From IMG/VR virus record IMGVR_UViG_3300032322_002195, positions 1 through 64,000 of that record: a stretch of DNA of 64,000 bases; one strand, given 5' to 3'. Positions 1 through 64,000 of this stretch are shown here, in pieces (the first letter of the stretch is position 1; each line of letters starts with the position of its first letter). The notes under the pieces were generated by a model that saw only the letters and a list, made by a program, of their open reading frames with translations, was not told the origin of the DNA and ran no database searches. The translations under genes were made by a program, and so were the position numbers. The stretch is from a virus.

Positions 1-1418
1 GTAATTAAAGTTGTATTTGATGCGGTTCCACCTGTTTGTGTCCTGTATTGGAATGTACAAGGGCTAGTTCCTGATACTGATAAACTATTTGGGTTTAATT
101 TATTAGTAATATATCCAAGTCCAAGTCCGTATAAAACACCACCTGATGTATTAAAAGTTAAACTATTACCATTTGCTGACGGATATATTCCCCCATTAAT
201 TAACCTTATGGGTGTAAATATATCTCTTAATTGAGAAACTGGAGATAAAGACGAGTCAGGTTCATTAAATGCGTTTATCAAAAATTGTCTGTTTGCATGA
301 CCGAATTTTCCAAGATATAAATTTTGTCTTCTTTGTTGTGGCGTTGGGAATGTTGTTTGTTGAGTAATTGTTAACCCACTTGTAAGTAAAATGTATGTTT
401 CTGTTGCCGATGAAACATATAAAGCGGTGTTTCCTGTTGAACCAGGATATATAATAAGTTGGATTCTTGGATTCGCAGGTTCGGTTACATTATCAATAAT
501 CCACCCATCTACAGCTCCAACATTAAATGTTGTTCCAGATGGGGTGCTAATTGATAATCCACTAAATTCGAAAATACCCGTTGAGCTATTGTTTGCGGCA
601 AGTATATTGTTTTCTTGAGTTGTAATAATGGTACCCTCAATCTCATTTAATATGGCAACTTGTAATTTTCCTGAAGCCGAATTATCTATAATGTGTCCAA
701 CTTCGCATGTTCTACCTGTAAAAGAAAGACCCGAATAAGACGCAAGACCACCTGGTACTGTCTGAGATAAATAAATTTGCTCCCCAACCGTAAACCCTGT
801 TAAATTCAAATCTCTAACAACACCAAAAGTCGTCATAAATCCATACGATGAATCTGGAATATCGTGAGTTGCAATACCTGATATTTGAAATTGTACAGAA
901 TCACCCCCTGTACCAATTGCCAAGGAAACTGTTGGTGAACTTGCTGTTGCACCTGTAATGTGAAGAGCTTGTCCGTTATTAATTTGATAACCCAAATCAT
1001 TATAAATCTTTATTAAAGATTCTTGACCTATGTTTACAGTAACATCATTATTACCTGTTATGGGTTTATAAGACAAAGCATTTTCATTACTATCAAAAAA
1101 TAACGTACCACCAGTAGGTGATGGTACCGTTGGTGACGTATTAAAGTTTATGTAATCAACATCATTTATGTTACCGACATATAAACTAGACATAGTAACA
1201 TCAGACAAAAATGTAGTTGGTCCAGTCACAGTACCACCAGTAAATGTATTTTCACCAGTTGCAAATGGAACCCAATTAACAATCCCGTCTTTGTTTAAGT
1301 ATTCAATCTTACCAATAAAATCAAAATACAATGAACCAGCTGGAGATATATGCGATGGCACACCATATCCAGTCTGTATTGGTATTGGGTTTAATTTGGT
1401 TTCACGTATTAATGACAT
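1..1418 (-). CDS. Tail-fibre-like/virion structural protein, partial (runs off the left edge)
   Basis: Absent from the ORF track, presumably because it has no stop in the window. ATG at 1418 (MSLIRETKLNPIPIQTGYGVPSH...) follows the stop of 1422..2624; G/T/S/N-rich beta-type sequence (FTGGTVTGPTTF, VTVNIGQE, GIATHDIPDSSYGFMTTFGVVRD). Confidence 0.7.
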   Translation of the reverse strand, partial: MSLIRETKLNPIPIQTGYGVPSHISPAGSLYFDFIGKIEYLNKDGIVNWVPFATGENTFTGGTVTGPTTFLSDVTMSSLYVGNINDVDYINFNTSPTVPSPTGGTLFFDSNENALSYKPITGNNDVTVNIGQESLIKIYNDLGYQINNGQALHITGATASSPTVSLAIGTGGDSVQFQISGIATHDIPDSSYGFMTTFGVVRDLNLTGFTVGEQIYLSQTVPGGLASYSGLSFTGRTCEVGHIIDNSASGKLQVAILNEIEGTIITTQENNILAANNSSTGIFEFSGLSISTPSGTTFNVGAVDGWIIDNVTEPANPRIQLIIYPGSTGNTALYVSSATETYILLTSGLTITQQTTFPTPQQRRQNLYLGKFGHANRQFLINAFNEPDSSLSPVSQLRDIFTPIRLINGGIYPSANGNSLTFNTSGGVLYGLGLGYITNKLNPNSLSVSGTSPCTFQYRTQTGGTASNTTLI

Positions 1419-1421
1419 ATA

Positions 1422-2624
1422 TTAAAAACTTTCTAAATTACTTCTTCTCCAACCACTTGCTGCTTTAACATATAAGTAATTTTCATCTATTGTTAGGTTT
1501 CCTATACTACCATTGGTATCTGTTGAACCAGATGGTGTATATGTTGGTATTGTTATACCCTTTGGTTTAAAATCATTATTTGTGGTCCAATTTCCATCCG
1601 AATCAATTATAAATTCTGCTGGTTTACCTACACCTAAAGCATGCAACACTCTAATACCACCTTCAATAGCCGTTTCTTGATTTCCACCAAAATTCAAATC
1701 TATATTATTATCTTCAGCAATAACACTTTGAGTTTCCAAGTGCGTATTTGAAACCGACACGCCACTAGTAGTTAATTCTTTTATAGCTTCAGTTAATAAA
1801 GCAACAACATCTTTATAATTTACTACTTTTAATCCATTATTATGTGTGTAAACCAGTTCTGGCACCACCTCTTCAACTTCTTGAGCAATAAACCCTATTT
1901 TTCTGTCTGAACCTCCAGCTTCTTTATCTTTCCATCTAAAATAAACACCTCGCAAATTTTTAACTTTATCTAAGGCTGAATTTATTGTTATAATATCTTC
2001 TTTTAATTGAATATCAGAAGCCGTGTTAACAACATTTCCATTTGCATCAACCCCAATATCTATAGTTGCTGGACCAGCTCCAACATTTGTTATTATTAAT
2101 TTTTCAGTTCTAGTTATTCCAGATACATCAACCCAAATAGTTCTACCACTATAATCTAGTGTCCCAGCACTATAATATGTTAAATTATTTGTATGTACGC
2201 TACCACTATACGAACCACCACTTAAGCTAATCATAGCCAATCCGACCAAATCAAAACTAATACCACTATAAGCTGTTTTATATGTATAACCATCTTGTGT
2301 AACTCCAGTTGTACTACCAGTAAAAATAGGTCCAACAAATTGCGTTGTAGCGCTAGTTGATGGTGTAATAGCTGATAAATATGGTTGACCTAAAGCCATA
2401 TTTGGGTCATACCATGTAAATATTGTTGTTCCAGAATTACCAGAAAAGGTACTTACCAAGTTTGTGTATGTTTGTGTAATACCTGTTGTTGTTAGGTCTG
2501 GACCAGTTGTTAATGCACTATAAGGCATGCCAAATTGCGTACCACCAGACAATGCAGTGAATAATTTTTCATATTGTTTTACTTGTCTATTGCTAGAAAA
2601 GTCTAATTTTGTTCTAAATGACAT
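1422..2624 (-). CDS. Tail fibre protein with peptidase S74 intramolecular chaperone domain
   Basis: SDIQLKEDI...ALDKVKNLRGVYFRWK...IGFIAQEVEEVVPELV...VNYKDVVALLTEAIKEL is the S74 signature; T/G/S-rich N-terminal part. Confidence 0.85.
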   Translation of the reverse strand: MSFRTKLDFSSNRQVKQYEKLFTALSGGTQFGMPYSALTTGPDLTTTGITQTYTNLVSTFSGNSGTTIFTWYDPNMALGQPYLSAITPSTSATTQFVGPIFTGSTTGVTQDGYTYKTAYSGISFDLVGLAMISLSGGSYSGSVHTNNLTYYSAGTLDYSGRTIWVDVSGITRTEKLIITNVGAGPATIDIGVDANGNVVNTASDIQLKEDIITINSALDKVKNLRGVYFRWKDKEAGGSDRKIGFIAQEVEEVVPELVYTHNNGLKVVNYKDVVALLTEAIKELTTSGVSVSNTHLETQSVIAEDNNIDLNFGGNQETAIEGGIRVLHALGVGKPAEFIIDSDGNWTTNNDFKPKGITIPTYTPSGSTDTNGSIGNLTIDENYLYVKAASGWRRSNLESF

Positions 2625-2641
2625 GTTTTCTTCTGTTTTAC

Positions 2642-2673
2642 TATAAATATTCTAGGGTTTGAATATATTTATA
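2642..2673. promoter_or_regulatory. Divergent pair of putative late-promoter motifs (ATATTTATA on each sense strand)
   Basis: TATAAATAT at 2642-2650 (ATATTTATA on minus) and ATATTTATA at 2665-2673, in the short gap between divergent genes; the motif recurs upstream of about 13 genes. Confidence 0.6.
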
Positions 2674-2687
2674 TGAAAAGACAAATT

Positions 2688-3188
2688 ATGGCTATAATGA
2701 CAAAAAAAGAATTTGCAGACAAAATAAATGAATTAGTCGGTGGCGATATGTTTGCTGGTGGAAATGACAGAAACCCAACAAACAACAGTGAAATTGAAAC
2801 TGGACCAGTTGTTAAAACATATGATGATGATTCTGATTACGAAAAAGGTCAAGCAACAACCAGTGATAGAGTATTTGGTAGATATAGACAAAATATCCCA
2901 TGGTTTGCTGTTTATAGTTATGGTGGAAGAAGAAGTCAGGGTGGAATTATAACGTTTGAAAGTGAAAATAAAAGTGTTATCTTAACCAAAAAAACTGTTG
3001 AAGAAAAAATTGAAGATTTAGTTAAAAAAAGCAAATCTAGTGAAGTGACCTCAAAAGATTTCAACCCAAAAGTTGCTAAAATAATGGACAGTATAAATGA
3101 TATTGATTTAACCGACAAACAACTTGAAGAACTTGAAAAAGCTATAAACGATAAAAAATTAAAAAAAGAAACAAGCAAAAAACTTTAA
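2688..3188 (+). CDS. Hypothetical protein (probable late gene)
   Basis: ORF track 2673..3188; ATG 2688 preferred because 2673 overlaps the promoter motif. Confidence 0.7.
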   Translation: MAIMTKKEFADKINELVGGDMFAGGNDRNPTNNSEIETGPVVKTYDDDSDYEKGQATTSDRVFGRYRQNIPWFAVYSYGGRRSQGGIITFESENKSVILTKKTVEEKIEDLVKKSKSSEVTSKDFNPKVAKIMDSINDIDLTDKQLEELEKAINDKKLKKETSKKL

Positions 3189-3190
3189 AA

Positions 3191-3631
3191 ATGAACTCAC
3201 AAATAAGCAAAGATATTCATAAAACAAAAGATGGTGAAGAGAAAAATCACCAAGCTTTCGCTATGGAATTGTCTAGACTTAGGAAAGCTAAAGAACTTTG
3301 TGAAACAACAAATGGATGTGAGGAATATAATAAATTGGGTGGTGAACAAAGATTTAAAGAGGTTGAAAATCTTGTTAAAACAGCAAAAGACTCTAATTAT
3401 AGAGTTAAAAAAGTTGGAATGGATGCTGGTAGAGAAAATCAATTCATTAAAACACACGAAAAAGACAGAGATAACGCAAACCCAACAAAAGTCGGTAGTG
3501 TTCCAATGGTAACCAAAGGAAGCGTAAACAGAAAAATAATGTCAAATAAAGAAGTATATAATGAAGGTTTAGAAAAAGAAATTTCTAGTATTAGATATTT
3601 AATAGAATATATGACACATAACAAAAAATAA
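3191..3631 (+). CDS. Hypothetical protein
   Basis: 146-aa ORF packed against its neighbours; C-terminal YNE followed by amphipathic EISSIRYLIEY. Confidence 0.7.
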   Translation: MNSQISKDIHKTKDGEEKNHQAFAMELSRLRKAKELCETTNGCEEYNKLGGEQRFKEVENLVKTAKDSNYRVKKVGMDAGRENQFIKTHEKDRDNANPTKVGSVPMVTKGSVNRKIMSNKEVYNEGLEKEISSIRYLIEYMTHNKK

Positions 3632-3643
3632 AATTAATAAATT

Positions 3644-4105
3644 ATGCCTACTTATCCTTATAATGGTGGTCAATCACCACTTGAAGACTACGCAATCAAT
3701 GGCAACCCATTGTATCCTGGTTCTGGTCGACTTGCACTTATTAACCAAACTGCAATCGGTACTGGTAAATATACCTTTCAAGGACCTTATAAAAACCCAC
3801 AAATAACTGGTAACGCTAACGATTCATATTCAGATACCAACACAAACGCACTTTCAGACAACCTTAGCCCTTATAATGGTAGAGGAACTGGTGATGGTGT
3901 ATCACAAGGTGTTTTTGGTGCCATCAATAACTACGCTGGTGGTAATATTGAAGATAGACTTGGTGTTCCTAGTATACCAGGTTCTGGTCGTAACCCACAA
4001 ATTACATTAAACGCTGCTACATGGGGTTATGGTCCTAGCCAAATTTCTGGTAATAATTACGTTTCACCTAACACGTCATTAAACATTGGACAAGTTGTAA
4101 TATAA
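3644..4105 (+). CDS. Hypothetical G/N/P-rich protein, possibly structural
   Basis: 153 aa; PGSGR and NPQIT each occur twice. Confidence 0.7.
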   Translation: MPTYPYNGGQSPLEDYAINGNPLYPGSGRLALINQTAIGTGKYTFQGPYKNPQITGNANDSYSDTNTNALSDNLSPYNGRGTGDGVSQGVFGAINNYAGGNIEDRLGVPSIPGSGRNPQITLNAATWGYGPSQISGNNYVSPNTSLNIGQVVI

Positions 4106-4112
4106 TTTAGAA

Positions 4113-4559
4113 ATGAAACTTTACAATCTATATGAGGAAATTATATTAGAAGAAATTAATAGAAACCGACAACTTATAACTGAAGGGGTTTCTATTGAGG
4201 ATGTAAAAGCCGCTATAGATGGTAGATATAACGTTAATATCTTATATAGAGACTTTGAAGATGCACCGCCAAGCAAAAGGTATATTCAAGTTTATAACTT
4301 GTCAAAAACCAAAGCTGGTAATGATGCAATTAGAGCGTTTCAAATTTTTGGAGGTTCTAAAAAAGGAGAAAAAAATGGATTCTGGAAAATTTTTAGATTA
4401 GACAGAATCGAAGGATGGTACCCAACAAAGGTTAAATGGACAAAAGCTGTTTCTGATGTTGAACCTTCAGTACCAAAATATAACACAACGGGTGACAGAA
4501 GCATGTCACAAGTTTCATATAAGGTTAATTTAATAAGACCACCACAAGAAACAGTATAG
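4113..4559 (+). CDS. Stand-alone WYL-like domain protein
   Basis: VNILY...KRYIQVYNL...IRAFQ...WKIFRLDRI matches the WYL pattern; no HTH present. Confidence 0.7.
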   Translation: MKLYNLYEEIILEEINRNRQLITEGVSIEDVKAAIDGRYNVNILYRDFEDAPPSKRYIQVYNLSKTKAGNDAIRAFQIFGGSKKGEKNGFWKIFRLDRIEGWYPTKVKWTKAVSDVEPSVPKYNTTGDRSMSQVSYKVNLIRPPQETV

Positions 4560-4560
4560 T

Positions 4561-5190
4561 ATGGAAACACCAGCACCAGTAGACCTAAGTAAATTAAAAG
4601 CTATCTTGGGTAATGCTAAAAAAGTAATGAAAGCGGTTGAAGAAAAATCACCGACAAAAAAATCTAATGATTCTGTTAATGAATCATACTCTAATAGTTA
4701 TTCAGAATCATCAACACCTATTTATAGTGAGGCTGATGAAAGGGAACCAAATTACGGAATTGATTATAGCCAATATACAACTGAAGCTCCATCACAAGGT
4801 ATTCAGCATAGAGATTACACTGAAGAAGATGTTATGAACTCAAAATTGCCTCCTATAATAAAGGAAGCTATGCTTAAAAATCCAATCCCTAAAGCAAGTA
4901 TGTCTTTTTCTAAATTTAGTTTAGAAGGATTAGAAGATTTGATTGAAAAACCTGTTAAAAAACCAGTCCAACAATTTAAATCACCTGGTGTTCCGTTAAG
5001 GGAATCAGCTGGTGGTGATAATACGCAACAAATGATAACTATTAGTTTACCAGAACTAAACAAATTAATAGAAAACAAAGTAAATGAAATGTTAGCTAAG
5101 CAATTTGTTAAAATGATATCTGAACAATCAATCAAGAAGACAATAAACACCTTGATTAGTGAAGGTAAATTACCAAACAAGAAAAAATAA
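4561..5190 (+). CDS. Hypothetical protein
   Basis: 209-aa ORF, last gene before a terminator. Confidence 0.75.
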   Translation: METPAPVDLSKLKAILGNAKKVMKAVEEKSPTKKSNDSVNESYSNSYSESSTPIYSEADEREPNYGIDYSQYTTEAPSQGIQHRDYTEEDVMNSKLPPIIKEAMLKNPIPKASMSFSKFSLEGLEDLIEKPVKKPVQQFKSPGVPLRESAGGDNTQQMITISLPELNKLIENKVNEMLAKQFVKMISEQSIKKTINTLISEGKLPNKKK

Positions 5191-5198
5191 AAAAAATT

Positions 5199-5222
5199 GG
5201 GGCTATGAGCCCCTTTTTTATT
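5199..5222 (+). terminator. Intrinsic terminator
   Basis: GGGGCT-ATG-AGCCCC hairpin followed by a T-tract. Confidence 0.7.
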
Positions 5223-5267
5223 TACTAATTTTTTAAAACACATATATTGGTGTTCTAAACAAAAAAT

Positions 5268-7664
5268 ATGAAAAACAAAAAAATTAAAATACTAGTTGTT
5301 CCATCAGACCGTACTGGGGTTAGCTATTTTCGTTCTACAAATCCACACCTAGCGTTAGAAAATAATTATCCAGATGAATTTCATGTAGATATTGATTATG
5401 AACCACAGTTAAATAATGATGAGTGGTTAAAACAATACGATATTATTCACTACCATAGAACACTTGGACCATATGAAAATATGGAAATGTTAAATAAAAG
5501 ACTAGAAAAACTAGGGATTGTATCAATTATGGATATTGATGATTATTGGGCCCCAGGTTCACATCACCCAGCATATTTTATTATAAAAAACGCTAAATTA
5601 GATGAAAAAATAAAGGATAACGTAAGGTTTGCCAATTATGTAACAACCACAACCGATATTTTTGCTGAAGAAATTAGAAAATTTAACAAAAATGTTTACG
5701 TTTTGCCAAATGCTATTGACCCAACTGAGACTCAATTTGTTCCTAAATTAGAAAAATCTGATAAAATTAGAATTGGCTGGCTAGGTGGAAGTTGTATGAC
5801 TCCAGACACTGAAATTTTAACCAACGAAGGTTGGAAAAGATTTGATATGTTAGACCAAACTGAAACTGTTGCGACATTAAACCCTAACACAAATGAATTA
5901 GAGTATCATAAACCAACTGGGTATATATGTGAACCATTTGATGGTGAATTAAACTGTGCTAAAAATGGTTTGGTTGAATATGAAGTTACACCAAATCATA
6001 ACATGTATGCTTCACTTTCTAAATCACTAACACATAAAAAATTAAATCTAGAATTAATACAATCTGAAAAAATACATGGTAAAAATTTTCACATAAAAAA
6101 AGACGCTGTATGGGTTGGAAAAGAAGAAGAATATTTTATCTTACCAATGTTAAATGAATACGCTGAATTAGAAGAAAATGAAAGCTATATTGATAAATTA
6201 ATTTCTAAAAAACGTTACAATATGTTATCAGAAAAATATGGTTCAGATAGATATATCAATATGGATGATTGGTTAGAATTTTTTGGTTTTTGGATGGCTG
6301 AAGGTTGGACTAGTAAAACAAAAGGTTTACATCAAGTAGGTTTTGCACAAACAAAGGATAACGGATATCTATCATATATGTATGAATTATTGATTAAAAT
6401 GGGGTTCAATCCAACATATACTAAAGATAAAAAACAGATTAGAGTTTTTGATAAACAATTATGGAATTATTTATCAAATTTTGGTTACGCTAATGATAAA
6501 TTTATACCTAAAGAAGTTTTAAACTTATCACAAAGACAGTTAACAATTTTTTTAGAATGGTTCATTAAAGGTGATGGTCATGTTGAAAATAATAAATATA
6601 CTAGAACTAGAGCATTTACTTGTTCGCCATCATTAGCAGATAACTTACAAGAAATTGCGTTAAAAATTGGTATTTCAGCCACAATAACGAATAAAGGAAA
6701 AAGAACTACTAAAATTAAAAGCAGAGCGATTAAATCACAATATGATGCACTGGTTGTTAATTTTACTAAACATCCTAGTGTTAGTAAACACAATAAAAAC
6801 AATCCATTAATAAAAAAAGATGACCAATATAATAGATACTATAAAGGTAATGTTTATTGTGTTGAAGTTCAAAATCATATTATTTATGTTAGAAGAAATG
6901 GTAAAGCCATGTGGATTGGTAATTCGCACTTAAAAGATTTAGAAATTTTAAATGGTGTTGTTAACAAACTACAAAATGATGGATTGTTAAATAAAGTACA
7001 GTTTGTGCTTTGTGGATTTGATACAAGAGGTTCACATACGGAGATAGACCAAAAAACTGGTCAACAAAAAGTAAGACCAATCACACCAATGGAAAGTGTT
7101 TGGTATCAATATGAAAAGATTTTTACAAATAACTATAGTATTGTTAGCCCTGAATACAAAGACTTTTTGATGAAATTCACTCAAGAAGAATTCCCTAATA
7201 TTCAAAATGAATCTTATCGTAGAGTTTGGACCAAACATATTTCAACATATGCTACCAATTATAATTTGTTTGATATTTCATTGGCACCGCTAGCTGAGAA
7301 TACTTTCAATAAAGTAAAAAGCCAGCTAAAAGTTATTGAAGCTGGGTTCCATAAGAAAGCTTTAATAGCTCAAAATTTTGGTCCTTATCAAATAGACCTT
7401 AAAAATGCTGTTAAATTTGGTGGTGGTTTTGATGAAACTGCAAATTCTATTCTTGTGGACACCAATAAAAACCATAAAGATTGGTATGATTCAATTAAAA
7501 AACTTGTTAAAAATCCAGAAATAATAACCGTTTTACAAGAAAATTTACATAATACTGTTAAAGACACTTACTCTTTAAATAAAGTAACTGAAAGCAGAAG
7601 AGAGTTATATTTTACTCTTGTTGCAAAAATAAAAGAAAATAAATTACAACCATTAACCATTTAA
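5268..7664 (+). CDS. GT-B (GT4-like) glycosyltransferase with intein
   Basis: Motifs DIDDYW, VYVLPNAID, DISLAPL...FNKVKSQLKVIEAG; exteins rejoin as RIGWLGGS/SHLKDL. Confidence 0.85.
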   Translation: MKNKKIKILVVPSDRTGVSYFRSTNPHLALENNYPDEFHVDIDYEPQLNNDEWLKQYDIIHYHRTLGPYENMEMLNKRLEKLGIVSIMDIDDYWAPGSHHPAYFIIKNAKLDEKIKDNVRFANYVTTTTDIFAEEIRKFNKNVYVLPNAIDPTETQFVPKLEKSDKIRIGWLGGSCMTPDTEILTNEGWKRFDMLDQTETVATLNPNTNELEYHKPTGYICEPFDGELNCAKNGLVEYEVTPNHNMYASLSKSLTHKKLNLELIQSEKIHGKNFHIKKDAVWVGKEEEYFILPMLNEYAELEENESYIDKLISKKRYNMLSEKYGSDRYINMDDWLEFFGFWMAEGWTSKTKGLHQVGFAQTKDNGYLSYMYELLIKMGFNPTYTKDKKQIRVFDKQLWNYLSNFGYANDKFIPKEVLNLSQRQLTIFLEWFIKGDGHVENNKYTRTRAFTCSPSLADNLQEIALKIGISATITNKGKRTTKIKSRAIKSQYDALVVNFTKHPSVSKHNKNNPLIKKDDQYNRYYKGNVYCVEVQNHIIYVRRNGKAMWIGNSHLKDLEILNGVVNKLQNDGLLNKVQFVLCGFDTRGSHTEIDQKTGQQKVRPITPMESVWYQYEKIFTNNYSIVSPEYKDFLMKFTQEEFPNIQNESYRRVWTKHISTYATNYNLFDISLAPLAENTFNKVKSQLKVIEAGFHKKALIAQNFGPYQIDLKNAVKFGGGFDETANSILVDTNKNHKDWYDSIKKLVKNPEIITVLQENLHNTVKDTYSLNKVTESRRELYFTLVAKIKENKLQPLTI
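5793..6923 (+). mobile_element. Intein (377 aa) with LAGLIDADG-type homing endonuclease domain
   Basis: Starts CMTPDTEILTNEGWK; block B VTPNHNMY; endonuclease motifs FFGFWMAEG and FLEWFIKGDG; ends YCVEVQNHIIYVRRNGKAMWIGN followed by Ser+1. Confidence 0.9.
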
Positions 7665-7665
7665 T

Positions 7666-8037
7666 ATGAACAGACAGCAAGATGTTATTATGTTATTCGA
7701 TTTTTTAATCGAATTATTAAAAGAAAGAAACACCGTAGTTGAAGCTAAACAAGAAACCACAATCAGCACACCAGAAACAAACACACAAGTTGAAGAAACA
7801 ACTGATAATTTCGGTGCGTCACACATTTTGGAACTTATGAGAAAAGTTGATTCAATATCTAAACAAAAAGCTCAAATACAATCCGAATTAAAAGAACAAG
7901 AAAAAAGCTTTGATAAAGAAATCAAAAGACTTAAAGAAGAACACGAAAAAAAAATAAAAGATATGGAATCCGTTTTGAACACTGATTTAGACACACCCCA
8001 AAATAATATTGTGGGTTTTGAATTAGAAAAAGATTAA
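7666..8037 (+). CDS. Hypothetical coiled-coil protein
   Basis: 123-aa E/K-rich ORF. Confidence 0.65.
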   Translation: MNRQQDVIMLFDFLIELLKERNTVVEAKQETTISTPETNTQVEETTDNFGASHILELMRKVDSISKQKAQIQSELKEQEKSFDKEIKRLKEEHEKKIKDMESVLNTDLDTPQNNIVGFELEKD

Positions 8038-8042
8038 ACCAC

Positions 8043-8073
8043 TTGCTAGTTTGAAAAGAATTTTGTATCTTTG
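8043..8073 (+). promoter_or_regulatory. Bacteroidota-type promoter (-7 box TATCTTTG)
   Basis: TAnnTTTG at 8066-8073 with TTG about 20 nt upstream, in the gap before 8107. Confidence 0.6.
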
Positions 8074-8106
8074 TAAAAAATAACAATTCTTTTAAACTAG
8101 TAAGAA

Positions 8107-8676
8107 ATGTCTTTAGACCAAGCAAAAATTATTGCCAATACAAAAAAATATTTTGAAACGGCAACCAAAAACGGTTTCATGAACGATGAACTTATGTCTT
8201 TTTTAGGTGAAGATTTCATCAAGGCTCCAGCATCAAGTATGGCAGATTACCATAACGCCTTTGAAGGTGGTTTGATTGACCATTTATTAAAAGTGGCTTC
8301 TTATGCTGTAAAAATAAACAATACATTACCAGATGATGAAAAGGTTGACCAAACTTCATTATTAAAAGTATGTTTTCTTCATGGTATAGGTAAAGCCAAG
8401 CTGTACAAACCATGTACGTCAGAATGGCATCGCAAAAACCAAGGTAAAATGTATGAATTTAACGATGACTTGGTGTCTATGCGTGTTGGTGAACGTAGTG
8501 CTTACTACATTTTATCACATGGAATAAAACTTACGGAAGAAGAATATTCAGCTATTTTGTTTTTTGACAAAGTTGACGATAGAATGTCTGATTACCATAA
8601 CTCTATGGTTGGTGAATTACTTAAAATGGGTAATATTTTGGCAATAAAAAACGCACAAAAAAATAGAAATGTATGA
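8107..8676 (+). CDS. HD-superfamily (YhaM-like) protein with HD replaced by HG
   Basis: APAS...YHNAFEGGLIDH...LKVCFLHGIGK. Confidence 0.7.
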   Translation: MSLDQAKIIANTKKYFETATKNGFMNDELMSFLGEDFIKAPASSMADYHNAFEGGLIDHLLKVASYAVKINNTLPDDEKVDQTSLLKVCFLHGIGKAKLYKPCTSEWHRKNQGKMYEFNDDLVSMRVGERSAYYILSHGIKLTEEEYSAILFFDKVDDRMSDYHNSMVGELLKMGNILAIKNAQKNRNV

Positions 8677-9263
8677 TACAAGAACTATACGATAAAATGA
8701 AAGAAAGACTTCTTCAAGTATCAGACCCAAATGATGCGTATTCTTATGAAGATTTTGAAAAAGAATTTTCAAATATCGATTATACCAAATCGAGTGAAAA
8801 CCCTGACTTCTTTAAAGTAAAACTTGGATTTTCAAACAAATCTACAAACCCAGACCCAGAATATGCGACTGCTGGTTCATCTGGTTTTGATTTTAGAGCT
8901 AATTTAACAGAACCAATGGTTTTAAAAGTTGGTAAAAGAGCGATGGTGCCAACTGGGTTGTTTTTTGAATTGCCAGAAAACTTTGAAATCCAAGTTCGTC
9001 CTCGTAGCGGTTTGGCCGCAAAGAATGGAGTTACAGTATTGAACACACCAGGTACCGTTGACTCTGATTATCGTGGTGAGATTAAAATCATCCTAATTAA
9101 TTTAGGTGACGAAGATTTTATTATAAATCATGGTGACAGAATAGCCCAAGGTGTGTTAGCTTCAGTAACTGCCAAAAATGTTGTTAAACTGGAAAAGCTT
9201 GAAGATATAACATTAAATACTGAACGTGGTTCAGGTGGTTTTGGAAGTACTGGGAAAAATTAA
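8673..9263 (+). CDS. dut: Trimeric dUTPase
   Basis: Motifs SGFDF, RPRSGLA, GTVDSDYRGEI, GDRIAQ, RGSGGFGSTG. Confidence 0.95.
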   Translation: MIQELYDKMKERLLQVSDPNDAYSYEDFEKEFSNIDYTKSSENPDFFKVKLGFSNKSTNPDPEYATAGSSGFDFRANLTEPMVLKVGKRAMVPTGLFFELPENFEIQVRPRSGLAAKNGVTVLNTPGTVDSDYRGEIKIILINLGDEDFIINHGDRIAQGVLASVTAKNVVKLEKLEDITLNTERGSGGFGSTGKN

Positions 9264-9264
9264 A

Positions 9265-9429
9265 ATGCAAAACGATAGAAAAGAAAAAATTGAAAAGCGT
9301 ATTAAATGGTTAGTAGTCGAATTAACCCAAGAAGTTTATTTGGATGGATATAGCATCATCAAATACAAAGAAGAATTAAACAAACTATTAATAGAACTAG
9401 AAACAATACGAAGCAAAGAAAATGATTGA
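9265..9429 (+). CDS. Small hypothetical protein
   Basis: ORF track 9226..9429; ATG at 9265 directly follows the dut stop. Confidence 0.5.
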   Translation: MQNDRKEKIEKRIKWLVVELTQEVYLDGYSIIKYKEELNKLLIELETIRSKEND

Positions 9430-10414
9430 AAAATTTGACTTTAATGACATTTTAATTGAGCCAGCCACCGTTTCAAGAATAAGCAGCCGAAAAGATATAA
9501 ATCCATATTATAATGGGTTTTTGCCTTTGATAACAGCTCCAATGGATACTGTTATTAGTACAGATAATGAAAAAATATTCCACGACCTTAAAATTAACAC
9601 ATGTCTACCAAGAGGTGAGCATTCAAATTTAGGTTTTAATTCATATTCCTTGAATGAAATGTTAACGAATTTGGAGAATATAATAAACCCGAATGGTTAT
9701 TATTTGATAGACATTGCAAATGGACATATGGATTCTTTGATAACCACAACAAAATCAATCAAAGATAAATACCCTAACTTAACACTCATGGTTGGTAATA
9801 TCGCTAATCCTGAAACATATGCTTTGTTATCTGAAGCTGGTGCGGATTATGTTAGAGTTGGTATAGGAAATGGAGGTGGTTGTTTAACAACTTTTAGCAC
9901 TGGTGTTGGTTATCCAATGGCATCTTTAATTAAAGAATGTCATGAAAAATCCTTGGGTTTAAAAAAACCAGCGAAAATTGTTGCTGATGGTGGAATGCAA
10001 ACGTATAGTGATATTATAAAAGCTATAGCCCTAGGTGCTGATTATGTAATGGTCGGTAGTATATTCAATAAAGCAATTGAATCGTGTGGTGACAATTATC
10101 TTTGGGGTAAAGTAAAAGTTCGTCAAGATATTTCTGAATTTGCTTATGCTAATGGAATTCCTGTTTATAAAAAATTTAGAGGTATGAGTACGAAAGAGGT
10201 TCAGAAAAAATGGGGTAAAGAAGTATTGACAACTTCAGAAGGTGTAGTTAGATTTAGAAAAGTTGAATATAACCTTGCTAAATGGGTTGATAATTTTGAA
10301 GCGTATTTACGTTCAGCCATGAGCTATACTAATTCAAAAACTTTGTCTGATTTCATTGGGAATGTTGGAACTATCAACATAACAGATAACGCTTATAATA
10401 GATATAAAAAATAA
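9422..10414 (+). CDS. IMP dehydrogenase/GMP reductase family protein (no CBS domains)
   Basis: FDFNDILI, APMDTV, IDIANGH, RVGIGNGGGCLT (catalytic Cys), VADGG, ALGADYVMVG, FRGMS. Confidence 0.9.
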   Translation: MIEKFDFNDILIEPATVSRISSRKDINPYYNGFLPLITAPMDTVISTDNEKIFHDLKINTCLPRGEHSNLGFNSYSLNEMLTNLENIINPNGYYLIDIANGHMDSLITTTKSIKDKYPNLTLMVGNIANPETYALLSEAGADYVRVGIGNGGGCLTTFSTGVGYPMASLIKECHEKSLGLKKPAKIVADGGMQTYSDIIKAIALGADYVMVGSIFNKAIESCGDNYLWGKVKVRQDISEFAYANGIPVYKKFRGMSTKEVQKKWGKEVLTTSEGVVRFRKVEYNLAKWVDNFEAYLRSAMSYTNSKTLSDFIGNVGTINITDNAYNRYKK

Positions 10415-12435
10415 TGATATCAGTAGTATATTGCACTAGGCAATCAAACCAAGAACACAAAGAACACTTAATAAAATCTTCTGGTTTAGGTAAGAATATT
10501 GAAATAATTGAGATTGTAAACAACGGTGAATCATTAACTACATGTTACAATCGTGGACTAAAACAAGCAAAACATAATATTATTGTTTACTGTCACGATG
10601 ATTTGGTTATTGAAACAAAATCATGGGGTGATAAATTAATTAAATTATTTAAAAGAAACCCAGAGTTTGGTATTATTGGAGTGGCTGGAACAAAATATCT
10701 TTCACAAAGTGGAAAATGGTGGGAAAACCCTAAGAAAATGTATGGTAGAGTAGCTCATACTCATGAAGGTAAGACTTGGTTATCAACTTATTCAGCAGAT
10801 TTGGGTCACGAATTAGAAGAAGTAGTTGTGTGTGATGGTGTTTGGTTTGCAGTAGATAAAACCAAAATCAAAAAAACGTTTAACGAAAACGTAGAAGGGT
10901 TCCATTTTTATGATGTAACATTTTCATTTGAAAATTATATAGCTGGTTCTAAAGTTGGTGTAACAACTGCAATACGTATCAACCATAAATCAATTGGCAT
11001 GACCAATGAAGCATGGGAAAAAAATAGGGTTGATTTTTCAGAAGCATACCAAGAACATCTTCCAATAGATATAAAAAAAGTTTTAAAAAAAGGTCAGAAA
11101 TATAAAATTTTAATAGCTGATGTTAGCCTTGTTAGTAATTCTCCAGAAGAAATTTTTATAATTGATTTGATTAAAAAATTAAAAAAAGAAAATCATGACA
11201 TTAGTTTTGTTGGTGGATTAGACAAAAAAAATGAAAACATTTTAAAACAAGCTGGTGTTAAAATTTTTTCAGCACAAGAACCGCCAGGGTTTAAATTAGG
11301 CGATGGAAAGTGGCTTTTAAAAACTCAACAAGGCGATATAACATCACAAATAAATACGTTATATAAAGTTAAAGATGTATCATTTGACATGTTATATATT
11401 GGGAAAAAACCAATGACTGAACATTTATTAAGGTTATACCCAGACACTGAAATAACGTCAGTAATATATTCAACTGACGTTCATTTGGACGAACCAGTGA
11501 TAAATAAAATGATTGTCAAATATATAGCTATTAATGAAAATATCAAACAAAATTTGATACATATTAATATGATAAATGAAGGTATGGTTGAATTATTTTC
11601 CGAATCAAAAACAGAAATAAAAATTAAAAATAAACCAAGGTTGAAAAGGGGACCTATTAAGATTATGACTGGATGGTCAGATAAAGGTGGTTCAACAAAT
11701 GCTTTTATTTCATTAACAAATACTTTAAATAGCTATGGTTATGATGTGACATTATATGGTCCACATAATTGGCACTTGGACAAATGTAAATCTGGTTTGC
11801 TAAACCAAGTTACGGTTAACCCTAAAGATAGATTAATAGTACATTTTTTAAAATTACCTAACAGACCTAATGCTGGTAAAGTTATTTTAGCTTGTCACGA
11901 GAAAAATTTATACGAAGTTGGAGAAACCAAACAATTTTGGGATGAAGCTGTTTTTTTAAATCAAAGACACAAAGATTACCATAGCAAATATACTGGTAAT
12001 TTTACGATTATTCCAAACCTAAAAACTCCTTTAATAAAAAGAAATAAAAATGGTTTTGAAAAAATAGCTGGTGTTATTGGTTCATTTGACGAAAACAAAC
12101 AAACGCATGTATCAATCGAAAGAGCTTTATCTGATGGTTGTGAAAAAATTTATTTGTTTGGTGAACCATACGGTTCTTATTATGAGGATTTTATTAAACC
12201 ACTGCTTAGTGATAAAGTAATATTAAAAGGGTTCTTAGAAGATAAACAAGCTATTTACGATATGATTGGGTGTGTTTATCATTCGTCTAAGAGCGAAGTT
12301 GCAACTTTAGTTAAAGATGAATGTGAATCAGCTGGTGTTATATTTAATGGAAATGAAGCCACTGAAAATCAACCAGTTTTATTAACAAATGATGAGATAA
12401 TACAAAAATGGTTAAAAATTTTGGATTTAGATTAA
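10414..12435 (+). CDS. Multidomain glycosyltransferase (GT2-like N-terminal domain plus GT-B-like domains)
   Basis: YNRGL...YCHDDL, DGVWFAV, GFHFYD in the N-terminal part; GGSTNAF...GYDVTLYG and GT4-like C-terminal part. Confidence 0.8.
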   Translation: MISVVYCTRQSNQEHKEHLIKSSGLGKNIEIIEIVNNGESLTTCYNRGLKQAKHNIIVYCHDDLVIETKSWGDKLIKLFKRNPEFGIIGVAGTKYLSQSGKWWENPKKMYGRVAHTHEGKTWLSTYSADLGHELEEVVVCDGVWFAVDKTKIKKTFNENVEGFHFYDVTFSFENYIAGSKVGVTTAIRINHKSIGMTNEAWEKNRVDFSEAYQEHLPIDIKKVLKKGQKYKILIADVSLVSNSPEEIFIIDLIKKLKKENHDISFVGGLDKKNENILKQAGVKIFSAQEPPGFKLGDGKWLLKTQQGDITSQINTLYKVKDVSFDMLYIGKKPMTEHLLRLYPDTEITSVIYSTDVHLDEPVINKMIVKYIAINENIKQNLIHINMINEGMVELFSESKTEIKIKNKPRLKRGPIKIMTGWSDKGGSTNAFISLTNTLNSYGYDVTLYGPHNWHLDKCKSGLLNQVTVNPKDRLIVHFLKLPNRPNAGKVILACHEKNLYEVGETKQFWDEAVFLNQRHKDYHSKYTGNFTIIPNLKTPLIKRNKNGFEKIAGVIGSFDENKQTHVSIERALSDGCEKIYLFGEPYGSYYEDFIKPLLSDKVILKGFLEDKQAIYDMIGCVYHSSKSEVATLVKDECESAGVIFNGNEATENQPVLLTNDEIIQKWLKILDLD

Positions 12436-13373
12436 TGAAAAAAATAAAAAAATGGTTTGATGAAAAACTAACTATTTTATCATTGACCATGTCTAATGTA
12501 GAAAAAAACGCTTTAGGGCAGGTTTCTGAGCCTTTGAATAGCGATGTCGGTCAATTTAGAAGAATAACACAAGGACAATTAGCCGATTCATTGATTAATG
12601 GGGAGGTAACGCAAGAAGTTTTAGATTTAAAATGGAGAACATATAAAATACTAAGAGAAACGGATGGTTTGACTTCTGAAATAACTGGTTATGACGAGAG
12701 TGGTATGCCTATTGTTTTAACAAAAAAAATAGACAAGAATAAAGCTTTAAAAAAGGTAAAATTAGACAATTATGATAGTTATGAACTAGAAATGGTTATT
12801 GACAATTCACCAATAGCTTTAAGTGTTAATGATATTATGTCTAGCAATTATATTGAAGCAAATGAAAAACCAATAATTATATCTGGTGACACAGCATCAT
12901 TAGGAGAAATATCTGGTGAAAAATATTTTGGAACTTACAGGACACATTTACCCATAAGAATTTTTAGGGAAACCATACCAAAATTTGATATTGAAACGTA
13001 TGTTAAAAAATTAAATATCAGAACAATTGATGAGGACACTAAATTATTGGAATTTTGTGTTAGTAAATACCCAGACCCAGATAATAAAAGAAGTATCTTG
13101 TTTTTAAAAGAAATTGAAAAAGCAAAGACGAACCCTAGAGTGTGTACTATGTTAGAAATAAAAAAAGTTAGTTTTATAACTTATAAATGCTTAGGTGTTT
13201 CTGATTTTTTAGAGTTTGAATATGATATAACATCTTTTGATAAAATCATAGAATTTAATGGTACTTATGTTATAAAATTCATAGCTAAAACAACTAAAAA
13301 CGGAGATGATGTTTTTGAAAAACATAAACAAAAAGACCTTGATGAAAAATACCAACAAAAACTTAAGAAATGA
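12435..13373 (+). CDS. Hypothetical protein
   Basis: ORF track 12408..13373; ATG 12435 overlaps the upstream stop (TAATG). No sugar-enzyme motif recognised. Confidence 0.7.
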   Translation: MKKIKKWFDEKLTILSLTMSNVEKNALGQVSEPLNSDVGQFRRITQGQLADSLINGEVTQEVLDLKWRTYKILRETDGLTSEITGYDESGMPIVLTKKIDKNKALKKVKLDNYDSYELEMVIDNSPIALSVNDIMSSNYIEANEKPIIISGDTASLGEISGEKYFGTYRTHLPIRIFRETIPKFDIETYVKKLNIRTIDEDTKLLEFCVSKYPDPDNKRSILFLKEIEKAKTNPRVCTMLEIKKVSFITYKCLGVSDFLEFEYDITSFDKIIEFNGTYVIKFIAKTTKNGDDVFEKHKQKDLDEKYQQKLKK

Positions 13374-14116
13374 AACAAAAACCAATAGTACATGCTTTTT
13401 TTATTTGTTTTAACGAAGAAAACATATTACCACATTTAATAAAATACTATTCTACTTTTTGTGAAAGAATAACGATATTAGACAATAACTCAACCGATAG
13501 AAGTTGTGAAATCATTCAATCGTTTCCTAACACTGAAATAATTCCTTTCAATTCTAATGAGGAGTTTCATGATGGTGTTCATATTAAATTAAAGAATCAT
13601 GTTTGGAAATCTAGCGTTGGTTATGCTGATTTTGTTATATTAGGTGATGCTGATGAATTTTTGTACCATGAAAATATGGTTGATTTTTTAATAGAATCAA
13701 AAGAAAAAGGTATTAGTTTTTTTAAACCAGAAGGATACCATATGATTGGTGATGAAGATTTGGAATTAACAGCTGATGACAATATTTTTGAAAAAGTTAA
13801 ATATGGTGTTAGAACACCTGTATTGGATAAACCAATGATGTTTGACTGCAATAAAATTATAAACATAAATTATGGTTTTGGATGTCATACTGCAAATCCT
13901 GTTGGAACTGTTGTACCATCAATTTATAATGGTTTAAAAATGATACACTATAAATTTTTAGGGTTAAAAGATTACTTGTACAAAAATAAAATTAGAGCTG
14001 AAAGATTAAGCAAATTTAACAAAGAAAATGGTTTTGGTTTGTACTATATGTTTACTGAAAATGAACACATAATTGATTATAAATCCTATATTGATAGGAG
14101 AACTAAAGTTTTATAA
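13370..14116 (+). CDS. GT2-like glycosyltransferase
   Basis: FNEENILP, ILDNNSTD, GDADEFL. Confidence 0.85.
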   Translation: MKQKPIVHAFFICFNEENILPHLIKYYSTFCERITILDNNSTDRSCEIIQSFPNTEIIPFNSNEEFHDGVHIKLKNHVWKSSVGYADFVILGDADEFLYHENMVDFLIESKEKGISFFKPEGYHMIGDEDLELTADDNIFEKVKYGVRTPVLDKPMMFDCNKIININYGFGCHTANPVGTVVPSIYNGLKMIHYKFLGLKDYLYKNKIRAERLSKFNKENGFGLYYMFTENEHIIDYKSYIDRRTKVL

Positions 14117-14117
14117 A

Positions 14118-14798
14118 ATGATAATAGGTAATGGATTATTAGGTAGTGCTTTTATAACTAAGAAACAAGATTACGAAAAATTTGTAATCTTTGCTTCTGG
14201 TGTTTCTGATTCATTACACTCCAATGAGTTATCTTTTGAACGAGAAAAATTATTGGTTTTAAAAACTATAAACGACTACAAAGATAGTAAATTTATCTAT
14301 TTTAGTAGTGTTTTGGCTGGAATATTTGATAACGATTACTATAACCATAAAATAGAAATTGAAGAACTTATCAAAAGCAACTCAAATAATTACATTATTT
14401 TCAGAGTCCCTCAAATAATAGGGAGTAGAGGGAATAAACATAATCTAGTTAACCACATTAAAAATTTAATTTTAAAAAATGAAGAAGTAGTGGTTTATAA
14501 AAATGTTTATAGAGCTTTGCTTGATGTTGACGATTTGGTTAAACTTGTTGATTATTTTAAAGATACAACACTATGTGAAACAATATACATATCAAACATA
14601 GAAAAAATAAATGTTTTGGACATCGTTAATATCATCTCTAACCAATTAAAAATAAAAGCTAAAATTAAAATGGTTGATTCTGAAAACAATAATTGGTTTC
14701 ATGAAAATGATATGGTTGTTGATGATGCCATATCTAAAATAGGAATAGTAAGGTCTGGATATACAAATAACGTTATTAAAAAATACATAAACAACTAA
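14118..14798 (+). CDS. NAD-dependent epimerase/dehydratase-like protein
   Basis: MIIGNGLLG, IFASGVS, FIYFSS, YYNHK (YxxxK). Confidence 0.8.
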   Translation: MIIGNGLLGSAFITKKQDYEKFVIFASGVSDSLHSNELSFEREKLLVLKTINDYKDSKFIYFSSVLAGIFDNDYYNHKIEIEELIKSNSNNYIIFRVPQIIGSRGNKHNLVNHIKNLILKNEEVVVYKNVYRALLDVDDLVKLVDYFKDTTLCETIYISNIEKINVLDIVNIISNQLKIKAKIKMVDSENNNWFHENDMVVDDAISKIGIVRSGYTNNVIKKYINN

Positions 14799-14799
14799 A

Positions 14800-15522
14800 A
14801 TGATAATACTAACTGGTTTCTACAACGCTGAACAATATGTTGAAAGATGCATAGCGTCTATTATGGGACAATCATTTACCGATTTTAAGTGCTATATTAC
14901 ACATGATTTATCAACTGATAATTCAGTTAAATTGGTCAAAGAAATGATTGAAGGGGATGATAGATTTATTCTTATTGATGATAACGAAAAAAAACTATAT
15001 CAGGCTGGTAATTTTGATAAAGTGATTAGAAATAACCCAAACATAGCTGACGATGAAGTTTTGGTAGAGGTTGATGGTGATGATTATTTGCCAGATGGTA
15101 ACGTTCTGAAAAGAATAAACGAATTATATAAAGACCAAAACATTTGGATTGCTAATGGTAGTTTTAAATACCATAATGGACCTGTTGGTTTTTCATCTAA
15201 ACAAACCAATTTCCATAGTTTAAGAACATCTAACTTTACCGCTTCACATATTCGTACATGGAGAGCTTTTTTATGGAGAAACATAAAAGAAGAGGATTTA
15301 AAAGATGAAAACGGTAATTACTGGCAATGGAGTGGTGATTTATGCTTTATGTTTCCTATGTTAGAAATGGCTGGTGAGGAACACTACAGTTTTATGACAG
15401 ATATAAATTATGTTTACAACGCTGAGAACCCAATAAACGAACATAAGGTGGATATGTCAATGGTCACCAACCATGCAACAAGAATTAGAAATAAACAACC
15501 TTACCAAAAATTAATTAGATAA
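14800..15522 (+). CDS. GT2 glycosyltransferase
   Basis: YNAEQYVERCI, DLSTDNS, VDGDDYL. Confidence 0.85.
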   Translation: MIILTGFYNAEQYVERCIASIMGQSFTDFKCYITHDLSTDNSVKLVKEMIEGDDRFILIDDNEKKLYQAGNFDKVIRNNPNIADDEVLVEVDGDDYLPDGNVLKRINELYKDQNIWIANGSFKYHNGPVGFSSKQTNFHSLRTSNFTASHIRTWRAFLWRNIKEEDLKDENGNYWQWSGDLCFMFPMLEMAGEEHYSFMTDINYVYNAENPINEHKVDMSMVTNHATRIRNKQPYQKLIR

Positions 15523-16289
15523 TGATAACTTGTAAACTACAAGGTGGTTTAGGTAATCAAATGTTTCAAATAGCCGCTACATATGCATTGGCACTAAGAA
15601 ACAACGATACCTGTGGTTTTAATTTTAATCAATGTTATACACCATTACAAGGTAACCCGTCTAGCAAATACAAGAAAAATATTTTTGCTAAAATAACTGA
15701 ATCTAATGACTACAAATTTAGAGTCGGATACACTGAACCTAGATTTGGTTATGAAGAATTACCATATGCTCCAGATTTAATGTTGGTTGGATTTTTTCAA
15801 AGTGAAAAGTATTTCTCTGATTATGAAGATGATATCAAAAATATGTTTTCAATAGATATAACCAATGCTGATAAATTTATCAATTCAATAAGAAAACCTA
15901 ATACACCAATTACATCAATTCATATTAGACGTGGTGATTATGTAGGGTTATCCGATATGCATAGTTTGTGTTCTTTGGAATATTACAATATGGCGATGTC
16001 ATCTATCGGTGACTCAACATTTGTTATTATCTCAGACGATATACAATGGGCCAAAGAAAACATACAAGGTGATAACATTTATTATTCACCATTTGAAAAT
16101 GAAATAGATGACTTTGCTATGATGACAGTTTGCAACAATAACATAATCGCAAATAGCAGCTTTAGTTGGTGGGGTGCCTACTTGAATCAAAACAACGATA
16201 AAAAAATAATAGCCCCTAAAATATGGTTCGGTCCAAGAGGTCCAAAAGATACTGAAGATATTATTCCTATAAATTGGGAAAAAAAGTAA
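15522..16289 (+). CDS. GT11 alpha-1,2-fucosyltransferase-like protein
   Basis: GGLGNQMFQ, GFFQSEKYF, HIRRGDY, NSSFSWWGAYL. Confidence 0.9.
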   Translation: MITCKLQGGLGNQMFQIAATYALALRNNDTCGFNFNQCYTPLQGNPSSKYKKNIFAKITESNDYKFRVGYTEPRFGYEELPYAPDLMLVGFFQSEKYFSDYEDDIKNMFSIDITNADKFINSIRKPNTPITSIHIRRGDYVGLSDMHSLCSLEYYNMAMSSIGDSTFVIISDDIQWAKENIQGDNIYYSPFENEIDDFAMMTVCNNNIIANSSFSWWGAYLNQNNDKKIIAPKIWFGPRGPKDTEDIIPINWEKK

Positions 16290-16295
16290 AAACCA

Positions 16296-16324
16296 TTGAC
16301 ATTATCATATTTTTTCGGTATAAT
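16296..16324 (+). promoter_or_regulatory. Perfect sigma70-consensus promoter
   Basis: TTGACA (16296-16301), 17-nt spacer, TATAAT (16319-16324). Confidence 0.7.
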
Positions 16325-16337
16325 TAAATAAAAATTT

Positions 16338-17639
16338 ATGGAAAATATTGACGAAATATTATCAGCTTTGACTTCTTACCTAAAAGAAAATAAGCCTAAA
16401 TACCTTTACAATCAAACATTCATACCCAACAAAAGTCAAGTGCTATATTCTGGCCCTTATTGGGATGAAGAAGAAATAATGGCTGGTATCAAAACTTTTA
16501 TAACTGGTAAATGGGTTGTAGCTGGTGAAAATGTGCACAAGTTTGAAAGAGAATTCGCTAAAACCTTTGGTGTTAAGTTTGCTCAAATGGTTAATTCTGG
16601 TAGCTCTGCTAATTTGGTGTTAATAGCCGCACTTAAAAAATATTTTGGGTGGAATAATGGTGATGAAATCATTGTGTCACCAGTTGGTTTTCCAACAACC
16701 ATATCAACGATTGTACAAAATAATCTAGTTCCTGTATTTGTTGACATAGAATACGACACACTTAATTTTGATATTAATAAAATCGAAGAAAAAATAACCG
16801 ATAAAACCAAAGGTATTTTTGTGTCACCAGTATTAGGTAATCCTCCAGATATGGATTTTTTAACAATGTTGTGTGAGAAACATGACCTTAAATTAATTGG
16901 TGATAGTTGTGATAGCATTGGTTCTAAATGGAACGGTAAACATCTATCAGATTACTATGTTGCGTGGTCATCTTCTTTTTATCCAGCTCACCATATATCA
17001 ACAGGTGAAGGCGGTATTGTTTGCACAAACATTGCTGACTTAAAAAAATTATTCACTAGTTTTTCATGGTGGGGTAGAGATTGTCATTGTGTTGGTTCAG
17101 CCAATTTGCTTTCTTGTGGTACATGTGGAAATAGATTTGACAAATGGCTTGATTCTTATGATGGTATAATTGACCATAAATATGTGTTCACCAATATGGG
17201 TTATAATCTTAAACCTATGGATTTGCAAGGTTCAATTGGTTTGGTACAATTAACCAAATTTAATGAAATTGATAAAAGAAGAAAAGAAAGTAAAGCTAGA
17301 ATTGAAAGCATTATCTTAAAGCACGTTAAAGGTGTTAAAAATGTTAATATGTTAGATAAATCCGATACTTGCTGGTTTGGAACGCCTTTTATCTGTGAAA
17401 ACAAAGTAATTAAAGATAAATTGGTTGCTTTTTTAGAAGAAAATAAAATACAAACTAGAAACTACTTTGCTGGTAATATTTTAATGCATCCAGGTTATAA
17501 ACACTTGGACAATTTAAACAAATATCCTAATGCTAATCAAGTATTGGATAAAGTATTCTTTTTGGGTGCCGCACCACATTATAACGATGATGTTTTTAAT
17601 TTTGTTGAAAATGTCTTTAAAGAAAAATGGGAAAATTAA
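16338..17639 (+). CDS. rfbH: RfbH/DdhC-like NDP-4-keto-6-deoxyhexose 3-dehydratase (DegT family)
   Basis: VNSGSSANL; SFYPAHHISTGEGG (His in place of the PLP Lys); WGRDCHC...CGTCGNRF Cys cluster; DHKYVF, GYNLKP. Confidence 0.85.
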   Translation: MENIDEILSALTSYLKENKPKYLYNQTFIPNKSQVLYSGPYWDEEEIMAGIKTFITGKWVVAGENVHKFEREFAKTFGVKFAQMVNSGSSANLVLIAALKKYFGWNNGDEIIVSPVGFPTTISTIVQNNLVPVFVDIEYDTLNFDINKIEEKITDKTKGIFVSPVLGNPPDMDFLTMLCEKHDLKLIGDSCDSIGSKWNGKHLSDYYVAWSSSFYPAHHISTGEGGIVCTNIADLKKLFTSFSWWGRDCHCVGSANLLSCGTCGNRFDKWLDSYDGIIDHKYVFTNMGYNLKPMDLQGSIGLVQLTKFNEIDKRRKESKARIESIILKHVKGVKNVNMLDKSDTCWFGTPFICENKVIKDKLVAFLEENKIQTRNYFAGNILMHPGYKHLDNLNKYPNANQVLDKVFFLGAAPHYNDDVFNFVENVFKEKWEN

Positions 17640-17645
17640 TAGAAT

Positions 17646-18191
17646 ATGAATGTAATAGAAACTAAATTAGAAGGGCTATATCTAATAGAACCAAAAGTTT
17701 TTGAAGATGCTCGTGGTTATTTTTTGGAATCTTACAATGAACAAACTTTTAAAAAAAATGGTATTGATGTTAACTTTGTTCAAGATAATCAATCCCTTTC
17801 ATGTAAAGGAACGCTAAGAGGGTTACATTTTCAAAAACCACCTTATGCACAAGCTAAATTGGTTAGAGCCATAACAGGTTCAATTTTAGATGTTGTTGTC
17901 GATATACGAAAAAACTCAAACACTTACGGTGAATATTTTTCAATTGTTCTAAGTGGCGAAAATAAACGTATGTTATATATACCAGAAGGTTTTGCTCATG
18001 GCTTTTTAGCTTTGGAAGACAACACTCTAATTCAATATAAATGTTCAAATTTTTATAATAAAGAAACTGAAGGTGGTCTTATTTGGAATGACCCAGATAT
18101 CAATATTAATTGGGGTATTGGTTATGAACCAATTATTTCAGACAAAGATAAAAATAATGTTTCTTTAAAAAATTTAAACTCAAGTTTTTAA
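17646..18191 (+). CDS. rmlC: dTDP-4-dehydrorhamnose 3,5-epimerase
   Basis: DARGYF, VQDNQS, GTLRGLHFQ, QAKLV, GFAHGF. Confidence 0.95.
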   Translation: MNVIETKLEGLYLIEPKVFEDARGYFLESYNEQTFKKNGIDVNFVQDNQSLSCKGTLRGLHFQKPPYAQAKLVRAITGSILDVVVDIRKNSNTYGEYFSIVLSGENKRMLYIPEGFAHGFLALEDNTLIQYKCSNFYNKETEGGLIWNDPDININWGIGYEPIISDKDKNNVSLKNLNSSF

Positions 18192-18192
18192 A

Positions 18193-19587
18193 ATGAAAAA
18201 AATAAAAAAAGTTGTAATATTAGGTGATGGATTATTAGGTAAAGAAATTCATAATCAAACCAATTGGGAAGTTTTATCTAGAAAACAAACCAATTTTGAC
18301 ATAACTGATTTGGTAAAATCATTTCCAAAAGATGTTAAAATAGATGTTATAATTAATTGCATTGCAAATACCGATACATACTCAAAAGATAAAAAATCTC
18401 ATTGGGATGTTAATTTTGCATTTGTAAGTGATTTGATAAAATATTGCAATTCCAATCTGATAAAATTGGTGCACATATCTACTGATTATGTGTACGCACA
18501 ATCGATAGAAAATGCTTCAGAAAATGATGTTCCTGTTCATTGTAATAATTGGTATGGATACACCAAATTACTTGCAGATGGACTTGTACAGTTAGAGGCG
18601 AATCAACATCTTTTGATTAGATGCACACACAAACCTAAACCATTCCCTTACGAAAAAGCTTGGGAAGACCAAGTTGGTAATTTTGATTATGTTAATATTA
18701 TTGCGTCAAAAATAATCAGATTAATTAAAAAAAATGCCATTGGTATGTATAATGTTGGTACTGAAACAAAAACAATGTTTGACTTGGCTTCTAAAACAAG
18801 TAAAGTAGAACCAATTAAAGCACCATTACATGTACCTCATAATACCAGTATGGATATTTCAAAAATGCAAACATTTTTTAATGAAAGTGTTAAAAAACCG
18901 TTTTTTTCGATTGCTATACCAACCTATGGTTATAATGGGAAAGGTGTTGAATTTATAGACCATAGTTTAGAAATTCTTAGTAAACAAACATTTAAAGATT
19001 TTGAAGTTGTTATTTCAGACCATAGCATTGATGATACTATAAAAACTATTTGTAATAAATGGAATGATAAGTTGGTGATAAAATACTTTAGAAACGAAAA
19101 TGGTCGTGGAGTCATCTCACCAAATATTAATAATGCTATGGTTAATTGTACTGGTAAATGGATTAAAATCTTATTTCAAGATGATTATTTATTTGGTGAG
19201 GAATCATTGGCGAAACACTATAGTTTTATTGAAAATAATGAAGATGTCATTTGGTTTGCGGTCAACACGCATGTAACCAGTGATGGTAAAACTATTGATT
19301 GGTCATTCAGACCAAAGTGGGTTGATAATATATGGACTGGTAATAATCAATTAGGATGCCCAACTAATATAACAATAAAAAATGAAAATTTACTTTATTT
19401 TGATGAAGACTTAAATTGGTTAATGGACGTGGATTATTATATGAAAATGTATAGAAATTTTGGTCCTGTTAAAATATTAGATGAATTTTTATTAGTTAAT
19501 AGAGTTTCACCAGAAAGACTAACAAATAATTTATCAGAAAGTGAAAAACTATCTGATTTAGAAAAATTAACAAAACGATATGCTTAA
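18193..19587 (+). CDS. RmlD-like reductase fused to GT2 glycosyltransferase
   Basis: N-terminal GDGLLG, HISTDYVY, YGYTK; C-terminal FSIAIPTY, EVVISDHS, ILFQDD. Confidence 0.85.
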   Translation: MKKIKKVVILGDGLLGKEIHNQTNWEVLSRKQTNFDITDLVKSFPKDVKIDVIINCIANTDTYSKDKKSHWDVNFAFVSDLIKYCNSNLIKLVHISTDYVYAQSIENASENDVPVHCNNWYGYTKLLADGLVQLEANQHLLIRCTHKPKPFPYEKAWEDQVGNFDYVNIIASKIIRLIKKNAIGMYNVGTETKTMFDLASKTSKVEPIKAPLHVPHNTSMDISKMQTFFNESVKKPFFSIAIPTYGYNGKGVEFIDHSLEILSKQTFKDFEVVISDHSIDDTIKTICNKWNDKLVIKYFRNENGRGVISPNINNAMVNCTGKWIKILFQDDYLFGEESLAKHYSFIENNEDVIWFAVNTHVTSDGKTIDWSFRPKWVDNIWTGNNQLGCPTNITIKNENLLYFDEDLNWLMDVDYYMKMYRNFGPVKILDEFLLVNRVSPERLTNNLSESEKLSDLEKLTKRYA

Positions 19588-20281
19588 ATTAGAAAATATT
19601 ACTTTAGTGGCTGTGACATCAGTAAATATTGATGCACATGTAAAGGCTTTAGAATATAGTTGTAAAGATATAGAATTTGGTGCTGTAAAACTACTATCAG
19701 ATGTTTGTCCAGATAACCTACCAAGTTATATTAAACATGAAAAAATAGACAAACTAACTCATCCAATTGGTGAAAATCTTGGTGGTGGTAAAGACCAATG
19801 GAATTATTTTATGGTTTATAAACTTGGCAGTTTTATTGAAACTGAATATGCTATAATAATCCATCATGATGGATTTGTTGTAAACGCTTCTTCATGGAAC
19901 CCAGATTTCTTAAATTATGATTATATTGGGTCACCATGGTTTTTACCTCACGATAATTTTTCTTACAGAGACGTTAACGGAGAAATAATTAGAGTTGGAA
20001 ATAGTGTTGGCCTTAGAAGTAAAAGGTTGATGGATTTGCCTAGTAAAATAGATATGGAATGGAAACCATTTCATGGTTATTGGAATGAAGACGGATTTAT
20101 AAGTGTGAATAATAGACATATATTTATGCAACATGGTATGCGTTTTCCAGATTTGAATGTCGGTAAATCGTTTTCACATGGATGCATGATTCCAGAAGTA
20201 CTTGAAGATGCTATGAATGGCATTAAACCTTTTATGTTTCATCGATATGATGGGACAAACGCTCATTACCCTAAATTTTAA
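19580..20281 (+). CDS. DUF5672-like putative glycosyltransferase
   Basis: IIHHDGFVVN, FLNYDYIGSPW, VGNSVGLRSK, NEDGF. Confidence 0.7.
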   Translation: MLKLENITLVAVTSVNIDAHVKALEYSCKDIEFGAVKLLSDVCPDNLPSYIKHEKIDKLTHPIGENLGGGKDQWNYFMVYKLGSFIETEYAIIIHHDGFVVNASSWNPDFLNYDYIGSPWFLPHDNFSYRDVNGEIIRVGNSVGLRSKRLMDLPSKIDMEWKPFHGYWNEDGFISVNNRHIFMQHGMRFPDLNVGKSFSHGCMIPEVLEDAMNGIKPFMFHRYDGTNAHYPKF

Positions 20282-20292
20282 AAAAAAAACAT

Positions 20293-20964
20293 ATGAACAT
20301 ATTAAAAACAATACTTAAAGATGGTTATTTGGTTTTTGATGTTGGATGCAACATCGGAGAAAAAGCAAATTATTATTTACAACTAAACACAAAAGTTGTG
20401 GGTTTTGAACCACAACCAAAATGCGTAAATGCGTTACTTAAACGTTTTAAAGACAATGATAACATAGTAATCGAACCGATTGGGCTAGATAAAGAAAAAG
20501 GTGTTTCGGTTATATACGAAGCTTCACATGATACTATTTCATCAATGTCTTTAGATTTCATAAACACAGTTAAAAAAGAAAGATTTTCTGGTTATAATTG
20601 GGGTGAAAAAATTGATATTAATATCGACACCTTAGATAATATGATTTTAAAACATGGTAAACCTAACTATATTAAAATAGATGTGGAAGGATATGAATTA
20701 AATGTTTTACAAGGTTTAACAACACCTATCGATATCATTTCTGTTGAATTCACTCCAGAATTATGTCAATCATCAGTTGATTGTGTTAATTACATTGAAA
20801 GTATAAATGGAGAATGTGTATACAATTATGGTTATAGAGAAGATTTGGATTTTAAATTTGATACTTGGTTAAATAAACAAGATTTGCTTTCTTATATAGA
20901 ATCTGTAAAAGATTTTAGCTTTGAATTCGGAGACATATATGTAAAGATAAAAGATAAAAAATAA
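20293..20964 (+). CDS. FkbM-family methyltransferase
   Basis: VFDVGCNIG, GFEPQ, IKIDVEGYELNVLQG. Confidence 0.9.
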   Translation: MNILKTILKDGYLVFDVGCNIGEKANYYLQLNTKVVGFEPQPKCVNALLKRFKDNDNIVIEPIGLDKEKGVSVIYEASHDTISSMSLDFINTVKKERFSGYNWGEKIDINIDTLDNMILKHGKPNYIKIDVEGYELNVLQGLTTPIDIISVEFTPELCQSSVDCVNYIESINGECVYNYGYREDLDFKFDTWLNKQDLLSYIESVKDFSFEFGDIYVKIKDKK

Positions 20965-20970
20965 TTAATT

Positions 20971-21615
20971 ATGGGACTAATAAACGACCTCTGTATAAAA
21001 TATGGTACAGACAAAAGCGACAACTTGCACAATTACGCTGAAAAATATGAAAAATACTTTTCAGCTTACAAAGATAAAGAATTGAAAATTTTAGAAATCG
21101 GTATTTTTAATGGGTTTTCGCTAAAAACTTGGGAAGAATATTTTGTAAAATCAAAAATATACGGTATAGATATTCTTGACTGTTCAAGAATGAATACTGA
21201 TAGAATTAAAACGTTTGTTTGTGACCAAACAAATTTAGAAGAGCTAAAAAAAATTAATGATATGTATGGTCCATTTGATATTATTATTGATGATGGTTCA
21301 CATAAAAGCAAAGACATGAAAAAAACGTTTGATTTTCTATTTCCATTACTAAACAACAATGGTTTATATGTAGTTGAAGATTTGCATTGTTGTTATTGGG
21401 ATATCTTCAGCCCAAATGAAACTGATTTTATGGATAGGCTTAAAGAACTATTAGATATCGTTAATTCTAACGGTAAATGTGGTTTAGCTGAATTAAAAAA
21501 CATATCCAAGGACCATTTCTATCAAGATAAAGTTTTAGGTGAAATGACTTGGTTTGAAATGAATGTAGCATTTATTAACTTATATAAAAGCATTGTTTTT
21601 ATTGGTAAAAACTAA
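20971..21615 (+). CDS. Class I SAM-dependent (sugar O-) methyltransferase
   Basis: GTDK, LEIGI, FDIIIDDGSH, GLYVVEDL. Confidence 0.85.
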   Translation: MGLINDLCIKYGTDKSDNLHNYAEKYEKYFSAYKDKELKILEIGIFNGFSLKTWEEYFVKSKIYGIDILDCSRMNTDRIKTFVCDQTNLEELKKINDMYGPFDIIIDDGSHKSKDMKKTFDFLFPLLNNNGLYVVEDLHCCYWDIFSPNETDFMDRLKELLDIVNSNGKCGLAELKNISKDHFYQDKVLGEMTWFEMNVAFINLYKSIVFIGKN

Positions 21616-21649
21616 ATAACATAATAACAAAAATAAAAAGAAAAAACAG

Positions 21650-22267
21650 ATGAAAATAGCTGAAATTTTATTAAAGTACAAGACAGACAAAAATTATGGA
21701 ACAATTAAAAATATCTATGATGATTTATATAGATGGAATATTGTTGATAACCCAGAACCTTGTATCGGTCATTCATATGGTTTATCGTATGATGAAATAT
21801 TCGAAAAATTTGATAGAAACGCCCCAATTAATTTTTTAGAAATTGGTATACAAAAGGGTGGTAGTTTATGTGCGTGGAAAGACTACTTCCAAAATGGAAA
21901 TATATATGGTATTGATATTATAGATTGTATATTAGATGAATATAGAAGACCAGATTTTAATTATATAATTTCTGACATCAAAAACCCTTCACTTAAAGAA
22001 ACACTTAAAGATGTAATGTTTGATATTATTATTGACGATGGAAGTCATCATCTAAATGATGTTATGTTTGTAGTTAACAATTATTTAGATAAACTTAATA
22101 AAGGAGGTTTTTTAATAATAGAAGATTGTCAACAACCAGAACATTGGCTTAGTTATGTAAAACCTTTGATACCTAATGGGTATGAGCTTACAACTAGAGA
22201 TTTAAGACATGATACGCAGTATTCTTCTTACGATAACTTTTTAATAGTAATTGAAAGAAAGGCATGA
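21650..22267 (+). CDS. Class I SAM-dependent (sugar O-) methyltransferase, paralogue of the upstream gene
   Basis: KTDK, LEIGIQKGGS, FDIIIDDGSH, GFLIIED. Confidence 0.85.
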   Translation: MKIAEILLKYKTDKNYGTIKNIYDDLYRWNIVDNPEPCIGHSYGLSYDEIFEKFDRNAPINFLEIGIQKGGSLCAWKDYFQNGNIYGIDIIDCILDEYRRPDFNYIISDIKNPSLKETLKDVMFDIIIDDGSHHLNDVMFVVNNYLDKLNKGGFLIIEDCQQPEHWLSYVKPLIPNGYELTTRDLRHDTQYSSYDNFLIVIERKA

Positions 22268-22860
22268 AAAAATATGATGTTATCATAGCTAGATATAATG
22301 AAGATGTTTCATGGGTTAAAGAATTAGATTCAAATAAATTCAACATTAAACTTTACAACAAAGGTGAACAAAACATTGAAATTGAATCAATATCTTTGGA
22401 AAATTTTGGAAGAGATGGTCATACTTTCATAAATTATATTGTAGAAAATTATAACAATTTACCAGATTATGTTATTTTTCTACAAGGCAAACCGTTTGAC
22501 CATTGTAAAAATGTGTTTGAAATGATTAAAAATCATACCGATGAACCCTACGTATGTTTATCAGACCATGTTATTGATGAGAATATTAATGGTTGGTATG
22601 AGCATTTGGTTGAAAAAGACTCATCAATGCCATTTCCAAACATGAAAAGATTTAGATTAAAAGAAACAGCCAACGCAATTTTAGGTTCAGAAACACCAGA
22701 AAAATGTACGTTTGCTGCTGGTCAACAATACATTATTAATAAAAATTACATTTTAAATCGTTCCCATGATTTCTATAAAGTAATTCTAGAACGATTTAAA
22801 ATTGATTTCGTTTTGCCATGGCATGTTGAAAGGTTATGGTTTAACATTCTTAAATTTTAA
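22264..22860 (+). CDS. DUF3431-like protein
   Basis: IIARYNEDVSW, NFGRDGHTF, VIFLQGKPFDH, HVERLW. Confidence 0.75.
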   Translation: MKKYDVIIARYNEDVSWVKELDSNKFNIKLYNKGEQNIEIESISLENFGRDGHTFINYIVENYNNLPDYVIFLQGKPFDHCKNVFEMIKNHTDEPYVCLSDHVIDENINGWYEHLVEKDSSMPFPNMKRFRLKETANAILGSETPEKCTFAAGQQYIINKNYILNRSHDFYKVILERFKIDFVLPWHVERLWFNILKF

Positions 22861-22867
22861 AATATAG

Positions 22868-23806
22868 GTGAAAAATAATTACAAAATAGTTGCAATAACG
22901 CCATCTGGACGTAGAAATTATCTAGAAATTTTATATAAATATATGTGTAAAAACAAACACATATTAGATAGATGGGATTTATGGGTTAATACTGAAAACT
23001 CTGAGGATTTAGAGTATATGAAAAACTTATCTAATAACGATTCATTTGTTAATTTGGTTTACCCGACTTGGCCATATTATAGAGATTGTCCTAATTTATC
23101 GCTAGCACCGTTCTGGTCTAAAGCAACAGATGAAGATACAATTTATGTTAGGTTTGATGACGATGTTGTCTTTGTTGCTGATAATACAATAGAAAATTTG
23201 GTTAACTTTAGACTTGAACATGAAGAATATTTTTTTATATACCCATTTATTATAAATAACCCTTTTCATTCAAAAATTTTACAAGACAGGGGGTTGATTG
23301 ATAATAGACATGGTATTATTAGAACACATAAAGAACTAGCAATGTTAGGTCCTAGTGACCCTGTAGCGTTAACTAACCCATCTTTTGCTAGATATTTACA
23401 CGAAACCTTCATAGATAGTTATCAAAAAGGTGACTATAACAAATTTATGTGTGATGAAAAAATAGTTTTTGAAATAGGTGACACATCATATAAATACGGC
23501 ACCAACAAAACAAGCGAATTAGTCACAGATGGCGGCCCACAAGTATCAATAAATTGTGTTTGTTGGTTTGGTCATACATTCAAAAAAATATGCCCAATAA
23601 ATGATTGTTACTTTGAAGGTAACTCTGACCAGTCTGAACTGACTGATGAAGAAGCGTATTTAACCATAGTTAAAACTAAAGATTTAGGTATGCCATCATG
23701 TACCGCACCAAATACATTGGTATCTCATTTTTTATTTGGCCCTCAAAGAAGACATGATGGGATGATTGATATATTACAAAAATACAAAGACATTTCAAAT
23801 GTATGA
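22868..23806 (+). CDS. Putative GT-A glycosyltransferase
   Basis: TPSGRRNYL, YVRFDDDVVF (DxD); GTG start. Confidence 0.65.
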   Translation: MKNNYKIVAITPSGRRNYLEILYKYMCKNKHILDRWDLWVNTENSEDLEYMKNLSNNDSFVNLVYPTWPYYRDCPNLSLAPFWSKATDEDTIYVRFDDDVVFVADNTIENLVNFRLEHEEYFFIYPFIINNPFHSKILQDRGLIDNRHGIIRTHKELAMLGPSDPVALTNPSFARYLHETFIDSYQKGDYNKFMCDEKIVFEIGDTSYKYGTNKTSELVTDGGPQVSINCVCWFGHTFKKICPINDCYFEGNSDQSELTDEEAYLTIVKTKDLGMPSCTAPNTLVSHFLFGPQRRHDGMIDILQKYKDISNV

Positions 23807-24893
23807 TTTTGTAATTGTTGGTTCTGGATTTTTTGGTGCTATTTGTGCTAGAGAATTAACAGATTTGGGTCACAAATGTTTGGTACTGGAAAATAGAAAC
23901 CATATTGGTGGTAATTGCTATACCGAGAATAGAGATGGTATAAACATACACAAATATGGTCCGCACATATTCCACACTTCAAACGAAGAAGTTTGGGGAT
24001 GGATTAACAAATATGCTGAATTTAATGATTTTACTTTTAGGCCAGTAGCAAATTATAAAGGTGAAATCTATTCACTACCATTTAATATGTGGACGTTTTC
24101 AAAATTATTTAATGTGGTGTCACCAAACGATGCTAAAAAAATAATAGAAACGCAAACAACTACAATTACTGACCCTAAAAATTTAGAAGAACAAGCCATA
24201 AAATTAGTTGGATATGACGTTTATGAAAAATTAATAAAGGGATACACAACTAAACAATGGAAAAAAGACCCGAAATTACTACCGAAAGAAATCATTAAAC
24301 GATTACCAGTAAGGTTTACTTATGATAACAATTATTTTAATGATAAATATCAAGGTATTCCTATTGGTGGTTACACTGAAATATTTAAAAAGTTGTTGGA
24401 TGGTATTGACGTTAAATTAGAAAATGATTACCTTTGTAATAAAGAATATTGGGATAATTTAGGTAAAAAAATAATCTACACAGGTCCTATTGATAAATTT
24501 TATAATTATCAATTTGGTTATTTAGAATATAAGACAACTAATTTTGAACATAAATTTTTTAATGTTGAAAATTATCAAGGTACTTCCGTTATGAATTATA
24601 CTGATTTAGATACAAAATTTACTAGAATTATTGAACATAAACATTTTGAAAAAAATGATGTTGAAAACACTTGGGTTACATGGGAATATCCTGTGGATTA
24701 TGAACCAGAAAAAACAGAACCTATGTATCCAGTTAATGATTTTGAAAACAATCTTAAATATTCAAAATATAAAGAATTAGCAAACACTGAAAAAAAAATA
24801 ATTTTTGGAGGTAGATTGGCAGAATACAAATATTATGATATGCATCAAGTAATTGAATCTGCGTTGTCTACTGTTAAAAAACTAACAAAATAA
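23799..24893 (+). CDS. glf: UDP-galactopyranose mutase
   Basis: IVGSGFFG, HIGGNCY, HKYGPHIFHT, YFNDKYQGIP, GGRLAEYKYYDMHQ. Confidence 0.95.
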   Translation: MYDFVIVGSGFFGAICARELTDLGHKCLVLENRNHIGGNCYTENRDGINIHKYGPHIFHTSNEEVWGWINKYAEFNDFTFRPVANYKGEIYSLPFNMWTFSKLFNVVSPNDAKKIIETQTTTITDPKNLEEQAIKLVGYDVYEKLIKGYTTKQWKKDPKLLPKEIIKRLPVRFTYDNNYFNDKYQGIPIGGYTEIFKKLLDGIDVKLENDYLCNKEYWDNLGKKIIYTGPIDKFYNYQFGYLEYKTTNFEHKFFNVENYQGTSVMNYTDLDTKFTRIIEHKHFEKNDVENTWVTWEYPVDYEPEKTEPMYPVNDFENNLKYSKYKELANTEKKIIFGGRLAEYKYYDMHQVIESALSTVKKLTK

Positions 24894-25741
24894 TGGAAAA
24901 AGTTTACATCATATCTGTCTTCAACAAACACGAAGATTTTATTAAATTACAATATGATAGCATATTAAAACATGTTAAAGGTGAGTATGAATATATTATC
25001 TTTAATAATGCTTCTGATGAAATACAAGCTAACAAAATAAAAGACATTTGTGATGACTTAAACATCCAATCTTATAGAATAAAAGTTGATTATAATATGG
25101 GTCCATCTGATATAGCTGGTGAAGCACTTAATCAGTCATTTAATCATCTATCAGATAAATTAGTTTTTAAAATTGATTCAGATATGTTTTTTATTTCTGA
25201 CATTGAATTAACTAAAATATGTAACAATTATGATTTATTTTATATTGAAACTCAAAATAAATTTATGTGGTCAGCAGTTTTTTCAATTAATATGAAAAAA
25301 GTTAAAAACATAAAATTAAATTTCAGACCACATGTTATACCAAATACAGATACATTTGGTCAATCGTGTTTATTAACTGAAAATTCAGAATACACTAGAA
25401 AAAAAATGTTTTTATATTGTATTTTAACAGATGTAAACAATGAAATTAATGGGTTGATTAATAATGACTGTAGAATAACATTAAATAATTATAATTTAAC
25501 ATTTAACGAAAATTTTTTGTATGAAGATTTGTTTGAAAAATTACCAAACAAATATTCTAAAATATCTAAAACTATGGTTGATTATAATTTCCCACACCCA
25601 TATCATATTGATTTTATTACTTTAGATGATGTTGATGTTATAATACATTTTAAATCATCAAATCATGATAACATATATCGTAACTTAGAATACACTGAAA
25701 ATAAAAAAATAGCATTAACAAAATTTTTAAATGATAATTAA
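24893..25741 (+). CDS. Putative GT-A glycosyltransferase
   Basis: FIKLQY, IIFNNA, KIDSDMFF (DxD). Confidence 0.6.
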   Translation: MEKVYIISVFNKHEDFIKLQYDSILKHVKGEYEYIIFNNASDEIQANKIKDICDDLNIQSYRIKVDYNMGPSDIAGEALNQSFNHLSDKLVFKIDSDMFFISDIELTKICNNYDLFYIETQNKFMWSAVFSINMKKVKNIKLNFRPHVIPNTDTFGQSCLLTENSEYTRKKMFLYCILTDVNNEINGLINNDCRITLNNYNLTFNENFLYEDLFEKLPNKYSKISKTMVDYNFPHPYHIDFITLDDVDVIIHFKSSNHDNIYRNLEYTENKKIALTKFLNDN

Positions 25742-26653
25742 ATGATAACAACAAATCTAACAGGTAATTTGGGTAACCACATGTGGCAATATGCTGTATG
25801 TAGAACCATAGCTGAAAAACTTGGATATGAATGGGGTATAAACCCAAGCCCAAGTCATGATTATTTTAATGGTAAAAGCCAAATGACGTTTATGAACGTT
25901 GATTTTGGTAAACCAGTTGAAGGTATAACAAAAGAATTCCATGAAACATGGAAAGTTTTTTCGCATGTTGACGATGTTAATATCACAATGCTAGACCCTA
26001 AACTATACGAAATAGAAGATAATTCAATTATGCTAGGTCATAATGGGGCCAAAGGAGGTATATACCAATCTGAAGATTACATCATAGATAGAAAAGAAGA
26101 TATTAAAAAATGGTTTGAAATTAAATCTGAATCCAAACAAACTTATGATAAAATATTAAGTGATATGGGGATTAGTTTGGATGAGAATTTATGTGTTATT
26201 AATTTTAGAGGTGGTGAGTACAGAAGCATACCTAATGTTTTACTAAGAAAAGAATATTGGAAAAACGCCATCAATCATATGTTAAATATTAACCCTAGTA
26301 TGAAATTTTTATTGATTACCGATGATGTACAATGTGCAAATAGCTTCATGCCTTTTCAAATTCAAGCAATACATGTAGATGTTGGTTTTGATTATTACGT
26401 TGTTAATCAAGCAAAATGGTTAATAATATCAAATTCAACATTTGGTTGGTGGGCAGCTTGGTTAAATGAAAAAGTTGAAAAAATAATTGCTCCTAAACAT
26501 TGGTCTAGACATAACGTTAGTGATGGTTATTGGGCGACTGGTGACGCTTACACCAGATGTTTCACATATATGGATAGAGAAGGTAATTTATCTGATTATG
26601 AAACGTGTAAAACTGAAGCAATAAATTATTATAAAAACAAAAACTTGATATGA
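25742..26653 (+). CDS. GT11 fucosyltransferase-like protein
   Basis: GNLGNHMWQY, NFRGGEY, SNSTFGWWAAWL, IIAPKHW. Confidence 0.85.
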   Translation: MITTNLTGNLGNHMWQYAVCRTIAEKLGYEWGINPSPSHDYFNGKSQMTFMNVDFGKPVEGITKEFHETWKVFSHVDDVNITMLDPKLYEIEDNSIMLGHNGAKGGIYQSEDYIIDRKEDIKKWFEIKSESKQTYDKILSDMGISLDENLCVINFRGGEYRSIPNVLLRKEYWKNAINHMLNINPSMKFLLITDDVQCANSFMPFQIQAIHVDVGFDYYVVNQAKWLIISNSTFGWWAAWLNEKVEKIIAPKHWSRHNVSDGYWATGDAYTRCFTYMDREGNLSDYETCKTEAINYYKNKNLI

Positions 26654-27510
26654 AAATATACGATGCTTTTCTATTCTTTAATGAATTAGAATTACTAGAG
26701 ATGAGAATGAATATTTTAAACGATGTTGTTGATTATTTTGTTGTTGTCGAATCAACAATAACATTTAGCTCTAAACCTAAACAATTATTATTTCATGAAA
26801 ACAGACACTTATTTGATAAGTTTAATGATAAGATAATCCATGTGATTATTGATGATTCACCAAATAGTTTTTTGAAAATAAATTATATTGATAACCCTAA
26901 AACTGATAGTGAAATATTAAAAAATAAAATTTTAAAACATGTTGATGAATCACCAAATTGGCCACGACATGAAAGTCAATGGGGTATTGAAACTTACCAA
27001 AGAGAATCAATAATTAAAGGGTTGGTTAATTGTAATGATGATGATATTGTTATTGTATCAGATGTAGATGAAATCCCAAATCCAATCGAAATAGAAAAAC
27101 TTAAAAATATTGGTTACGATGTTTTTAATTTTAATCAAAACATGTATTATTATTATGTAAACATGTTAAAAGAAAATAATTGGTCTGGTCCTAAAGCATG
27201 TTCATGGGGTAAATTAAAAACAATATCCTTAAATAGTTTAAGACAAAATAAACACACAACCAAAATGATATCTAATGGTGGTTGGCACTTTAGTTTTATG
27301 GGTGGTGAACATAAGGTAATTGAAAAAATTGAAGCTTATGCCCATCAAGAATTTAATAAACCATACTATAAAGAAAATGTTAGAAATAATATAATGTCAA
27401 ATAACGACCCTTTTTTTAGAGGTAGTCTAACACATGTAAGTATAGATGAAACATATCCTAAATATTTGCTAGAAAATTTAGAAAAATATAGTCATATGGT
27501 TAAAGAATAA
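26650..27510 (+). CDS. GT17-like beta-1,4-N-acetylglucosaminyltransferase
   Basis: [39 protein letters not shown]. Confidence 0.85.
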
Positions 27511-27551
27511 ATCTTTACTGTTTTATTTTTAATCATTTTTTCAATAAAAAT

Positions 27552-27863
27552 ATGAATAAACTAGCTTTAATTATAGGTGCAAACGGCCAAGATGCTTCGT
27601 ACATGGCCGAGTTTTTGGTTGAAAAAGGTTATGAACTACACGGAACTATAAGAAGAAATTCAGTACCAGAATCGCAAACAACTAGAATTGAACATAGAAA
27701 AATATATTAAAACAGATAAAAAATTTGAAAGAGCAGAAGAACTTCATTATTTAAGAGGTGATGCAACAAAGCTAAAACAATTTTAGGGTGGGAATTAGAA
27801 TATACGTTTGAAACCATGTTAGATGAAATGATAGAATATTGGCAAATTAAATTGAAAAAATAA
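27552..27863 (+). pseudogene. gmd: GDP-mannose 4,6-dehydratase remnant (large internal deletion plus frameshift)
   Basis: N-terminal [37 protein letters not shown]...RIEH joins out of frame to C-terminal [23 protein letters not shown], then after a further frameshift to AKTILGWELEYTFETMLDEMI. Confidence 0.85.
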
Positions 27864-27903
27864 TTTAATGTAAAACTTTAGGATATTTATTTATAAAAGT
27901 TGC

Positions 27904-29814
27904 ATGGCTAAAAGGACAACCTCACCTAGAGTTAAAAAACAAGAAGTAGACATTTCAGACTTCGTTTCAAGTTTCAATAACGGACTTCTTTCAAATATCA
28001 AAATAGATATAAAACACAAAAACGAAACACAAAAGAAACTCACACAAGCTATTAAAAAGAATGATGTTATCATTTGTACTGGTCCTCCAGGATGCGGGAA
28101 AGCCCAAAGTATAGATTCATTGGTTTTAACACCTAACGGTTATGTTAAAATGGGTAATATCAATATAGGTGATTATGTTATTGGTATTGATGGGTTACCT
28201 ATAAAAGTTAATGGTGTATACCCACAAGGTGAAAAAGATATCTATTTGATAACTTTTTCAGATGGTACATCGACAGAATGTTGTGGCGAACATTTGTGGT
28301 TAACTCAAAATTATGAAGAACGAAATTACAGAAAAAGAGTAAGGACTAAAGAAAATCAAAGAATTAGAATTGGTAATAAGGGAAAAGAAGGTTCTGTTAG
28401 AAATACATTAGAAATAATGAATAATTTATTTGTGGGTATAAAATCAAAAAAAATAAATCATTCAATACCAATTGTAAAACCAATTAAATTTGAGAAAAAA
28501 CAAACTGATATTGACCCATATTTACTTGGTTGTTTATTAGGAGACGGTGGTTTTACAACAGCTAGTTTAAGTTTTACAACAAACGATTTAGAAATTGTAG
28601 AAATGTTAAAAAATAAAATGCCAGATAATCACATAATTAAAGAGAGATATGAACAAAATTATGTTATTAAATCTATTGGGGTTAAAGAAAATATAATAAC
28701 AACATATTTGCGAAAAGCTAATTTATTTGGGTTAAAATCAAATGAAAAATTCATACCAAAAGAATTTTTAATAAACGACATTGAAACTAGATTAGAAATT
28801 CTTAGAGGGTTATTAGATACTGATGGTTCTGTTCATAAACAAGCTGGAACCCCTTTATTTTATTCAACGTCTGAACAATTAATTAAAGATGTTACATTTA
28901 TCGTTCAATCATTAGGCGGTATTGTTACGAAAAAAGAAAAGATAGGTAAATATAAAAAATTAAATGGGGAAATAAAAGAATGTAAAAAAATTTATACATT
29001 ATATATAAACTTACCAAATGAATATATACCATTTAAACTAAAAAGAAAAATTAATTTATTAAAAAAAAGAACAAAATATCAACCTATTAGATATATTAAA
29101 AACATAACATTGGTTGGTAAAAAAGAAGCTCAGTGTATATCTGTAGATGATAAAAAACATTTATATTTAACCAATGATTGTATTGTAACACATAACACAT
29201 TTTTATCATGTGCTCAATCTCTATTTGAACTAAAAGAAAACGATAAAATACGTAAAATAGTTTTAGTCAAATCTGTCACAACACTTAAAACAGAAGAAAT
29301 AGGTTTTTTAAAAGGTACTTTAGAAGAAAAAATGGAACCATTTATTTTTTCTTTTATAAAAAATTTTGAAAAAATTATTGGTTCAGAAACAGTAGAAAAG
29401 TTAAAAAACGAAAAATTAATCGAAACCCTTCCAATTGCCTATATGAGGGGTATTAATATTGACAATGCAATAATTATTGTTGATGAAGCACAAAACATAA
29501 CTATTGAAAATATTAGGACTATTTTAACTAGATTAGGTGAGAATAGTAAAATGATTTTATTAGGTGATTTAAAACAAATAGACCAAAAAAATAAAAACAA
29601 TAGTGCGTTAAAATTTTTAATAGATAACTTTAAAAATATCGATAATATTGAAATTATTGAATTCGGAATTGAGGATGTGGTAAGACATCCGTTAATAAAA
29701 ATAATCGAACCAATTTTTGATTCGGTTAATGTTGATAAAAATAAAAAACCAAAAGAAATCGTTAAACCTAATAAAACAAATTGGTTGAAAAAAATATTTA
29801 GTGGTTTAAAATAA
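27904..29814 (+). CDS. phoH: PhoH-family ATPase with intein in the P-loop
   Basis: GPPGCGK/T Walker A split by the intein; IGFLKG, YMRG, VDEAQN, LTRLGE, GDLKQID, VVRHPL. Confidence 0.92.
   Translation: MAKRTTSPRVKKQEVDISDFVSSFNNGLLSNIKIDIKHKNETQKKLTQAIKKNDVIICTGPPGCGKAQSIDSLVLTPNGYVKMGNINIGDYVIGIDGLPIKVNGVYPQGEKDIYLITFSDGTSTECCGEHLWLTQNYEERNYRKRVRTKENQRIRIGNKGKEGSVRNTLEIMNNLFVGIKSKKINHSIPIVKPIKFEKKQTDIDPYLLGCLLGDGGFTTASLSFTTNDLEIVEMLKNKMPDNHIIKERYEQNYVIKSIGVKENIITTYLRKANLFGLKSNEKFIPKEFLINDIETRLEILRGLLDTDGSVHKQAGTPLFYSTSEQLIKDVTFIVQSLGGIVTKKEKIGKYKKLNGEIKECKKIYTLYINLPNEYIPFKLKRKINLLKKRTKYQPIRYIKNITLVGKKEAQCISVDDKKHLYLTNDCIVTHNTFLSCAQSLFELKENDKIRKIVLVKSVTTLKTEEIGFLKGTLEEKMEPFIFSFIKNFEKIIGSETVEKLKNEKLIETLPIAYMRGINIDNAIIIVDEAQNITIENIRTILTRLGENSKMILLGDLKQIDQKNKNNSALKFLIDNFKNIDNIEIIEFGIEDVVRHPLIKIIEPIFDSVNVDKNKKPKEIVKPNKTNWLKKIFSGLK
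28102..29196 (+). mobile_element. Intein (365 aa), Ala1 class 3-type, with LAGLIDADG endonuclease
   Basis: Starts AQSIDSLVLTP; ECCGEHLW (Trp), AQCISVD (Cys), IVTHN (Thr) then Thr+1; endonuclease motifs LLGCLLGDG and LRGLLDTDG. Confidence 0.88.
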
Positions 29815-29843
29815 AATTTACTTTACTTATTTCATATATAGCT

Positions 29844-29851
29844 TAATTTTG
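29844..29851 (+). promoter_or_regulatory. Bacteroidota-type -7 promoter box (TAATTTTG)
   Basis: TAnnTTTG in the gap before 29877. Confidence 0.45.
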
Positions 29852-29876
29852 GTATTAATAAAAATATTTTAAAATT

Positions 29877-30488
29877 ATGGCTCGTATTGGAATATCATTG
29901 AACGAAGTGCTTAGAGATTTTTTAGGGCAATTTAATTACACTTACGATAAATACATTTCTGAATCTAAAGTTAAAGAAGGAGATGTAAAATCGTTTGATT
30001 TGCTTCAATATTACGATTTTGAAGATATAAACAAATTAAATACTTTTTTATATCTGGAAGCACCTTTAGAAATTTTTGGTCATGCTGACCAACTAAGAGA
30101 CGGTTTATTCAATCGTTTAAATGAATTCATAATGGATATTGAAGATGATGAAGAACATCAAATAGAAATTGTTAGTCGTGAGGTTAACAAGTCAATCCCA
30201 TCTACCTTATTCTTTTTATCAAAAGTAGGTGCCAGACCAACAAATTTAAGATTTGTTAAAAGAAACGAAGACGAATGGGGTGATTTAGATGTTTTAATTA
30301 CAGCAAACCCAATAGCTTTAGAGACTAAACCAAACGGTAAGATTAGTGTGAAAGTTAAAGCTAGTTACAATGAAAATGTTAAAGCAGACTATGAGATAGA
30401 ATCAATATTAGATTTTATCCAAAACAACGACCTTAGAACTAAAATACTAACTAAAACAATAACAACAACATACGAAGAAATTAACTAA
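29877..30488 (+). CDS. NT5C/HAD-like protein with degenerate motif I
   Basis: RIGISLNEVLRDF occupies the usual xIGIDxDxVL position. Confidence 0.55.
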   Translation: MARIGISLNEVLRDFLGQFNYTYDKYISESKVKEGDVKSFDLLQYYDFEDINKLNTFLYLEAPLEIFGHADQLRDGLFNRLNEFIMDIEDDEEHQIEIVSREVNKSIPSTLFFLSKVGARPTNLRFVKRNEDEWGDLDVLITANPIALETKPNGKISVKVKASYNENVKADYEIESILDFIQNNDLRTKILTKTITTTYEEIN

Positions 30489-30489
30489 T

Positions 30490-30846
30490 ATGATTGAATA
30501 CGGTGGAATTATTTATTACATAGATTTAAATGCATTTGATAAGTTTATCACAATGACCAAACCAAATGAAAAAACAGAAACCAAAGAAACTAAAACGATA
30601 AAAGACGTTAATGGGGACATAATATCAGTTGAAGAATATCTACATATAACTGATAAACCAAAAGAAATCAACGCTCCTACTTTTGATATTTTAAGAACAA
30701 TGATTGAAATCTTATTAGACTCAGAAGATGGTGAGGACGAAGACACTACTTTAGGTGCCGACAGAGCTTTAGCAAAAAAATCATTATCATATCAACTTTG
30801 TTTTAACACATTAACAAATTATGGTATTCTAAAAGAGAAAGAATAA
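30490..30846 (+). CDS. Hypothetical protein
   Basis: 118-aa ORF within the operon. Confidence 0.7.
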   Translation: MIEYGGIIYYIDLNAFDKFITMTKPNEKTETKETKTIKDVNGDIISVEEYLHITDKPKEINAPTFDILRTMIEILLDSEDGEDEDTTLGADRALAKKSLSYQLCFNTLTNYGILKEKE

Positions 30847-30867
30847 CATCATAAAAATAACTTAAAA

Positions 30868-32034
30868 ATGAAACAACAAAAAGAACAATTTGAAACTCAA
30901 ATCAGCCAAGGTAAAGCTGTTTTAGAAAAATTACAAAATAAAGATTTTACTCTTTATTTTTTTACCATCGACACCAAAGGTAATCCTACTGCTGGAATCG
31001 CTAATATTTACGAACACGTAAAAGTATTAAATGAATTAGGTTATAAAGCAGCTATACTTCATGAAAAAAATGATTATAAATTAAAAGGAGATGCTGCTGG
31101 TCAAGGTATTTTAGATTGGTTAGGTGAAGAATATGCTTCTTTACCGCACCTATCAATTGAAAGCCAAACTTTGAACATTAGTCCTAGTGATTTTATTATC
31201 ATTCCTGAAATCTTCTCTAGCGTTATGGACCAAGTTAAAGGATTCCCATGCAAAAAAATTGTTTTCTCTCAAAATTATGATTATCTTTTAGAGTTATTGC
31301 CAATTGGAAAAAGATGGAATACAGATTATGGTTTTAACGATGTTATTACAACCAGCGAAAAACAAGCTGCGTATCTAACCACTTTGTTTCCTTCAATTAG
31401 GACACATATAGTACCAGTTTCAATTCCATCATACTTTAAAACTAGTGACAAACCAAAAATACCAGTGATATCTATTTTAACTAGAAATCATGGTGATGCT
31501 GCTAAAATTGCTAAATCTTTTTATCTTCAATATCCAATGTATAAGTGGGTTACTTTTAAAGAACTTAGAGGATTACCTAGAAAACAATTTGCAACAGAAT
31601 TAGGTAAAAGCTGTTTGGCTATTTGGATTGACGACCCGTCTGGTTTTGGAACCTTCCCAGTTGAAGCAATTGAGTGTGAAACACCAGTTATTGGTAAAAT
31701 ACCAAACATGATTCCAGAGTGGATGGAAACCAAAGACACCGATGGAAATGTTATGATTAAAAACAATGGCGTTTGGACAAATACAACACTTAATATCCCA
31801 GAACTTATTGCGACATATCTTAAAGTATGGTTGGAAGACTCGGTTCCAAGCGATTTGATTGAAGGAATCAAAGAAAGCAAAGGTCAATATACAGAAGAAA
31901 GACAAAAAGAAGTCATCAAAAATGTATACGGTGAATTGTTTAAAAACAGAGAAGCTGAAATTGAATTTTTAATAAAAAATTTGGAATCTCAGTATAATGA
32001 ATTCACAGAAGAAACTAACAACTTAATTAAATAA
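30868..32034 (+). CDS. GT-B glycosyltransferase-like protein
   Basis: AGIANIYEHVKVLNELGY, DFIIIPE, GFGTFPVEAIECETPVIG. Confidence 0.75.
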   Translation: MKQQKEQFETQISQGKAVLEKLQNKDFTLYFFTIDTKGNPTAGIANIYEHVKVLNELGYKAAILHEKNDYKLKGDAAGQGILDWLGEEYASLPHLSIESQTLNISPSDFIIIPEIFSSVMDQVKGFPCKKIVFSQNYDYLLELLPIGKRWNTDYGFNDVITTSEKQAAYLTTLFPSIRTHIVPVSIPSYFKTSDKPKIPVISILTRNHGDAAKIAKSFYLQYPMYKWVTFKELRGLPRKQFATELGKSCLAIWIDDPSGFGTFPVEAIECETPVIGKIPNMIPEWMETKDTDGNVMIKNNGVWTNTTLNIPELIATYLKVWLEDSVPSDLIEGIKESKGQYTEERQKEVIKNVYGELFKNREAEIEFLIKNLESQYNEFTEETNNLIK

Positions 32035-32042
32035 TATTAACA

Positions 32043-32840
32043 ATGGAAAAAACAAATATTTCGGTTATTTTAGCAGTACACGAATTAACTGATGAAACAA
32101 AAAATTTATTCACCAACGCTGTTCAAAGTGTAAAAGAACAGTTAGTAAGACCAGACGAATTGGTTATCGTTGTCCCAAAAAATAGTGACGCTGCATCATA
32201 TGTAAAAGCGTTTGATTTTGGTGATTATAAATCATCAGTTACAATTGCTGAAAATGAAGGTGAAACCGATTTCGCATCACAAACAAATTATGGTGTTAGC
32301 GTAGCAAAATCTGATTGGATTAGCTTTTTAGAAATGGATGATGAGTATGCTAAAATTTGGTTTAAAAATGCGGTTAAATATCGTGAAGCCCACCCAGAAG
32401 TTGAAATATTCATGCCTATAGTTGTTGACGTAGATTCAAACAATCAATTCATTGGTTTGACAAATGAAGCTGTTTGGGCCCAAAGTTTTTCTGATGAGCT
32501 TGGTATTTTAGATAACAACGCTCTGTTAGCTTACCAGAATTTCAATATTGATGGAATCGTAATGAAAAAATCTATTTATCAAGATTTTGGCGGTTTTAAA
32601 CCAAGCATAAAACTAACATTCATTTATGAGTTTTTGCTTCGCATGACCTTCAAAGCTATTAAAGTTATGGTTATCCCTAGATTTGGTTACAAACATATGA
32701 ATCAAAGACCAGATTCTTTATTCTCGTCTTATAAAGAGTATATGACACCAGTAGAGGCAAAATGGTGGTTGGCTCAAGCTAAAAAAGAATACTACTTCAC
32801 AAAAGATAGAAACATAACATATATAGAACAAACTGTTTAA
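32043..32840 (+). CDS. GT2 glycosyltransferase
   Basis: ISVILAVH, WISFLEMDDEY, DFGGFK. Confidence 0.75.
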   Translation: MEKTNISVILAVHELTDETKNLFTNAVQSVKEQLVRPDELVIVVPKNSDAASYVKAFDFGDYKSSVTIAENEGETDFASQTNYGVSVAKSDWISFLEMDDEYAKIWFKNAVKYREAHPEVEIFMPIVVDVDSNNQFIGLTNEAVWAQSFSDELGILDNNALLAYQNFNIDGIVMKKSIYQDFGGFKPSIKLTFIYEFLLRMTFKAIKVMVIPRFGYKHMNQRPDSLFSSYKEYMTPVEAKWWLAQAKKEYYFTKDRNITYIEQTV

Positions 32841-32842
32841 TT

Positions 32843-33565
32843 GTGAGAAGAGGACGCAAAAGAAAAGATGAAATGTATTTTGGTCCAAATGAGGAAGAAG
32901 CAGTAATTAAATTTTTAGAATCGACAAACGAAGAAGAAAGGAATCAAGTTTTTAACGAGTGGCTTAGAGGGCCACTCGATAAAATGATTGAATCGATAAT
33001 TAGAAGGTACAAATTATATAGAAAAGGTGAAACATTTGAAGATTTACATCGTGACACCATTTCATTTTTAATGACAAAAGTACATAAGTTTGAAAGCGGT
33101 AGAGGAAAAAAGGCTTATTCATATTTTGGAACTATTAGTAAAAATTACATATTAGGTTTATTAATAAAAGACGAAAAATATGTGAAGCAAAACGCTTCAT
33201 ATGAGGATATGTATGATGATTTAGAAGAAAGGTCTGATTTAACATATGTAATTGATGGGGACACATTTTTAATGGAAGACTTTATTTACAAAGTTACCAA
33301 TAAAATAAAAGAAGAATTAAACGATGAAAACCAACCAACAAAAAATAAATTAAACGAAAATGAAAAAAAAGTTGGTTATGCTTTAATTGATATTCTAGAA
33401 AATTGGGAAACAGCTTTTCAATCTATGGATGGTGGCTCCAAATACAATAAAAATTCTGTCTTAGAAACCATGCGTAACTATACCAATTTATCAACCAAAG
33501 ATATTCGGTTGGCAATGAAACGTTATAAAGAACTTTATGAATTGTTAAAAAATAATGGTTTGTAA
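32843..33565 (+). CDS. Phage sigma factor, T4 gp55-like (late transcription)
   Basis: YF...EEAV, KMIESIIRRY, KVHKFESGRGKKAYSYFGTISKNY resemble sigma region 2; GTG start. Confidence 0.65.
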   Translation: MRRGRKRKDEMYFGPNEEEAVIKFLESTNEEERNQVFNEWLRGPLDKMIESIIRRYKLYRKGETFEDLHRDTISFLMTKVHKFESGRGKKAYSYFGTISKNYILGLLIKDEKYVKQNASYEDMYDDLEERSDLTYVIDGDTFLMEDFIYKVTNKIKEELNDENQPTKNKLNENEKKVGYALIDILENWETAFQSMDGGSKYNKNSVLETMRNYTNLSTKDIRLAMKRYKELYELLKNNGL

Positions 33566-33617
33566 AAAATAACAATAAAAACCTTTATTAGAGGTATTTA
33601 TAGTAAAACATACAATC

Positions 33618-34013
33618 ATGCCTAGGAAAAGAAAACAAGATGTAAAAGTAAACGATACAGAATCATTAGAAGGTCTTATGCAAGAGACTTATAATGATGC
33701 TTGTTTACAAATTAATGATGCTCAAAGAACTATAAATGAGCTTGCCACCAGCGCCACACCAACTGATGTTGACGATTTGACAAAGATTGCTAAAGAAAAA
33801 GGTGGTTTACTTAAAATAAAAGATTCGGCCATAAGAATCAAATTAGAATTAGCAAAACTACAAAGTGATATAATCAAAAATCGTGGTGATGCTGATACTG
33901 CTATTTCTGAAAGAACTAGCGGTTCCGCTTCTTTAAGCGATTTCAAATCTATTAGAGAAATGCTTAAAAACACCACTAAAGAAAATGATAATGAATCTGA
34001 AATAGAATTTTAA
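33618..34013 (+). CDS. Hypothetical helical protein
   Basis: 131 aa; preceded by GTATTTATA at 33594-33602. Confidence 0.7.
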   Translation: MPRKRKQDVKVNDTESLEGLMQETYNDACLQINDAQRTINELATSATPTDVDDLTKIAKEKGGLLKIKDSAIRIKLELAKLQSDIIKNRGDADTAISERTSGSASLSDFKSIREMLKNTTKENDNESEIEF

Positions 34014-35440
34014 TGGCTGTTATAAATAAAAAGAAAAAAGTTTTTGGAAAAATAGCTGCGGCAAAAACTTTAGTTGATGGTATGCCAAAACTAAAGTTAA
34101 GCTCGTCTATGCCATCTATTAATAACAATGGCGATGCAATTACTTTTTTAACAGACCTTATAAAAGTTTTAGTCGGTTTTCAAGCTTTGGTCACAACCGT
34201 AGTTGAAACTTTAACTAATTCATTACCTAAAATAGAATTAGCCATAAAAAAAGCTTTAAAAATTGAATTAAAATCAATTGTAAGTTGTGGCGTTGACCCT
34301 AGTATCCCACCTTGGATTCAATCAAATGGTACTGGTATTGTAATTGAAGTCAGAAAGATAGACTTTTTAGATATGCTTAGAACAGACCCTAATTCTGTTG
34401 CTGGTAGATTAATGTATAATGATGTAACAACACCGCTTACAATTAGTACAGACTTAAACACTTTTTTATATGAGGTTATACAAAACCCAGGAATTCCTTA
34501 TCAATGGCCACAACTAAACCCTATTCTTGATATTACATTTAATGAATTAAGTACTGGTAACCCTAATAATACGTTGACAATAACAGCAACGTTACCATAC
34601 AATACACAAACATTAACAGACCTAAACAATGATTTTATTGATTCATTACAATTGTTAAATTCAGCTAATGTTTTGAATAAAATAATGGATATTATCTATG
34701 GTGCTGTTTCTTCAGTAGCAGGTATTTCTCAAAAAGTATTAGAAACTGAACAAAAAATTAATGGTGTTGTTGATAAAATGGTTAACAATGTTAACGAAGG
34801 ACCAATAAATGATTCTGCTTTTTCTTTTTCAAACGAAGAAACATTAAAACAACAAGCTGAAGCTGCTGCTAGAAAAAGAGGTGTTAAAAATATAAAAACA
34901 ACCAACGATATTCCATCATCAGTTCCTATTTCTAGTCTAACAAATTATAATCAACAATTATCAACAGCAACATCATTAATTCAAACTAAAAATGTTATAT
35001 CGTCTAATTTGAACAATATGGCTAATTTAAGTGTTATAAATGTTCCAAACCCTGTTGATATAGCCTCATCGAAACTTAACTTTATACAACAGATTATAAC
35101 TTCTATAATCAAGTCTATAGTTGGTATAATTCTATCTCCAAAAGTAATTCTTGTTTTCTTGATAAATTATAAAATAGTGTATGGGCAAGCAGCAACTTTT
35201 AGCGACCCAATAGATTTTATAAGAAGAAATAAAAACTTGATTAACGAGATAATGAAAGTTATTGCAGTTGAATTAATCAAGATACTATTGACAATTGCAT
35301 TAAAAGAAATATCTATTCTTGTAGCACAAGCTATTGCTAAAAAACAAATAGAAAAAAACACTAATAAATTAGCACAATTACAATCTTTGATTGGAATTTC
35401 ACCTAACTTAATAAGAAATTTACTAGATAATTTATTATAA
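34013..35440 (+). CDS. Hypothetical protein with long hydrophobic helices, probably virion-associated
   Basis: 475 aa; IITSIIKSIVGIILSPKVILVFLI and IAVELIKILLTIALKEISILVA segments; same operon as the spike-like gene. Confidence 0.7.
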   Translation: MAVINKKKKVFGKIAAAKTLVDGMPKLKLSSSMPSINNNGDAITFLTDLIKVLVGFQALVTTVVETLTNSLPKIELAIKKALKIELKSIVSCGVDPSIPPWIQSNGTGIVIEVRKIDFLDMLRTDPNSVAGRLMYNDVTTPLTISTDLNTFLYEVIQNPGIPYQWPQLNPILDITFNELSTGNPNNTLTITATLPYNTQTLTDLNNDFIDSLQLLNSANVLNKIMDIIYGAVSSVAGISQKVLETEQKINGVVDKMVNNVNEGPINDSAFSFSNEETLKQQAEAAARKRGVKNIKTTNDIPSSVPISSLTNYNQQLSTATSLIQTKNVISSNLNNMANLSVINVPNPVDIASSKLNFIQQIITSIIKSIVGIILSPKVILVFLINYKIVYGQAATFSDPIDFIRRNKNLINEIMKVIAVELIKILLTIALKEISILVAQAIAKKQIEKNTNKLAQLQSLIGISPNLIRNLLDNLL

Positions 35441-35871
35441 TGGCAGACATAAAACCAATACCAACATCTGGCTTCAATTTCTCATCAATAAATGGAGTTT
35501 TAAATTTAATTCTAAGTGCATTCTCAACTCCTGAGCCACCAATTGAACCATTACCACCACCATTAATAATGATTGGTGCAAAACTAAGACCTGGGATTTC
35601 AGCACAAAGCATAGCATCCGAAATAATAAGTAAACAATCAGATTCTGGTAGGGTTGTTGGTGATGTGTTTGCCGATGGACCAAATGTTGAAGAAGCTATG
35701 GAATTAATAAGAGTTCAACAAATAGTAAGCACCATATTAAATGAAGCTAAAGTTGATGTCGTAATCCCTCCAGGTATTGCCATAACAGCTGTTGGTGGTA
35801 ATGCAGGTGGTCCAGTTGTTTGTCAAGGTTTTACTACCAGCATGGGTATAGGTGATGGTATAATTCGTTAA
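35440..35871 (+). CDS. Hypothetical protein, probably baseplate-associated
   Basis: 143 aa; Gly-rich beta-type C-terminus (ITAVGGNAGGPVVCQG). Confidence 0.65.
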   Translation: MADIKPIPTSGFNFSSINGVLNLILSAFSTPEPPIEPLPPPLIMIGAKLRPGISAQSIASEIISKQSDSGRVVGDVFADGPNVEEAMELIRVQQIVSTILNEAKVDVVIPPGIAITAVGGNAGGPVVCQGFTTSMGIGDGIIR

Positions 35872-35885
35872 AAAAATTTAATATT

Positions 35886-36062
35886 ATGAATGACTTAGAA
35901 AATATGTCAAACAATGAAATTTTGTTTGAAATTAAAAAAATGGAAGCCGACCACGAAGCTTTAAAATTAAAAATGATTCAAGATTTTGATAAATTGATTG
36001 AAATTGAAAAACGCTTTGATGATGCCAATAAAATATTAATTAAAAGATTAAAAGGGGATTAG
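35886..36062 (+). CDS. Small coiled-coil protein (58 aa, absent from the ORF track)
   Basis: MNDLENMSNNEILFEIKKMEADHEALKLKM...KRLKGD*; fills the gap between its neighbours. Confidence 0.7.
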   Translation: MNDLENMSNNEILFEIKKMEADHEALKLKMIQDFDKLIEIEKRFDDANKILIKRLKGD

Positions 36063-36063
36063 T

Positions 36064-37065
36064 ATGCTTAATAGTTCTAATAAAACACAAAGAAATGAAG
36101 GTAGTGTTTATGATGGTATAAATGCTGGTACGAATATAAAATATGGTGTTGTAAGAGTATTAGAAGACGAAACTGGACCAGAACAAAATAAAGGTTTAGG
36201 TAGAATAAAAGTATATATAAAAGGCCCTATAGCAACTGGTGGTGACGCTGATAGGACTGACGCTGAATTACCATGGTGTTTTCCTTTCCTTCCAAAACAT
36301 TTACAAGTTCAACCTAAAGTAGGTGAAGCTGTTATGATTTTAACTTTTAGCAACCAACAACAACACGCAGATAGATTGTATATTGGTCCAATAGTTTCAC
36401 AATTACCTCTTTTAGATAAAGACCCTTATTTATATTCAGCTTTAAATGGTTTTACATTTGCGCTTTCTTCACCATCAATAAACCCATCACAAATAGCTGA
36501 ATTAAATGGTGTATTTCCAAAACCAGACGATGTTTCAATACAAGGTAGATATAACACAGAAATAACTCAAAAAAGGAATGAAGTAGTTATTAGAGCTGGT
36601 AAATTTGTTGAATCAACCCCAAATAAAAACAATCCTTACTCTTTCAAATATAACCCAACAACCCAAGCTTACATTCAATTAAAAAATGATGTTGTAACAA
36701 ACCCAGCAACTAATCAACAAGCTGCTCTTAGAGGTACGGTAGCCAATATAGTTGCAAATAAGATTAATCTTATTACACATAGAGATGGAAGCCCTAGATT
36801 TAATATAACAGACCCAGACATTCTTATAACTGACGATGAATTAACCAAAATACTATCAGAAGCCCATCAAGTTCCTTTTGGGGATGTTTTATTACAATAT
36901 TTAAGACTACTTAAAGACGCATTTTTATCACATGTTCATAATGGCAGCGGAAACCCAGCAACAGATTTAACGATATCAGGAAACAAACAAGCTGTTGCTT
37001 TATTTAAAACAAAAGCAGATGATTTAGAAAAGTCAATGTTATCGAAAAATGTGCGTATTAATTAA
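36064..37065 (+). CDS. Baseplate hub/central spike protein (gp5/gpV-like)
   Basis: OB-fold motif GLGRIKV...LPWCFP...PKVGEAV; C-terminal HVH spike-tip motif. Confidence 0.75.
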   Translation: MLNSSNKTQRNEGSVYDGINAGTNIKYGVVRVLEDETGPEQNKGLGRIKVYIKGPIATGGDADRTDAELPWCFPFLPKHLQVQPKVGEAVMILTFSNQQQHADRLYIGPIVSQLPLLDKDPYLYSALNGFTFALSSPSINPSQIAELNGVFPKPDDVSIQGRYNTEITQKRNEVVIRAGKFVESTPNKNNPYSFKYNPTTQAYIQLKNDVVTNPATNQQAALRGTVANIVANKINLITHRDGSPRFNITDPDILITDDELTKILSEAHQVPFGDVLLQYLRLLKDAFLSHVHNGSGNPATDLTISGNKQAVALFKTKADDLEKSMLSKNVRIN

Positions 37066-37095
37066 TGTTTTAGAATATTTATAATAAAAACAAAG

Positions 37096-38502
37096 ATGGT
37101 AATTCATACATTTTTCGATAAAAATAATACTATTGTCAGCAACCAATATGTTAATACTGGATTAAACCCAGTTACTGAATTATTTTATGGTGGCGCAATA
37201 GGCGAACAAAAATATAGCCGATTCTTATTTCATTTTGATGAAACTAGATTAAGAGCTTTATATACTGGTGGTACGTTTACTGATTTAAGTAAATTAAAAC
37301 ATACATTAAGACTTACAAATACAGGTTCTTTTGATACCGAATTGTTAAATGGAACAATGGCTGGCATGGATAGAACCACATCTTTTGATTTACTTCTATT
37401 CAAAATAAATCAAAATTGGGATAACGGAGTTGGTTACGATTATAATGTACCAATATTAGTAACTGGTGAAGGCGCTTACTACAACGGACCTTCAAATTGG
37501 ATTGAACCTAGGACTGGTGAATTTTGGTCTGGTGGTTCTGGTGTTTATTCTGGTTCAGCGTCTGCAATTACCGTAACAACACAACATTTTGATAAGGGTA
37601 ATGAAAATATTGAAATGGATATCACAAATTATGTGAATGGCTTATTAACAGGTAATACAAACTATGGTTTAGGAATAGCTTATACCAGACCATTTGAGTT
37701 GATGAACACAACTAGATTACAATATGTTGGTTTCTTCACAAACAACACACAAACGTTCTATGAACCATATGTTGAAAGCATCTATGATAATCATATAAAA
37801 GACGATAGAAATAACTTTTTTCTAGACAAACCAAGTAAATTATATTTATACGTAAATATAGCTGGAAACCCAACAAATCTAGATACAAAACCATACGTCA
37901 ATGTGTATAATAATGATGGTAATTTGTTTTCAGCATATACACCTTCAAATGTTAAACATGTAACGTTAGGTGTTTATTCAATTGATATATTGGTTCCAAC
38001 TTCAGCATCAAATATAGAGACAATGTATAATGATGTATGGACTGGTATTACTTTAAATGGGGTGGCAAGACCAAATATAAACCTTTATTTTGTTGTTAAA
38101 GATTCTATGGGATATTATAACATAGGTGATAATGATATGCTACCCAAAAAAGTAGCTGTTAATGTAAGCGGAATTCAAAATAAAGAAAAAATAAAACGTG
38201 GTGATATTAGAAAAGCTATTGTTTCGGCTAGAATACCATTTACTGTTGAACAAACCCAAAATATCAATAATTTACAATATAGGATATATGTTTTAGAAGG
38301 TAGTAACGAATTAACAGTAATAGATTATCAGCCAGTAGAAATGTCTAACAACTATTATTATTTCTTAATAGACACACTAAGTTTTATACCAAACACATAT
38401 TATATAGATATTCTAGCTTATTCAAATCTAGAAGTAACTACACTTAAAAATGTTTTAGAATTTGAAATAATAAATCAAGTAGAATTGCGTAAGTCCCAAT
38501 AA
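37096..38502 (+). CDS. Probable virion structural protein
   Basis: 468-aa beta-rich N/T/G/Y sequence; late motif at 37075-37083. Confidence 0.65.
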   Translation: MVIHTFFDKNNTIVSNQYVNTGLNPVTELFYGGAIGEQKYSRFLFHFDETRLRALYTGGTFTDLSKLKHTLRLTNTGSFDTELLNGTMAGMDRTTSFDLLLFKINQNWDNGVGYDYNVPILVTGEGAYYNGPSNWIEPRTGEFWSGGSGVYSGSASAITVTTQHFDKGNENIEMDITNYVNGLLTGNTNYGLGIAYTRPFELMNTTRLQYVGFFTNNTQTFYEPYVESIYDNHIKDDRNNFFLDKPSKLYLYVNIAGNPTNLDTKPYVNVYNNDGNLFSAYTPSNVKHVTLGVYSIDILVPTSASNIETMYNDVWTGITLNGVARPNINLYFVVKDSMGYYNIGDNDMLPKKVAVNVSGIQNKEKIKRGDIRKAIVSARIPFTVEQTQNINNLQYRIYVLEGSNELTVIDYQPVEMSNNYYYFLIDTLSFIPNTYYIDILAYSNLEVTTLKNVLEFEIINQVELRKSQ

Positions 38503-38507
38503 TTAAT

Positions 38508-39230
38508 ATGAAACAATTTATCAAGCATAGAATTAGAACTATTCTGGAATCAATGGCAGATGAACATCTAGGAACTATTTCAATGAATATACCATTTAGT
38601 TCATTAATTTTGGACAGAGTTAATTTAGGGTGGGCTATTGAAAACATAAAAGAAAAAAGACCATCTAGAAGCAAAGCCAAGCCTATGCAAGTGGCTATGA
38701 GTTATGATAGGAAATATTATTTACTAGACGGTTATCACAGATTGGTTGAAGCTGTTTTAGCTGGAGAAACATCAGCCAAAGTTATGTTACTAAATAAGAC
38801 CTATGAAAATTTAAAAAAGAACAATCAAATCGGTGTTGCTTGTAATGGCGGTTCTGGTGATGAATTTTGTAATAATTTTAAAACACTAGGGTCCATTGAT
38901 ATGATTAAACAAGAATTGAATGAAGAAATGATTGATGGACAAAACATGACACCAGCAATGAAATTTGCTTGTAATAAAATGACAATTGGTAGTTATGAAG
39001 AAGCCCTAAAACTTACAAAAGCAGCTATTGCTCATTTGGATGATGAAACAAAAAATAAAATAATGATGAAACTCCATAAACCACTTGAAAGTTTAAGACA
39101 AGAAGAAATTCAATTAGACGATGAAGTGACTAGATATCATATGACTGTAGATTCATTACCAGATGAAGCTGATACTTATTGGCACCAAATTCAATCAACT
39201 ATTTGCGAATTAGGACCCAGTTTTCAGTAA
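38508..39230 (+). CDS. ParB/Srx-like domain protein
   Basis: PMQV...YYLLDGYHRLVEA; N-terminal leader ending ILE and a second domain after LNEE. Confidence 0.7.
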   Translation: MKQFIKHRIRTILESMADEHLGTISMNIPFSSLILDRVNLGWAIENIKEKRPSRSKAKPMQVAMSYDRKYYLLDGYHRLVEAVLAGETSAKVMLLNKTYENLKKNNQIGVACNGGSGDEFCNNFKTLGSIDMIKQELNEEMIDGQNMTPAMKFACNKMTIGSYEEALKLTKAAIAHLDDETKNKIMMKLHKPLESLRQEEIQLDDEVTRYHMTVDSLPDEADTYWHQIQSTICELGPSFQ

Positions 39231-39236
39231 AAACAC

Positions 39237-39268
39237 TTGACAAAAAATCTTTTATTAGTATATTTATT
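39237..39268 (+). promoter_or_regulatory. Composite promoter: TTGACA-16-TATATT overlapping ATATTTATT
   Basis: TTGACA 39237-39242, TATATT 39259-39264, late motif 39260-39268. Confidence 0.55.
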
Positions 39269-39269
39269 A

Positions 39270-39370
39270 TTGCGTTAACTACGTATTAGCCCCGACCATT
39301 AAAACGGTTTAGAGTTGTTTAGGCAACAAAGGTGTTGGTACAATAACAATAAAATTAAAAGTTAATAAAA
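39270..39370 (+). ncRNA. Candidate structured 5' leader RNA
   Basis: Longest GC-enriched intergenic stretch. Stem GTATTAGC/GTTGGTAC (with G-U pairs) encloses hairpins GACC/GGTT and GTTGT/GCAAC. Confidence 0.35.
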
Positions 39371-40261
39371 ATGAAAAAAACCTACTGGACAGAAACTGTT
39401 CCAACAGCTTACATTGCTGTAAACAAGAGCAGACTTAAGCTCTACGACAAAGATGGCGAGATGCCAACTTTCTATTTATCAAAACAAACGGAATTTCAAA
39501 TTGAAATCTTCAACCCAACATCAGATGTAATTTTAGCAAAAATTCATTTAAATGGCAAAGCCATATCTCAAGGTGGTTTGGTGTTAAACCCAGGACAACG
39601 TGTATTCCTAGACCGTTATTTTGATGTTGCAAAAAAATTCTTATTTGACACATATGAAGTTGAAAATACTAATGGAGTTAAAAAAGCTATTGAAAATAAT
39701 GGTGATTTAAAAGTAGAATTTTATAAGGAACGTATAGAAACTCTACCACTTATAACAACACCAGATTGGACTTATAGACCATATATCTATTACAATAATA
39801 CTAATAATTTGGGTAATTATAATATTGGTACTGACCCTAAGTATTTACGCAGCACCACATATGGCACAGCATCAATTAAAACTTTGGGTTTATTTGATAC
39901 CACATCAGTATCTTCATCTTTTCAAGATACAACTAGCAATACTTTTAAATATGATGCTACAATAGATTCTTCTTTAAATTTTGATGATTTAGATAATGTA
40001 AAAAACCAACCAAGAAGTAAAAAATCTAAATCAATTGAAACTGGTAGAGTTGAAAAAGGTTCGAATTCAAACCAAGAATTTAAGACAGTAAACAAAAGTT
40101 TTGAATATATTCCATTCCACGTAATTGAATACAAATTATTACCAATTTCTCAAAAAATAAACACATTAGAAGATGTTAATATTAAAAGATATTGCACAAA
40201 TTGTGGTCACAAATTGGGAAAGACTGACAAATTTTGTGGTCAGTGTGGGACTAAAGCCTAA
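39371..40261 (+). CDS. Hypothetical protein with C-terminal zinc ribbon
   Basis: CTNCG...KFCGQCG at the C-terminus. Confidence 0.8.
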   Translation: MKKTYWTETVPTAYIAVNKSRLKLYDKDGEMPTFYLSKQTEFQIEIFNPTSDVILAKIHLNGKAISQGGLVLNPGQRVFLDRYFDVAKKFLFDTYEVENTNGVKKAIENNGDLKVEFYKERIETLPLITTPDWTYRPYIYYNNTNNLGNYNIGTDPKYLRSTTYGTASIKTLGLFDTTSVSSSFQDTTSNTFKYDATIDSSLNFDDLDNVKNQPRSKKSKSIETGRVEKGSNSNQEFKTVNKSFEYIPFHVIEYKLLPISQKINTLEDVNIKRYCTNCGHKLGKTDKFCGQCGTKA

Positions 40262-40284
40262 AAAATAAATTAAAAGTTAACGCA

Positions 40285-40320
40285 AAAAAAACCTGAAGAA
40301 CTTGCATCTTCGGGTTTTTT
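40285..40320 (+). terminator. Intrinsic terminator
   Basis: ACCTGAAGA-ACTTGCA-TCTTCGGGT hairpin flanked by A and T tracts. Confidence 0.7.
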
Positions 40321-40345
40321 ATTGTATATTTGTGAAAAAAATATT

Positions 40346-40540
40346 ATGGAAAAAGAATTATTAGAGGCATTCTTATTAGATGTTAAGCAAATGGTTACAA
40401 ATAACCCTAATGATGTTGATTTGGGTAAAACACTTAGAATTTATTTTAACAATTTACCAAATTTAATTAAAGATTTTAAACAACAATTAGATAAAGATTA
40501 TTATCTTGGTCCTTTAGATGATTTATCTAATAATAGTTAA
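40346..40540 (+). CDS. Small hypothetical protein
   Basis: ORF track 40322..40540; ATG 40346 lies downstream of the TATATTTG box at 40325-40332. Confidence 0.6.
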   Translation: MEKELLEAFLLDVKQMVTNNPNDVDLGKTLRIYFNNLPNLIKDFKQQLDKDYYLGPLDDLSNNS

Positions 40541-40560
40541 TAAAGTCAAGTATATAAAAC

Positions 40561-40588
40561 AAAAAAGGTGGAATAAATCCCACCTTTT
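40561..40588. terminator. Bidirectional terminator between convergent genes
   Basis: AAAAGGTGG...CCACCTTTT inverted repeat. Confidence 0.75.
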
Positions 40589-40609
40589 AAGTTTATAGTT
40601 TAGAAAAGA

Positions 40610-42517
40610 TTATCTCAATTCAGCAACATTGAATGTAGGTACACCGTCTACTCTAACATGCCCGTAGAACCTGTTGTTTACGACCTTCTTAGCGTAACGA
40701 GTCATGATACCTTTAACTGGAGCAAAGTTGAAAGGATTGTACATAGTTGGTGTAAGTTGCAAAGGCACGTATGGTGCGTAGATGTAACCAGTATCCAACA
40801 ATGATTTACCTTTATGACCGATGATTACAGAGTAAGCTGGTGCATATGGGTCACGGAATACTTGATAACGTCCACCCAATGTACCGATTCTTTCGATACC
40901 CATGTTATATTGGTCTTGCTCAGGGTTAGCATCAGACACGTGGAAGTATTCTAAATCATCGAATACAGCTGAAATTTCAGAAGATACAACGATAAAGTTA
41001 GCACCACCACGAAGTGTTGATTTGTGGATTTGAGCAGAGATTTGGTTAATCTTAGTGATAAGAGTTTGGTTCCAGTCCTTTTGAGTGTAAGGGCTAGCAG
41101 CAGAAGAAGCTCTTCTCCATCCGTTGTAGTCCCAACGCAATTGCCATGCAGCAGCTTTACGAAGGTCTCTAAGGATTTCACGGTCAATTTCCGCAGCAAC
41201 TTGCTCTGACAACATAGCTGTCAATTCAGCTTCAGCGTCAATGTTGTGGAATGCACTAACATCTTGAGCCAATTCTGGTGACCAAGTAGCACGTAATTTT
41301 CTTTCTTCAACGGCAACAACAACTTCATCAAGTCTGAAAGAAACTTCATTCAATTCAGTTTCCAATTCTAGAGAAGCGTATTCAGCCCATGCAAATACAA
41401 AGTTATAAGCAGTAACAGCTGATACAGTTGAAGCTGAAGCACCTATATAACCATCATAAGTAGCTGTACCAGCAGCAGCAGCACCAGTTCCAGCAGTAGT
41501 ACCTACAGGGTGAGTCAAGTCAAGCTCAACATACATAACACCATTAGGAGTAGTCAATACAGGATAAGTTTGACCATTAGATGTAAAAGTATTTGTTGTT
41601 TGAACAATACCTTGACCGTATTTTTGAGTAACCAAACGGAATGGAACTTCTTGGTTAGCAGCGATAATGGTATTACCGTTAGCGTCAAGGATAGCATTTG
41701 TAGTTACGCAATGCAAAGAAGCTAAGAATGATTCAGTATCCATTACGTTACCATCAGGACCAGTCAATACTTCACGACCACCACCACTATTAGTTGGGTT
41801 GAAACCACTCATGCTAAACATAGCGTATCTCAATGAACCATCATTAGCAGTTGGGAAAGAAGTCGTTCCAGCAGGGCTTAGAACAACAAACTGACCATCT
41901 GAATTTAATCTAACAGCGTTGTTGTTAGCTAAAGTATAAGTTCTGATAGTAAGTGTACCTTTAGATTGGTCAAACATACCATCGTTGTAGAAAATATCAT
42001 ATAAGTTCTTAGCCATAAATGGAGTTGTAGCGCATGAACCATTAGCTGGAAGAACGCAAGATGGAATGCCAGTAGAAGCAAATGATGTGTGAGCTGAATA
42101 CTGAGTAAGATAAGTATCGTTAGTTGGGCTAGTACCAGCATAGTCATTACCAGCAACAGGAGGTGTAGAACCGTCTACACGGCTAGATGTAAGAGGTACG
42201 AAATAGAACAATTTACCGATAGGCATGTTCATAGCTTGAACAGACACGATGTCGTTAGCTAATAATTTAGAGAAAACACGTCTTACGATAGGGAATACTA
42301 CTGTTTCGAATGAACCAGAAGAAGTTGAAGTTGTAGTCTCAGTCAACAAAGTTGAAGCTTGGTTTTCATACAACTGAGCGATGTTTTCTTTTACGTGGCC
42401 TTTAAGACCTTCAAGGAAGCCTAAGCTTTCCCATTTTGATTGGGTTTCTTTACGGATAGCCTTCATGTGGTTTAATCCGATGTTACCCACTTGTCCAGAT
42501 GTTAATAAATGTGACAT
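40610..42517 (-). CDS. Major capsid protein, T4 gp23-like
   Basis: PIVRRVF, VSVQAM, RKLRATWSPELAQD, HNIDAEAEL, EIDREI, YAPYVPL, GIMTRY. Confidence 0.97.
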   Translation of the reverse strand: MSHLLTSGQVGNIGLNHMKAIRKETQSKWESLGFLEGLKGHVKENIAQLYENQASTLLTETTTSTSSGSFETVVFPIVRRVFSKLLANDIVSVQAMNMPIGKLFYFVPLTSSRVDGSTPPVAGNDYAGTSPTNDTYLTQYSAHTSFASTGIPSCVLPANGSCATTPFMAKNLYDIFYNDGMFDQSKGTLTIRTYTLANNNAVRLNSDGQFVVLSPAGTTSFPTANDGSLRYAMFSMSGFNPTNSGGGREVLTGPDGNVMDTESFLASLHCVTTNAILDANGNTIIAANQEVPFRLVTQKYGQGIVQTTNTFTSNGQTYPVLTTPNGVMYVELDLTHPVGTTAGTGAAAAGTATYDGYIGASASTVSAVTAYNFVFAWAEYASLELETELNEVSFRLDEVVVAVEERKLRATWSPELAQDVSAFHNIDAEAELTAMLSEQVAAEIDREILRDLRKAAAWQLRWDYNGWRRASSAASPYTQKDWNQTLITKINQISAQIHKSTLRGGANFIVVSSEISAVFDDLEYFHVSDANPEQDQYNMGIERIGTLGGRYQVFRDPYAPAYSVIIGHKGKSLLDTGYIYAPYVPLQLTPTMYNPFNFAPVKGIMTRYAKKVVNNRFYGHVRVDGVPTFNVAELR

Positions 42518-42547
42518 AGTTTTTTGTATTTATTTTTTTGGTTATTG

Positions 42548-43864
42548 TTATTTGTTTTCAACTCTTTGAATCAAATCAAGGATTCTTTTAGTTGATGGGT
42601 CAACATAGGCAGTGCTTTCGTTTAATTGTTTAGAGCTGCCAGTGGTACCCTCTTTTATTATTTTTCTTTCTATTGCTTCAGTGATTGGCTTTCTAGAAGC
42701 TAATTCATTTGCAATAGTTCTGTATAACTTTTTAGACTCCTTAAGGTTTGTAACTCCTTCATCAAATCTTTTGATGATACTTTGTTTTTCAGCCTTGGTT
42801 GTCGCATGTTCCATAAACAATCTTGTTACGTAAGTCAAGTTGCTATTGAACACTACTGTTTCTACCAACTTTGTTCTAAATTCTTTTAAAGCTTTTCTAA
42901 ACTCTTCGTTTTCAGTTTTTAATTTTTTAGACTCAGTCAATAAAGTATTGTATTTTTTTGCAGTTTCAGAAACTAGTTTTTTAGCGATTACAGATTCTTT
43001 AAGATTATCAGCGCCAGCACCTTTAGGTTGACCTATGTTTGCTTTTCCTGGTAATCTATGAGCTTGACCAGAACCAACAGGGATGGCCTCTTCAATAGTT
43101 TCTTCCTCCTCGCCTTTTTCCTCTTCACCTTCTTCGTCATCTACATCAGATAAATCAGAAGGTTCACCTTCTTCATCATCCATTTCAATTTCGTAGTCTA
43201 CGTCATCACCACCTTCAATGTCATCAACATCAATGTCAACATCTTCAACATTACCAGCCATTTCATCATCCATGTCATCACCCATGTCTAGGTCTGAAGT
43301 TTTGATTACGTATTCTCCTGGTTCAGAGACAGTTAGGTGAATTTCGTCACCTACGATTTCGATTTCGTCATCACCGCTTAATTTTTTGTAAACTGCGATT
43401 ACGTCATCGTCAGACGCTTGGGTCATGTCCAATTCTTCTGATGCCATTGCATCCATTCCTTCTTCGTACATACCTTCTTCCATTTCTTCTTCGTACATAC
43501 CTTCGTACATACCTTCTTCCATTTCTTCTTCGTACATACCTTCTGTTGGCATTTCACCTTCGGTCATTTTTGATTCAGATTTGGTTTCTGATTTTTCTTT
43601 TTTCTCAGTACCACCTTTGCCATGTTCTTTCTTTTCCTCCGCTGGAGTTTCAGATTTCTCATGTTCTTCATGTGATACTTCGTTTAAAGAGTCTTCAACC
43701 TCTTCTTCCACATAAGCCTCTTTAGTTAGAGACTCTTTCACCACACCATCAATTTCTTCTTTAGCTACGCTACGAAGTATTTCTTTAGTGTTGGCATTGA
43801 GAGCACTTTGAATATTTTTAATATCCAAAAGAGCTTCTTCAAGTATTGATTTTTTGTCTGCCAT
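42548..43864 (-). CDS. Prohead core/scaffold protein
   Basis: Highly acidic with a coiled-coil C-terminus; lies between the protease and capsid genes. Confidence 0.8.
   Translation of the reverse strand: MADKKSILEEALLDIKNIQSALNANTKEILRSVAKEEIDGVVKESLTKEAYVEEEVEDSLNEVSHEEHEKSETPAEEKKEHGKGGTEKKEKSETKSESKMTEGEMPTEGMYEEEMEEGMYEGMYEEEMEEGMYEEGMDAMASEELDMTQASDDDVIAVYKKLSGDDEIEIVGDEIHLTVSEPGEYVIKTSDLDMGDDMDDEMAGNVEDVDIDVDDIEGGDDVDYEIEMDDEEGEPSDLSDVDDEEGEEEKGEEEETIEEAIPVGSGQAHRLPGKANIGQPKGAGADNLKESVIAKKLVSETAKKYNTLLTESKKLKTENEEFRKALKEFRTKLVETVVFNSNLTYVTRLFMEHATTKAEKQSIIKRFDEGVTNLKESKKLYRTIANELASRKPITEAIERKIIKEGTTGSSKQLNESTAYVDPSTKRILDLIQRVENK
43457..43543 (-). repeat. Coding tandem repeat EGMYE(EEME)
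   Basis: TTCGTACATACCTTC occurs four times. Confidence 0.85.
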
Positions 43865-43983
43865 TTTGTGTTTGTTTGTGTTTTATTATTAGATAAATAA
43901 TACAATATCTATCTTATTTGATAATAAATATGTCTAGTTTTACGAAAAGACAAGCTATATAAAAAAATTTATAAAAAAAATGC

Positions 43984-44706
43984 TTATTCTGATAAAAAAT
44001 TGTCTAATTTATCTTTTAAGCTTTCTTTAATTATACTAGATTTTTTTTCGATGCTTTCAACATAAGGTTTAGCTTCAGTCACATCTCTAAAAATCCAAGC
44101 GTCTGGTGTTGATGGTGCTGTAACAACATCCCAACAAATTATTTCAAAATCATCTTGAACAATTTGTTCACCACTTTTTCCCTCTTTAAGAGAACCAACA
44201 CCTCTAGATGAAACACCAATTTTAATTCTATTTCTTAAAAGATTCGCAACTTCATCACCTTTGGTGGAAACGATACCATAGTTTATAAAACCAGGTGTCA
44301 TCAGAATTTCCATTTTACCCATAAGAGTTTTACCTTCCCACCATGTTTCAATAATATTGTGTGAAATTCTATCACCAGCGATAATGCTAGATTCTGGATG
44401 GTCTAATTCACCAACCGCACTACGTTCTCTAATAGCTTTTTGGTATATTTCGTTTTGTTTTTTTAAAACTTGTTCTGGATATACCCTACCATTACGATTA
44501 AGAACACCGTATTTTTGTAAAATAACATAAACTACCAAAGGTTCTGCTATTATTATTTTTCCGCTGTCAAGTTTTTTTATTTCATTTATGAACGCTTGGT
44601 TCCTAGGTTCATCAGGACTAATATAACCAGCGTCATGTTCGATTAAATAACCGAAGCCAGTTTCTCCACGTCTAAGCGTTTTTATTTTATTATAATTTAT
44701 ATCCAT
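43984..44706 (-). CDS. Prohead core protease, T4 gp21-like
   Basis: NRNGRVYP, GELDHP, SHNI, IGVSSRGVGS, WDVVTAPSTPDA. Confidence 0.93.
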   Translation of the reverse strand: MDINYNKIKTLRRGETGFGYLIEHDAGYISPDEPRNQAFINEIKKLDSGKIIIAEPLVVYVILQKYGVLNRNGRVYPEQVLKKQNEIYQKAIRERSAVGELDHPESSIIAGDRISHNIIETWWEGKTLMGKMEILMTPGFINYGIVSTKGDEVANLLRNRIKIGVSSRGVGSLKEGKSGEQIVQDDFEIICWDVVTAPSTPDAWIFRDVTEAKPYVESIEKKSSIIKESLKDKLDNFLSE

Positions 44707-44744
44707 ATTTGCTAGCTTATAGATATAAATATCGTATGTAAATA

Positions 44745-44778
44745 AAAAAACCCCAGAATTATCTGGGGTCTTTATTTT
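44745..44778 (-). terminator. Intrinsic terminator
   Basis: ACCCCAGA-ATTA-TCTGGGGT hairpin with a T-tract on the minus strand. Confidence 0.7.
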
Positions 44779-45212
44779 TATCGTTTTCTTTTATAAAAGT
44801 CAAATGTATCACATTGCTCAAAAACCTTATCAATCAATTCTTGAGCAACGTTATTTAAGTTTGTTTTCATTTCTTCAGAATTTACTGGTATTTCAACATT
44901 TAAATAAAATGTTACTTCACAACTCATGAAGCTTCTCTTTCCTTTTCTTATACCAGATTCTCTCAAATCTAAATCAACAATTGTCATTTCTTTGTTTAAA
45001 TTTAAATTTGATGAATAATTAAATAACGTTTGTTTTATTTTCTTGATTAAATTTCTAATAGCTCTGTTGTAATTTCCGTCACAATCTTCTTTTGGTTGGG
45101 ACCATGCAGAAACGTTTAAATAAACTGATTTTGGGTTTTTGTTATTTACGCTCCCAAAAATAACGTTAAAGTCGTTAAAAATACTAGATTTTATTTCTTT
45201 TCCTGTTTTCAT
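44778..45212 (-). CDS. Hypothetical protein
   Basis: 144 aa with its own promoter and terminator. Confidence 0.7.
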   Translation of the reverse strand: MKTGKEIKSSIFNDFNVIFGSVNNKNPKSVYLNVSAWSQPKEDCDGNYNRAIRNLIKKIKQTLFNYSSNLNLNKEMTIVDLDLRESGIRKGKRSFMSCEVTFYLNVEIPVNSEEMKTNLNNVAQELIDKVFEQCDTFDFYKRKR

Positions 45213-45236
45213 ATTTACCTGGTTTTTTATAACACA

Positions 45237-45265
45237 AGTATAATGAAAAAAAATGAATGTGTCAA
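45237..45265 (-). promoter_or_regulatory. Sigma70-like promoter TTGACA-17-TATACT
   Basis: Plus strand reads AGTATA at 45237-45242 and TGTCAA at 45260-45265. Confidence 0.6.
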
Positions 45266-45269
45266 GCGA

Positions 45270-45608
45270 TTATTTTAGCTTATCCCACAAAGCAATTGTA
45301 ATACCGATTGCTATTTGAACAAATGTAATTATAGCTATTGCAGCTGCCCAACGATTCTTTTGCCTATATATTTCGTCTTTAGCCTCTTTCATTTGACTAG
45401 GAGACCAAACATCATTAACCTTTTCAATCCATTTAGCATGTGTATCTACTTTTCCTTCAACATTTTTAACCTCAGTAAGTTTTTGGTTCAACTCAGAAAA
45501 ACGAGTATCCATGTCAGTTCTCATTCTGTCATAGTTTTCATTAAGCCTCTCAAGTTCTTTTAAAACTAGCTTACTGTAATCACCCCAAGTTCCTGTTTCT
45601 TCACTCAT
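45270..45608 (-). CDS. Coiled-coil protein with one C-terminal transmembrane helix (holin-like topology)
   Basis: WAAAIAIITFVQIAIGITIALW hydrophobic segment. Confidence 0.6.
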   Translation of the reverse strand: MSEETGTWGDYSKLVLKELERLNENYDRMRTDMDTRFSELNQKLTEVKNVEGKVDTHAKWIEKVNDVWSPSQMKEAKDEIYRQKNRWAAAIAIITFVQIAIGITIALWDKLK

Positions 45609-45610
45609 GA

Positions 45611-45829
45611 TTATAATTTAACGTTGTTTAGTATATTAGTTATTTTTAAACACATTTTTTCGTAACACTTTATTTTAGTTACTGATGATTTTGATTCCGA
45701 TATTTCATCTTTACCTTCTTCAATGATATTTTTTAATTCTTTTAAAATTAAAAAATTTTCATCTTTATGAGTTGTTTCACAAATTTTTTGTGTTAATTCT
45801 CTTAATTTTAAAATATTTTCATTATACAT
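45611..45829 (-). CDS. Hypothetical protein
   Basis: 72-aa ORF within the operon. Confidence 0.55.
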   Translation of the reverse strand: MYNENILKLRELTQKICETTHKDENFLILKELKNIIEEGKDEISESKSSVTKIKCYEKMCLKITNILNNVKL

Positions 45830-45837
45830 TGGCGTTA

Positions 45838-46629
45838 TTAATTTTCTTTTAAAGTATTCTTAAGGTCTATAATTTTAGAAATATTTTTTATAAAATCCTC
45901 GTTTATTTCTTGTTTATCATTTAATAATCTGTCTTTAACCCTTAAAAGTTTGTCTTTTGTTTCTAAATCAGAACCATCTAGTTTCTCATTAATCAAATCA
46001 ATACACTCTCTTACAACTTTACCATAAACCTCTTTTTTCTGTTCATCAGTAGATTCGATTATAACTTTAAGAATTTGTTTTTCTGATTTATCCAAAGTGC
46101 TGTATTTTTGATTGTATTTCTCGACCATGATAGTAGTCAACATACTATTAGGTAATTCTATACTTTCAGAAATTACTTTTTCTTTGTTATTTACGATATA
46201 ATCAATTATTTTGCTAGTTGCTTCAACAATCACATCAATATTCTCTGGAGATTTACTTGTGAATATAAGAGTAGAAATACTTTCATAAAGTTCTTTTTTA
46301 TCGTCTAGTACATCTTTTTCAAATAAAAGATTTTGCACCAATTTTGAATTTGCTTCAAATATTTCTTTTTTATCGTATTTAGAAAACAAATCAATATTTT
46401 CTTTTACAAACATATTAGCTTTATTGATATCTTTTTCTACTTTTTGCTCAATGTTGGTGTAAACTAAAAATTGAGTTTTAAGTATCTCGTTTTCTTTTAA
46501 AGACTTAACATAGTTTTTAAACAAGTCTTTTTTTGGCTTATCCTCTGACATAACGCTTTCGGCCAAAAGTGTGTTATAAACACTTTTTATGTGACCAAAA
46601 TTTTTTGTTATTTGACTTAAATTTGTCAT
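45838..46629 (-). CDS. Hypothetical helical protein of the head module
   Basis: 263 aa; late motif at 46645-46653. Confidence 0.7.
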   Translation of the reverse strand: MTNLSQITKNFGHIKSVYNTLLAESVMSEDKPKKDLFKNYVKSLKENEILKTQFLVYTNIEQKVEKDINKANMFVKENIDLFSKYDKKEIFEANSKLVQNLLFEKDVLDDKKELYESISTLIFTSKSPENIDVIVEATSKIIDYIVNNKEKVISESIELPNSMLTTIMVEKYNQKYSTLDKSEKQILKVIIESTDEQKKEVYGKVVRECIDLINEKLDGSDLETKDKLLRVKDRLLNDKQEINEDFIKNISKIIDLKNTLKEN

Positions 46630-46674
46630 ACCTTTAATTTACTTAATAAATATTGTTATTTTATGCAAAAGAAT

Positions 46675-48759
46675 TTATTCTCCTAACATTTTATCGATTC
46701 CATTTATCATGTCATCAACATCTTTGTTTATTTTTACGTTTTTGTCGTAAATTTTTACTCTTTCGTTAATTTCTTTTTTTATCGGGTTTATAGATTCTAG
46801 CAAAGCATCAACAAATCTACCTTGATAATGTTTGGTTCTATCATCTAACTTTTTAGCTAACATTTTTTTCTGTTCTTTCAATATTTTATTAACCTTTTTA
46901 ACAGATTCAGTTACTTCAGTTGGAGCAGCCTCTTCAGCTCCAGCCTCTGTACCAGCTTCTTCAGCTCCAGCTATTTCAGCACCTGTTTCGGCTTCACCCC
47001 CAGCTTCGGTAGCGGCTTCACTTTCACCACCTTCTTCACCACCAAAATCTAAGTCTTCACCACCTACTCCTCCACCACCAAAAGAGCCACCTAATCCTCC
47101 ACCACCGCCAGTTGAACCACCAGATTCACCTTCAGCCCCACCAGCAGCCTCACCACCTTCTCCACTACCACCTTTAAGTGCTAATTTAAAATCACCGTAA
47201 ACTCTATCCACGATATCAAACATACCAGTATGTTTGATAACATTTGCTGAATTGGCCAATTCAGCAGCAGCAGCTTTTTCAAGCCTTTGTTCTAACAAAT
47301 CTTTTTTGATTTCATCATCAGACATACCAAGAACATCTCTTTTTGCACGAGTCATTGACATCGCAGCAAAGCCATTACCAGCATCAGAAACTGCGTCTTT
47401 ATAAAGAGTAACTTTGCTTTGTAAGTGTTCTACTTTAAGCATTTCTGCTTGAGTAGATGGATTATTAAGAGTAAGTGTAAAGTTATCAAAATCTTCGTCA
47501 AAACCTAACAAATACAAATGAATAATAGCTATCTTATTAAGTTCTTGAAGCATTGATTGTTGTATGCGATTAATAGTCCTTGAAAAACGTATATCTTGCA
47601 ATGCAAGGTTTTTACCTTCACCAGCTGTCTCATCAAAACCTAAAAATGGTTTTGGAACACGCAAAGCAGTGAATAGATTATTCCTCAAATATTCAATATC
47701 AGCAATTTGGTCCAAGTTAGAAGCACCAGGAAGTGTATCAATTGGATTTGGTGCATCTTCAGTACGAACAGGGATGAAAAAATCTTGGTCATTTGATAAC
47801 TGATTGTATCTAAGGTCCATTTGACCAGTTTGTGGGTCGGTAATTGGAATTCGTTTAAACCTATCAGCTATTTCATTTACATATGCTGGTACGTCTGCGT
47901 CTTCAATATTACCAACATATATTTTATAAACACGTCTTTCTGGTGCACGAGTAACACGATATACCAACATAGAGTCTTCTGATAAAATAAGTTGTTTCCA
48001 AATACGTCTGGCTTTCTCTAACATACTCGTACCATAAGGCAAACGTCTATCATCACCAGTTAATCTAAAGTGAGCTATTTGCCAAGAATTAAATTCAACA
48101 TCACGACCTCTCCAATAAAATTTTACTTTATCAGCAACCGCAACATTTCCGTTTGGTGTTTCTCTACCAGTAATCATATCAAACAAACCGCTTTCCCTTC
48201 TTTCCATTTCATAGTTTGGCATTTGTTTTCCGCCAGTTACTCCGTGAACATCATCAATATTTAAAAACACAAAGTTATCACCATATTTTACAGTATTCCT
48301 TGTCCACATTGGTAACGATGTATGTATATCTAATCTATTAAAAAATAAATCTTCTAATATCCCCTTAACACGACTACTATCAGAATAAACATTCAATACT
48401 TTTCCCTTGTCATTAAGAGTTGTTGATTCTTCAGCCATTATATCTAATGCAGCAGCAATAATTGGATAAAACTCCATAGCCTCAAAATCTGAGTAAGAAC
48501 CAATACGAGTTGTTTCATAGTTTATTGATTGTTGAAAAAGTCCGCTCTCAACCTTTTTCCACATCTGAGACAAATACTTGTTTTGTTGCGCTTGCAACTT
48601 AGCTCTTTCAAAATCAACTTTATTATCTGTTTTAAGCAACACATCGTTACCCATATTGTAACGTTGTGGTTGTGGTTGACTTTGGTTTAGTTTTGCTGAA
48701 TCAGGACCTAATATTTGTCCCAATCTTTGAAATATAGTTAAATTTTTATTTTCTGCCAT
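46675..48759 (-). CDS. Portal protein, T4 gp20-like
   Basis: PYGTSMLEKAR, EDSMLVYRVTRAPERRVY, DFFIPVR, IDTLPGA, ALRVPK, DIRFSR. Confidence 0.93.
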   Translation of the reverse strand: MAENKNLTIFQRLGQILGPDSAKLNQSQPQPQRYNMGNDVLLKTDNKVDFERAKLQAQQNKYLSQMWKKVESGLFQQSINYETTRIGSYSDFEAMEFYPIIAAALDIMAEESTTLNDKGKVLNVYSDSSRVKGILEDLFFNRLDIHTSLPMWTRNTVKYGDNFVFLNIDDVHGVTGGKQMPNYEMERRESGLFDMITGRETPNGNVAVADKVKFYWRGRDVEFNSWQIAHFRLTGDDRRLPYGTSMLEKARRIWKQLILSEDSMLVYRVTRAPERRVYKIYVGNIEDADVPAYVNEIADRFKRIPITDPQTGQMDLRYNQLSNDQDFFIPVRTEDAPNPIDTLPGASNLDQIADIEYLRNNLFTALRVPKPFLGFDETAGEGKNLALQDIRFSRTINRIQQSMLQELNKIAIIHLYLLGFDEDFDNFTLTLNNPSTQAEMLKVEHLQSKVTLYKDAVSDAGNGFAAMSMTRAKRDVLGMSDDEIKKDLLEQRLEKAAAAELANSANVIKHTGMFDIVDRVYGDFKLALKGGSGEGGEAAGGAEGESGGSTGGGGGLGGSFGGGGVGGEDLDFGGEEGGESEAATEAGGEAETGAEIAGAEEAGTEAGAEEAAPTEVTESVKKVNKILKEQKKMLAKKLDDRTKHYQGRFVDALLESINPIKKEINERVKIYDKNVKINKDVDDMINGIDKMLGE

Positions 48760-48805
48760 AATATTGTTTTATTATAATTTAAGTTTTAATTCTAAAAAAT
48801 AAAGA

Positions 48806-49039
48806 TTACTGCACGTAATCACATTCTACGTATGCTAATCTTTCTTGCTCACCAATAGGACTAACTGCTAAAGTATAAACATAATTGGTTATCCAATCTT
48901 GACCTTGACTTCCTGATATTGCATTACAGAAAAACGGTTTTTTTGTAATGTTTTGTTTTTTTATGATATTTGATTGAATTGGTGACCATTTATAAAGTAT
49001 TGGACCATATGTTTTAAGTACAAATGTATTTTTTGCCAT
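48806..49039 (-). CDS. Small hypothetical protein
   Basis: 77 aa between terminase and portal. Confidence 0.6.
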   Translation of the reverse strand: MAKNTFVLKTYGPILYKWSPIQSNIIKKQNITKKPFFCNAISGSQGQDWITNYVYTLAVSPIGEQERLAYVECDYVQ

Positions 49040-49050
49040 TTTATTTAGAT

Positions 49051-50832
49051 TTATTTCATTCCATTAAATAACCACATGTATTGACCTAAAGGGTCTTGCA
49101 TATTTTTAGAAATAGCTGGGTTAAATTTAGGTTTTGGCGTTGTCGCCTTATTTCTGTTTTCTTTGCTAACAAAACTACCAGAAGCTGGTTCTTCTTTTAC
49201 CGATGGTGAACCAACCACCCAACTACTTAGCATAGCTTTGTTTTGTTTTTCTAATCTTTCTAGATTTTTAAAAGAATGTTCTACAACCCATAAACACATA
49301 GCCATTGCCATTAGCAAATCGTCATGATAACCATCCATGTGGTCTGGTCTACCATTTTTGTAAATAAATGTTTTCATCTCAGATGTCATTCTAACCGAAC
49401 GAATTTTAACAGCGTCCGTTCTAATTTTAAATTCTAAGTTTGAAATCATTGGTAGACGAACTGATGTTGCGTGAAAACCTGGTATTTTATTATCTTTATT
49501 ATAACTAGTTAATTCTCTTTGTTTAGAAGATAAAACTTTTCCATTTTGGCTATCATAGTGTAATCTTTTATAATTAAATTCTAGTAATTTAAGAATAGTT
49601 GAAACACCCATACCACCAGTTGCATCCACCACAGTGTAAGCCTTGTATAAATTTCCATATTCTTCAACAATTTGAGCCAATAAATCTGGTTGTATCTTTC
49701 CTTGATATTCTACGACTTGCTCCATGGTTGTAAAATCCAATATAACCATTGTTGAAGAATCCTCTCCATCACCTCTGGATACGTCCACACCCATTATGTA
49801 TTGATGTCCCTCTTGTGGCTCATCCCAAATCCATATTTCACCCTCTGGGCCAGCGGTATATAACGGTTCTCTTACGTTGTTTTTGTTTTGGAATTCAATG
49901 TGTTCTTCGTCAATAACGTTACCACCTGAACCAATGAAAGACACGTCCAATTCTTGTGCAATCATCTTAGCATCATTATTCATACCACGACACATTTCTT
50001 CATACCATGAAGATGTTGGTTTCCAACCTCCCAAAATTCTTTTTTCGTAAGAATTAAAAGTAAATTCAACCTCATCTTCTGTCACTTCATCTTTGACCCA
50101 ACGTAAATCTTTATTGTAACGCAAGTCTTCATACCATTTCATTTCAATAATATTGAAATTGTTTTCCTTTTTCCTAGCTTGGTCATATGTTTTGTAATAA
50201 AGTGCGTCCATACCACGAGGTGTTGATATAAGAGTTGCTTTGCCACCAGTACCCAAAGCCGTCAAAGCAGCACCAAATACTTCGGCACCATTATCAATAT
50301 ATGCGGCTTCATCCATAACTAAGTAAGTTGGAGTGAAACCACGCAACGCATCTTTAGATGTAGCAACCGCTTTTACACGACTACCATTAGGTAATTTTAT
50401 TTCTTTTTTAGAGTCAGTAAGGAATATTGACTTTTCTTCATTTTTTTGATTACCATAGTATTCAGAACCCCAAACCCATCTTGGTAATTGAGAAACAAAC
50501 TCTTTAATTTTTGCCAAAAATTCAAACGCCAACTCTTGTTTGTTGGCAATGATAAGAACAGCTTCTGGGTTTTCAGCATCAGCAAAACCAACCTTTATTG
50601 CCATATAAGCTGCCGTTGTCGTTGATACCCCAGCCTGTCTTGGTTTTGTGATTAAATTAAACCTATGCTTTTCATAAGCATAGATTATTTCTTTTTGTCT
50701 TGGGAATAGCTTAAACGGTACAAACCCTTCTTGAGTTTTATCAAATGTTTCCAAATAAGTCTCAATACCATATATCGGACTTGTTAAACATTTGGCATAT
50801 TCTTTAAATATTTCTGTTTTTGTTAATAGCAT
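49051..50832 (-). CDS. Terminase large subunit, T4 gp17-like
   Basis: KPRQAGVST (Walker A), LVMDEAA (Walker B), ISTPRG, GVDVSRGDGED, HDDLLMA. Confidence 0.95.
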   Translation of the reverse strand: MLLTKTEIFKEYAKCLTSPIYGIETYLETFDKTQEGFVPFKLFPRQKEIIYAYEKHRFNLITKPRQAGVSTTTAAYMAIKVGFADAENPEAVLIIANKQELAFEFLAKIKEFVSQLPRWVWGSEYYGNQKNEEKSIFLTDSKKEIKLPNGSRVKAVATSKDALRGFTPTYLVMDEAAYIDNGAEVFGAALTALGTGGKATLISTPRGMDALYYKTYDQARKKENNFNIIEMKWYEDLRYNKDLRWVKDEVTEDEVEFTFNSYEKRILGGWKPTSSWYEEMCRGMNNDAKMIAQELDVSFIGSGGNVIDEEHIEFQNKNNVREPLYTAGPEGEIWIWDEPQEGHQYIMGVDVSRGDGEDSSTMVILDFTTMEQVVEYQGKIQPDLLAQIVEEYGNLYKAYTVVDATGGMGVSTILKLLEFNYKRLHYDSQNGKVLSSKQRELTSYNKDNKIPGFHATSVRLPMISNLEFKIRTDAVKIRSVRMTSEMKTFIYKNGRPDHMDGYHDDLLMAMAMCLWVVEHSFKNLERLEKQNKAMLSSWVVGSPSVKEEPASGSFVSKENRNKATTPKPKFNPAISKNMQDPLGQYMWLFNGMK

Positions 50833-50911
50833 ATTATTTTAACTATAAATATGCCAAAACACAATAAAAACAATTAAGACCCCAATTGGAGCCTTAATTC
50901 ATTTGTTTTTA

Positions 50912-52174
50912 TTATTTAAACAAGTCTTCAAAATCAAACCCTTCATCCAAATCATCATCTGGCTTACCACCCATTAACTCGTCCAAATCAAAGCCTTCGT
51001 CTTTTATTTCATGATGAGTGTTTATTTCATTCATCGCTTCGTTAAATTCATCGTTTTGTATTTCTTTTTTGATTTCTTTAACAATGGTTTCTATTATAAT
51101 TTTACCCTCTTTGGTACCAGCCATAATTTCTCTCATCTTTGTATTGAACTCTTTAACAGGCAAAGCCGCTAAATCGCAGTAAATTTGATGTTTTAAATGA
51201 AAATCATCTGGCTCAATCATTGAAGCAAATCGACCCCATAGACTTGGACCTAGCCTCATATCCCATGGCTCAGCTGCTAAAAAATCAGCTTTATTTATAA
51301 CATATTCACCAATTCTTTTTTCTTTTGGTAAACCATGTGCCGATATAAGTTCCATAACACCCTTTACTAATTCATGAATAAGAACTGGAAATACCATTGC
51401 TTGAGCATATATTACTGCTTTTGGGTTTGATTGAGTTGGAAATTGAACTCTTACAACACCACCGTTAACACCATTATCCATTTCTGGTATAATATAATAC
51501 ATATAGTCAGCAGCGGACATCATTTTAGCGTATTTGTTTGGTAAGCGTGGGTCAAAATTAGTCAATTCATCATCAACCATATGGTACATGTGGTTGGTTT
51601 TTTTAGCAGCACCTTGTATCATTGCATTCAAAAACCTACGCTTATAAACTTCTTCGTTAGCGCCAACCATTTCATCATGATTCATAAACTCAACTTCCAT
51701 GGCCATTGGTTTTGGATTCTTTTTGGTTCCAACCATAGTTATCTCTGTTGTCAATTCAGCATGAATTTCAACAATATCTTCACTCATATCAAACTCTTCA
51801 CGAATCATTTTTTCAGCCAATTTCTCCAAAGCTTTTTTATGTTTTGCTTCTATACCGATGGTTTCATATACCATCGGCATCATTTCTTTCAAAACATTTG
51901 AATTATTTATTACATCAACATCGTGAGCTCTTTTATAGCGATTGGCAACTTCTTTAAAACGTTCACCCATTATTTTCTCTTCAAAAGTAGATTCATCATT
52001 TTCTGGGAAAATAGGGTGTTTACCCAAAGAATGTTTTCTCAAAACCAAATCTTCTTCAAGTTTTGGGTGCATTCTTTCAGTTAACCCTTCTGGATATAAA
52101 ACACCCTCGTTTAACGTTTTAGGTTTGTTACTTTGTTTAAGTGCGTTTTCAACTATTTTTCTGTAGTTACTCAT
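50912..52174 (-). CDS. Hypothetical protein
   Basis: 420 aa; leader ending TLNE; acidic tail with GFDLDEL/GFDFEDL. Confidence 0.75.
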   Translation of the reverse strand: MSNYRKIVENALKQSNKPKTLNEGVLYPEGLTERMHPKLEEDLVLRKHSLGKHPIFPENDESTFEEKIMGERFKEVANRYKRAHDVDVINNSNVLKEMMPMVYETIGIEAKHKKALEKLAEKMIREEFDMSEDIVEIHAELTTEITMVGTKKNPKPMAMEVEFMNHDEMVGANEEVYKRRFLNAMIQGAAKKTNHMYHMVDDELTNFDPRLPNKYAKMMSAADYMYYIIPEMDNGVNGGVVRVQFPTQSNPKAVIYAQAMVFPVLIHELVKGVMELISAHGLPKEKRIGEYVINKADFLAAEPWDMRLGPSLWGRFASMIEPDDFHLKHQIYCDLAALPVKEFNTKMREIMAGTKEGKIIIETIVKEIKKEIQNDEFNEAMNEINTHHEIKDEGFDLDELMGGKPDDDLDEGFDFEDLFK

Positions 52175-53078
52175 TATTTATATTTTTTACTTTGATAATT
52201 CTTTTTGTTTTACCCTCAGATAATTGAGCGTTTTGTTGTTCTGGTTTAACTTTAGACATGTCTTTTAATCCACTTATTAATTGTGATAAACCATTTCTAG
52301 GCACACCAATCATTTCAGCAAAAGCTGCTATAACCTCTCTTTTAGCTACTGGTGTTTTTATAGTTGTAATAACATTTGAAGGAATTCTTTTTTGTATTAA
52401 ATCCATTAATTTTTTTGCTTTGATATTCATTTCTTCATCACTTTCCTCACCAGTTGGCGTAACTTCGTTTACAACATGTTTTTTAGGTCCAAATACCTTT
52501 CCTTCAAAGTATTTTTTAAACTCCCTAATTCCCATGTATCTCTCCTCGTCAAGCATATTTGCTTTAGCCAATTCTTCTATTGTTTTAAACTTTCTAAATT
52601 TTCCAGTTTTCTCATTAACAATATAATGCCTGAATTCACCAAGACCTAATGTTTTATTTTCATTGGCTGTTTCTTCTTTTACCTCCATCGCCTCTTTCAT
52701 AGGTTTTGCAATATTTTCTTCAAAATATTGCATATCATGAATTATATTGTCACCATTATCATCAACGTCATCATAACAATAAACCGCTAAAACAACTTCT
52801 TTATTTGGCATTAACCCTCTAACCATTTGATATCTTTTATCACCGATAGAAAATGGTTGTGATATTTCACCAGTTTTAGAATCTTTAACATTTGATAAAT
52901 ATTGTATTGTTGATTGGTCTTGTGGTTGAATAACGTTATCGATTTCAGTTATTTTTTTATCTATAGGTAGAATATTAACTTTTTGACCTTTTAAATCAGA
53001 AATAGTTTGTTTTAGTTCTGATTTAGGAATCATAATAGTTGGCGTTTCAACTTCTTTTATTTTATTTTGTTTCTCCAT
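52167..53078 (-). CDS. Hypothetical modular protein
   Basis: 303 aa; segments separated by ITE, MKE, VNE and LSE. Confidence 0.7.
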   Translation of the reverse strand: MEKQNKIKEVETPTIMIPKSELKQTISDLKGQKVNILPIDKKITEIDNVIQPQDQSTIQYLSNVKDSKTGEISQPFSIGDKRYQMVRGLMPNKEVVLAVYCYDDVDDNGDNIIHDMQYFEENIAKPMKEAMEVKEETANENKTLGLGEFRHYIVNEKTGKFRKFKTIEELAKANMLDEERYMGIREFKKYFEGKVFGPKKHVVNEVTPTGEESDEEMNIKAKKLMDLIQKRIPSNVITTIKTPVAKREVIAAFAEMIGVPRNGLSQLISGLKDMSKVKPEQQNAQLSEGKTKRIIKVKNINNE

Positions 53079-53475
53079 GATATTGTTGGTTATAATTTAA
53101 TATTAGGTCTTTTTCATATAACTTTTCTTCAACTTCTTTTATTTTTTCTCCAAATTTAAAACAAAGTCTTTTTTCTGGATATGAGTCATAAGCATTAATG
53201 TTTTCCCATGCCAATGCAATAACACCATCAACAGCATCCCATACGGCAAATGTGTCACTGTTTTGAATAACATCTAATTTTAATTCAGACTCCAAACGTC
53301 CAACTTTTTTAATAAAATTGTCATGAGGGGCTTGTGGTCTACCAGAAGCTGGAAAAGTATCCCATTCTTCACCATCAATATTTTTACTTGTATCTGAAAA
53401 TATAAATTCAAACAAGTAATTACCTTGATAGTTTTTGCCAACCATGTTAACATATATGAGATACAAATCTTTCAT
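53062..53475 (-). CDS. Hypothetical protein
   Basis: 137 aa; overlaps both neighbours. Confidence 0.7.
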   Translation of the reverse strand: MKDLYLIYVNMVGKNYQGNYLFEFIFSDTSKNIDGEEWDTFPASGRPQAPHDNFIKKVGRLESELKLDVIQNSDTFAVWDAVDGVIALAWENINAYDSYPEKRLCFKFGEKIKEVEEKLYEKDLILNYNQQYHGETK

Positions 53476-55061
53476 TATTTTTCAGCTTTTGGGTCTGGTT
53501 GAACGTTAGGCATTGGAAGAAAAGGTTTATTTTTTCTACTTGGTATGTTTGGTTCACTAGGTTTGGTTTCAGGTGTTACTTTAGGTTTGACAACTGGTTC
53601 AATAGTAGGCTCTATCATAATATCATCTTCTCTGAATGTTTCTCTTAACATATTTTTAATAATGTTTTTAGGTTCAAATATACTTAAATTTTCTGATATA
53701 GACAAGTTCTCGTTGCTCTTTTTCCCCCAACTTTTACCTTTTTTAGGTGTACCACATGCTGAAGGTGTTGGCCTACAAGCTGGATATTTTCTATTTTCAC
53801 CTTCTTTTCTACCACAAGGTTTGCATTTTTTCCTACCAGTTTTCTCATCTGTTCTACATGTGTTGCAATCTACCCAACCTTGTGATTTTCCTTCACCACC
53901 TTGTCTAGAAAACCACCCATGAAGACCCTGTTCTTTTTCTTTAGAAAAATCAGTCTTTTTAGACTCATTCATTTTTTCATCTTTGGCTAAAAATGCATCA
54001 ATCCACGCTTGCAATTCATGAACATCTGGCGCATATTCCTTTCCCTTTTTTCTAGTGATAGCACTATGAGCCAAATTAATTAATTCTTTGGTGTATTCTT
54101 CAGATTCATTTGTTTTTTTTCTACCTTGACAATGTGCTCTTTGGCTAAATCCTTTTGGATTGTTGCAATCTATGCTTCTTTTGTATTTTTCAGACCATTT
54201 TTCTTCAATTGAGGCTTCTTTCAAAACAGAGATATCGTCATAATCTGAATTTAAAATTTTTATTTGTGTGTTTTTAGCAATTACATTATGTTTATCATCA
54301 ACATAAATAAAAGGACTAGTCCATAAAATTAAATCCCCTAAATACATCACCATTTGGAAATGATTTGTTGGATTTTTAGATTTATTTTTAAACTCCACTT
54401 CTTCAACCCCACCAACTAAATCATTTGATATCTGATATAATAAATGACGAGCCACGTTTTCATTTATATCAGCCAAATTATCATCATAGTCAATTTTCCA
54501 CATAGGAATCCACTCTGTTTTCATTCTTTCATTGAATTTTTTGAATGGGATTTTATATGATTTTATTTTTTCAATTATTCCTTTTATTGTTTCATCTTCA
54601 GACTCATTGGTTTTATTTCCCCAATTAGCAGCACCGACCTTACGACATTGAACTAGCGAACCTGAACCGTAGGCACTTGGCCATACATCATATCTAGCTC
54701 TAACTTTATAATAACAAGCGTCTTTTTTACCTTTTTTCTTTTTTCCTTCTTCAATTGCTTCATAAACAACCAAATCATCATCAAACTTTGTTTCAATAAT
54801 TTCCACCATCAAATCACCAGAACCCTTAATAACTCTATGAAAAGTATTCTTAGGAATAAAAAATTCTTCATTAACATTTAATTTTTTTGGTAACTCATTG
54901 TCAAATTGTACCAACCAATCGTTTTCATTTAAAGGAATTACAATTCTGTCTTCTTTATCACGATGCCATACCAATTCATCACTTTCAACAAGATTTGAGA
55001 AAGTTCTTCTAATCACATTACCATTTTTTTCTTCACTATATGGTTTCATATTACTTTTCAT
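53475..55061 (-). CDS. Modular putative polyprotein: cupin-like domain plus three basic Cys-containing modules
   Basis: WHRD...IPKNTFHRVIKG cupin-like domain; modules DAC...WPSAY...QCRK, KWSEKYKRSIDCNNPKGFSQRAHC and a 6-Cys WVDCNTC module; K-[TMS]-N-E-[SN] occurs four times at module boundaries. Confidence 0.75.
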   Translation of the reverse strand: MKSNMKPYSEEKNGNVIRRTFSNLVESDELVWHRDKEDRIVIPLNENDWLVQFDNELPKKLNVNEEFFIPKNTFHRVIKGSGDLMVEIIETKFDDDLVVYEAIEEGKKKKGKKDACYYKVRARYDVWPSAYGSGSLVQCRKVGAANWGNKTNESEDETIKGIIEKIKSYKIPFKKFNERMKTEWIPMWKIDYDDNLADINENVARHLLYQISNDLVGGVEEVEFKNKSKNPTNHFQMVMYLGDLILWTSPFIYVDDKHNVIAKNTQIKILNSDYDDISVLKEASIEEKWSEKYKRSIDCNNPKGFSQRAHCQGRKKTNESEEYTKELINLAHSAITRKKGKEYAPDVHELQAWIDAFLAKDEKMNESKKTDFSKEKEQGLHGWFSRQGGEGKSQGWVDCNTCRTDEKTGRKKCKPCGRKEGENRKYPACRPTPSACGTPKKGKSWGKKSNENLSISENLSIFEPKNIIKNMLRETFREDDIMIEPTIEPVVKPKVTPETKPSEPNIPSRKNKPFLPMPNVQPDPKAEK

Positions 55062-55503
55062 TTTTTTCTTGCCATTTATATGAAATAGAATCTTCTTTAA
55101 TAGGTCCTCCTTTAGCCCATGTTCTACAGCTTCTAGCCGAATGACACTTAAAATGATGCATCCAACAATACCCTAATCTTCCATCTTCATCAGAAACTGG
55201 CCCTGGCATGCAATCATCCATTCTCGGAGATATATCAAAAGCAACGCAATTTCCACATTTAGATTCCATAGCTGCTTCAACGCTAGTATTCCAATGGTCG
55301 GCTATCTTTTCCCAAAAATCAGCTGGTTCATCAACATTTAATGGACCATACTGAATATGTGGTTCGTTTATCGCAGCATCTCTATTTTTGGTGTTTAATT
55401 CCAAATCTTGAGTTGCTTCAGGACATTCCATTTCTGGTTTGCCCAAAAGTTGTCTGTTTTTACGTTCAATTAAACGTTGTTTTTGTTTTGATATTCTGTT
55501 CAT
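55051..55503 (-). CDS. Cys/His-rich putative metal- or Fe-S-binding protein
   Basis: CGNCVAF...GYCWMHHFKCHSARSCRTW; ATG 55503 (track start 55527). Confidence 0.65.
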   Translation of the reverse strand: MNRISKQKQRLIERKNRQLLGKPEMECPEATQDLELNTKNRDAAINEPHIQYGPLNVDEPADFWEKIADHWNTSVEAAMESKCGNCVAFDISPRMDDCMPGPVSDEDGRLGYCWMHHFKCHSARSCRTWAKGGPIKEDSISYKWQEKNEK

Positions 55504-55517
55504 AATTAATATTTTTT

Positions 55518-57221
55518 TTACCACCATGTACCACCACCAGCTAAACCTAATGATTTAGCATATCTTGGTAAACGACATGCCCAGTAGCCTGGAGATGTTC
55601 TATCAGTCTTTGAAGGACAGTTATGTCTATCAGAAAAAGCTTTTCTAGCTTTAGGGTCTCTTAATTTAACAGCCAAGTTACCACCACCAGATTTAGCACC
55701 GAAAGAAACTTTTTTAATGTTACCAGACTGAGGGTCTCTTACATAAACATAAAATTTCTTTGAACCACCTCTTTTAGGTTTACCTAGTTGAACTTTTTTA
55801 CCTTTGTACTTGGCTTCATTTAAAGTTCTATTATTCTCATAATTTTTTAAATCGCCAATAACAACATGTTTACCGTTTTCAGCATTATATTTAACTATAA
55901 GCGTTTCATTCCCTTTATCATCATCACCTATAAAATAGTTTACATTATCATTGCTCAAACTAAAATATAAATTTCTACCATAATCGTCTTCTTCACCTGT
56001 CATTACTTTATCCCCAGACGCTGATTCGATAGCTGATTTAATCCAGTCAAAACTCTCCTCAAACTCTTCATAAATAAAGTTCATTTTTATCTTCTTACCT
56101 TCAATTATGATATATTGATTATCAAATTCGTTAACAATAAAACCATCATTCTCATTAAGTTTGATTAAACCTTTTGAATATAAAGCTTTAACTTCTTTAA
56201 TTAAATTGAAAAATTTTTCAGAACCAATTCTATATATCGTTTCATTCAAAGGTATTTCATTTTCAATATGGTATTTTAAATCATCTGAAATTGGTGTTTC
56301 TGTATGCAATTCCATTGGTGCCGACCATTCATCTTCTGAATCTACGTGATAATCGTTCAATCTACCCTCAATAAAGTGATAAACTTCTTCAACATCATCA
56401 GCTGAAGTCGCTATGTGGTCCAAAGCCCAACCATGTCCATCTGATAATAAAGCATCAACCTCATCATAATTCATTTTTAATAATTCACCAGCAGCGTGAT
56501 GGATTGTTTTTAGATTTTGCCAAAACATGTAATTGTTTGATTCTCTTTCAATTGGATTGTGTGTTTTTTGATATTCAGCCTCTTCGCTACCTTCTGGCGC
56601 AAATATGCTTAATTTTTTAGGGTTTATTGTCATCATATTTTCTTCAATCCCCTCTTCTCCACCAAAATCTAAATTTTCATCATCCGATGGCTCTTCTGCT
56701 GGTTGCTCATCATCCATAGGCTCTTCCGCTGGTTGTTCATCATCCATAGGCTCTTCTGCTGGTTGCTCAGATGACATATCATCATCTTTACCAGAAGATT
56801 TAACTTTATTAATAATGTCTTTTTGGTCTTCAGCATCCATTTCAGACGTATGGGTAGCTGATAATAACGAGTTAATTGCAAATTTTTCTAATTCAAAATC
56901 TGGTTGACCTTGTTCCTCATTATATTTTCTGAGTGATTGACCTAACTTTCCAGTTAGTTGTTGGATAAATTTCTTTGGGTCTGATTCCTCGTCTGCCTCA
57001 ACACCAGCATCAAATGGCTCATCATCAAATGGTTTATCATTTGATTTAGGTTGCTCCATAGGGGCGCTATCAACAGATGCTGGCTCTTCAGCTGGGGCTT
57101 CAGCTGGGGCTTCAGCTGGTTCTTCAACTGAAGCCTCTACATCTGGTTGACTAGACGCTGGTAACTTTAATTTGTATTTTGTTTCTTCGTCTAAATTACT
57201 TTTTAGACTTTTTTTTTTACT
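55518..57221 (-). CDS. Modular protein; probable -1 frame continuation of 57203..58111
   Basis: Track ORF 55518..57059 stays open for 54 further codons up to 57221 (SKKKSLKSNLDEETKYKLKLP...EEPAEAPAEAPAEEPA); ends in a basic module after TLNE. Confidence 0.75.
   Translation of the reverse strand, partial: SKKKSLKSNLDEETKYKLKLPASSQPDVEASVEEPAEAPAEAPAEEPASVDSAPMEQPKSNDKPFDDEPFDAGVEADEESDPKKFIQQLTGKLGQSLRKYNEEQGQPDFELEKFAINSLLSATHTSEMDAEDQKDIINKVKSSGKDDDMSSEQPAEEPMDDEQPAEEPMDDEQPAEEPSDDENLDFGGEEGIEENMMTINPKKLSIFAPEGSEEAEYQKTHNPIERESNNYMFWQNLKTIHHAAGELLKMNYDEVDALLSDGHGWALDHIATSADDVEEVYHFIEGRLNDYHVDSEDEWSAPMELHTETPISDDLKYHIENEIPLNETIYRIGSEKFFNLIKEVKALYSKGLIKLNENDGFIVNEFDNQYIIIEGKKIKMNFIYEEFEESFDWIKSAIESASGDKVMTGEEDDYGRNLYFSLSNDNVNYFIGDDDKGNETLIVKYNAENGKHVVIGDLKNYENNRTLNEAKYKGKKVQLGKPKRGGSKKFYVYVRDPQSGNIKKVSFGAKSGGGNLAVKLRDPKARKAFSDRHNCPSKTDRTSPGYWACRLPRYAKSLGLAGGGTWW
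56677..56769 (-). repeat. 30-nt coding tandem repeat x3 (EQPAEEPMDD)
   Basis: TCATCATCCnnnGGCTCTTCyGCTGGTTGy repeated. Confidence 0.85.
57081..57126 (-). repeat. 12-nt coding repeat (EEPA/EAPA x4) upstream of the annotated ATG
   Basis: GCTGGGGCTTCA units in frame with 55518..57059. Confidence 0.8.
57189..57220 (-). other. Candidate -1 frameshift/slippage site
   Basis: mRNA GUA AAA AAA AAA GUC UAA; A10 run at 57209-57218 followed by hairpin GUCUAAA-AAGUAA-UUUAGAC. Confidence 0.6.
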
Positions 57222-58111
57222 TCACCTTCGGTAAGTCTATCAATGATTGCGTCCATATTTTTAAGTGCGTTAAAAATACTTAGTTTGGATTCTTTAACCT
57301 CACTTTTTTTTGCACCAGCAATCTTATCAGCGTAAGTAATTTTGTCTTTTGGTTCAGCTAAAGCTGCAAATTCTTTTTCTTTTGCAGTCATTTCTTCGCC
57401 TTCTCCCATATCAATCATCTCATCAATAGCTTTTTCAGCTTCAGTCATTTCAACCTCATCCATATAAGCTTCTTCATACATAGATTCATACATAGATTCG
57501 TCCATTGCTTCATCCATCCCATTTTTTTTCTTAACGTCCATTACACATGCTTCATACTTGTCTTTGTTTTCTCTACCAACACTAGCTGTGCAAATAGCCC
57601 ATGGATTATTTTTCTTTTTTGCCTCATCCATATACATTTCATCCATAGGGGTGTTTTCTTCCAAATTTCCATGACCTGTAAACCCATTGCCTTTCATTTC
57701 AGAAAAACCACCAGCCATAGGCATGTTTTCAGTCAAAAGATTGTCATTTAAAAAAACATTTATTTCACCATCATAGTTATACGCTTCAGCAAGACTTCTG
57801 AACTTAAGATTCAAATGCTTTATAGCTTTTGCGTAAGAAGGATAAGCTTCTTGTTTTTTATTTTGTAAACCGCCAATATACTTGAAATCTTCAGCAACCA
57901 AATTTTTGATTTTATCAGATTTTTTAATATACCATTCGTGGTTTTCTCTTACAATAGCATAAGCATTCCCATCTGGTCCAACCTTTGTCAATTCCACTAC
58001 GATATTAGATTTGTTTTCATTGATTGGTTTTATCCCCATCAATTGTTTCATACGCTCATTTATTTCATGACCCTTTAACCCTATTGGATTAATTAGTATA
58101 TTTTTTTTCAT
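57203..58111 (-). CDS. Modular acidic protein with a small Cys-pair module
   Basis: 302 aa; many MDE/MYE/xxE units; KKKNNPWAICTASVGRENKDKYEACVMDVKKK; late motif at 58143-58151. Confidence 0.8.
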   Translation of the reverse strand: MKKNILINPIGLKGHEINERMKQLMGIKPINENKSNIVVELTKVGPDGNAYAIVRENHEWYIKKSDKIKNLVAEDFKYIGGLQNKKQEAYPSYAKAIKHLNLKFRSLAEAYNYDGEINVFLNDNLLTENMPMAGGFSEMKGNGFTGHGNLEENTPMDEMYMDEAKKKNNPWAICTASVGRENKDKYEACVMDVKKKNGMDEAMDESMYESMYEEAYMDEVEMTEAEKAIDEMIDMGEGEEMTAKEKEFAALAEPKDKITYADKIAGAKKSEVKESKLSIFNALKNMDAIIDRLTEGEVKKKV

Positions 58112-58168
58112 ATTTTTAAGTCTATTTTTATCTTTTATTTTAAATAAATATCTTATCTTTTTTAAAAA

Positions 58169-58438
58169 TTATCTAACATCAGTGTCTCCATACCTATCAA
58201 CAACAGAGCTTCCTTGATAAACATCATTTTTATCACCCAAAAGAAAACATCCAGTCCCACCACTTATACTTCTTACCAAGATTGATACTGTTGATGAAGC
58301 ACCGACAGATACGCTGGTTCCGTTTACAACAACTGAGCACCCAGCATTTCCACCATATATCTCACTATATGTGTGTGCACTAAAAATAGGTGTTTGAGCA
58401 GGTACGATTATTGAATATACATTATTAAATTTTGGCAT
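58169..58438 (-). CDS. Small beta-rich hypothetical protein
   Basis: 89 aa; late motif at 58455-58463. Confidence 0.65.
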   Translation of the reverse strand: MPKFNNVYSIIVPAQTPIFSAHTYSEIYGGNAGCSVVVNGTSVSVGASSTVSILVRSISGGTGCFLLGDKNDVYQGSSVVDRYGDTDVR

Positions 58439-58473
58439 ATTTAAAATATTTTCTTATAAATATCTGTAAAAAT

Positions 58474-58500
58474 AAAAAAGCACCTAAATTAGGTGCTTTT
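58474..58500 (-). terminator. Intrinsic terminator after thyA
   Basis: AAAAGCACCTAA-A-TTAGGTGCTTTT inverted repeat. Confidence 0.75.
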
Positions 58501-58533
58501 AAAAAATATCATACAATTATTTTTACAAAATGT

Positions 58534-59769
58534 TTAATTAGATAAAGGTAAATTTATTTTTGGGTGAGATTTATAATTTTCAAGGGTAAAATCTGTATTA
58601 TCTAAATGTGTTATTAAACTTAAATCCTCAGTTAACGATTTGAAAAAGGAATCCGTTTTACCAAAAATCAATTTTGGTAGTGGGTATGGTTCTCTAGTTC
58701 TTTTCGGAACGTTCAAATTATCAAATAAATCATGTGACGGAAAAGTTACGTTTAATAAACGTTTAGTGTCTTTTTCGTTTATTTCATACATCCGTTCAAT
58801 TCGCTCATCCAAAGTCAACTTCCTACCAATCTGTTCTTTTAACCCGTCTATATGATTTAAATATATATGACAATCACCTAAATTACCAATTAATTCGTCA
58901 GGAACCATGTTTACCATCTTCGCAATTATTTCTAATAGCAAACCATAACTAGCTATATTAAAAGGTAGACCAAGACCTGTATCCACTGAACGTTGATTCC
59001 ACATTAAAGAGATTGCTCTAGTTGGAATTTCACAATCATTCATTATTTTAATGTTCAAATCTTTTATATATGAATTTGTTTCAGTTCTAAAATTCTTAGT
59101 ATTGGGTTTAAATATATCGCATCTTTCTTCATAACTCAACTCTCTTGTATAAAATTGAAAAAAGTTATGACAAGGTGGAAGTACGCATTGGTCTAATTCT
59201 CCAACATTCCAAGCTGATACAAGAAGTCTCCTAGAATCTGGGTTTGTTTTAATTTCATTGATTAGGTTTGCGATTTGGTCTATCGAATATTCGTCATAGA
59301 CTCCATTCACTTTTGTATTACTCTCGTAACCAGTCCAATTTCTCCACTGCTTACCATAAATTGGACCTAATTCACCCCACTTTTTAGCAAACTCATCATC
59401 TGTTTTGATTTTGTTGATGAACTCTTCTTGAGATAACGGATTGATATAAATAGGTCCTTCACCAATAGGTTTCCAATTATTAAACCAATTCTTATATGCG
59501 TCACCCACCCAAATAGTATTACCTTGTTCTAACAACCATTTTAAATCAGTTCTACCTTGTAAAAACCAAAGCAACTCAGTTACTACTGATTTGAAATGAA
59601 TTTTCTTGGTTGTAAGCAATGGAAAGCCATCTTTCATAGAATGTCTTATCTGTCTACCGAATACAGATAGAGTGTCACCATTTCTTGTTTCTTTTTTAGT
59701 ACCATTATCAAGAATGTCTTGACATAGTGCTAAATAATCTTTATCTAATTTATTATTCATAACTTCCAT
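58534..59769 (-). CDS. thyA: Thymidylate synthase with three insertions
   Basis: FPLLTTKK, ELLWFL, GPIYGKQWR, SRRLLVSAWN, LPPCH, NQRSVD, GLPFNIASY, GDCHIYLNH. Confidence 0.95.
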   Translation of the reverse strand: MEVMNNKLDKDYLALCQDILDNGTKKETRNGDTLSVFGRQIRHSMKDGFPLLTTKKIHFKSVVTELLWFLQGRTDLKWLLEQGNTIWVGDAYKNWFNNWKPIGEGPIYINPLSQEEFINKIKTDDEFAKKWGELGPIYGKQWRNWTGYESNTKVNGVYDEYSIDQIANLINEIKTNPDSRRLLVSAWNVGELDQCVLPPCHNFFQFYTRELSYEERCDIFKPNTKNFRTETNSYIKDLNIKIMNDCEIPTRAISLMWNQRSVDTGLGLPFNIASYGLLLEIIAKMVNMVPDELIGNLGDCHIYLNHIDGLKEQIGRKLTLDERIERMYEINEKDTKRLLNVTFPSHDLFDNLNVPKRTREPYPLPKLIFGKTDSFFKSLTEDLSLITHLDNTDFTLENYKSHPKINLPLSN

Positions 59770-59800
59770 AATTTATTTTATTTTTATTTGTTTATTTATT

Positions 59801-60007
59801 TTAATAACTGTTAAGTTTTAATAGTTCGTCTTTCTCATATGATATTTCAAATTCTCTATAATTGGCACAATCATCTATTGAATTTAATTGATAAAGATAA
59901 TAATCATTTGTGTATACTGTGATTGAAATTATAATTTTAGGATTCTGTTCTTTATCGGTTTTGATATAAACATTGTCACCTATATTATATTTTGTATTAA
60001 TTTTCAT
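59801..60007 (-). CDS. Small hypothetical protein
   Basis: 68 aa, begins MKINTKYNIGDNVY. Confidence 0.6.
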   Translation of the reverse strand: MKINTKYNIGDNVYIKTDKEQNPKIIISITVYTNDYYLYQLNSIDDCANYREFEISYEKDELLKLNSY

Positions 60008-60407
60008 AACTTTCTATTGTTTTATCGTTGTATGTTATTGTTATTAGTTTGGTTGGGGTTGTTGTGTAATATTCATTATCAAACTCAGGAGTATTGCTTT
60101 CATCATATTCCATTCCTGTCTCATAATTGTTTCCGAACCAAAGTTTATACCTTTCTGAATACGTTAAATTTCTTTCTTCAATTTTTAATCCCCAACTTTC
60201 AGAGAATTCTTTATTGGTTTTGATTCGGTAGATGAATTCTTCTTGAGTAAGAATAGTTAATGTTTCAGGATTACTAAACATCATATCAATATGAGGTTGT
60301 GAACCGATAATATCACCACATTCATAACCATCTTTAATCTCAGATGCATTAAGCAAAAAATTATTGTAAACTTCGTGAATAATCTGATTGTATTTATCTT
60401 TATTCAT
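59997..60407 (-). CDS. Protein resembling the ThyA insertion segments
   Basis: LTQEEFIYRIKTNKEFSESWG versus ThyA LSQEEFINKIKTDDEFAKKWG; RNLTYSER...PTKLI versus RELSYEER...PTRAI. Confidence 0.75.
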   Translation of the reverse strand: MNKDKYNQIIHEVYNNFLLNASEIKDGYECGDIIGSQPHIDMMFSNPETLTILTQEEFIYRIKTNKEFSESWGLKIEERNLTYSERYKLWFGNNYETGMEYDESNTPEFDNEYYTTTPTKLITITYNDKTIESYEN

Positions 60408-60419
60408 AGTTTGCTACGG

Positions 60420-60899
60420 TTAATCGTTAGCAGATGTAGGCTCTGGGTTAGACGCTTTGTTGTATTCACCTATCCGAGCTTCAACTTTGTTCAACAAAGA
60501 AGCGTCAATTTTACCAGTTGAAATATAAGAACCAATCAATACGTTCATAGCCTCAAGCATTGTTTTGGTCTTAACTTCAGTTGAAACGCTATCCTCAGCT
60601 GCTTTCAATTCATCAACTTCTTTTAAGATTAAGGCCAAAGAAGCGTCACTTAATTTGTCAAGTTTTTCAAAAATTGTATATTTTTTCTTGATGTGAGCAT
60701 TAAAAACCGACCCGTTGCTATCAGCGGTTTCAAATCTCATGTAATCACTCGATGCAACATCAGGATACTTGTACTGACCACCATTATTGAAGATAACTGT
60801 TAGTTCTTTTGTTGCAGTATCATAAACTGAACCGCAAATAGTAGAAGACGAATACATCGCCTTAATTTTTCCGTTTTTTTCTTGTCTTTTAAGAATCAT
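60420..60899 (-). CDS. KTSC domain protein
   Basis: SSTI...YD...ELTVIFNNGGQYKYPDV...ADSNGSVFNAHIK. Confidence 0.85.
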   Translation of the reverse strand: MILKRQEKNGKIKAMYSSSTICGSVYDTATKELTVIFNNGGQYKYPDVASSDYMRFETADSNGSVFNAHIKKKYTIFEKLDKLSDASLALILKEVDELKAAEDSVSTEVKTKTMLEAMNVLIGSYISTGKIDASLLNKVEARIGEYNKASNPEPTSAND

Positions 60900-60914
60900 T
60901 TTGTTTTAATTTAT

Positions 60915-61139
60915 TTATTGTGCATGTGTTTTGTAAGCTTCAATATCTTTTAATTGAAAAATTTTACCAGTGCTAGTCAACGAACCGTTTATTTCATCAC
61001 GCTCGTCAACCACAACGATAATGTAATCACCAGTTATCATAAGACCACAGTCATTAAAAGTTAACTTTATATTAGATAGATTATTTTTTTGACTTGCCTT
61101 AACAAGCAATTCAACTTTTCCAAATTTTGGGGCTGTCAT
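60915..61139 (-). CDS. Small hypothetical protein
   Basis: 74 aa downstream of a TATCTTTG box (minus strand, 61155-61162). Confidence 0.65.
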   Translation of the reverse strand: MTAPKFGKVELLVKASQKNNLSNIKLTFNDCGLMITGDYIIVVVDERDEINGSLTSTGKIFQLKDIEAYKTHAQ

Positions 61140-61154
61140 TATTTACATTTTATA

Positions 61155-61219
61155 CAAAGATACAAATATTTATTCATACAATCAAGTGTTGTAAGTTTAA
61201 AAATAATTTAGTATATTTG
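61155..61219. promoter_or_regulatory. Divergent Bacteroidota-type -7 promoter boxes
   Basis: TATCTTTG on minus (61155-61162) and TATATTTG on plus (61212-61219). Confidence 0.6.
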
Positions 61220-61234
61220 CCAAAAGCCGAACAG

Positions 61235-63733
61235 ATGAACAGAGATGTATATCCTAAAGTAAAGATTATTATTAACGAATCTATGAAAGAAGCTAAAACC
61301 TTCAATGATTCAAAAGTAAGACCAGAACATTTGGTTTTATCTATCTTAATGGATTATGATAATGAATGTGTTAAAGCGTTAAATTTTTTAAATGTAAATA
61401 CATCAGAATTATATGATAGATTATCTGACCACCTTAAAAGAAGCGATATAAATCCTAGAATAAATGTATATTTAAAAAAAACCATTCCATTTTCAGATGA
61501 AACAAAAGTTATCATAAAATCTTTGGATGAAGAATGTGAAAAATTAAATGACAATATGATTGATACGATTCATATTATGTTGGCCATTTTGATTAAAAAA
61601 AATGAAATAAGTGAAATGTTAAATGAATTTTATGGTGTTACATATGATAGTTTTAAAAATGTTATAAAAAATATGAAAGAAGAATACAACAACGCATATG
61701 AAGGTGACGAAATAAATGATGAGAATGAATCATTCAAAAAGAAACCAAAGCAAAATGATAACAAAAGTAAAACCCCAGTTTTAGATAATTTCTGTAGAGA
61801 CGTATCAAAGGCTGTTGAAAAGGGTGAAATAGACCCAGTTGTTGGGCGTACTGTTGAAATAAAACGTGTTTCACAAATTCTTTCTAGAAGAAAAAAGAAC
61901 AACCCAATTTTGATTGGTGAACCAGGCGTAGGTAAAACCGCTATTGTAGAAGGTCTGGCTCAATTAATAAAAGATGGTAACGCACCTAGAACACTAATTT
62001 ATAAAAGAATTTTTACATTAGATTTGGCTTCATTGGTTGCTGGTACAAAATATCGTGGACAATTTGAAGAGAGGATGAAAGCCGTTTTGGAAGAATGCAA
62101 GGCCAACCCAGATATAATTCTTTTTATTGATGAATTACACACTATTGTTGGTGCTGGAAATGCTTCTGGGTCATTAGACGCTTCAAACATATTCAAACCA
62201 GCTTTAGCACGTGGTGAAATACAAATTATTGGTGCTACCACATTGGATGAATATAGAGAAAATATTGAAAAAGATGGTGCGCTTACCAGACGCTTTCAAC
62301 AAGTATTGGTTGAAGAACCTACATTGGAAGAAACAAAAACCATTCTAATGAACATCAAAGAAAAATATGAGAAACACCATAAAGTAACTTATACTGAAGA
62401 AGCTATTGATGAATGTGTTAAACTATCAGCTAGATATATAATGGATAGGTCTATGCCAGATAAAGCAATTGATGTTTTGGATGAAGCTGGTGCAACAACA
62501 AATGTTGTTTTAGAAAAACCAGAAAAAATTAAAGAATTAGAAATAAAGAAAAATCAAATTTTAGAAAAGAAAAAAGAAGTTGTCTTAAAACAAAAGTATG
62601 AAGAAGCTGCTAAGCTTAGGGATGATGAAAGGAAAACTCTAGACCAACTTCAATTAGCTATGAATGAATGGAATGAGTCTTTAGATAAAAAAACAACTGT
62701 TGTTGGTGTTGAATTAATCTCTGAAGTTGTATCAATGATGACAGGAATTCCTTTAACAAAGATTTCAATTCAAGAAAGCAAAAGATTGATTAATCTAGAT
62801 AAAGAATTAACTGGTAAGATTATAGGTCAAGATGATGCTGTTATTAAAGTAGTTAAAGCAATTAAACGTAATAGAATTGGAATCAAAGATAAAAATAAAC
62901 CTGTTGGAACCTACATTTTCCTTGGTCCCAGCGGGGTTGGTAAAACTTTATTAGCAAAATTGTTGGCTGAACATGTCTATGGGGATTCTGATGCTCTTAT
63001 TAGAATGGATATGTCTGAATATATGGAAAAACATTCTGTTTCTAGAATGGTTGGAGCCCCTCCAGGTTACGTTGGTTATGAACAAGGTGGACAATTAACT
63101 GAAAAAGTTAGAAGAAAACCTCATTGTGTTATTCTATTCGATGAAATTGAAAAAGCACATGAGGACGTATTCAACCTACTTCTTCAACTACTAGATGAAG
63201 GTCACTTGACTGATGGTTTGGGTAGAAAGATTAATTTTAAAAATGCTTTGATAATAATGACATCAAACATCGGTGTTAAAGAAGTAAACTCTTTTGGTAA
63301 AACTTTAGGTTTTGAAACGGCTGCTTCTATTGTCAACGAAGAAAATAAAGCTCGTGATATCATTGAAAAAGCTTTGAAGAAAAAATTTAGACCAGAATTT
63401 TTAAACCGTATTGATGAAGCTATTATTTTCAGGGGTTTAACTGAAGAGGATATTCATAAAATAATTTATCTAGAAGTTGAAAGTTTAGAAAAAAGATTAA
63501 ATGAATTGAATTTTAAACTTAAAATAAGTAACGAAGCTGTTGAATTTTTAGCAAAACAAGGATACGATGAAGCTTATGGTGCTAGACCCTTGGCCAGAGC
63601 AATACAACACTATGTAGAAGACGCTATTGCGGATGAAATACTAAACGAAACAATAAAAGAAGGTGAAACAATTTCAATAGGTTTAGATAAAGAAAAAATA
63701 ACGATAAAATCAATAAAATCAAAAACAAAATAA
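61235..63733 (+). CDS. clpC: ClpC-type AAA+ chaperone/protease ATPase subunit
   Basis: Clp N-repeats; GEPGVGKT and LFIDELH; UVR-like [10 protein letters not shown]; [23 protein letters not shown]; ATG 61235 lies after the promoter box. Confidence 0.92.
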
Positions 63734-63736
63734 TTA

Positions 63737-63763
63737 AGGGCCAGAATTTTCTGGCTCTTTTTT
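63737..63763 (+). terminator. Intrinsic terminator
   Basis: AGGGCCAGA-ATTT-TCTGGCTCT followed by a T-tract. Confidence 0.75.
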
Positions 63764-63775
63764 ATATTTATTGAT

Positions 63776-64000
63776 ATGATTGAGGATATTCTAAAAGATA
63801 AGTATGGTAATTATTTAGTTGGCTTAGACATCTATGAAAATAGAGGTAGTCTTAGATTGTCTAGAATTATTATAAAACCAGAATATATGGGTAAAGGTAT
63901 TGGTAGCAAAATTATGGAAGATTTGGTAGAGTATGCTGACAATAATAAAAAAATAATCGTTCTGACCCCATCAAGTGATTTTGGCGGTAATAAAAACCGT
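63776..64000 (+). CDS. GNAT acetyltransferase, partial (runs off the right edge)
   Basis: MIEDILKDKYG...LSRIIIKPEYMGKGIGSKIMEDLVEYAD contains the acetyl-CoA-binding motif A. Confidence 0.8.
   Translation, partial: MIEDILKDKYGNYLVGLDIYENRGSLRLSRIIIKPEYMGKGIGSKIMEDLVEYADNNKKIIVLTPSSDFGGNKNR

Follow-up and report, generated by a model that had tools for sequence, protein, structure and literature searches.

Genes and features of the locus

The window, as we call the whole 64,000-nt stretch of viral DNA analyzed here (positions 1 to 64,000 of IMG/VR record IMGVR_UViG_3300032322_002195), carries a group of ORFs that the original prediction described as polyproteins of small, basic, Cys-paired peptides released by the prohead protease. 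The features of this group and of the head genes discussed with it are as follows.

40610..43864, minus strand: major capsid protein (Gp23 family) and acidic scaffold ORF438, the latter with 25 hydrophobic-x-Glu sites
43984..44706, minus strand: prohead protease, Pfam Peptidase_S77 (PF03420), E 1.7e-25, above the curated cut-off
53475-55061, minus strand: ORF528, with modules M1, M2 and M3
53478..53708, minus strand: C-terminal tail of ORF528 (residues 452-528), mostly disordered
53709..53966, minus strand: M3 (residues 366-451), 6 Cys, with KMNE in front
54105..54209, minus strand: border 2 (I-E-E, residues 285-287) and M2 (residues 288-319), 2 Cys
54216..54602, minus strand: middle alpha/beta domain of ORF528 (residues 154-282), AF2 pLDDT 70-96
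54603..54746, minus strand: M1 (residues 106-153), polyLys and then a two-helix unit, 2 Cys
54747..54755, minus strand: border 1 (I-E-E, residues 103-105), preceding GKKKK inside the disordered segment 97-109
54792..55046, minus strand: cupin-fold domain of ORF528 (residues 6-90), predicted by AF2 and Foldseek
55051..55527, minus strand: ORF158, a Cys-rich domain protein (7 Cys) between two predicted precursors
55518-57059: ORF513, carrying module M4
55521..55814, minus strand: M4 (residues 416-513), AKYKGKK..RHNC..YWACR..WW, 2 Cys
55815..57059, minus strand: N-terminal part of ORF513 (residues 1-415), very acidic, with EQPAEEPMDD repeats, terminating in TLNE
57203..58111, minus strand: ORF302, a predicted acidic precursor with many MxE/LxE sites and module M5
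57512..57622, minus strand: M5 (residues 164-200), AKKKNNPWAIC..YEACV..KKKNGMDE, 2 Cys, with YMDE in front
58144..58151, minus strand: ATATTTAT motif upstream of ORF302

The ORFs, module sequences, charges and Cys counts (2, 2, 6, 2 and 2) were all as first described. Cys residues lie at positions 116 and 139 (M1), 299 and 311 (M2), and 399, 402, 413, 416, 429 and 436 (M3) of ORF528, at 481 and 495 of ORF513 (M4), and at 174 and 189 of ORF302 (M5). The acidic surroundings of the modules were likewise recovered, with net charges of -44 for ORF513 and -11 for ORF302, as was the exact duplication of KTNESE at residues 150-155 and 316-321 of ORF528. The genome has ~30% GC, and Lys and Glu are frequent. 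Searches of Pfam, NCBIfam and PDB sequences with the four ORFs returned nothing above threshold except PHROGs without an assigned function, no window ORF matched DUF6321 (PF19846) above its cut-off, and no further module copies were found elsewhere in the 108,837-bp genome.

The cluster immediately precedes the genes for terminase, portal and protease and is read from the same strand, in keeping with the predicted co-orientation, and the genes for the Gp23-type capsid protein and the scaffold, downstream of the cluster, share this strand. The motif ATATTTAT was found 20-45 nt upstream of the starts of ORF302, ORF89, terminase, protease, ORF263 and the scaffold; its total count within the window was not above chance, and its positions alone are suggestive. 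The late motif that had been proposed therefore holds in part: the motif at these starts is ATATTTAT and not the T4 late promoter TATAAATA, which was not enriched in the window either (18 seen, 14 expected).

Modules and domains of the four ORFs

The cupin-like N-terminus proposed for ORF528 is a cupin by predicted fold (Foldseek E ~3e-5, TM ~0.6): residues 8-90 were modeled by AF2 with pLDDT >90, and Foldseek returned small cupins with E values of 3e-5 to 5e-4 and target TM scores of 0.5-0.63. This domain stands as a separate ORF in L013, L017 and L018, and the middle domain of ORF528 was also found as a separate protein. M1 corresponds to PHROGs 727, 38880 and 3477 and is represented by 152 distinct instances, with AF2 placing its helices at residues 115-123 and 130-142. 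Outside the window, in L007 and L008, M1 is split by an intein-like insert that reads, by eye, ..PSAYA/CVPE..ATDNH..ITGN/SGALVKC..; Pfam found no intein domain in it at E<0.01.

M2 reads KWSEKYKRSIDC..AHCQGRKKTNE, and segment 283-288 was disordered in the AF2 model. In M3 (SKKTDFSKE..GLHGWF..CNTC..CKPC..ACRPTPSAC..KKSNE), beta hairpins surround the CxxC..CxxC in the model, and the tail that follows it in ORF528 is kept in relatives as 'C528'. With their polyLys tails and the CxxC..CxxC knuckle, the modules may bind nucleic acid. M4 corresponds to PHROG 7595 and was modeled with pLDDT 75 and pTM 0.66, the preceding 13 residues being disordered; no structural match to it was found (top VIA-align Z 2.7). 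In the ESM Atlas, M4 and ORF158 matched viral hypothetical clusters only, the nearest named family being DUF5754 at 0.88, and matches to DUF5754 in Pfam stayed under the cut-off. M5 was confined to the close relatives L003, L008 and L010, and had no match among isolate phages. ORF158 matched solely viral proteins without an assigned function; in L074 and L024, its domain precedes M1 (and M3) within a fusion protein, the L024 junction being SLEE/KKK. ORF158 is thus a member of the same module pool.

The even number of Cys noted for each module was preserved among instances from other phages (149/152 for M1, 56/56 for M2, 155/156 for M3 and 42/43 for M4). The whole-protein AF2 model of ORF528 resembles beads on a string, with pLDDT <50 at residues 97-109, 150-152, 283-288, 369-372 and 441-465, which are the borders. 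Because pTM was 0.36 and the linkers were disordered, a single co-folding unit was rejected as a model for the ORF528 modules, in line with the original prediction.

Modules are shuffled among diverse viruses

ORF528 matched 5786 cluster representatives (clusters at 50% identity) at E<=1e-3. The predicted shuffling of modules was evident from these relatives: the modules keep to no single arrangement, and at least 33 module orders were counted among the best 150 relatives, with fused as well as split forms across 80 IMG/VR loci. Thousands of proteins, some of them from high-GC phages such as L073, shared modules at 50-90% identity. In cyanomyoviruses, the same modules are found in ORFs lying between terS and terL, and no homologue was found in S-PM2. 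SSM1_115, Syn9 gp114, S-CAM9 gp114, Bellamy_123 and SSM2_109 all contain M1 and M3 together with DUF6321, and S-CAM9 also has M2; DUF6321 was found both in such cyanophage homologues and in free-standing genes adjoining M1 and M3. Neighboring genes in cyanophages are annotated as tail-fibre-like.

M4, M1, M3 and DUF6321 were also found in podophages, siphophages and one archaeal spindle-shaped virus, as small genes near replication or terminase genes. S77 was looked for in five of the genomes with such genes, namely two complete isolate genomes and three IMG/VR contigs of 78-92% completeness, and was found in none; in all five and in the spindle-shaped virus, the modules are small separate genes without a hydrophobic-x-Glu border. 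Since modules occur in viruses without proheads or S77, protease-processed packaging cannot be their sole mode of use. Most free-standing module genes start at or beside the first residue of the module, and free-standing M4 starts with M-A-K/I/T-Y-K/R-G, in which the Ala is the predicted P1' residue. Because these homologues lack the motif and start at the predicted P1', the motif does not appear to be needed for the fold.

Hydrophobic-x-Glu borders and a T4-type prohead protease

The window protease shares 31% identity with T4 gp21 (E 3e-23), and the GELDHP, GVSSRG and PDAW motifs containing its His, Ser and Asp residues are aligned; we propose this Peptidase_S77 as the processing enzyme of the precursors. 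The capsid protein reads LLTE60/TTT at the position of FLTE65/AEIG in T4 gp23, and it and scaffold ORF438 would be expected to be substrates of the same protease. Of 50 parent contigs, 17 had an S77 gene; among the six with a completeness of 90% or more, five did.

Sites of this kind precede the modules in the window (IEE105/G, IEE287/K and LNE415/A, as well as MNE365/S and MDE163/A with Met at P3). Relative to a background of 2.9% per position and a null of 0.19 for the border test, [LIVMF]xE lay directly before M2 in 19/20 cases, M3 in 99/100, M4 in 14/14 and 64/75, and M1 in 66/95, and the P1' residue at borders was K, A, G or S. In front of M3, the nearest upstream acidic residue was Glu, with a hydrophobic residue two positions earlier, in 99/100 relatives; 19 of 20 M2 representatives, and the EKWSEKYK-type copies at the loci, had [LIVM]xE in front; and a hydrophobic-x-Glu followed by polyLys was kept before M1 in relatives. 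The P1 Glu before M4 was invariant in 23/23 aligned homologues and was the sole invariant residue outside M4. On the M2 and M4 data alone, the motif could belong to the domain, since it stands in fixed register with these modules. The borders were also kept across unrelated flanks.

The x-x-Glu borders originally proposed on both sides of the modules are conserved as hydrophobic-x-Glu at the N-terminal side, whereas the C-terminal ones ([KST][NDK]E; TNE and SNE in the window) lack a hydrophobic P3 residue, so exact release of a module would need broader specificity or trimming at the next site.

At 7.3 sites per 100 aa, or 2.3 times the expected value, ORF302 had the highest hydrophobic-x-Glu density of the window; densities in ORF302, ORF420 and ORF528 resemble that of the scaffold, and MYE/MDE repeats are common to ORF302 and scaffold ORF438. 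The acidic residues 1-415 of ORF513 are proposed to act as a propeptide or charge-neutralising part.

T4-like leaders and virion detection of homologues

Numerous ORFs have a 6-22-aa leader that ends in hydrophobic-x-Glu and is followed by a basic module, and adjoining ORFs in L021 and L023 have MKITKEYL..EAVLxE in common. An MK[TS]F[KL]E[HY]I start was found in 32/120 small M4 proteins vs 0/3238 background ORFs, the genomic context of MKTFLEHI-type M4 proteins being judged via their nearest isolates, Melnitz and immuto. Cyanophage M2 proteins start with MKSFKQFQE/ and MKTFKQFQE/, and a free-standing form reads MKSFKQFQE/SWSNKYKK. For comparison, T4 IPI starts with MKTFKEF.. and IPII/III with MKTYQEFIAE/, and the T4 leader sequence has a capsid-targeting role (PMC9026906). 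The analogy to T4 internal proteins that had been drawn from the sequence is strengthened by these T4-like leaders on homologues; no T4-type leader was recognisable at the N-termini of ORF528, ORF513 and ORF302.

As regards the predicted presence in virions, published mass spectrometry detected cyanophage homologues in whole-virion preparations (PMC3037559, PMC10665884), which places these homologues in the virion as a whole, whether intact or cut. Purified S-SM1 virions yielded 13 peptide counts for T4-GC119 (SSM1_115), a protein with M3, M1 and DUF6321 (PMC3037559 Suppl. Table 8), and S-CREM2 ORF137, at the same locus as T4-GC119 and with DUF6321, was detected by virion mass spectrometry with 4 peptides covering only 4.1% (PMC10665884 Table 3). 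Syn9 gp114 was not detected in virions, and the size of the T4-GC119 gene ranges from 276 to 2985 nt among 15 cyanophages (PMC3037559).

Discussion

Taken together, we consider it moderately likely that ORF302, ORF513, ORF158 and ORF528 are head cargo, made as precursors that the S77 protease cuts into basic mini-proteins. The long acidic precursors would be synthesized late and then enter the prohead core, where the Peptidase_S77 of the T4 gp21 type would cut after hydrophobic-x-Glu within disordered linkers and release the small, strongly basic M1-M5, which Cys pairs or zinc would stabilise; release of the cupin, middle and ORF158 domains is possible too. Acidic pieces would be degraded and exit the head, while the basic products would remain with the packaged DNA and probably be ejected along with it. 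The original interpretation holds up in so far as the modules, their shuffling, the N-terminal borders, the detection of homologues in virions and the beads-on-a-string model are concerned, and neither a fixed architecture folding as a unit, nor unconserved N-terminal borders, nor absence of homologues from virions was found; prohead incorporation, cleavage, head retention, and DNA binding or ejection are what we infer from these observations.

No description of such a polyprotein system was found in the literature searched. The closest parallel is with T4 IPI, IPII, IPIII and Alt, basic proteins packaged in the T4 head whose leader, ending in (L/I)-x-Glu, is removed by gp21, a protease of the S77 family (leaders MKTYQEFIAE/A and ..ITE/A; Alt cut at ITE-6 and LTE-619; PMC9026906, PMC5694885). 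Homologues of the window modules have near-identical leader starts (MKTFLEHI.., MKSFKQFQE/), but the T4 proteins have no Cys and are unrelated in sequence to the window modules, and no Pfam, PHROG or NCBIfam link was found between the window ORFs and IPI/IPII/IPIII. Moreover, T4 uses one gene per cargo, whereas here modules and globular domains are strung together in one ORF and shuffled among phages, and the window ORFs do not themselves begin with such a leader. T4 gp22, gp67 and gp68 are acidic head-cluster proteins that gp21 cuts at numerous sites into small peptides (PMC5694885), and ORF302 and the N-terminal part of ORF513 resemble scaffold ORF438 in composition and site density. However, the T4 core proteins yield mostly acidic products that leave the head or stay as internal peptides, with no embedded basic Cys-paired modules.

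In the giant phages phiKZ, 201phi2-1 and SPN3US, numerous head proteins bearing propeptides are cut by a T4-like prohead protease at x-x-Glu, and paralogues with common N-termini and enzyme cargo occur (PMC5694885). These phages differ in their S/A/G-x-Glu motif and in having large cargo with 100-aa propeptides, vs strings of 30-100-aa basic modules here, and no homology between the window modules and giant-phage head proteins was seen in the searches run. The cyanomyovirus T4-GC119 and DUF6321 proteins are true homologues detected in virions, but the literature lists them as hypothetical or structural proteins and leaves their modular, protease-bounded nature undescribed, and the window ORFs are without DUF6321. 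Adenovirus pVII and pX (mu) are basic DNA-condensing precursors trimmed by the virion protease after assembly; the virus, protease and sequences are unrelated, however, and nothing there corresponds to a polyprotein of shuffled modules.

The same features could arise if the ORFs encoded uncleaved multi-domain proteins, virion-associated or not, whose basic modules bind nucleic acid or protein in cis, with hydrophobic-x-Glu reflecting linker structure such as an acidic amphipathic helix end or the capping of a helix ahead of a Lys tract. Cleavage is a prediction here; the motif has a fixed register before M2 and M4, AF2 helices run through some linkers (e.g. 305-339), shuffled domains are common among uncleaved phage proteins, and work on SPN3US found homologous head proteins processed in one phage and unprocessed in another (PMC5694885). 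We nevertheless regard absence of cleavage as unlikely: free-standing homologues lack the motif and most start at or beside the predicted P1', the motif adjoins the first basic residue before M1 and M3 even though the Lys tracts between it and these modules vary in length, the borders are disordered in the model, the motif co-occurs with S77, and T4-like leaders exist.

The virion detections, for their part, might reflect co-purification or an external position of proteins that act in the cytoplasm, in DNA binding, nucleoid remodelling or regulation, or as tail, fibre or baseplate accessories. The occurrence of M4, M1, M3 and DUF6321 as small genes near replication or terminase genes in podophages, siphophages and the archaeal spindle-shaped virus would fit such roles, as would the tail-fibre-like annotation of cyanophage neighbors, and the S-CREM2 authors cautioned that virion preparations may carry along abundant non-structural proteins (PMC10665884). 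Members at the same locus were, however, detected in two independent virion proteomes, capsid-targeting-like N-termini and gp21-type sites are specific to head cargo in T4 (PMC9026906, PMC5694885), and the genes immediately precede those for terminase, portal, protease, scaffold and capsid and have an upstream motif in common with them; roles outside the head accordingly seem quite improbable to us. That the modules and borders arose by chance from low-GC coding sequence rich in Lys and Glu is barely credible: at ~30% GC, with Lys and Glu common, hydrophobic-x-Glu does occur at ~3% of positions, but border frequencies were 70-100% vs a 19% null, Cys parity is kept, and modules are 50-90% identical over thousands of proteins, L073 included. 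This explanation is already contradicted by the comparative data.

Packaged, protease-released head cargo remains our preferred reading, and the evidence points to basic-module polyproteins as a widespread and so far undescribed class of internal proteins packaged in the head. A point against it is that M1 and M2 are much better conserved than is usual for simple DNA-condensing proteins, which hints at a specific partner. A broader idea, which we put forward only tentatively and with some doubt, is that M1-M4, DUF6321, the ORF158 domain and others form a shared aquatic-virus toolkit of small, basic virion proteins stabilised by Cys pairs or zinc. T4-like phages with S77 would encode these units as leader-tagged polyproteins and cut them in the head, and protease-less podophages, siphophages and even thaumarchaeal spindle-shaped viruses would use separate genes. 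The very high conservation of M1 and M2 in phages whose hosts are cyanobacteria, SAR11, Methylophilales and Flavobacteria could on this view be due to a universal partner, such as the packaged DNA or a conserved genome-delivery step.

T4-like phages infecting cyanobacteria, SAR11 and other common aquatic bacteria rank among the most abundant viruses on the planet, and we know of no recognised counterparts of the T4 internal proteins in them. If our interpretation is correct, 5786 clusters of 'hypothetical' proteins, T4-GC119 and DUF6321 included, would be assigned to the virion and given a mechanism of maturation, and the T4 capsid-targeting leader would be conserved well outside the T-even phages. 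The system would also be a clear example of polyprotein evolution through fusion of free-standing genes at protease sites, and its leaders and sites may be usable for loading foreign proteins into such heads. For marine phage-host systems, it would provide candidate DNA-condensing proteins or ejected early effectors, for example anti-defence factors.

A block of small basic Cys-paired modules beside the head genes

The parent virus record, whose first 64 kb form the window, is 108,837 bp long with about 30% GC. Its protease belongs to Peptidase_S77 (PF03420, E 1.7e-25), shares 31% identity with the T4 prohead protease gp21 and aligns with it at the His, Ser and Asp motifs. Because of this kinship and a Gp23-family major capsid protein, the phage is a distant T4-like myovirus; terminase comparison places Flavobacterium phage immuto and cyanophages closest to it among isolates, with identity of about 30%. 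The original prediction had proposed that small basic Cys-paired peptides are freed from polyproteins by this protease, and all the sequence features it quoted are present in the window.

Features of the head-gene block and its modules (M1-M5)
59.8 kb down to 40.6 kb, minus strand: co-oriented head-gene block, 5' to 3' thymidylate synthase, ORF89, ORF302, ORF513, ORF158, ORF528, ORF137, ORF303, ORF420, large terminase, portal, three small ORFs, protease, acidic 438-aa scaffold-like protein, major capsid protein
43924, 44725, 46646, 50845, 58144 and 58456, minus strand: ATATTTAT motif, 20-45 nt upstream of six head-block starts (ORF302, ORF89, terminase, protease, ORF263, scaffold)
55051-55527, minus strand: ORF158, 7 Cys (CGNC..C..GYC..FKC..SC)
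ORF528 residues 106-153: M1, polyLys, 2 Cys
ORF528 residues 288-319: M2, 2 Cys
ORF528 residues 366-451: M3, 6 Cys, CxxC..CxxC among them
ORF513 residues 416-513 (C-terminal end): M4, 2 Cys, preceded by 415 very acidic residues
ORF302 residues 164-200: M5, 2 Cys, amid MDE/MYE repeats

ORF528 opens with a cupin domain, as predicted and now confirmed by fold; M1, M2 and M3 come after it, and M1 is separated from M2 by a folded middle domain. Module borders in the window read AIEE/G, SIEE/K, KMNE/S, TLNE/A and YMDE/A, and KTNESE occurs twice. ATATTTAT may be the late promoter core of this phage; its count across the whole window was not enriched, nor was the T4 late motif TATAAATA. The late motif said to precede the cluster is ATATTTAT, 5' of ORF302 and five other starts, and not the T4 sequence. 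Between ORF302 and ORF513, a 143-nt gap (57060-57202, minus strand) 5' of the ORF513 start looks coding but lacks a start codon, its GAA/CCA/GCT repeat encoding ..EEPAEAPAEAPAEEPA... ORF302 and ORF513 are distinct genes in L003 and L008, two relatives.

Modules recur in shuffled order

When 1.84 billion cluster representatives were scanned in full with HMMER, 5786 matched ORF528 at E<=1e-3, of which 2853 reached E<=1e-10; the matches range from 95 to 1427 aa. One HMM per module, built from 80 IMG/VR loci, was then mapped. Orthologues keep the module order of the window; other phages carry M1-M2-M3-M4 in a single ORF, or M1-M3, M4 and cupin in neighbouring ORFs. Further orders (M2-M3-M1, M3-M1, M2-M1, M1-M2-M4) and lone modules also occur; the shuffling that the original prediction proposed to look for amounts to 33 different orders in the top 150 representatives. 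In cyanomyoviruses, these modules are found with the Pfam family DUF6321, DUF192 and others, in ORFs flanked by the genes for the small and large terminase subunits. The Cys number is even in nearly all module instances, both M4 Cys being lost together in HTVC026P gp24, and M1-M4 have a net charge per residue of about +0.2 to +0.25, compared with about +0.11 in M5. These comparisons show the modules to be real, separable units. Family and structure searches with ORF158, whose orthologues begin at its Met9, gave no match; its domain is fused with M1 (and M3) at loci L074 and L024 and is therefore part of the same module pool.

Two ORF528 orthologues from IMG/VR relatives (L007:689-3259 and L008:6771-9236) have M1 interrupted by an insert, about 275 aa long, that Pfam did not recognize and that bears intein hallmarks (..WPSAYA/CVPE..ATDNH..ITGN/SGALVKC..). 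It would be unusual to find an intein within a small module of virion cargo, and the insert underlines the degree of M1 conservation. M2 is often the C-terminal end of 100-aa proteins (L025, L043, L047, L058 and similar loci), whose N-terminal part, a zinc-ribbon-like CxxC..CxxC unit after an MKI(L/I)LTE leader, is another recurrent module.

A hydrophobic-x-Glu motif precedes the modules

Among representatives, [LIVMF]-x-Glu has a background of 2.9% of positions and stands immediately 5' of the module in 19/20 cases for M2 and 14/14 for M4; a further set, made up of small M4 proteins, has it there in 64/75. For M1 and M3 we traced the sequence back to the nearest acidic residue on the N-terminal side. 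In 66/95 and 99/100 cases, respectively, this was a Glu that followed a hydrophobic residue by two positions (null for a random acidic residue, 0.19). These borders are the central result. The Glu (P1) is followed by Lys, Ala, Gly or Ser (P1'). Sequence 5' of the motif is unalignable, and in an alignment of 23 M4 sequences the P1 Glu alone is invariant outside the module. The N-terminal motif is that of T4 gp21 cuts, which fall at IAE/A in IPII and IPIII, at ITE/A in IPI, and at ITE-6 and LTE-619 in Alt; the capsid proteins read FLTE65/A in T4 gp23 and LLTE60/T in the matching region of the window protein. C-terminal borders differ ([KST][NDK]E) and may escape the rule governing the N-terminal cuts. 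In several phages (L014, L015, L016, L029) a short C-x-C-P-D/H-L-x-x-E lies directly before the M4 cleavage-type site, for example ASCGCPDLQQE/AEY.

Many homologues begin with a 6-22-aa leader closing in hydrophobic-x-Glu, the basic module coming directly after, such as MDDLYGSIDE/KKKK and MKITKQQLDSIIKEELEAVLDE/KKKK. At two loci (L021:8100-9240 and L023:7650-9710), 3-5 adjacent ORFs have a common 22-aa leader, MKITKEYLxxIIKEELEAVLxE, ahead of unrelated cargo; an S77 protease is encoded on the parent contig of L021. Part of this cargo consists of Cys-rich basic units absent from the window. Cyanophage M2 proteins begin MKSFKQFQE/SWSNKYKK (Bellamy_122) or MKTFKQFQE/GWSNKYKK (SynMITS9220M01), and S-SM2 has the unit inside a longer ORF as RKTFEEFRE/SWSNKY. 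An MK[TS]F[KL]E[HY]I.. start was found in 32/120 small M4 proteins versus 0/3238 background ORFs; T4 IPI starts MKTFKEF and IPII/III MKTYQEFIAE. The first ten or so residues of T4 internal proteins are the capsid targeting sequence (PMC9026906). None of the window's own ORFs has a start of this kind.

Free-standing M4 proteins of 83-90 aa occur in pelagiphage podoviruses, Roseobacter phages and a Nitrosopumilaceae spindle-shaped virus, and start M-A-K/I/T-Y-K/R-G, the Ala being the exact predicted P1' residue. Three contigs that are 78-92% complete (L073, L079, L082) have M1, M3 and DUF6321 on small genes arranged in tandem and lacking the hydrophobic-x-Glu border. These forms mark the border motif as an add-on outside the module fold. 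S77 was not found on these contigs or in the complete genomes HTVC026P and CRP-901, a small, non-random sample; among the parent contigs from which fused forms come, 17/50 have it, as do 5/6 of those at least 90% complete. The archaeal homologue (L096:1998-2249, ORF8; 41% identity, E 1e-5) means that M4 crosses the bacterial/archaeal virus boundary. In Pelagibacter phage HTVC008M (L098:7076-8866), the gene adjoining that of M4 encodes a cytidylyltransferase-like domain with DUF5824; cytidylyltransferase-like proteins (T4-GC190) recur in cyanophage virion proteomes.

Proposed processing and packaging of the module proteins

The module ORFs most likely encode precursors of head cargo cut by the prohead protease. 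The protease would cut at hydrophobic-x-Glu sites within flexible linkers, freeing basic mini-proteins and perhaps also the cupin, middle and ORF158 domains, and the acidic precursor parts would be degraded, as scaffold is. In the main alternative, the proteins stay uncleaved and the motif belongs to the linker as such. A second alternative places the function of these proteins outside the head. Site density is scaffold-like in ORF302, ORF420 and ORF528. An AlphaFold2 model of ORF528 (97-sequence alignment), locally confident at a mean pLDDT of 75 but with pTM 0.36, has a folded cupin (8-90), a two-helix M1, a middle alpha/beta domain, a helical M2, and an M3 of short helices and two beta hairpins. 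Its stretches of pLDDT <50 (97-109, 150-152, 283-288, 369-372, 441-465) are the proposed cut regions. M4 is modeled as folding alone (pTM 0.66) after 13 disordered residues, and matched no solved structure.

Protein SSM1_115 of cyanophage S-SM1, which carries M3, M1 and DUF6321, is annotated as T4-GC119. Sullivan et al. 2010 (PMC3037559 Suppl. Table 8) list T4-GC119 among the proteins of purified virions, at 13 peptide counts; it is found in 15/16 cyanomyoviruses (gene size 276 to 2985 nt) and was not detected in Syn9. ORF137 of S-CREM2, from the same locus, combines a long acidic N-terminal region with DUF6321 at its C-terminal end. Four unique peptides, covering only 4.1% of it, place its product in the virion proteome (PMC10665884 Table 3); this low coverage fits, short of proof, retention of a small fragment only. 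The polyLys tails and zinc-knuckle-like M3 suggest DNA binding by the products, and the extreme degree to which M1 and M2 are conserved between phages of different host phyla points to a specific, common partner.

All members are annotated as hypothetical in databases, and in the papers searched we found no mention of DUF6321 and no link of capsid targeting sequences or internal proteins to cyanophages or pelagiphages. That a T4-type protease processes head cargo is already known in principle from T4 and the giant phages; what this analysis adds is the polyprotein of shuffled small modules, its free-standing counterparts in protease-less viruses, and the extension of the T4-type leader into marine phages.
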